DNA of 22,731 nt from an uncultured virus (IMG/VR IMGVR_UViG_3300028590_000010) (taxonomy: Duplodnaviria; Heunggongvirae; Uroviricota; Caudoviricetes): IMG/VR virus record IMGVR_UViG_3300028590_000010, one strand, 5' to 3'. The notes below the pieces were generated by a model. It was not told the origin of the DNA. It did no database searches and saw only the letters and a program-made list of their open reading frames with translations. Below, piece by piece: positions 1 through 22,731 of this stretch; positions within the stretch are counted from its first letter, which is position 1; each line of letters starts with the position of its first letter. A program made the translations under genes and the position numbers.

Positions 1-940
1 GCTTGTCCGCCGTGACGCGCTCGGGCTTGGTCAGCTCGTAGTACGCCATGCCGACCCGGTAGGGCGGGTAGGCGGCGTCCACGAACGGCTTGATCTCCAC
101 GTGCCACGCCCGGTCCGGGACGGGACGCTTCTTCGTGGGCCGGTTGACGTCCTTCTCGAAGAAGATGGACTCCGTACCCCGCGTCTTGGCGACGAGCACG
201 ATCTTCCGGTCGGCGGTCGGCAGCGGCGTGAGCTTGGCCGCCTTGATGGCCGAGGCGTCCACGTTCTCGCCGACCACGAAGGCGCTCTTGGTGCCCCGCA
301 GACCGGTCCGGGTACGGGTGTCGACGTAGGTGGTGTGCGCCGTCTTGATCCGCTCGACGGCCTGCTCCAGACCGGCCTCAGTCGAGGCGTCCCACAGGGC
401 GACGTTGCCCTTGGCGAAGCCGAAGCCGTACATGTGCTGGGCGGAACGCTCGTCCGGGGCGAGTGCCAGCATGGTGATGTTGTCGGCAAGCCCGTCGAGC
501 CGCTTGGTCAGCTCCTCCTGGTGCACGCTCAGCGGCACGCGGCCGAAGCCGCCTGTCCGGCCGCGCCGCCCCCGGCTGACGTTCTCCTCGCCGTCGGTGA
601 GGATGTACGCCATGAAGTCGTGCTTGCCGTACTGCTCCGGCACCGTGGCGAAGTCGTCGATGACCTGGTGAACGGCGTCGGCCAGCGCCGTGCTGCTCTT
701 GATCTGGTACAGCCCCTTCATGCTGGGCAGACGGAAGACGTCCATGTCCCAGATGTGACACTCGACCTCGTTGGAGAACGAGTAGACGGTGATGCGGGTC
801 TCCTCGTTGTCGTCCTTGGACTTCTTCGCGAGGAACTGCACCAGGTCGTCGGTCACCTTGACGACCTTGTCGGCCAGCCTTCTCATCGAGTAACTGGCAT
901 CAAGCGCCAGAGCTATGTGGTTGATGTAATTCTGCTTCAC
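1..940 (-). CDS. von Willebrand factor A (vWA) domain protein; C-terminus runs off the window
   Basis: Not in the ORF track; translated by hand from GTG 940 (RBS GAAGGAGAG): MKQNYINHIALALDASYSMRR...ITVYSFS...STALADAV...AYILTDGEENVS...GMAYYELTKPERVTADK. MIDAS DxSxS, T and TDGxEN motifs present; open to position 1. Confidence 0.9.
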   Translation of the reverse strand, partial: MKQNYINHIALALDASYSMRRLADKVVKVTDDLVQFLAKKSKDDNEETRITVYSFSNEVECHIWDMDVFRLPSMKGLYQIKSSTALADAVHQVIDDFATVPEQYGKHDFMAYILTDGEENVSRGRRGRTGGFGRVPLSVHQEELTKRLDGLADNITMLALAPDERSAQHMYGFGFAKGNVALWDASTEAGLEQAVERIKTAHTTYVDTRTRTGLRGTKSAFVVGENVDASAIKAAKLTPLPTADRKIVLVAKTRGTESIFFEKDVNRPTKKRPVPDRAWHVEIKPFVDAAYPPYRVGMAYYELTKPERVTADK

Positions 941-1014
941 GTCTCTCCTTCGCCTGTCTGTCGGTCATGAATTCTCGCACCCACAGCCGGAAAAATCACC
1001 CTCGCTACCGTGAT

Positions 1015-1260
1015 TCAAAACCACCCGAAGAGGCCGAGGCACACACAGATGAACCCCGCCGCCCCGAAGACGAATCCGACCAGACCGAGCAGTAGCACAA
1101 GGCACCCGTCGGCGCTCTCGAAGGACTTGCTGAACTTGCTGGCCGTGTAGCAGAAACCGGCCGCTACGAGGACCAGGAAAAGGCCGGTCCCCAAGGGATA
1201 AAACCACGGCGTTGTGTGAAGGGCACCAATAAGACCCTTAGCCGCGTGAGTAACTCTCAC
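1015..1260 (-). CDS. Small two-TM membrane protein
   Basis: GTG 1260 after GAGAAGG; hydrophobic segments LGTGLFLVLVAAGFCY and CLVLLLGLVGFVFGAAGFICVCLGLFGWF; lower GC than neighbours. Confidence 0.65.
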   Translation of the reverse strand: MRVTHAAKGLIGALHTTPWFYPLGTGLFLVLVAAGFCYTASKFSKSFESADGCLVLLLGLVGFVFGAAGFICVCLGLFGWF

Positions 1261-1281
1261 AGATGTCGCCTTCTCGATATA

Positions 1282-1316
1282 CAAAACGCGCACCCGATCG
1301 GCGACGGGTGCGCGTT
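1282..1316 (-). terminator. Intrinsic terminator closing the non-coding unit
   Basis: 12-bp perfect stem AACGCGCACCCG/CGGGTGCGCGTT with 8-nt loop, running into TTTTGTAT on the minus strand. Confidence 0.8.
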
Positions 1317-1355
1317 GTCCGTCCCCTGCACCGCCAGGAGCAGAGAGAACGGTCG

Positions 1356-1444
1356 TAAGCCGGACGGGACTTGAACCCGCACACCCTTACCACAGGGCGT
1401 CCCTCCCGAGCGGCGAGGGGGGATCGACCGCTCAGGTCCGGCTC
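1356..1444 (-). ncRNA. tRNA-like RNA A (89 nt, type II-like, no canonical anticodon loop)
   Basis: Acceptor GAGCCGG/CCGGCTT plus discriminator A; T-arm GCGGG-TTCAAGT-CCCGT; variable arm ACGCCCT-GTGGTA-AGGGTGT; D-loop-like GAGCGGTCGA; no encoded CCA. Confidence 0.75.
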
Positions 1445-1547
1445 TCCAGGCCCATTTCGCACATCTTGGGCGGGCCCACCCTCAATGACCTCAAGCAATC
1501 TTCGAGGTGGTGCTGGCCCCTCGGCGGCCCCTGTCCGCGAGTGGCAG

Positions 1548-1682
1548 TCGGAGCGCCCGGACTCGAACCGGGCTCGCCGTGACGCTGACGTGGAACAGAC
1601 TGGGTCCAGAACGCAGGTTCAGAACATTGTCCACTGTCTCGGCTTTCCAGATGCCTGCCGCTGTTACCCGGCAGACGCTCCG
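1548..1682 (-). ncRNA. tRNA-like RNA B (135 nt, oversized internal arm)
   Basis: Perfect acceptor CGGAGCG/CGCTCCG plus A; T-arm CCCGG-TTCGAGT-CCGGG; D-like hairpin TCTGCCG-GGTAACAG-CGGCAGG; CTGGAAA; then an imperfect hairpin of about 70 nt. Confidence 0.75.
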
Positions 1683-1784
1683 ATGTTCCCCGCCTGCCGT
1701 GACACAGACGGGGACATCCCCACACGTGACCGTTGAGTGTTCCGTGTGGTTCCTTCGGCTCTCGTCCCCCGACGAGTTGCTCAC

Positions 1785-1815
1785 ACACTAGCAGCCGTTC
1801 GGACATACATGTCAA
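1785..1815 (-). promoter_or_regulatory. Putative sigma70/HrdB-type promoter for the tRNA-like RNA unit
   Basis: Minus strand TTGACA (1815-1810), 19-nt spacer ending TGC, then TAGTGT (1790-1785). The spacer is longer than consensus but an extended -10 TG is present. Confidence 0.55.
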
Positions 1816-1863
1816 CCAACTCGCCTACATGCCGGTTAAGTTGACACATGTACACCAGACGCC

Positions 1864-2226
1864 TCACGCCGGGCGCTTGGACTCCACGTCCTCGATCGCC
1901 AGGCGCAGGCCGGGCAGGTGCTGCGTCCAGGTGCAGACCTCGCCGAGGGTGCTGGTGAAGACCTGCCTCGACCGGCGCGGGCCGACGGCCCCTCTGCCGT
2001 TCTCGATCTTCTCGTGCCCCTCGGCCCGGCTGCCGTAGCGTCCGTTGGTGTAGCGCTGCCAGGACTCCCCGACCCTGCGGGTGTAGACCAGGTAGACCGT
2101 GTCGACCACGATCTGCCCGTCCCGGGTCAGCTTGGCCACCTCCGCCACCTGGTCGTCGGTGTAGGTCAGCACGACCTCGTACCGCTCCTCACCCGTGTGG
2201 TGGACCTGCTCCTGCGTGGGCATCAT
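1864..2226 (-). CDS. Hypothetical phage protein (120 aa)
   Basis: RBS AAGGGAGA, high GC3 codon bias. Confidence 0.8.
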   Translation of the reverse strand: MMPTQEQVHHTGEERYEVVLTYTDDQVAEVAKLTRDGQIVVDTVYLVYTRRVGESWQRYTNGRYGSRAEGHEKIENGRGAVGPRRSRQVFTSTLGEVCTWTQHLPGLRLAIEDVESKRPA

Positions 2227-2252
2227 GCCCTGTCTCCCTTCATGTCACCTTC

Positions 2253-3047
2253 CTATGCCTCGAACTCCCCGAACACCTCTGGGTGCCGCATCTTCCAGAG
2301 GACCCATTCCTCGCTGACCCGCCCGGTGTGCGGGTTGGTGCGCACGAGGTCCATGACCTCGACCAGCGTCTTGGGGCGATGCGCACGCGTCCGCCTCTCC
2401 GGCGGCGGCGGGTACAGAGACCTCCCCGAACGCAGCCGCGTCCGGTAGCCCCAGTCCCGGGCTGCGTACTTGTGCAGCACCACCGTGTTGTAGCCGGGGA
2501 ACCAGTCGAACGGATGGTGGGCTATGCCCGCCTCCCGCATCAGCATCTCCCAGTCCCGGCGGGTCTCCGCGATGAAGGACTGGATCGCCCGCACGTCGGC
2601 TTCCGCAGGACGTCGTGGGCTCGCCTTGTCGAACGCCACGAAGTAGCCCCACATCGGCTCGTTCGATGTGACGGGGATTCTCCGCGCCGTCAGAGGGTCG
2701 CTCCTGTCCGCGTCGAACTGCCATCGCGCCACCTGGTCCTCCCTCCTCTTTTTCTTGATGTCCTCTTCCGTGATCCAGCCCGCCATCACAGCCAGACCGA
2801 CGGCCTGCGCAACGGTAGCGACCCCCATGCGCCGAAGCGCCATCGACCGCTGAGTTTTCACCGTGTCAACCGAAAGGTCCAGCCGCCGGGCGGTCTGCTC
2901 CACCATCTCCCCGCGCGCCGCTCCGATGAGCGCCTTGTGCTCGGCATCGGAGATGATGCGGGGGAACCGAGCCAGCGATACGTGAGGGTCGTGCAGGAGT
3001 TCCCTGCGACGACGGACCGTTTCGCTGTTCAACAATTCCTTGCCCAT
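2253..3047 (-). CDS. LuxR/GerE-type HTH protein with unknown C-terminal domain
   Basis: ATG 3047 after AGGAGAGG; ISDAEHKALIGAARGEMVEQTARRLDLSVDTVKTQRSMALRRMGV...AQAVGLAVMAGWI fits the LuxR HTH pattern. Confidence 0.85.
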   Translation of the reverse strand: MGKELLNSETVRRRRELLHDPHVSLARFPRIISDAEHKALIGAARGEMVEQTARRLDLSVDTVKTQRSMALRRMGVATVAQAVGLAVMAGWITEEDIKKKRREDQVARWQFDADRSDPLTARRIPVTSNEPMWGYFVAFDKASPRRPAEADVRAIQSFIAETRRDWEMLMREAGIAHHPFDWFPGYNTVVLHKYAARDWGYRTRLRSGRSLYPPPPERRTRAHRPKTLVEVMDLVRTNPHTGRVSEEWVLWKMRHPEVFGEFEA

Positions 3048-3063
3048 GGCCCCTCTCCTCCGG

Positions 3064-3240
3064 CTACCCGCCCACGCTCCGCCAGGCAGCGACCTGATGG
3101 ATACGCTCGGCACGGATAGCTTCGTACGACCTGCCCTCCCACGGAGCGCACAGCGCACAGCCTGTGCACATGGTGATCACCATGTGCGTGACCGGGTCCT
3201 CCCAGTCGCCGTACTCCATGCCGTAGACGTCGTCGATCAC
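3064..3240 (-). CDS. Small Cys-containing protein (58 aa)
   Basis: GTG 3240 overlaps the upstream stop (GTGA); contains CTGCALC. Confidence 0.65.
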   Translation of the reverse strand: MIDDVYGMEYGDWEDPVTHMVITMCTGCALCAPWEGRSYEAIRAERIHQVAAWRSVGG

Positions 3241-3455
3241 GTCAGCCTGTCCACGGTCAGCGGGTCGGGACGCACCTCGGCGGGCGATGCCCACGACCCG
3301 CCCCGGGCGAACACGCCGGGGGTCAGCTCGGCCCCGACGTGGTACCGGGTACCGGCCTGGTTGTAGCCGACGATCTGCGCCCGGTACGCCGGGCCACGGA
3401 CCTGACTGTCGGGGGTCACGAGGACCACCGTCTTCGCGGGAAGCATGTCACTCAC
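3237..3455 (-). CDS. Hypothetical protein (72 aa)
   Basis: RBS AGAAGGAGA, GTG start, high GC3. Confidence 0.75.
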   Translation of the reverse strand: MSDMLPAKTVVLVTPDSQVRGPAYRAQIVGYNQAGTRYHVGAELTPGVFARGGSWASPAEVRPDPLTVDRLT

Positions 3456-3476
3456 GCTTGTCTCCTTCTGCGCTGT

Positions 3477-4901
3477 TCAGTTGAACCAGTCGACGATCAC
3501 TGCGGCTTCCTTCGCTCGCGTGATCGCCGTGTACATCCACTGGCGGTACATCTGCGGGTGGGGGCGCTGGTCCACCACTATGATCTTGGAGAACTCCGAG
3601 CCCTGCGCCTTGTGCGCGGTCAGCGCATACGCATAATCCCACGGATGTGAGTGCCTGGGGCGCTCCGGGGAGTTGAACGGCAGATCCCGCTCCGCCCCGA
3701 ACTGAGCGGTGGGGCACGCGCCCACGTAGATGTGGACCGGAGCGTCCGGCTTCGCCAGCGGGTGATCGTCGAGCTTGACCACCATCTCCGTCACGATCCC
3801 GCGATGCTTGACGTACGTCACCTCGCCGGTCATCCCGTTGTGGGCGGTGACCATCTGACCGAGGAGCCGGAACTTCGTGCCGTCGTCGGTCATCTCGACC
3901 ACGTCGACCGGGTACGCCTGCCCGCCGAGTGCGACCACCCGGTCACCTTCCCGCACCGGGCCCTCACCGTGGTACGCACGGTTGAACTCGGCACGCAGGG
4001 CGTTGGTGTAGACGATCAGTGCGCCGTCCACCCCGGGGTCGTCGCGCTTCACCAGCCTCTCGAACCGCTTCAGCAGGTCGGGGAAACCGGGGTCGCTCCG
4101 CCTCATCAGCACGGTGTCCGGCTTGGGACTGCCGTACGCCGGGCGCAGCAGCCTGCCCTTCATGCGCACCTCGTAGGCGGCCTGGAGGATTCCGGAGTCG
4201 GCACCCTGCCGGTGAATCTCCGTCAGCTCGTCGTCCGGGTTCATCGTCCAGGGGTTCATCGGGTCCTTGATCGGGGGCAGTTGGCCCCGGTCGCCGACCA
4301 GCAGCACAGGAACCCCGTACTTGCGGATGTCCTCGACGTGCTCCTTCGAGAGCATCGACGACTCGTCGATGATCACGATGTCCCGGTGCCCACCGAGGTG
4401 CTTGCGCCGTTCGCTCTTCAGCTCCTGTGTCACCTGACAGTTGTGCGGTGCGCCGGTACCGCAGGGCAGGAAGGACATCGGGCACTCGCACGCGTCGGGC
4501 ATGCCGCACGCGCACTTGTCCTTGAGAGCGGAGACGAAGTGGTTGGTGATCGAGCACCGGTACACCGGCATCATCTGGTAGACGAGCGAGTGGTAGGTGC
4601 GTACCCTCTCGGCCTGCTTGCCTCCGAGTTTCCTGCGGAGGACGTTCGCCGCCTTGTGTGTGGGCGTTCCGAAGACCGCTTCGCCTTCGATCTCAAGGTC
4701 GAGCTGCTTCATCAGGGTGGTCTTTCCGGTGCCCGCCAGTCCGCCGAGCGCGCGGATCGGGGCGATGCCCTGTCCGTGCGTGTGCGGAAAGGGAGGGCAG
4801 TCGGACCCGCCGTGGCAGTGCACCCAGTTCCTCGGCTGCCGGTTGTACCAGTCGCGGATCTGTTCGAGCGCCCTGGCCTGACCCGGGCTGAGCACTGTCA
4901 T
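3477..4901 (-). CDS. RecD/Dda-like SF1B ATP-dependent DNA helicase
   Basis: Walker A GLAGTGKT, Ia PTHKAA, Walker B IIIDESSM, III VGDRGQLPPI, IV LTEIHRQ, V YALTAHKAQGSEF, VI YTAITRAK. Confidence 0.93.
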   Translation of the reverse strand: MTVLSPGQARALEQIRDWYNRQPRNWVHCHGGSDCPPFPHTHGQGIAPIRALGGLAGTGKTTLMKQLDLEIEGEAVFGTPTHKAANVLRRKLGGKQAERVRTYHSLVYQMMPVYRCSITNHFVSALKDKCACGMPDACECPMSFLPCGTGAPHNCQVTQELKSERRKHLGGHRDIVIIDESSMLSKEHVEDIRKYGVPVLLVGDRGQLPPIKDPMNPWTMNPDDELTEIHRQGADSGILQAAYEVRMKGRLLRPAYGSPKPDTVLMRRSDPGFPDLLKRFERLVKRDDPGVDGALIVYTNALRAEFNRAYHGEGPVREGDRVVALGGQAYPVDVVEMTDDGTKFRLLGQMVTAHNGMTGEVTYVKHRGIVTEMVVKLDDHPLAKPDAPVHIYVGACPTAQFGAERDLPFNSPERPRHSHPWDYAYALTAHKAQGSEFSKIIVVDQRPHPQMYRQWMYTAITRAKEAAVIVDWFN

Positions 4902-4927
4902 GTCACTGTCTCCTTCTTCTTACGCGA

Positions 4928-4956
4928 CCGCCGCCGGGCATGGAACCCGGCGGCGG
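4928..4956. terminator. GC-rich intergenic stem-loop
   Basis: 11-bp perfect stem CCGCCGCCGGG/CCCGGCGGCGG, 7-nt loop, no U-tract. Confidence 0.55.
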
Positions 4957-4972
4957 CCCGATCACTCTACCC

Positions 4973-5284
4973 TCACGGCCGGACGTACTTGCCGTCCGAC
5001 TTGCGCACCATGATCTTGGTGCCGGGAACGTTGTCGTAGGGGTCCATGGCCTCGGCGGCGCGGCGCAGCATCCTCGCCCCGTGCACTTCCCACTTGTACA
5101 CCTCGCCGTGCAGGTGTCCGTACTCGTCCTCGATCTGCCGCGCCCGTTCCCGTAACGCCTCGGCTTCGGCGTGAACGCGGTCCTCGATCGCCTGGTTGAG
5201 CCTGTCGTCGAACTCGTCGCACTTCGGGCCGCCTCCGACTTCTGGACAGAAGGCGGTGTGCATTCGCTCTCGTGCCGTGGCCAT
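4973..5284 (-). CDS. Hypothetical protein (103 aa)
   Basis: RBS AGAGGAGA, high GC3. Confidence 0.8.
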   Translation of the reverse strand: MATARERMHTAFCPEVGGGPKCDEFDDRLNQAIEDRVHAEAEALRERARQIEDEYGHLHGEVYKWEVHGARMLRRAAEAMDPYDNVPGTKIMVRKSDGKYVRP

Positions 5285-5300
5285 GTCGCTGTCTCCTCTG

Positions 5301-5465
5301 CTACTTCCTCCGCCTGCGGCGGCGGGCCCGGTGCTTGCGGGCCGTCACCTCAACTGTCCGCCTGGTGTTGATGTATGTCACCTGCTCCTGGTAGAGACGC
5401 AGCATCTCCACCACCATGGAATCCTTGAGGAACTCCTCCAAGGTGGACCACCCGTCGTCCCTCAC
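5301..5465 (-). CDS. Small protein with Arg-rich tail (54 aa), not in ORF track
   Basis: GTGA overlap; MRDDGWSTLEEFLKDSMVVEMLRLYQEQVTYINTRRTVEVTARKHRARRRRRRK; fills the gap between neighbours. Confidence 0.75.
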   Translation of the reverse strand: MRDDGWSTLEEFLKDSMVVEMLRLYQEQVTYINTRRTVEVTARKHRARRRRRRK

Positions 5466-5713
5466 GGCCTTCGCCTCCGCTTCCTGGCCTGGTGCTTACG
5501 CGCCGTCACCTCGACGTACCGGCGACTGAAGCCGACGGCCACCCGCCACTCGGGGCTCTTCCTCATGACCTGCCGCTGCTTGCGGTCGTACATCCGGCGG
5601 AACTTCGGCGTCATCTGGTCGCGGAGTTCACGACCTCGACGCCAGATCCAGTGCCCCGTCTTGGGGTCCTCGACGAACAGGGCATCGAGGTAGTCGTCCC
5701 AGTTATCGATCAC
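5462..5713 (-). CDS. Basic protein with Arg-rich tail (83 aa)
   Basis: GTGA overlaps at both ends; ends RRYVEVTARKHQARKRRRRP. Confidence 0.8.
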   Translation of the reverse strand: MIDNWDDYLDALFVEDPKTGHWIWRRGRELRDQMTPKFRRMYDRKQRQVMRKSPEWRVAVGFSRRYVEVTARKHQARKRRRRP

Positions 5714-6165
5714 TCGCCCTCCGGCTTGACCTCGATGTCCAGGTCGAACGACCGCTCGTCGACCTCCAGGGCCAGCGAGACGAAGTCCCGCGCCATGATC
5801 TCGATGTGCTGCTCGCCCTCTTCGCGCAGCGCCTGCGTCACGTTGGACACAGTGGGCGGGAGGCCGTCGATGGTGACGACCCAGAACTTGTCGCCCTCGG
5901 GGACGGCGGTGACCTTGTACCGCTTGCGGGTCAGGACGTTCTTGACGAACTCCGTGGCGAGCGCGATGTGCCGGGCCCTCAGCTCCGCACCCTCCTTCTC
6001 CCGGAGGTACGGCTGCTTCGCGTTGAACAGACCGATCTCGTTGGAGCCTTCAGTGCCCGGCGCGTAGCCGATGCGCAGGCCGTCGGTGAAGGTGATGAAT
6101 CCGTACGGGCACTCGGCGGTGCCCCGGTTCCTGAAGCCCTCGACTTCCAGCTTGGTGATGGCCAT
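5710..6165 (-). CDS. Two-domain protein with C-terminal HicB-like (partial RNase H fold) domain
   Basis: ATG 6165 after GAGGAG; YKVTAVPEGDKFWVVTIDGLP...VTQA...IEIMARDFVSLALEVDERSFDLDI resembles actinobacterial HicB N-terminal domains. Confidence 0.65.
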   Translation of the reverse strand: MAITKLEVEGFRNRGTAECPYGFITFTDGLRIGYAPGTEGSNEIGLFNAKQPYLREKEGAELRARHIALATEFVKNVLTRKRYKVTAVPEGDKFWVVTIDGLPPTVSNVTQALREEGEQHIEIMARDFVSLALEVDERSFDLDIEVKPEGE

Positions 6166-6167
6166 GA

Positions 6168-6515
6168 TCACTTCTCCTCGGTCTTCACGTCGAGTACGCA
6201 CGTCGGCACCGGGTCCCACGTAGCCGTTCCCTGCGGCCGGTAGTGCTCGGCCGCCCTGGTGAGCCAGCCCGGAAACTGATCCGGCCTGGAGTACAGCACC
6301 TCGTCCTCCTTCAGGCCGACAGTCCCGTCCTGCCTGAGCCGGTACCCGCTGACCAGCGCCGACCAGGCCACCCACCGGTCCAGTTCGACGGTGTAGCTGA
6401 TGGTGATACGGGTGATCACCATGTCCCTGTCGTGGGCCGACCTGATAACGATGCCGTCGTCCACCCGGACCGACACCGTGCGCTCCGTCTGCGCATCCAT
6501 CATGGTCAGTTCCAT
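6168..6515 (-). CDS. Hypothetical protein (115 aa)
   Basis: RBS GAAGGAG, TGAC-ATG junction, high GC3. Confidence 0.8.
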   Translation of the reverse strand: MELTMMDAQTERTVSVRVDDGIVIRSAHDRDMVITRITISYTVELDRWVAWSALVSGYRLRQDGTVGLKEDEVLYSRPDQFPGWLTRAAEHYRPQGTATWDPVPTCVLDVKTEEK

Positions 6516-6516
6516 G

Positions 6517-6693
6517 TCACTCCTTCCCGTCGTCTTCGAGCTGCTCGGCGACGTGGTTCAACAGGTCGTCGAGACCGGGCGGCCGAGCGGGGCGCACCTC
6601 GTGTACACACTCGCCGGCCTGTGTGTCACAGACCGTGCCGCCCTGGACCTCGCGCAGGCAGTAGCCCATCACGGTGGCCCGACACTCCTTCAT
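6517..6693 (-). CDS. Small four-Cys protein (58 aa)
   Basis: TGATG overlap, RBS AAGGAGAAGG; MKECRATVMGYCLREVQGGTVCDTQAGECVH. Confidence 0.7.
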   Translation of the reverse strand: MKECRATVMGYCLREVQGGTVCDTQAGECVHEVRPARPPGLDDLLNHVAEQLEDDGKE

Positions 6694-6932
6694 CAGCCCT
6701 TCTCCTTCCGCCGGTAGATCAGGATCAATCCCGGGATGGTTATCGGCCACCCCACGATGACGATGGCCATCGGTACAGCGAAGAGTTCGGGGGCGAACTG
6801 CAACCCCACACGCACGAAGTCCGGCAGATCCGGGTCGTGCAACACCCAGTGCGGCACGGCGTGGGCCAGAAGACCCACGCCGAGCAGCCACCCGAGCACC
6901 ATGGCCATGAAGACCAGGTCGAGAAAGGACAC
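6693..6932 (-). CDS. Two-TM membrane protein (79 aa)
   Basis: GTG 6932 one base after the upstream stop; two hydrophobic stretches and a basic tail. Confidence 0.75.
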   Translation of the reverse strand: MSFLDLVFMAMVLGWLLGVGLLAHAVPHWVLHDPDLPDFVRVGLQFAPELFAVPMAIVIVGWPITIPGLILIYRRKEKG

Positions 6933-6933
6933 G

Positions 6934-7227
6934 TCAGTCGTCGTCGTCGCAGTCGTCGTCGGACAGCCCCGCACCGGCGGCCACACCCACTCCGACGCCA
7001 ACGCTGGAGCTTCCCGACGTACCGCCCTTCTTCGGCTTGCCGTTGTTGGAGCCACCCCGAGACCTGCCGCCGGACGAGCCTCCCGACTTCCCGTCGACCG
7101 CAGCCACCAGCTCGATGCCGGTACCGACCGCCTCGTCCTCGTAGCAGTTGTCGTCGTCCTCACCGCAGCCGACCAGCACCACGGACATCAGCGCCACCGT
7201 CAGCACGGCGGCGACCGTCTTCTTCAC
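6934..7227 (-). CDS. Lipoprotein with Gly/Ser-rich low-complexity body
   Basis: MKK, hydrophobic core, lipobox LVGC; acidic ends. Confidence 0.85.
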   Translation of the reverse strand: MKKTVAAVLTVALMSVVLVGCGEDDDNCYEDEAVGTGIELVAAVDGKSGGSSGGRSRGGSNNGKPKKGGTSGSSSVGVGVGVAAGAGLSDDDCDDDD

Positions 7228-7580
7228 CTCGTTGTCCCCTTCACCTTCAGAATCTGGTCGGCCAGCTCAAGGGCCGCCAGAATGGAACACTCCGCCTTGT
7301 CGCAGACGGAGTGGTCGACGTCGTCGTAGGCGCTCAGCGCCGCGACGTCAAGCAGGTCCGCCACCATGCGGACGAACGCCGGTGAACACATGTCCACCAG
7401 AGCGGCCTGCGGCCAGGTGGCGGTGAGCACGTCGTGCGACGGCCCGAGGAAGGTGATGCTGTTGGTCAGCACCGCCACGTCCACGAACCACCGCCCCTCC
7501 TTGTACTCCGCATCACGAGCGAGCTGCCGGAGATAGGCGGCGGCCTTGGTCATCCGCTCACGCGGACTGTCCGCCATCAC
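7224..7580 (-). CDS. Hypothetical phage protein (118 aa)
   Basis: RBS GAAGGAGA, GTGA overlaps. Confidence 0.8.
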   Translation of the reverse strand: MMADSPRERMTKAAAYLRQLARDAEYKEGRWFVDVAVLTNSITFLGPSHDVLTATWPQAALVDMCSPAFVRMVADLLDVAALSAYDDVDHSVCDKAECSILAALELADQILKVKGTTR

Positions 7581-7825
7581 GTCTCCTTCGCCCAGTCACC
7601 AGCCGGGCCACCCGGCCGCTGCTCACTGAGTACGGCGTACGCATAATCGATCACCGCACCGTAGAGCGGCGTCCGGTACAGGCGGATGAAGTCCACCTCC
7701 CGCGCTCCGGCCGCCAGCATGATCCGCTGAACGCAGGTGACCGGGTCGTCGGGCCCGTCCTGGGCGATGGTGCCGAGGAACTGGGCAGCTCGGCGCACCA
7801 TCATGAAGTCCTCGCGTTCGTTCAC
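7577..7825 (-). CDS. Hypothetical protein (82 aa)
   Basis: GTG 7825 overlaps the upstream stop; MNEREDFMMVRRAAQF. Confidence 0.7.
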   Translation of the reverse strand: MNEREDFMMVRRAAQFLGTIAQDGPDDPVTCVQRIMLAAGAREVDFIRLYRTPLYGAVIDYAYAVLSEQRPGGPAGDWAKET

Positions 7826-8076
7826 GAGGACACCTGCGTCACGCGCTCGTACGCCAGGTTCAGAACCGACTCGGACGTACCGCGCAGAACCAGGCTCCGC
7901 GCCACGCGGGAACCGATGTCCTGCGGGTCGTCCTGCACCTCGGACAGCGCGTCGTCCAGCTCCTTGAGGTAGCCCGTCATCGACTCCACCGCCCGGACCA
8001 GGATGCCGTCGATCTCCGGGGTCCTCTGCGCCGCACCCACGAGTGCGTCGATCACCGTGGTCTCCTCGTCGCTCAT
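7822..8076 (-). CDS. Hypothetical helical protein (84 aa)
   Basis: ATGA overlap at 8073-8076; MSDEETTVIDALVG. Confidence 0.75.
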   Translation of the reverse strand: MSDEETTVIDALVGAAQRTPEIDGILVRAVESMTGYLKELDDALSEVQDDPQDIGSRVARSLVLRGTSESVLNLAYERVTQVSS

Positions 8077-8357
8077 GCCCCCGCCTCGCGGTCCTGGCAT
8101 CCGCCGTCGTAGGCGCGCTTGCACTCCTGACACAGCACGTGCCGGTCTTCCGGGTGCAGCAGCAGCAGTCCAGCCTTGCGCAGGCGGGCGAGGAGACGCC
8201 ACTGCGCGTCCGTCTCACAAGCCATGACTGCGGTGATCACGTCGCTCTCGTATGTGGCGTCGGAGTTGATCAGCTCCTCGGCCCGCCCGGGGTAGTTGGT
8301 GTACGTGCCGTACTGTGCCAGACCCGGCGGCACGGTCCACTTCTCTCGGTCGGTCAC
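8073..8357 (-). CDS. Hypothetical protein with C-terminal CxxC..C (94 aa)
   Basis: GTGA overlap; MTDREKWTVPPG...LCQECKRAYDGGC. Confidence 0.75.
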   Translation of the reverse strand: MTDREKWTVPPGLAQYGTYTNYPGRAEELINSDATYESDVITAVMACETDAQWRLLARLRKAGLLLLHPEDRHVLCQECKRAYDGGCQDREAGA

Positions 8358-8662
8358 GACTCCGCCCCCTCCCGGTACAGCCGCCGGTACACGTCCGACT
8401 GCTGGCACATGTAGTTGTGGAACCGGGTCCAGATGGCCCGGGTCCGGTGGTTCTCGGTGTACTCGACGATCAGAGCGCGGATGGTCTTGATGTGCTCCTC
8501 GTCCACCTCGATCACCCAGCGGTTCAGCCTGTTCCAGCACGTCTCGTGCAGCGCCCGGGAGAGGTTCCGCTTGGCCTCCGTGTCCGCGTTGCCGGTCATG
8601 CGCAGCAGGCACTGAAGCAGAGCGTTCGTCAGCTCCACCGTCTCGGTCTCGGTCTTCGTCAT
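8354..8662 (-). CDS. Hypothetical protein (102 aa)
   Basis: ATG 8662 after AAGGAGAAGGGG; MTKTETETVELTNALL. Confidence 0.8.
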   Translation of the reverse strand: MTKTETETVELTNALLQCLLRMTGNADTEAKRNLSRALHETCWNRLNRWVIEVDEEHIKTIRALIVEYTENHRTRAIWTRFHNYMCQQSDVYRRLYREGAES

Positions 8663-8697
8663 GTCCCCTTCTCCTTCCCTGTGTTGACCCTGTCCGG

Positions 8698-9174
8698 TCA
8701 CACGCTCCCCTCCTGCTCCCTCAGCTTCTTCCTGCTGGTCCTCGCCAGCCGCCAGCCCTCGACCGGCTGACGCGCCCGACAGAAGGACTCGATGTCGTCG
8801 GCCACCCACAGCCGCGCCGTCGAGGTGACGACGGTCGGCTCGGGGAACGCGGCATGCGTCAGGCTCAGGTCGTACAGTGCCCGGTGCGAGAGGCCCACCA
8901 GAGGAGCCGCCTCCGCCAGGCCGACCAGTCGCAGCGGGTTGCCCTCCTCGTTGAGGAGACGCGTCACCGTGACGGGCTCGTACACCACGTCCATGATCTT
9001 GGCGAGGGTCGCTTCGAGGGAGTCCCACTCCTCGTTGCGGGGCCACGTCCTCACCGCCCTCTTCAGCGCCGGGAGCGGGACCACCTGCGTCAGGTGCTTG
9101 ATCAGCGAGTGCTGCGAGATTTTCACGTACCGATCGAGCAGAAGCCGAAGCTCCTGCTCCTTCCTGTCTGTCAT
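8698..9174 (-). CDS. Protein with AlpA/excisionase-like HTH domain
   Basis: RLVGLAEAAPLVGLSHRALYDL...FPEP...RLWVADDIESF fits the AlpA/Xis-type pattern; RBS GAAGGAGA. Confidence 0.8.
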   Translation of the reverse strand: MTDRKEQELRLLLDRYVKISQHSLIKHLTQVVPLPALKRAVRTWPRNEEWDSLEATLAKIMDVVYEPVTVTRLLNEEGNPLRLVGLAEAAPLVGLSHRALYDLSLTHAAFPEPTVVTSTARLWVADDIESFCRARQPVEGWRLARTSRKKLREQEGSV

Positions 9175-9197
9175 CTGTCTCCTTCAACCTCGCCCCG

Positions 9198-9458
9198 TCA
9201 AGGGCGAGTTCTTTCCGCCACCTTCGCGATGACCTTTGCGGGGTCGACGCCGAGGTAGTCGCACCAGTCCAGGAACTGGCTGATGCGTATGCCCTGCCGG
9301 GCGGATTCCATGTTGAGCACGGTGGACCGGGTGACGCCGATGGCGAGCCCGACGTTGATTGGTCCTCGCCGTCCGTGGATGCGGGCGTTGTACAGCTCCT
9401 GCCCCAACACCCTGTTCACCGTATGGGCGTTCCGAGTAGCCATACCTGTTTGTATCAC
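9198..9458 (-). CDS. XRE-family HTH regulator (paralogue 1)
   Basis: VLGQELYNAR...VGLAIGVTRSTVLNMESARQGIRISQFLDWCDYLGVDP; start GTG 9458 (overlap) or ATG 9443. Confidence 0.8.
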   Translation of the reverse strand: MIQTGMATRNAHTVNRVLGQELYNARIHGRRGPINVGLAIGVTRSTVLNMESARQGIRISQFLDWCDYLGVDPAKVIAKVAERTRP

Positions 9459-9817
9459 GAACTCCTCTTGACGGGAAGTCGGCCCCACCACGACCGGGCC
9501 TCCTCCTGGTAGGCGCGCACCACCTGACGGGGCGCGGGGCTGTACAGGACCCACCGCCCCCTGCCCACCGGCCCCATGGAGAAGCCGTTCGGGAGCATGA
9601 TGCGCGCGTACCAGAACCATCCGCACTGGTTGGCGAACCACGGCTCCGGCGTCAGCATCACGTCGGCACGCAGGCGGTGATCGTGGAAATGGATCTCCAG
9701 TTCGTCGTTGACCACGACGTCGCGGATGCCCAGCCTCCGGATGCGGTGCGCCACTTCGAACACGTCGGCCAGCCGGGTCGATGTCTGCCAGGGGCTGGCG
9801 TCGTTGAACTTCTTCAC
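9455..9817 (-). CDS. Hypothetical Trp-rich protein (120 aa)
   Basis: RBS GGGAGG, GTGA overlaps. Confidence 0.8.
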   Translation of the reverse strand: MKKFNDASPWQTSTRLADVFEVAHRIRRLGIRDVVVNDELEIHFHDHRLRADVMLTPEPWFANQCGWFWYARIMLPNGFSMGPVGRGRWVLYSPAPRQVVRAYQEEARSWWGRLPVKRSS

Positions 9818-10014
9818 CGGTCCTCCCTGTCGTCCTCGAAGCGGACCCGGAACTTCTTCGCCACGACCTCGCAGCCCACGACGTAGACGACGGCGACGCC
9901 GAGGCCCATCACGAACGCGGTCACGCGGTCGAGGCCCATGTACCAGGGCACGAAGAACGCTGCCACGGCCAGCACTGCCAGACCCACCCAGAAGCCGGTG
10001 GTCTCGCTGCTCAT
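9814..10014 (-). CDS. Two-TM membrane protein (66 aa)
   Basis: ATGA overlap; MSSETTGFWVGLAVLAVAAFFVPW. Confidence 0.75.
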   Translation of the reverse strand: MSSETTGFWVGLAVLAVAAFFVPWYMGLDRVTAFVMGLGVAVVYVVGCEVVAKKFRVRFEDDREDR

Positions 10015-10388
10015 CGCCCGCTCCGCTTCGCCGCCGGGGCGAACGCGCGCTCGAAGAACTCGGGCATGTCGCTGTCCCAGTCGAGCCAGGATTCCTCGTT
10101 GGAGTGGGACTCCGGGTCGTCGTCCTTGCGTCCGTGGTTCTTGGTGCAGAACACCCAGCCGCGCCGCTCGTGGTAGTACCGGTGCCCGCACTCCGAGTTG
10201 ACGTCGGTGCCCGGCGGCGGGGAGATCAGCAGCATGGGGCCGATCACCGCGTCCACGATGGCCATGGCCCGCGCCTCGTCCACGCCGTCGACCATCTGAA
10301 AGACGTTCTCCATCGCCTTGCCGAACGTCGCTTCGTCGATCCGGCGGAACTCACCCCGCAGGTACGGGACGTCTTCGAGCTTCCTCAT
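10011..10388 (-). CDS. Hypothetical protein with Cys/His cluster (125 aa)
   Basis: ATG 10388 after AAGGAGAG; CGH...C...HG...H in the C-terminal half. Confidence 0.8.
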   Translation of the reverse strand: MRKLEDVPYLRGEFRRIDEATFGKAMENVFQMVDGVDEARAMAIVDAVIGPMLLISPPPGTDVNSECGHRYYHERRGWVFCTKNHGRKDDDPESHSNEESWLDWDSDMPEFFERAFAPAAKRSGR

Positions 10389-10402
10389 GTCACTCTCCTT
10401 GA

Positions 10403-10442
10403 GATAGGAAGAGGGCACCCCCGTGGGGGCGGGGGTGCCCTC
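10403..10442 (-). terminator. Intrinsic terminator
   Basis: 13-bp perfect stem GAGGGCACCCCCG/CGGGGGTGCCCTC followed by TTCCTATC on the minus strand. Confidence 0.75.
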
Positions 10443-10451
10443 AGATCGTGG

Positions 10452-11105
10452 TCATGCCCCGTCGTTCATGAGGAGGCAGGTGTACAGCGGGTCCCCGCCC
10501 CACGACGACACGGGGTCGAAGACCAGGATTGCGAGCCGTCCGCCGGGCGTGTCTCCGCACTCCGCAGGCGGCACCTCCTCGAAGACGCTCTGCTCCAGGG
10601 AGGGGTGCGTCGAGAACAGGAAGTCGTGGCACATGTACCCGGGAGCGTTCGCCAGCAGAGTGGCCCCCTGCTCCAGGTACGCCAGGCAGTAGTTGGTGCT
10701 CGGATCACCGCCGGTGTCCGGGGTGTTGACGATCACCACCTCCTCCATCGCCGCGTCCGTGTAGTCCGGGACGTACGGCGCTTGCTGCACGGGAGGCTGC
10801 GGCTGCGGGTCAGTCGGAGTCGCCGTCACCGTCTCGGTCATCGTGGCCGTGGGCACCACGGGCGACGGCGCGGCCACGGGCGCTGTCGTCACCGGGAGCG
10901 GAGCATCGGGCGTCGCCGCCTGCGGGCGGTTGCGCTCGCCCATCCCCACCGATATCCCCACGATCGTGCCCACCAGCACCGCCGTCCCCACCACCCCGGC
11001 CACCGTGCGCCAGGGTATGGACCGCCGCTGCGGCACGTCACGGATGACGGGGATCGAGTCCAGCGTGTCCCCGTTGTGGAATCTGATCTTGTCGTCGTCG
11101 TCCAC
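10452..11105 (-). CDS. Membrane-anchored protein: TM, Pro/Thr linker, four-Cys extracellular domain
   Basis: GTG 11105 after AAGGAGA; TM VAGVVGTAVLVGTIVGISVGM; P/T/A-rich stalk. Confidence 0.8.
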   Translation of the reverse strand: MDDDDKIRFHNGDTLDSIPVIRDVPQRRSIPWRTVAGVVGTAVLVGTIVGISVGMGERNRPQAATPDAPLPVTTAPVAAPSPVVPTATMTETVTATPTDPQPQPPVQQAPYVPDYTDAAMEEVVIVNTPDTGGDPSTNYCLAYLEQGATLLANAPGYMCHDFLFSTHPSLEQSVFEEVPPAECGDTPGGRLAILVFDPVSSWGGDPLYTCLLMNDGA

Positions 11106-11122
11106 TTCCTGTCTCCTTCCAC

Positions 11123-11165
11123 AGAGAGCACGAGGGGCGTCGTACACCGACGCCCCTCACTCTCT
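11123..11165 (-). terminator. Intergenic stem-loop / terminator
   Basis: 11-bp stem GAGGGGCGTCG/CGACGCCCCTC extended by AGAGAG/CTCTCT. Confidence 0.65.
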
Positions 11166-11173
11166 CAGCCTCG

Positions 11174-11704
11174 TCAGTCGTTCGAGGCCAGCCACTCGTC
11201 GCGGCTGACGTCCAGGATCTTGCAGGACCCCTTCGTCACGCCGTCGAACTGGTCCGAGGTGAACAGCCCGGACAGGTTCTGCGTGCTCGACTTGCCCGGC
11301 TCCAGGTCGCTGATCGACGCCAGCAGCTCGCCGACCTTGTTGCCGTCCTGGTCCTGGTACTCGCCGGTCACCAGGTAGTTGGCGCGCTTGTCGCCGTTGT
11401 TGGTGATCTTGACCTTGGCCTTGACGTCCTTGCCCGTGAACTCGTCGTCCACGAGCTTGCAGTCGAGCAGCTTGACGTCCTTCGCCTGGGCGCGCTTGTC
11501 GTCGGCGGCGTCCTCCTTGACCGCCTTGTCGACCTCGTTGACGGCACCGCCGACCACGGCGGTGCACCCGCCGACGACCAGCAGCCCGACCAGGGCGGCC
11601 GGGAGGCAGCCGAACAGGGCGACCTTCTTACCCGTGCTCATGCCACGGCGCTGCGGGCCCGGCTCCGGCTGCGGGGCCTGGTGTCCGGGGTAGGTGAAGC
11701 TCAC
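11174..11704 (-). CDS. Membrane-anchored Ig-like (FxLYD-type) protein
   Basis: GTG 11704 after AAGGAG; Pro-rich N-terminus, TM, then VKITNNGDKRANYLVTGEYQDQDGNKVG...DLEPGKS. Confidence 0.8.
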   Translation of the reverse strand: MSFTYPGHQAPQPEPGPQRRGMSTGKKVALFGCLPAALVGLLVVGGCTAVVGGAVNEVDKAVKEDAADDKRAQAKDVKLLDCKLVDDEFTGKDVKAKVKITNNGDKRANYLVTGEYQDQDGNKVGELLASISDLEPGKSSTQNLSGLFTSDQFDGVTKGSCKILDVSRDEWLASND

Positions 11705-11751
11705 GTCTCTTTCTCCTTCATTGTCTGCTGTCGGTATATCTATCAGGTTCC

Positions 11752-11790
11752 AGGCGGGTGGCGGCAACCTCACTGGTTACCGCCCCGCCT
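11752..11790 (-). terminator. Stem-loop immediately after the stop codon
   Basis: Minus strand AGGCGGGGCGGTAACC-AGTGA-GGTTGCCGCCACCCGCCT with a U-G pair consistent with minus-strand RNA. Confidence 0.55.
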
Positions 11791-11987
11791 CAGCGCAGGT
11801 CGTCCACCGCGTCGCGGATGGTGGCACCCATGTCCTGGAGCACGCCCCGGACTTCGCTGATCTTGTCGTCCTTGTCGCTGATCTCCTTGTGCAGGTCGTC
11901 GATCTTCTCGTTGAGACCGTCGATCTCCTCGTTGAGGCTGGCGATCTCCTCCTCCAGCTCGGCGACCCTGTCCTCGGCGCTGCTCAT
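11790..11987 (-). CDS. Acidic coiled-coil protein (65 aa)
   Basis: Heptads VAELEEEIASLNEEIDGLNEKIDDLHKEI; RBS AGAGGAGA. Confidence 0.85.
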   Translation of the reverse strand: MSSAEDRVAELEEEIASLNEEIDGLNEKIDDLHKEISDKDDKISEVRGVLQDMGATIRDAVDDLR

Positions 11988-11997
11988 CCGTCTCCTC

Positions 11998-12273
11998 TTA
12001 TTTGTGGGGGATGTTCACCCCGAGGTGGCGCAGCTTGCGCGCCACCCGGTGAATCCCCCGGATGTCACTCGGCGTCTTCGGCGAGAACACCGACTCCTTC
12101 TCCCGCCAGTGCTTCGGCGTCATGACCTTGTAGTGGTTGCCCTTGGTCGCCAGCACCTGGAACCCCTGATCATGCGCCAGCCGCAGCAGCTTCCGTATCT
12201 CCGGATGCGCCCCTCGCAGCACGGTCGCGATGTCCTCCCGGGGCAGCGGCGGGGCGGGCTCTCCGCCGTTCAC
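11998..12273 (-). CDS. HicA-like (dsRBD-fold) toxin/RNase, paralogue 1
   Basis: GTGA overlap; EIRKLLRLAHDQGFQV..TKGNHYKV...PKTPSD...LRHLG with the conserved His retained. Confidence 0.75.
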   Translation of the reverse strand: MNGGEPAPPLPREDIATVLRGAHPEIRKLLRLAHDQGFQVLATKGNHYKVMTPKHWREKESVFSPKTPSDIRGIHRVARKLRHLGVNIPHK

Positions 12274-12533
12274 GGGGCGGACCGCCGGACCATCGTGTCG
12301 TACACCCGGTTCAGCGTGTCGCCGGGATTCAGGTTCAGCAGGTGGCACCACCGGCAGAACAACAGGACCGGAATCCTGGTCTCCCCGCGCTCGTAACTGC
12401 TGACCTGCGCCGACTTCAACCCGAGCCGTCGGGCCACAGACACCTGCGTGATCTCACGCGACTGCCGCGTCCCGCGCAAGAACATCCCGAGCGCCGGGTA
12501 CAGGGGGTCGTGCTTCGGCCTGAGCATGCCCAT
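12270..12533 (-). CDS. XRE-family HTH regulator (paralogue 2)
   Basis: LGMFLRGTRQSREITQVSVARRLGLKSAQVSSYERGETRIP...WCHLLNLNP; TGATG overlap. Confidence 0.9.
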   Translation of the reverse strand: MGMLRPKHDPLYPALGMFLRGTRQSREITQVSVARRLGLKSAQVSSYERGETRIPVLLFCRWCHLLNLNPGDTLNRVYDTMVRRSAP

Positions 12534-12709
12534 CACCTCCCCTTCCCGTGCTCCGGGCAGAAGTAGACGGTGCCGACGACCGACCCGCGCTGCTTCCAGC
12601 CGTTCTCCCTGAACAGCGCCTGGAACCGCTGCGTGCGCATCGTCGGTGCCTCGAAGCTCCGACCGCACCCGTAGCGCACACACTTGATGACCATCTTCCC
12701 GTGCTCCAT
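12533..12709 (-). CDS. Small putative zinc-ribbon protein (58 aa), not in ORF track
   Basis: RBS GAAGGAGA; MEHGKMVIKCVRYGCGRSF...ENGWKQ...YFCPEHGKGR (Cx4C..GW..CxxH). Confidence 0.8.
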   Translation of the reverse strand: MEHGKMVIKCVRYGCGRSFEAPTMRTQRFQALFRENGWKQRGSVVGTVYFCPEHGKGR

Positions 12710-12730
12710 CTGTCTCCTTCTCCTGTCATG

Positions 12731-13246
12731 TCACGAACAATTGCACCGGTGGGTCACCGACGGCACCAGGAAGCAGCTCGGGCACGGCTCGGCCACCGGC
12801 TTCACCGTAGTCGGGGTGCGCACCTCGTAGTCGACGGACTTGAACCGCGCACCGCCGGGCACCACGTGAACCCGGTCGACCCCGTCCAGCGCTTCACTGC
12901 CGTCACCGTCGGACCACGGCATGCGAACCACCACCCCCTGCGCACCGCCCTCGACGACGATCCACTCCTCGTCGGGACGGTCGAGCAAGCCGGGCACCGG
13001 GTCACGTGCGTACCGCAGGAACACCCGCATGTAGCCGGTCTCGTCGGCCAGCGGAAACTCCCGCACCGGCCGGTCGGAGAAGCCCTTCGGGGTCGGCGCT
13101 CCGACGTAGAAGGCACGGGAGCGCCCCGTCGCGTTGCGCTCCCTCAACACCCGGCCGGTCAACTCACGGGAAGCGAACTTCTCCATCCCGATCCCGGAGA
13201 CCGGGCGACGCCCGGTCGGAACATACAGCGCGTACACGGGCATCAC
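12731..13246 (-). CDS. Hypothetical protein with C-terminal CPSCF...CNC Zn-finger-like motif
   Basis: RBS-like AAAGGGGA; ends CPSCFLVPSVTHRCNCS. Confidence 0.8.
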   Translation of the reverse strand: MMPVYALYVPTGRRPVSGIGMEKFASRELTGRVLRERNATGRSRAFYVGAPTPKGFSDRPVREFPLADETGYMRVFLRYARDPVPGLLDRPDEEWIVVEGGAQGVVVRMPWSDGDGSEALDGVDRVHVVPGGARFKSVDYEVRTPTTVKPVAEPCPSCFLVPSVTHRCNCS

Positions 13247-13260
13247 CCGGTCCCCTTTCC

Positions 13261-13707
13261 CTACATAACGAACAGCGGTCCGCCATTGCCACCAGGGCGA
13301 TGGACCACACCGTTCTTGACCAGCCGGTCCACCACCTCGGCGTGCGTCCTCTTGTCGCAGTGGTACTTCACTGTGAACACGGTGCGTGCCGGAAGTTGAT
13401 CACCCGCCTTCAGGCGGCCCAACTCGATGTCCTGCAACACGCGGGCATACACCTGTGGTGCACCCATCAGACCGGCGCGGTGGATGTAGCCGTAGTACAG
13501 CCGCTTGACGTGGTCCGCCTGGAACTGCGTCACCTCCGGCACGGACAGACCGAACCGCTTGGTCACATCATCCCGCCACTCGGGGTCCTCGTCCTGGCGC
13601 AACTCCTGCACCAGGACGGAGACGATGTCGTCGAGCGCCTCGTGGTACGCCCTCGACAGGGCGGCCAGCCGGGACATCTCGGTCCGTGTGTAGGTGCGGT
13701 CGCTCAC
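13261..13707 (-). CDS. Protein with C-terminal GntR-like winged HTH
   Basis: QVYARVLQDIELGRLKAGDQLPA...VVDRLVKNGVVHRPGGNGG; RBS GAGAGG. Confidence 0.75.
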   Translation of the reverse strand: MSDRTYTRTEMSRLAALSRAYHEALDDIVSVLVQELRQDEDPEWRDDVTKRFGLSVPEVTQFQADHVKRLYYGYIHRAGLMGAPQVYARVLQDIELGRLKAGDQLPARTVFTVKYHCDKRTHAEVVDRLVKNGVVHRPGGNGGPLFVM

Positions 13708-13710
13708 CGT

Positions 13711-14373
13711 CTACCTCTCGTAGTACTCGTCACGCACCCGGTGCAGCCACGCCTCGACCGCTCCCGCGTCGGGCTGCTCGGGCAGCACCGAGGGGTTGGC
13801 GTCGAACGCGGCCTCGTAATCCCGCAGCAGCTGCGCTGCCACCAGCACGTCGCCGAGCGCCACCTGCGTCCCGAACGACTGGACGTCCATCGGATGGTCG
13901 AGCCGGAGCGTCAGCGAACCCGTCGACCACAGCTCGAAGCCCTGGATCAGCAGCCGGTTCAGGTGCCGGGCATGTTTCGCCACACGCTTCCGCAGCGACA
14001 CATCCTCCAGGTCCCACAGCCGCTTGAGTTGCTGGGTGGCGTAGCCGAGGTAGGCGTTACGCACCCGGGACGCCGACAGGAACGACGACCGGATGTCGAT
14101 CAGCTCCTGCCCCAGCGGGGTGAGCGTCTCGTACTCCTCCAGCCACAGCAGCTCCATCACCGTGGGGTTGCCGTTCAGCGCGAGGCGGCAGAACTTGCCC
14201 GCCTCGTGCATCGTGACGTCGGGGTCCTTCTCGACGACCGACTCCTGCGGCTTGCTCAGCCCGTGGAACTGCCGGGTCGGGGCGGCGAACACCCCGAGCC
14301 GGTCGATGCCCGAGCCCTCGTGCGCCAGCCCGTAGGCCGTCGAGCCCACCACTCCGGACAACAGGATCTTCAC
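13711..14373 (-). CDS. Pol-beta-superfamily nucleotidyltransferase (RlaP/PF10127-like)
   Basis: GSTAYGLA...S-G-I-D-RLGVF, DVTMHEAGKF, GNPTVMELLW, AYLGYA, KHARHLNRLL. The expected SDxD reads SGxD. Confidence 0.88.
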   Translation of the reverse strand: MKILLSGVVGSTAYGLAHEGSGIDRLGVFAAPTRQFHGLSKPQESVVEKDPDVTMHEAGKFCRLALNGNPTVMELLWLEEYETLTPLGQELIDIRSSFLSASRVRNAYLGYATQQLKRLWDLEDVSLRKRVAKHARHLNRLLIQGFELWSTGSLTLRLDHPMDVQSFGTQVALGDVLVAAQLLRDYEAAFDANPSVLPEQPDAGAVEAWLHRVRDEYYER

Positions 14374-14624
14374 TCTGCGCCCTCCTCCTTCATCTCCTCC
14401 ATGACCAGGTGCAGCGCATGCACAGGGTTCACGTCAAGGGCATGACACCACTCGACGAAGACGCCCAGACGCACACGGTTGTTGGCCAGCTCGTAGTGCG
14501 TGACGGTGGTGTCCTGCACCCCCATCCGCTGCGCCACCTGCTTCTGGGACATCCCCTTCTGCCGACGCAGCCCGATCATGGTCTGCCCGAGCACCCCGTA
14601 CATGGGCTCGATGTAGTCCCTCAT
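14370..14624 (-). CDS. XRE-family HTH regulator (paralogue 3)
   Basis: LRRQKGMSQKQVAQRMGVQDTTVTHYELANNRVR...WCHALDVNP. Confidence 0.9.
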   Translation of the reverse strand: MRDYIEPMYGVLGQTMIGLRRQKGMSQKQVAQRMGVQDTTVTHYELANNRVRLGVFVEWCHALDVNPVHALHLVMEEMKEEGAE

Positions 14625-14636
14625 GTCATGTCTCCT

Positions 14637-14966
14637 TCACGTACCCTGCGGGGCGGGCCCCGGGCCGAAGCCCAGGTAGCCCGCCGCCTTCTTCAGCCGA
14701 CGCTTCATCCCGTCGCCGCCGCCGTTGTTCCACCACTCGTACAGGCAGTAGCCGCCCATCGCCGCCATCACCATGGGCATCACAGCGATGCCCATGAGGA
14801 TGTAGCCGAGTCCCTGGACACCATGACCGACCGCAGCAAGCAGCCAGCCCCGAGCCCTGAGTCTTCTGTCCACGTACCCGGCCCACCGCAGAGCGGTGAG
14901 CGTGCCCCCCATGCCGATCGCCAGCACCAGGGTGCCGACGACGAGCTGTGCGTCCACGCCGCTCAT
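14637..14966 (-). CDS. Multi-TM membrane protein (109 aa)
   Basis: ATGA overlap; three hydrophobic segments, then WWNNGGGDGMKRRLKK. Confidence 0.8.
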   Translation of the reverse strand: MSGVDAQLVVGTLVLAIGMGGTLTALRWAGYVDRRLRARGWLLAAVGHGVQGLGYILMGIAVMPMVMAAMGGYCLYEWWNNGGGDGMKRRLKKAAGYLGFGPGPAPQGT

Positions 14967-15532
14967 CCGGCGGAAACGCTGGTGATCTCCGCCTTCGGCG
15001 TGACACCCGAGGACGTGGTCGAGACCAGCGTCTCCGAATACGACACGTCGTCCTGGCTCGTCAGCTCCAGCGTCTCGATGACCGGACCGGACTCGTCGCC
15101 GGAGATCTCGTAGGTGATCTCGTAGACGGCCGACGGGTCCAGCTCGGAGGACAGGCCGTCGTAGCTCAGCTCCGGCTCGACCTCGACGTTGCAGCCCGCC
15201 GAACCGAAGCACTTCTTCGACTTCACCTTCAGGTCGATGGAGAAGTCGGACGCGTCGGGGACGGTGTACTCGGTCTCCGTCTCCGTCTCCTCGACCGGGT
15301 CGGAGTCCTCGTAGTAGTCCGGCTCCTCGACCGGGTCCACGCTGGTGACCGAGGCCGCGTCACTGTCGGGCTTGTCGTCGGACTCGACGGCGACGCCCGT
15401 GAGGAACCCCGCCGTGAAGAACGCGCCGCACGCCCCCAGAGCGATGGCGGAGAGGACCAGCTGACGTCGCCGGTCGGTCGGACGCTCCGGCGGCATCGGC
15501 GGCAGGGCGGGCATGGTCGGGTGCTGCTGCAT
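14963..15532 (-). CDS. Membrane-anchored acidic extracellular protein
   Basis: ATG 15532; Pro-rich N-terminus, TM, acidic linker, KCFGSAGCNV beta-rich domain. Confidence 0.85.
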   Translation of the reverse strand: MQQHPTMPALPPMPPERPTDRRRQLVLSAIALGACGAFFTAGFLTGVAVESDDKPDSDAASVTSVDPVEEPDYYEDSDPVEETETETEYTVPDASDFSIDLKVKSKKCFGSAGCNVEVEPELSYDGLSSELDPSAVYEITYEISGDESGPVIETLELTSQDDVSYSETLVSTTSSGVTPKAEITSVSAG

Positions 15533-15599
15533 GTCTCGTTCTTCCTTCACTGTCGGTTGTCTCAAAGGTACCGGTGTTCGAGGCGAACGCCGGTATGGA

Positions 15600-15857
15600 T
15601 CAAGGGAGTTCGACTCCCAGGCGGCGCAGCGAGCTGCGCGTGTTGGCCCTGGCCCGGTAGTCGCTCGGCGTCTTCGGCGTGAACGCCATGTGCCGGGGAC
15701 GCACCCCCTCCGGGGTCATCACCTTGTAGTGCCTGCTCCCCGACAGGGAGATCACGAAGCCTTGAGCGTGGGCCGCCTTCAGCAGTTTCGCGATCTCCCG
15801 GTCCGCCCCCTTGAGGAGGCGGGAGATGCATTTCTTTTTCGATCCGGTGCTGTCCAT
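15600..15857 (-). CDS. HicA-like toxin/RNase, paralogue 2
   Basis: EIAKLLKAAHAQGF..SGSRHYKVMTP...PKTPSD...LRRLG; RBS GAAGGGG. Confidence 0.75.
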   Translation of the reverse strand: MDSTGSKKKCISRLLKGADREIAKLLKAAHAQGFVISLSGSRHYKVMTPEGVRPRHMAFTPKTPSDYRARANTRSSLRRLGVELP

Positions 15858-15883
15858 GTTTTCCCCTTCCCTGTGTCGTTGCT

Positions 15884-15920
15884 ACAAGAAAGTACCGGCG
15901 TCCTGCGGGACGCCGGTACT
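15884..15920 (-). terminator. Intrinsic terminator
   Basis: 13-bp perfect stem AGTACCGGCGTCC/GGACGCCGGTACT, 4-nt loop, then TTCTTGT on the minus strand. Confidence 0.8.
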
Positions 15921-15934
15921 CCTTTGCCTGGTTC

Positions 15935-16171
15935 CTACTCGGCCGGGAGGTTCACCCTCTGGGCGCGGGACAGCATCTCCCGGATGTCCTCGGCCACCTC
16001 CGGGTAACCCATCTCCAGGGCCGTCTCGTGCATCCGCTGCAAACCCTCGACCGGGACGTGCAGACACGGACGCCCGAACGTGTCCACGATCCGCTCCGTG
16101 GGGATGCCCAGCAGTCGGGCGAACTCCTCCACGAGGATCGCGTCCTCCACGTTCCGCGTGTAGTCCGGCAT
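15935..16171 (-). CDS. Hypothetical protein (78 aa)
   Basis: TGATG overlap, RBS GAAGGAGA; MPDYTRNVEDAIL. Confidence 0.75.
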   Translation of the reverse strand: MPDYTRNVEDAILVEEFARLLGIPTERIVDTFGRPCLHVPVEGLQRMHETALEMGYPEVAEDIREMLSRAQRVNLPAE

Positions 16172-16383
16172 CAGATCTCCTTCTCGTCGGTCTCGACGAT
16201 CTCCGAAGTCTCCCGCCACCTGACGATCCGCGTCATGCCGTCCGGGCTCATGCGCCTGCGCATACCGTCGCGACTCTCGCGCGCCTCTTCGATCGTCTTG
16301 CGCTTGAAGCTGACGGGAATCCACCGATCCCCGTCGAACACCTCGACCGAGTAGTCCTCGGTCGGCGGGTACGGCTCGCTCAC
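16171..16383 (-). CDS. Hypothetical protein (70 aa)
   Basis: GTGA overlap, RBS AAGGAGG; MSEPYPPTEDYSVEV. Confidence 0.75.
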   Translation of the reverse strand: MSEPYPPTEDYSVEVFDGDRWIPVSFKRKTIEEARESRDGMRRRMSPDGMTRIVRWRETSEIVETDEKEI

Positions 16384-16700
16384 CCGTCCTCCTTCTCGTA
16401 ACCCTCGCCCCGCAGGTCCGTCTTCGCGATCAGCGCGCTGGCCTCGTCGACGGCGGGCAGCAGCGTGTTGCCGCACCACTCACCGAACCAGTGTGTGCTG
16501 CCCTTGATCGTGTACAGGTACCAGCCGAACATCTCCTGCGTACCGCCCCGCCGCTCCAGCTCGTAAGTGATACCGAAGATCGTGGTCCGGTACCGGTACG
16601 CGGAGAGGCCGCCGACCGACGACCGATCCGGGGTCCAGCCGAAGCCATTGTCGGCCTCGATGTACTTCTCGCCGTCGGCCTGCCTGCGCCTGGCCATCAC
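16380..16700 (-). CDS. Hypothetical aromatic-rich protein (106 aa)
   Basis: GTGA overlaps, high GC3. Confidence 0.75.
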   Translation of the reverse strand: MMARRRQADGEKYIEADNGFGWTPDRSSVGGLSAYRYRTTIFGITYELERRGGTQEMFGWYLYTIKGSTHWFGEWCGNTLLPAVDEASALIAKTDLRGEGYEKEDG

Positions 16701-16939
16701 GCACCGTCCACGATGCGCTGCCAGTCCTCGATCAGCCGGTCGTTGTCGGCGAAGATGAACGTGTTCTGCTCCGCCGCCGACAACCGACCTTCGATCTTGC
16801 CGAGGGCGAGGAGAGCGTCGAGCTTGCCGCGCACGTACGTCTCACCCTTCTCCTTGAGCACGTCCGGGCAGACCATGTCGATGATCTCCTGGTACAGCCC
16901 CTCCGTCCGGAGGTAGCGCTGCACCTGATTGCCGGTCAT
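16697..16939 (-). CDS. Hypothetical protein (80 aa)
   Basis: ATGA overlap, high GC3. Confidence 0.8.
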   Translation of the reverse strand: MTGNQVQRYLRTEGLYQEIIDMVCPDVLKEKGETYVRGKLDALLALGKIEGRLSAAEQNTFIFADNDRLIEDWQRIVDGA

Positions 16940-17130
16940 CCCAGCACCACGTCCCGGTTCAGCCTGACCGCCGCGTTGTGGGCGTCGGCCACGTCGGAGT
17001 GCCGCGACTCCGGGATCAGCCGGGACACCTCACCGTTGCGGAACGCCATCCAGTGGGAGTACTCCACCACCAGGTAGTCCTCGGTCGGGTTGGTCAGACT
17101 GTTCGGGTAGATCGTCACGTAGCTCTTCAT
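16936..17130 (-). CDS. Hypothetical protein (64 aa)
   Basis: ATG 17130 after AAGGAGAGGGAG; MKSYVTIYPN. Confidence 0.8.
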   Translation of the reverse strand: MKSYVTIYPNSLTNPTEDYLVVEYSHWMAFRNGEVSRLIPESRHSDVADAHNAAVRLNRDVVLG

Positions 17131-17156
17131 GTCTCCCTCTCCTTCTCGTCGGCCGG

Positions 17157-17411
17157 TCAGCCCTCGTCGAGGTTGGTGACCTCGTTGATCGTGACGTTCT
17201 CGGGGTCTTCGTTGTCGGTCTCCCAGTTGCCGACGCACGCCCGCGTCAGCTCGCTGTCGGCCTTCTTCAGCTCCGCGTCGACCCAGTTCTCCAGGGCGTC
17301 GAACTCGGCGTCCTCGGCGAGGAGATGGGCGGGAACGTCCACCTCCACCTCGATGCGCTCGTCGCGGGTGACCTCCACGGTGCGGAGGATCTCGATGTTG
17401 ATCGTCGCCAT
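17157..17411 (-). CDS. Highly acidic small protein (84 aa)
   Basis: RBS GAAGGAGA; about 24 D/E versus 6 K/R. Confidence 0.85.
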   Translation of the reverse strand: MATINIEILRTVEVTRDERIEVEVDVPAHLLAEDAEFDALENWVDAELKKADSELTRACVGNWETDNEDPENVTINEVTNLDEG

Positions 17412-17427
17412 GTCAGTTCTCCTTCAG

Positions 17428-17655
17428 TTAGTACATGTTCCGGCATTCCCGGCACGGCTTCTGCCGCAGCGGGACATCCAGGCACAGGAACAGAGCACCA
17501 CCGGGCAGCTTCAGCCCGATGGTGCGATTGCAGTTCTCGTCTCCGCCCCTGATGCCGTCAAGGATGACGAACTTGTACCAGGGACAGTCCCACTCGCTGG
17601 ACCAGAAGAGACGGCTACTGACAGTGTTGTCATAGACGTCAATGTCACCTGGCAT
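17428..17655 (-). CDS. Small Cys-containing protein (75 aa)
   Basis: ATG 17655 after AAGGAGG; ends PCRECRNMY. Confidence 0.75.
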   Translation of the reverse strand: MPGDIDVYDNTVSSRLFWSSEWDCPWYKFVILDGIRGGDENCNRTIGLKLPGGALFLCLDVPLRQKPCRECRNMY

Positions 17656-17656
17656 G

Positions 17657-17898
17657 TCATGCCTCCTTCTCGTTCTCTTCACGGGCGGGGAGCTGCTCGG
17701 TCAGCAGCTCCACCATGTCGATGGCGTCCCGGTCACCGGCCGCAGCCGCGTAACCCCCCACACGCACGCGGTCTCGTCGTCGTCGAGCAGCTCGTACAGC
17801 TCGGCGACGCGCCGCTTCTGCACGGGCGACGCCTCGGCAAGTTCGGTCAGGCTGCTCAGCTCGTGACGCCAGCGCGCAAGATCCACAGGGCCGGACAC
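17657..17898 (-). pseudogene. Small gene interrupted by an apparent frameshift in a G6 run
   Basis: GTG 17898 after GAAGGAGA. One extra G at 17754-17759 gives ...ACVWGGYAAAAGDRDAIDMVELLTEQLPAREENEKEA with its stop one base before the next ATG. Confidence 0.65.
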
Positions 17899-17909
17899 AC
17901 TGTCTCCTT

Positions 17910-18152
17910 CTACTTCCAGTCGAACGACTCGATCCTCCGCACCCAGAAGATGCGACACCTCACCTGATCCTGGATCAGGGCCACGCGCTTGCCGATCTGC
18001 TTCTCCATCAGCAGGTGCTGGTATATCTGCACCGCCCGGTTGAGAGCGTCCGTCGTGGTGATGCCCTCGATCATGGCGATGTCGTCGAGCGCGCTCACCA
18101 CCGTCGGGATCATCCGGAACGTCACCTCGACGTCCTCGCCCTCGTCACCCAT
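17910..18152 (-). CDS. Ribbon-helix-helix DNA-binding protein
   Basis: VEVTFRM (strand), VVSALDDIAMIEG (helix), ITTTDALNRAVQIY (helix); RBS GAAGGAGA. Confidence 0.75.
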   Translation of the reverse strand: MGDEGEDVEVTFRMIPTVVSALDDIAMIEGITTTDALNRAVQIYQHLLMEKQIGKRVALIQDQVRCRIFWVRRIESFDWK

Positions 18153-18170
18153 CTGCGCGTCTCCTTCTCG

Positions 18171-18202
18171 AATGAAGGGGCACCGGCTGGTGCCGGTGCC
18201 CC
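18171..18202 (-). terminator. Intrinsic terminator
   Basis: 11-bp stem GGGGCACCGGC/GCCGGTGCCCC, 4-nt loop, then TTCATT on the minus strand. Confidence 0.75.
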
Positions 18203-18212
18203 ATGCCGGACG

Positions 18213-18317
18213 TCAGTCGCCGCTCTCGACGACCTGCTCGACCGGCGTCTCGCTCTCGTCGCCGTCGTCCCGCTCATCCTTGCGGAACTGCGGGCCCTGC
18301 GGGGGGAGTTCGGTCAC
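18213..18317 (-). CDS. Acidic microprotein (34 aa), not in ORF track
   Basis: GTGA overlap; MTELPPQGPQFRKDERDDGDESETPVEQVVESGD; near-complete GC3; stop just before the terminator. Confidence 0.65.
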   Translation of the reverse strand: MTELPPQGPQFRKDERDDGDESETPVEQVVESGD

Positions 18318-18436
18318 CGCTGACCCGGCTGCTGCTGGGGTCCCTGCGGGGGCAGCGGAACCGGGGGCTGCTGCTGCGGGCCCTGGGGCGGCATCGGCTG
18401 CTGCTGGGGCCCCTGCGGAGGAAGTTCCTCGGCCAT
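18314..18436 (-). CDS. Pro/Gln repeat microprotein (40 aa)
   Basis: Strong RBS GAGAAGGAGA; MAEELPPQGPQQQPMPPQGPQQQPPVPLPPQGPQQQPGQR. Confidence 0.75.
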   Translation of the reverse strand: MAEELPPQGPQQQPMPPQGPQQQPPVPLPPQGPQQQPGQR

Positions 18437-18467
18437 GTCGTATCTCCTTCTCTCGATCCCTGTCTTG

Positions 18468-18737
18468 TCAGATCCCGGTCTTCGCCATGCGGTCGCGCTT
18501 GTTCCGCTCGGCCCAGCGCATGACGCCGACCAGGATGGCGATGCCGCCACTGCCGACGATCACCGTGAACGTTCCCGCCGCCCAGTGCAGACGGGCCATC
18601 AGCACAGTCAGCACGACGAAGGCCGCCGTGAAGAACCAGACGGTGTACTTCAGCGCCATGCCGAACGCCACCCCCACACCCATCGCCATGATGATGGCGA
18701 AGGTCAGCAGGATGCCCGCGATTTCGAAGTTGTCCAC
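18468..18737 (-). CDS. Three-TM membrane protein (89 aa)
   Basis: GTG 18737 downstream of AAGGAG; three hydrophobic segments and a basic tail. Confidence 0.8.
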   Translation of the reverse strand: MDNFEIAGILLTFAIIMAMGVGVAFGMALKYTVWFFTAAFVVLTVLMARLHWAAGTFTVIVGSGGIAILVGVMRWAERNKRDRMAKTGI

Positions 18738-18815
18738 TGTCTCTACTGCTCCTTCGTGTTGTTGTCGTACAGCGCCCGGCTCGGACACCGCGTCGCCTGT
18801 CTTTCCGCCGACCGG

Positions 18816-19445
18816 TCAGCCGTCGGCGAGGAACTGCCGGAGCCCGGGACGCCTCATCTGCGTGGTGTCCTCCGGGAGGACAACCTTCTCAGGTGGACCC
18901 GGCTTCTCCGCGAGACGCCAGGTCCACCCCGGAATCCCTTCCAGCCTCTTCACCAACCAGGGGCTGAGCACCCCGCCCGCATAGGCACGACGCCAGGCGT
19001 TCGCGGTGACGCCGTACTGCAACTCCCCCACCCGGCTGGTGACATGGTCGGGGATGTTGGTGTGCCCGTGGCGTTCGGCGAACGCCTCGATGGCCTGAAG
19101 GTAGGGCAGAAGCCGCGTCTGCTCCGGCGGCGCGAGGTTCTCGCGCGCCCTCTTCCGCCGGAGACGGACATCCTCCGGCGACACGTCCACGCCGAGCGCG
19201 GCCATGTCCTCCAACTCGTCCACCAGGAACTGCGAACGCGCGTCACGACAGTTCCTGAGCGACGCCCAGAAGTCGTACACGTCCACCCCGCCGACGGTCA
19301 CCGCACCGATGGGGAGACGACTGTGCCCGTGCTCCAGGTAGTACGCGCGCACGTAGTCCAGCACGGCCCGCAGACGACGGTTCTTGTACTCCTTGTTCGA
19401 CTCCCCCGCCACCTTGGGAGGGAGGATCTCCTTACTTCCGGTCAC
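18816..19445 (-). CDS. Helicase-associated (HA) domain protein, two repeats
   Basis: YVRAYYLEHGHSRLP...and AIEAFAERHGHTNIP...WRRAYAGGVLSPWLVKRLEGIPGWTW fit the HA repeat pattern. Confidence 0.8.
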   Translation of the reverse strand: MTGSKEILPPKVAGESNKEYKNRRLRAVLDYVRAYYLEHGHSRLPIGAVTVGGVDVYDFWASLRNCRDARSQFLVDELEDMAALGVDVSPEDVRLRRKRARENLAPPEQTRLLPYLQAIEAFAERHGHTNIPDHVTSRVGELQYGVTANAWRRAYAGGVLSPWLVKRLEGIPGWTWRLAEKPGPPEKVVLPEDTTQMRRPGLRQFLADG

Positions 19446-19726
19446 CTCTCGCCTTCACCTATCATGTCAAAATAGGACAAACTACTTGGTGTTGGGACAA
19501 CTATAAGGGGCGGCCTACCCAACTTGGGTTTCACGGCCGCCCCTTCATGCACGGGGTCCCCTGGGGCTATGATCGAAGCTCCGGGATTGCGGCCCGGCAC
19601 TCCACCCTCGGGAAGGTACATCCCCGTGCGTATGCGTCAATGGTATTGCCCTTCGGCATCCACCTCCACCGTCACAGCTCGTGCGACGTTCTCGTCCCGC
19701 ACCACTACGACCGTGGAGGTCGCGCG
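19446..19726. promoter_or_regulatory. Divergent control region / candidate replication origin
   Basis: The only strand switch in the window; AT-rich 19460-19505 with GGACAA(A)CTA twice; 11-bp inverted repeat 19505-19545. Confidence 0.55.
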
Positions 19727-22450
19727 ATGACTGATGTTGACTCGTTCTCTTCTTCTGACGAGGTAAACCCGCCAGCTTCAGGTGCGGAGTCGACGTCTGT
19801 CAACTCGCAGAACGACGTTAGCATGGCGCACGACCGGGCTGTCAACCTGCCCCGGCAACCCGTCAACCTCAACGCGCAGGATTCAGGACACCGGTCACTC
19901 GACGTAGACCGTGACGCAGTCCGGACCTACCTGTCCGAGGTGTACGCGGGCGTCCGAGGTCTCATGCAGATCTGGACCACACCCGCCAAAGGTGCCGGAG
20001 CGTTCTTCCCCACCACGACGGACGGTATCGAACAGGCCGTCACCTACATCGAGGCGCAGTGGAAGGCGTCCGGGCAGCAGGGCATCTACTCCCGGATCAC
20101 CACCGTCAAGGGCAAACTCGAACCCGGCAAGCGAGGCAGCGCCCGCGACTCGGCCAGCTTCATCGGCCTGTGGACCGACCTCGACTTCGGCACCACCGGA
20201 CACAAGGGCGGGAACCTCCCGCCCGACGTGGCCACGGCGCAGGACATCTACTCCACGTCCGGGCTGCCCGAAGCGTCCATCGTCGTGAACTCCGGCGGCG
20301 GGCTGTACCACCTGGTCCTCCTGGAGAAGCCGCTCGACGTCACCAGCGACGAACTCCGCCTGCGCGTCGGGCAGTTGGCCCGTCGCTGGCAGCAGCAGGT
20401 CAAGGTCGCCGCCGAGAAGATGGGCTACGACTACGGCACCGGCGTGTCCGACCTCGCCCGGGTGCTGCGCGTGCCCGGCACGGTCAACGCCAAGGACTGG
20501 AAGAACCAGCGCCTCGCCGTCCACCGGTCGACCGGCCTGCGCTACACCCTCGCCGAACTCGAAGCCGCCTGTCCCGAGCCGGTCAAGCCGAAGCGCCCGG
20601 CGGGACTCAGCAGCGTCCTCGCCCCGGCAAGCGATGTCCGGGCGCAGATGAACAAGCTCGCCGACGAGATGCGGGCCACCACCTGGGAGCGCAACAACGC
20701 GCTCAACCGGCTGGCCTACATGTGCTTCCAGTACGCAGGAGCCGGGCAGCTCGACCCCGAGGAGATCAAGCGCGTCTTCACCGACGCCGCTCTTCACACG
20801 GGCCTGGAAGAACGAGAGATCCGGGACACACTGCACAGCGCTTCGAAGGGTATGGAGAGGCCGTACACCTTCACGTCACGCCTGCGCTCCGTCCAGGACG
20901 CCGAGCAGTACGACATGTGGGCCGGACAGACGGACGACGACGGTCACGTCATCGACTCGACGCCCCCGCCGTCCGCACCGCAGAGCCAGCCGCAGCCGCA
21001 CGTCAGCGAGCAGACCGACACGAACAACGCACCCGGCACGTTCTCCGGACCGGACGCCCCGATGCGGGTGGCGCGAGAGCTGGAGCCGTCGTGGATCCAG
21101 GGCGGCAGCCGCACCCTGCACCACTGGCGTGAGACGTGGATGCGCTGGACTGGTACCCATTGGACCGAGGCCAGTCCGGCGGCGCTCCGCTCGAAGCTGT
21201 ACCTCAAGCTGGAGCACGCCATCTTCTACGCCCCGAACCGCAAGGGCGAGCTGGAACCGAAGCAGTGGAACCCGTCGATCAAGAAGATCGCCGCCCTCAT
21301 GGACGCCATCGCCGCCGTCACGCACCTGCCTGACGACGTCGAGGCGAACCAGTGGCTCGGCCCCTTCAAGGGCGGGCCGAGGCTGATCTCCTGCAAGAAC
21401 ACGATGATCGACCCGATCACCCGGGAGACCACGCCGCACACCCCGGCATACTTCACCACCTCGTCGGTGCCGTACGACTACGACCCCGAGGCCGAGTGCC
21501 CGGAGTGGATGAGCTTCCTGGAGAAGGTGTTCCCCGGCGACACGCAGTCGCAGGAGCTGCTCCAGGAGTGGGCGGGGTACGTGGTGTCCGGGTGGACCCA
21601 CTACCAGAAGGGCATCCAGCTCATCGGTCCGCCCCGTGCCGGTAAGGGAACGATCGCCCGCATCCTGGAGAAGCTGATCGGCAAGGAGAACTCGGTCGGC
21701 ACCACGCTGAAGACCCTGATCTCCAACTTCGGCATGCACCCGCTGATCGACAAGTCCCTGTGCGTCATCGGCGATGCGCACATGGAGAACCGCAACGCCT
21801 CCGAGATCGTGGCGCGCATCCTGTCGATCACGGGTGAGGACTCGCTGACCGTCGACCGTAAGAACCGGTCGCACTGGACCGGCAAGATCCCGGCCCGCCT
21901 GATGATCCTGGCGAACAAGGCTCCCCGGTTCTCGGACTCCTCCGGTGCCATCACCGGCCGGTTCATGACGCTGCACTTCACGCAGTCGTTCGCCGGTCGG
22001 GAGGACCGCACCCTTGAGGACCGCCTGACCGGTGAGCTGGCGGGCATCCTGAACTGGGCGCTGGACGGACTGGCCCGGCTGGAACAGCGCGGCTACTTCG
22101 TGCAGCCGGAGTCCGCCGAACTCATCATCGAGAGCCAGAAGGAAGAGGCGTCGCCGCACCGTGCCTTCGTCGAGCAGGTGTGTGTCACCGGCTCCGGCCA
22201 CTGGATCACCAAGGACACCCTGTATGCACGGTGGGCCGCATGGTGCGAGTTCAACAACATGCGCGCCACCGGCACGAAGGCCATGTTCGCGGCCGAGCTG
22301 TACGCCGCAGTCCCCGGCATCAACCAGGGCTACAAGCGCATCGAAGGCAAGCTGACCCGCGTCTACACCGGCATCACCTGTGACATCGAGACAGGCTTCG
22401 CCGTTCCGAAGACCCAGACCGACCCGAGACAGACACCCCAGCAGGAGTAG
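19727..22450 (+). CDS. Primase-helicase: RepB'-type AEP primase, PriCT-like, D5_N, SF3 (P4/D5) helicase
   Basis: ATG 19727 after GGAGG; LWTDLD, NSGGG, DLARVLRVPGTVN, ERNNALNRLAY, HTPAYFTT...YDPEAECPEW, Walker A GPPRAGKGT, ITGED...RKN, ELAGILNWALDG. Confidence 0.93.
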   Translation: MTDVDSFSSSDEVNPPASGAESTSVNSQNDVSMAHDRAVNLPRQPVNLNAQDSGHRSLDVDRDAVRTYLSEVYAGVRGLMQIWTTPAKGAGAFFPTTTDGIEQAVTYIEAQWKASGQQGIYSRITTVKGKLEPGKRGSARDSASFIGLWTDLDFGTTGHKGGNLPPDVATAQDIYSTSGLPEASIVVNSGGGLYHLVLLEKPLDVTSDELRLRVGQLARRWQQQVKVAAEKMGYDYGTGVSDLARVLRVPGTVNAKDWKNQRLAVHRSTGLRYTLAELEAACPEPVKPKRPAGLSSVLAPASDVRAQMNKLADEMRATTWERNNALNRLAYMCFQYAGAGQLDPEEIKRVFTDAALHTGLEEREIRDTLHSASKGMERPYTFTSRLRSVQDAEQYDMWAGQTDDDGHVIDSTPPPSAPQSQPQPHVSEQTDTNNAPGTFSGPDAPMRVARELEPSWIQGGSRTLHHWRETWMRWTGTHWTEASPAALRSKLYLKLEHAIFYAPNRKGELEPKQWNPSIKKIAALMDAIAAVTHLPDDVEANQWLGPFKGGPRLISCKNTMIDPITRETTPHTPAYFTTSSVPYDYDPEAECPEWMSFLEKVFPGDTQSQELLQEWAGYVVSGWTHYQKGIQLIGPPRAGKGTIARILEKLIGKENSVGTTLKTLISNFGMHPLIDKSLCVIGDAHMENRNASEIVARILSITGEDSLTVDRKNRSHWTGKIPARLMILANKAPRFSDSSGAITGRFMTLHFTQSFAGREDRTLEDRLTGELAGILNWALDGLARLEQRGYFVQPESAELIIESQKEEASPHRAFVEQVCVTGSGHWITKDTLYARWAAWCEFNNMRATGTKAMFAAELYAAVPGINQGYKRIEGKLTRVYTGITCDIETGFAVPKTQTDPRQTPQQE

Positions 22451-22452
22451 AC

Positions 22453-22704
22453 ATGGACATGATCCCCAATACGCAGCCGTACGTCGCGCTGATCCGCAGC
22501 GCCGCCGACCCGACACAGATCTTCCGCATGCCTGTCGTCGGATGGTCACTGAACAAGGCGCTCATCGTCAGCCCTCACGTACAGGAAGGCGACCTCGCGT
22601 ACGCGCACCTGACCCCCGGCTTCCTGCGCATCGTGCCCTTCGTTCCGAACGCATCGGGCGCTTTCGTCTTCACCGACGAGATGCAGGGGAAGACGGAGGA
22701 CTGA
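22453..22704 (+). CDS. Hypothetical protein (83 aa)
   Basis: RBS CAGGAG; starts 2 nt after the primase stop. Confidence 0.75.
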   Translation: MDMIPNTQPYVALIRSAADPTQIFRMPVVGWSLNKALIVSPHVQEGDLAYAHLTPGFLRIVPFVPNASGAFVFTDEMQGKTED

Positions 22705-22731
22705 CACACCCCTCCCCGCCCCACCCCTGAC

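Follow-up and report, generated by a model that had tools for sequence, protein, structure and literature searches.

Phage tRNA genes are usually seen as aids to codon usage or as spares against anticodon nucleases. Phage T4 also makes the stable RNAs species 1 and 2 (rnaC and rnaD), which are small, have tRNA-like ends and are encoded among tRNA genes. In the eukaryotic mascRNA/MALAT1 system (RF01684) a tRNA-like RNase P/RNase Z cut site stands in a longer non-coding transcript, and in tmRNA the acceptor stem and T arm of a tRNA-like domain surround a large non-tRNA insert. Y RNAs (YrlA, RF02553; YrlB; Yrn1 and Yrn2 of D. radiodurans) imitate tRNAs without decoding and possess a T arm plus a hairpin that carries GG in its loop; the tRNA parts are permuted in YrlA (T arm, a closed acceptor-like stem, D arm) and stand in the normal 5′-to-3′ order in Yrn1. 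YrlA genes share the strand of rsr, the Ro60 gene, and Ro60 binds the RNA. Chen et al. 2014 (PMC4201824) report that Y RNAs form sets, that some have a T arm only and that some share one precursor with tRNAs; that YrlA of M. smegmatis is cleaved by RNase P and receives CCA; that YrlA is encoded at most 4 kb from rsr; and that a Ro-binding motif (GNCGAAN0–1G or GGUCCGA-like) stands near the Y RNA 5′ end, GGUCCGA being a Ro60 contact.

We analysed 22,731 nt of DNA from an uncultured member of the Caudoviricetes (IMG/VR record IMGVR_UViG_3300028590_000010), referred to below as the window, in which an earlier note had pointed to a stand-alone non-coding unit with two tRNA mimics. Judged from its sequence and that of its homologues, this unit is real and represents a previously undescribed family of tRNA mimics that do not decode. 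As in tRNAs (RF00005) and tRNA-Sec (RF01852), the acceptor stem of each of its two domains has 7 bp and the T stem 5 bp, the T loop reads UUCRAGU, the discriminator A is unpaired and no CCA is encoded. Unlike a tRNA they have no anticodon arm; domain 2 lacks a D arm and the D arm of domain 1 is atypical (5–8 bp). A hairpin of domain 2 stands where class II tRNAs have their long variable arm. As in tmRNA, acceptor stem and T arm surround a large non-tRNA insert. The likeness to T4 species 1 and 2 is by description only, T4 being an unrelated phage with an unrelated host group. The unit would correspond to mascRNA if its domains served as cut sites, but mascRNA is eukaryotic and has no match on the unit; RF01684 yields weak matches of 13–15 bits in other phage loci only. 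Y RNAs, too, mimic tRNAs without decoding and combine a T arm with a GG-loop hairpin; Yrn1 has the same normal order of tRNA parts, and Y RNAs occur in actinophages as well, the unit's own phage having YrlA-like RNAs.

The non-coding gap and its transcription signals

The window has a G+C content of 66%, and the minus strand carries most of its genes; the gene products include a Dda-like helicase, a D5-type primase-helicase, regulators and an RlaP nucleotidyltransferase (13711–14373). A 37-kb IMG/VR record (G001, estimated to be 31% complete) contains DNA identical to that of the window and extends 19.7 kb past the window start. In this adjoining DNA, ARAGORN and Rfam find an ordinary tRNA-Met and an ordinary tRNA-Arg. 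The nearest named phages, namely the Mycobacterium phages Myrna and Phabba and large Streptomyces phages, share only ∼35% protein identity, and the host is probably an actinobacterium. The phage DNA is present in soil metagenome runs. None of the 13 runs listed with window sequence is an RNA run, and four DNA runs checked against the window displayed no variants and no joints.

Upstream of the unit lies a gene for a 120-aa protein (1864–2226, minus strand; GC3 0.97), which has no relatives in IMG/VR or among GenBank phages. Downstream follows a small membrane-protein ORF with a likely GTG start at 1260 after a GAAGG site, which is also present in the homologous locus L011. Because of this start the gap amounts to ∼603 nt. 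It had been called the largest gap between the genes; in the gene list it is the largest or second largest, a listed gap of 834 nt (7581–8414) being mostly filled by an ORF at 7577–8218. Positions 1261–1863 are without coding signal by codon-position GC3. Between window and L011 the unit contains indels of 1, 2, 3 and 8 nt, and therefore no reading frame is kept. A protein-coding region or a tmRNA-like RNA at this place is hardly credible. ORFs of 86–127 aa are present in the unit region, and a large insert enclosed by acceptor stem and T arm is also a feature of tmRNA; however, the ORFs within 1238–1815 have a GC3 of 0.61–0.73, the indels break the frame, no conserved tag frame was seen on reading and there is no pseudoknot ring. 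Pair 3:70 is G–C or A–U and never the G–U of tmRNA, and neither ARAGORN nor Rfam reports a tmRNA.

On the minus strand the order of elements is TTGACA, TAGTGT, three leader hairpins, domain 1, a structured spacer, domain 2, a linker and a terminator. The promoter-like site that had been proposed is present: the −35-like hexamer TTGACA (1810–1815) and the −10-like hexamer TAGTGT (1785–1790), both read in the sequence of the minus strand, are separated by 19 nt, several of which differ in L011 while both hexamers are invariant, though a strict sigma-70 scan called 0 sites and passed over this one. Over 42.5 kb, TAGTGT was counted four times on the minus strand and not once on the plus strand; the other three minus-strand copies precede further RNA genes of that strand. 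TAGTGT also heads the unit of a second homologous locus, L012, and the Y RNA cluster of a relative with a complete genome, G002. At the other end, a terminator scan found the expected intrinsic terminator (1281–1316, minus strand), a 12-bp stem (1316–1285) plus a U tract that is kept in L011 and L012. It is preceded by a poorly conserved linker of 39 nt (1317–1355, minus strand). The fold of the whole unit has a z-score of −3.43 against shuffles.

The tRNA-like domains, leader and spacer

Domain 1 (1548–1682, minus strand; 135 nt) was delimited by reading, folding and conservation in L011. Its acceptor stem consists of seven Watson–Crick pairs (1682–1676 with 1555–1549), the T stem (1572–1568 with 1560–1556) carries the loop UUCGAGU, and the discriminator A is at 1548. 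The acceptor strand is followed by UC, a hairpin in the D-arm position, a single-stranded linker, a long arm, 3 nt and the T arm. The hairpin has 5–8 bp and the loop GGUAACAG, which contains GG. An invariant single-stranded stretch and an irregular arm of ∼70 nt occupy the place of the anticodon arm, and the tip of the long arm is the stretch that varies most between window and L011.

Domain 2 (1356–1444, minus strand; 89 nt) was delimited by reading, folding and covariation in three sequences. Six Watson–Crick pairs and one G–U pair make up its acceptor stem (1444–1438 with 1363–1357); the T stem (1380–1376 with 1368–1364) has the loop UUCAAGU and the discriminator A is at 1356. Here the order is acceptor, AC, a long hairpin (9–12 bp) with a C-rich tip, a short hairpin and the T arm. 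The tip reads UCCCCCC in the window, ACCCCCUA in L011 and CCAGAGAGUC in L012. The short hairpin adjoins the T arm and has the loop GUGGUA, GUGGUC or CUGGUA, the GG of which could pair with the T loop in the way of G18–G19 in the D loop of a tRNA.

The motif GGTTCRANTCC occurs three times in the window against an expectation of 0.07, the third copy (12836–12846) lying within a coding gene. We estimate that a 7-nt partner within 300 nt, G–U allowed, arises by chance with a frequency of ∼0.3, and false T-arm candidates also showed 7-nt acceptor-like partners. Because such chance partners are not rare, the acceptor stems are validated by their conservation and not by their mere presence. On this basis both domains, described in the earlier note as having a 7-bp acceptor stem, a 5-bp T stem, a TTCRAGT loop and a discriminator A, are confirmed, and these features are kept in the homologues.

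Over the window ARAGORN returned 0 tRNAs and 0 tmRNAs, and Rfam at gathering score returned 0 matches, with no tmRNA family. When Rfam thresholds were relaxed, the best match was tRNA-Sec (RF01852) on domain 2 with 22.5 bits, where 47 are needed (E 0.066), and nothing was matched on domain 1; RF00005 gave no match on the unit even at E 10. The mimics thus are non-canonical, as had been claimed, and belong to no Rfam family. Reading of the unit revealed no anticodon loop bearing UCA, and Rfam found no group I intron match on it. A conserved 5-bp stem with a 7-nt loop is absent from both domains, which rules out a fixed anticodon in either; as the arm tips vary both in length and in sequence, nothing acts as an anticodon. 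The proposal that the top half is kept and the decoding half remodelled agrees with these results: the acceptor/T half is conserved, an anticodon arm is missing and the arm tips vary. It is very improbable that the domains are genuine tRNAs that decode but are built unusually, for example with introns or enlarged loops. Such tRNAs would account for the canonical acceptor stem, T arm and discriminator and for the weak tRNA-Sec match, but not for the lack of a conserved 5-bp stem with 7-nt loop and of a group I intron, nor for arm tips that vary between homologues; moreover, ARAGORN and Rfam miss the unit yet find the ordinary tRNAs of this phage.

Leader and spacer are structured as well. Leader hairpin 1 (1761–1776, minus strand; CUCGUC/GACGAG with a GGGG loop) and leader hairpin 2 (1720–1749, minus strand; CCACACG/CGUGUGG) were both read and folded. 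In L011 one pair of hairpin 1 changes from U–A to U–G and none is broken; in hairpin 2 the third pair becomes A–C, which RNAalifold leaves unpaired, and two inner pairs are altered on both sides. Leader hairpin 3 (1683–1718, minus strand) is a long stem with 11 pairs kept in L011, two of them changed on both sides, three on one side and none broken. In the spacer, comparison of three sequences brought out a hairpin (1479–1510, minus strand) whose 3′ strand is the motif GUCAUUGAGGG (1489–1479): the motif is identical in the window, L011 and L012 (3/3), and the 5′ strand of the hairpin varies. A further spacer hairpin, H5 (1449–1476, minus strand), was recognized by covariation. All six pairs of its 6-bp stem are formed in all three sequences, with covariation at four of the six positions, and its conserved loop contains GUGCGAA in the window and L011 and GCGCGA in L012, near the Ro-binding motif with no exact match. 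All hairpins that had been named beforehand, including the long stem near 1682–1718 and ACCTC..GAGGT near 1488–1508, were found in their places.

Homologues and compensatory changes

The unit gave no blastn match among GenBank phages, and two pattern scans of IMG/VR derived from the window gave 0 hits each. A search of metagenome contigs with the protein of the downstream von Willebrand-type (vWA) gene yielded six loci. In L011, whose vWA protein is 77% identical, the whole unit and both flanks are syntenic: the 120-aa gene and TTGACA-19-TAGTGT are followed there by the leader, both domains and the terminator, and then by the membrane ORF and the vWA gene. L012 (vWA protein 55% identical) has the TAGTGT site, a different leader and no domain 1, followed by the spacer motifs, domain 2 and the terminator directly before the vWA gene. 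A covariance model of domain 2 built from window and L011 (R1) recovers the L012 copy with 23 bits (E 0.002 in 123 kb) and nothing else convincing over these 123 kb, the E-values of such home-made models being rough. A model of domain 1 (R2), applied to a scope short of whole phage records, matches convincingly only the window and L011.

Several further candidates were rejected. A pattern scan of genome contigs returned at least 120 hits, where we estimate ∼130 by chance (19 fixed bases, 30 gap lengths, 596 Gb), and these were taken as chance matches; 20 of 80 pattern-scan loci were run against Rfam with 0 in any family, and R1 over the 80 loci reached at best 16.2 bits (E 0.06). The best R1 match in five phage records (22.2 bits) overlaps an annotated tRNA-Phe gene in a tRNA cluster of Satis. 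An R2 match at 4861–4963 of the window (27.6 bits) is made up of a terminator hairpin and the first part of the helicase gene and lacks a T loop.

The structure comparisons comprise only two to three homologous sequences; MAFFT alignments misaligned the stems and were left out of the pair counts. For domain 2 the alignment of window, L011 and L012 was fitted to R1, which favours its counts: of 28 pairs 11 are compensatory, and 96.4% of the cells are paired. None of 500 shuffles reaches any of these measures, and slid controls showed at most five compensatory pairs with 39–47% paired. The architecture shared by the three sequences lies 2.0 kcal/mol above the minimum free energy of L012. Domain 1 is compared between window and L011: all 38 predicted pairs are kept, 35 never vary and one, in the T stem, is compensatory. 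Because so few pairs vary, shuffles say nothing here, and this control is uninformative (245 of 500 shuffles reach the observed value). The case for domain 1 is the weaker one; with covariation nearly absent, it is drawn from conservation. Between window and L011, RNAalifold predicts 47 pairs for spacer and domain 2 and 66 pairs for leader and domain 1, in each case with five compensatory and 0 broken pairs, and the minimum free energy fold of the whole L011 transcript alone reproduces both four-way junctions.

Two expectations of the earlier note are borne out in part by these data. Compensatory changes among homologues are present in domain 2 (11/28), H5 (4/6) and a leader hairpin, and fail to appear in domain 1 beyond one pair in 38. 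The preference for the minus strand, ascribed to G–U pairs, is seen for domain 2 (−51.2 kcal/mol, z −3.47, on the minus strand; −39.7 kcal/mol, z −1.25, on the plus strand) and not for domain 1, where the folding energies (−60.2 versus −58.1) show no strand difference.

Identity to L011 is 85.3% for domain 1, 72.2% for domain 2, 74.3% for the spacer, 68.3% for the leader and 74–81% for the flanking genes; the linker before the terminator is the least conserved of the compared segments (54.5%). With RNA parts at ∼72–85%, about the level of the genes, and the linker at 54.5%, the RNA parts have been held while a nearby unconstrained stretch drifted. That the domains are decaying, functionless tRNA pseudogenes is thus extremely improbable: the aberrant D and anticodon regions and the near lack of covariation in domain 1 would fit decay, but domain 2 and H5 contain compensatory changes, identity equals that of the neighbouring genes as against 54.5% in the adjacent linker, and the promoter hexamers and terminator that belong to the unit are conserved. 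What these comparisons show is a genuine RNA, conserved and structured, that does not decode.

Possible roles and the Y RNA/Ro60 context

For such an RNA we infer transcription, processing, CCA addition and a protein partner. Transcription of the minus strand from the unit's own promoter to its own terminator would give one precursor of ∼500 nt, from which two stable tRNA-shaped RNAs unable to decode would be released. Each would have a 12-bp acceptor/T-arm stack, a T loop and a GG-loop hairpin able to form a tRNA elbow, with a long arm replacing the anticodon arm. The 12-bp acceptor/T stack is a recognition element for RNase P, 3′ trimming and CCA addition. As stack, T loop and elbow hairpin are kept, excision by the host's tRNA-maturation enzymes would be expected, with RNase P acting at the 5′ side and trimming at the 3′ side; CCA addition would be expected because no CCA is encoded. 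Conserved sequences that do not belong to the tRNA likeness are a 54-nt block at the 5′ side of domain 1, GUCAUUGAGGG in the spacer and the H5 loop, and specificity would most likely reside in these. The RNAs would most likely be protein-binding tRNA mimics in which the tRNA fold provides stability, processing and docking.

The domains might instead be processing punctuation: RNase P and 3′-end processing would then free hairpin RNAs of leader and spacer as the functional products. Structure and partial conservation are indeed seen in leader and spacer, GUCAUUGAGGG being invariant in three of three sequences and H5 covarying, and L012 retains the spacer with domain 2 and not domain 1. We nevertheless consider this unlikely, as a plain cut signal needs neither the 54-nt block and long arm of domain 1 nor the covarying long hairpin of domain 2, and the leader is the less conserved part (68.3%). 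It is also conceivable, if doubtful, that the RNAs are decoys which soak up, outside translation, host enzymes that act on tRNAs, or monitor them, at the acceptor end or the body. AbiE/MenT-type nucleotidyltransferase toxins and sensors of uncharged tRNA are candidate targets. Retention of the acceptor/T half with loss of the decoding half is in line with a decoy, as are the phage's investment in RlaP, tRNA-Met and tRNA-Arg and the resemblance, by reading, of the 5′ part of domain 2 to a class II tRNA. On the other hand, anticodon nucleases would not be titrated by RNAs that have no anticodon loop, no defence or anti-defence gene is linked to the unit, and a simple decoy does not explain the strongly conserved non-tRNA blocks.

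The 20 kb adjoining the window contain six T-loop motifs on the same strand, only two of which are called as tRNAs. We had read units in this DNA (L008, 1–440) as circularly permuted tRNAs; this reading was dropped for a match to Rfam YrlA over its full length (39.2 bits, E 3e-7) with a second, partial one of 17.4 bits, both below the YrlA gathering score of 69. This YrlA-like cluster is ∼21 kb from the unit. A TROVE (rsr/Ro60) search of G001 had 0 matches across its 37 kb, about one third of the genome. The relative G002, a complete genome of 111.5 kb with a vWA protein 59% identical, encodes a TROVE/Ro60 protein (56.8 bits), and three YrlA matches (57.3, 39.4 and 15 bits) are found just upstream of its gene in a 1-kb cluster with seven T-loop motifs and three ordinary tRNAs; a fourth tRNA follows just past the Ro60 gene. 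The Y RNAs of these phages (L008 and G002) repeat GGUGCGAAGG, which is one letter from GGUCCGA. Ro60, Y RNAs, RlaP and tRNAs are thus all present in the lineage. Outside the unit, the YrlA-type Y RNAs and RlaP of the phage and the Ro60 of G002 are the most informative context.

Given the protein-binding reading, the RNAs may quite possibly be accessory protein-binding RNAs of a phage Ro60/RNA-repair toolkit, a view that we rank first, ahead of the decoy and then the punctuation reading, but hold tentatively: G001 has no rsr, the unit stands apart from the YrlA-like cluster and has no YrlA match, and G002 has rsr yet is without a convincing domain 2. A narrower version, in which they would be Y-RNA-like cofactors with an open, CCA-tailed and possibly aminoacylated end that steer RNA decay or repair together with Ro60 or the vWA protein, is distinctly unlikely; if true, it would make them a normal-order counterpart of the permuted YrlA.

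With respect to membership, the link to Y RNAs does not reach far enough. YrlA (RF02553) has no match in 1200–1900 even at E 10. The H5 loop differs from GGUCCGA at two of seven positions, and at three in L012, so that the Ro-type motif is only approximated, and the long terminal Ro-binding stem is missing. In G002 the best R1 match to domain 2 is an unconvincing 14.3 bits (E 0.15), and the stretch upstream of the G002 vWA gene is without a homologue. The unit was filed as an undescribed family because it has no YrlA covariance-model match, a normal instead of a permuted order, an open instead of a closed acceptor end, an approximate motif, a distance of ∼21 kb from the Y RNA cluster, no rsr on G001 and no domain 2 in G002. 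The phage keeps, under selection, non-decoding tRNA bodies alongside Y RNAs and RNA-repair genes, which points to a wider, largely unannotated repertoire of tRNA mimics in large actinophages. Their partners, if found, could show how tRNA shape recruits or diverts host proteins of RNA processing, quality control and defence; R1 and R2 offer a starting point for defining the family.

The product of the neighbouring vWA gene was considered as a partner of the RNAs. This protein of 376 aa begins with a vWA domain, and its C-terminal part is rich in beta structure; it had no hit among PDB sequences, and its AlphaFold model (mean pLDDT 64.9) retrieved only generic vWA domains in Foldseek. A TerD-domain gene lies two genes beyond, and phage Ter modules with TerF(vWA) and TerD are known (PMC7824862). 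A Ter-like role is for these reasons the simpler reading, and the vWA protein was set aside as a partner. In five of eight lineages examined, vWA homologues have non-canonical tRNA-like genes, not called by ARAGORN, at a distance of up to ∼1 kb (window/L011, L012, L015/L016, Phabba/Myrna and L013, as against L009/L010, L014 and Satis/Kela/Frankenweenie), a count that leaves out four further Satis-like phages and one cyanophage. In Mycobacterium phage Myrna, one such tRNA-mimic gene is hidden under an annotated CDS.

YrlA-like RNAs and the Ro60 gene

At ∼19.3 kb past the window start we found two or more YrlA-like Y RNAs clustered on the minus strand, at positions 1–440 of L008 (G001:C1, a record with DNA identical to the window that extends 19.7 kb past its start). 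The Rfam YrlA matches score 39.2 bits (E 3e-7) and 17.4 bits, and the cluster is preceded by a TAGTGT site, the −10-like hexamer also seen at the minus-strand unit with two tRNA-like domains. Each YrlA-like RNA contains GGUGCGAAGG-type motifs and runs from a T arm through a closed acceptor-like stem to a D arm. The contig end falls within this cluster; therefore rsr, the gene encoding the TROVE/Ro60 protein, may follow next. In a complete relative of 111.5 kb, a TROVE/Ro60 ORF is present on the minus strand of locus L025 (G002:C1:51500–55500), with three YrlA matches and three tRNAs (Phe, Ile and His) within ∼1 kb upstream and a tRNA-Leu just past it. An uncalled tRNA-like element of ∼80 nt, with GGGAGAG as its acceptor and with a T arm, also lies in this ∼1 kb.

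A further RNA-like stretch of ∼250 nt with two T arms is found on the minus strand of L008 (11160–11410), directly after tRNA-Arg(CCU). Its outer part, an acceptor-type stem (GGGAGGG/CCCUCCC) and a T arm, surrounds an inner unit composed of a T arm, a closed stem and a GG-loop hairpin; neither element is called by ARAGORN.

tRNA-like elements in other phages and contigs

Two AT-rich phage contigs each carry two tRNA-like genes of ∼126 nt (L015 2123–2248 and 2316–2442; L016 ∼365–510 and ∼585–705), in which the acceptor, D and T arms are normal and an insert of ∼70 nt replaces the anticodon arm. A UGCA-GNRA-UGCA hairpin and ACGGUUAUC repeats are common to the inserts. Downstream of these genes lies a vWA homologue with 88% identity to the window protein over the first 16 residues. 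In a third metagenome locus, L013, a tRNA-like element of 91 nt (4154–4244; acceptor GGGCCCG, T arm, aberrant middle) lies ∼35 nt past the stop of the vWA homologue at that locus and receives no ARAGORN call.

The Mycobacterium phages Myrna (L005 ∼1735–1855) and Phabba (L004 3011–3130) both keep a tRNA-like RNA of 117 nt whose T stem and GGCC-loop hairpin each show compensatory changes. The Myrna copy is overlapped by the annotated CDS gp17, and the Phabba copy sits in an unannotated gap of 487 nt. Phabba has a second tRNA-like element (L004 ∼3356–3438), on whose stem-loop a UAU anticodon could be carried. ARAGORN and Rfam call neither the 117-nt RNA nor this second element.

Protein genes around the unit

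The vWA protein of 376 aa is encoded on the minus strand (window 2–940; full ORF at L001 111–1241), and a TerD-domain protein (L008 18293–18973) two genes beyond it; together they look like an abbreviated Ter-type module. The window also encodes RlaP, a Pol-beta nucleotidyltransferase (13711–14373, minus; PF10127, E 3e-20). In RNA-repair systems, RlaP is associated with RNA ligases; no accompanying ligase was seen within the known DNA of this phage, whose genome is incomplete.

An imperfect inverted repeat (window 1807–1851, minus) overlaps the −35 site of the unit and is not kept in its counterpart on the syntenic contig L011. Two genes upstream of the unit, a 301-aa protein (window 2253–3158, minus) carries a helix-turn-helix of the GerE/LuxR type and weakly matches a sigma factor in PHROG; it may be the factor reading the TAGTGT-type promoters.
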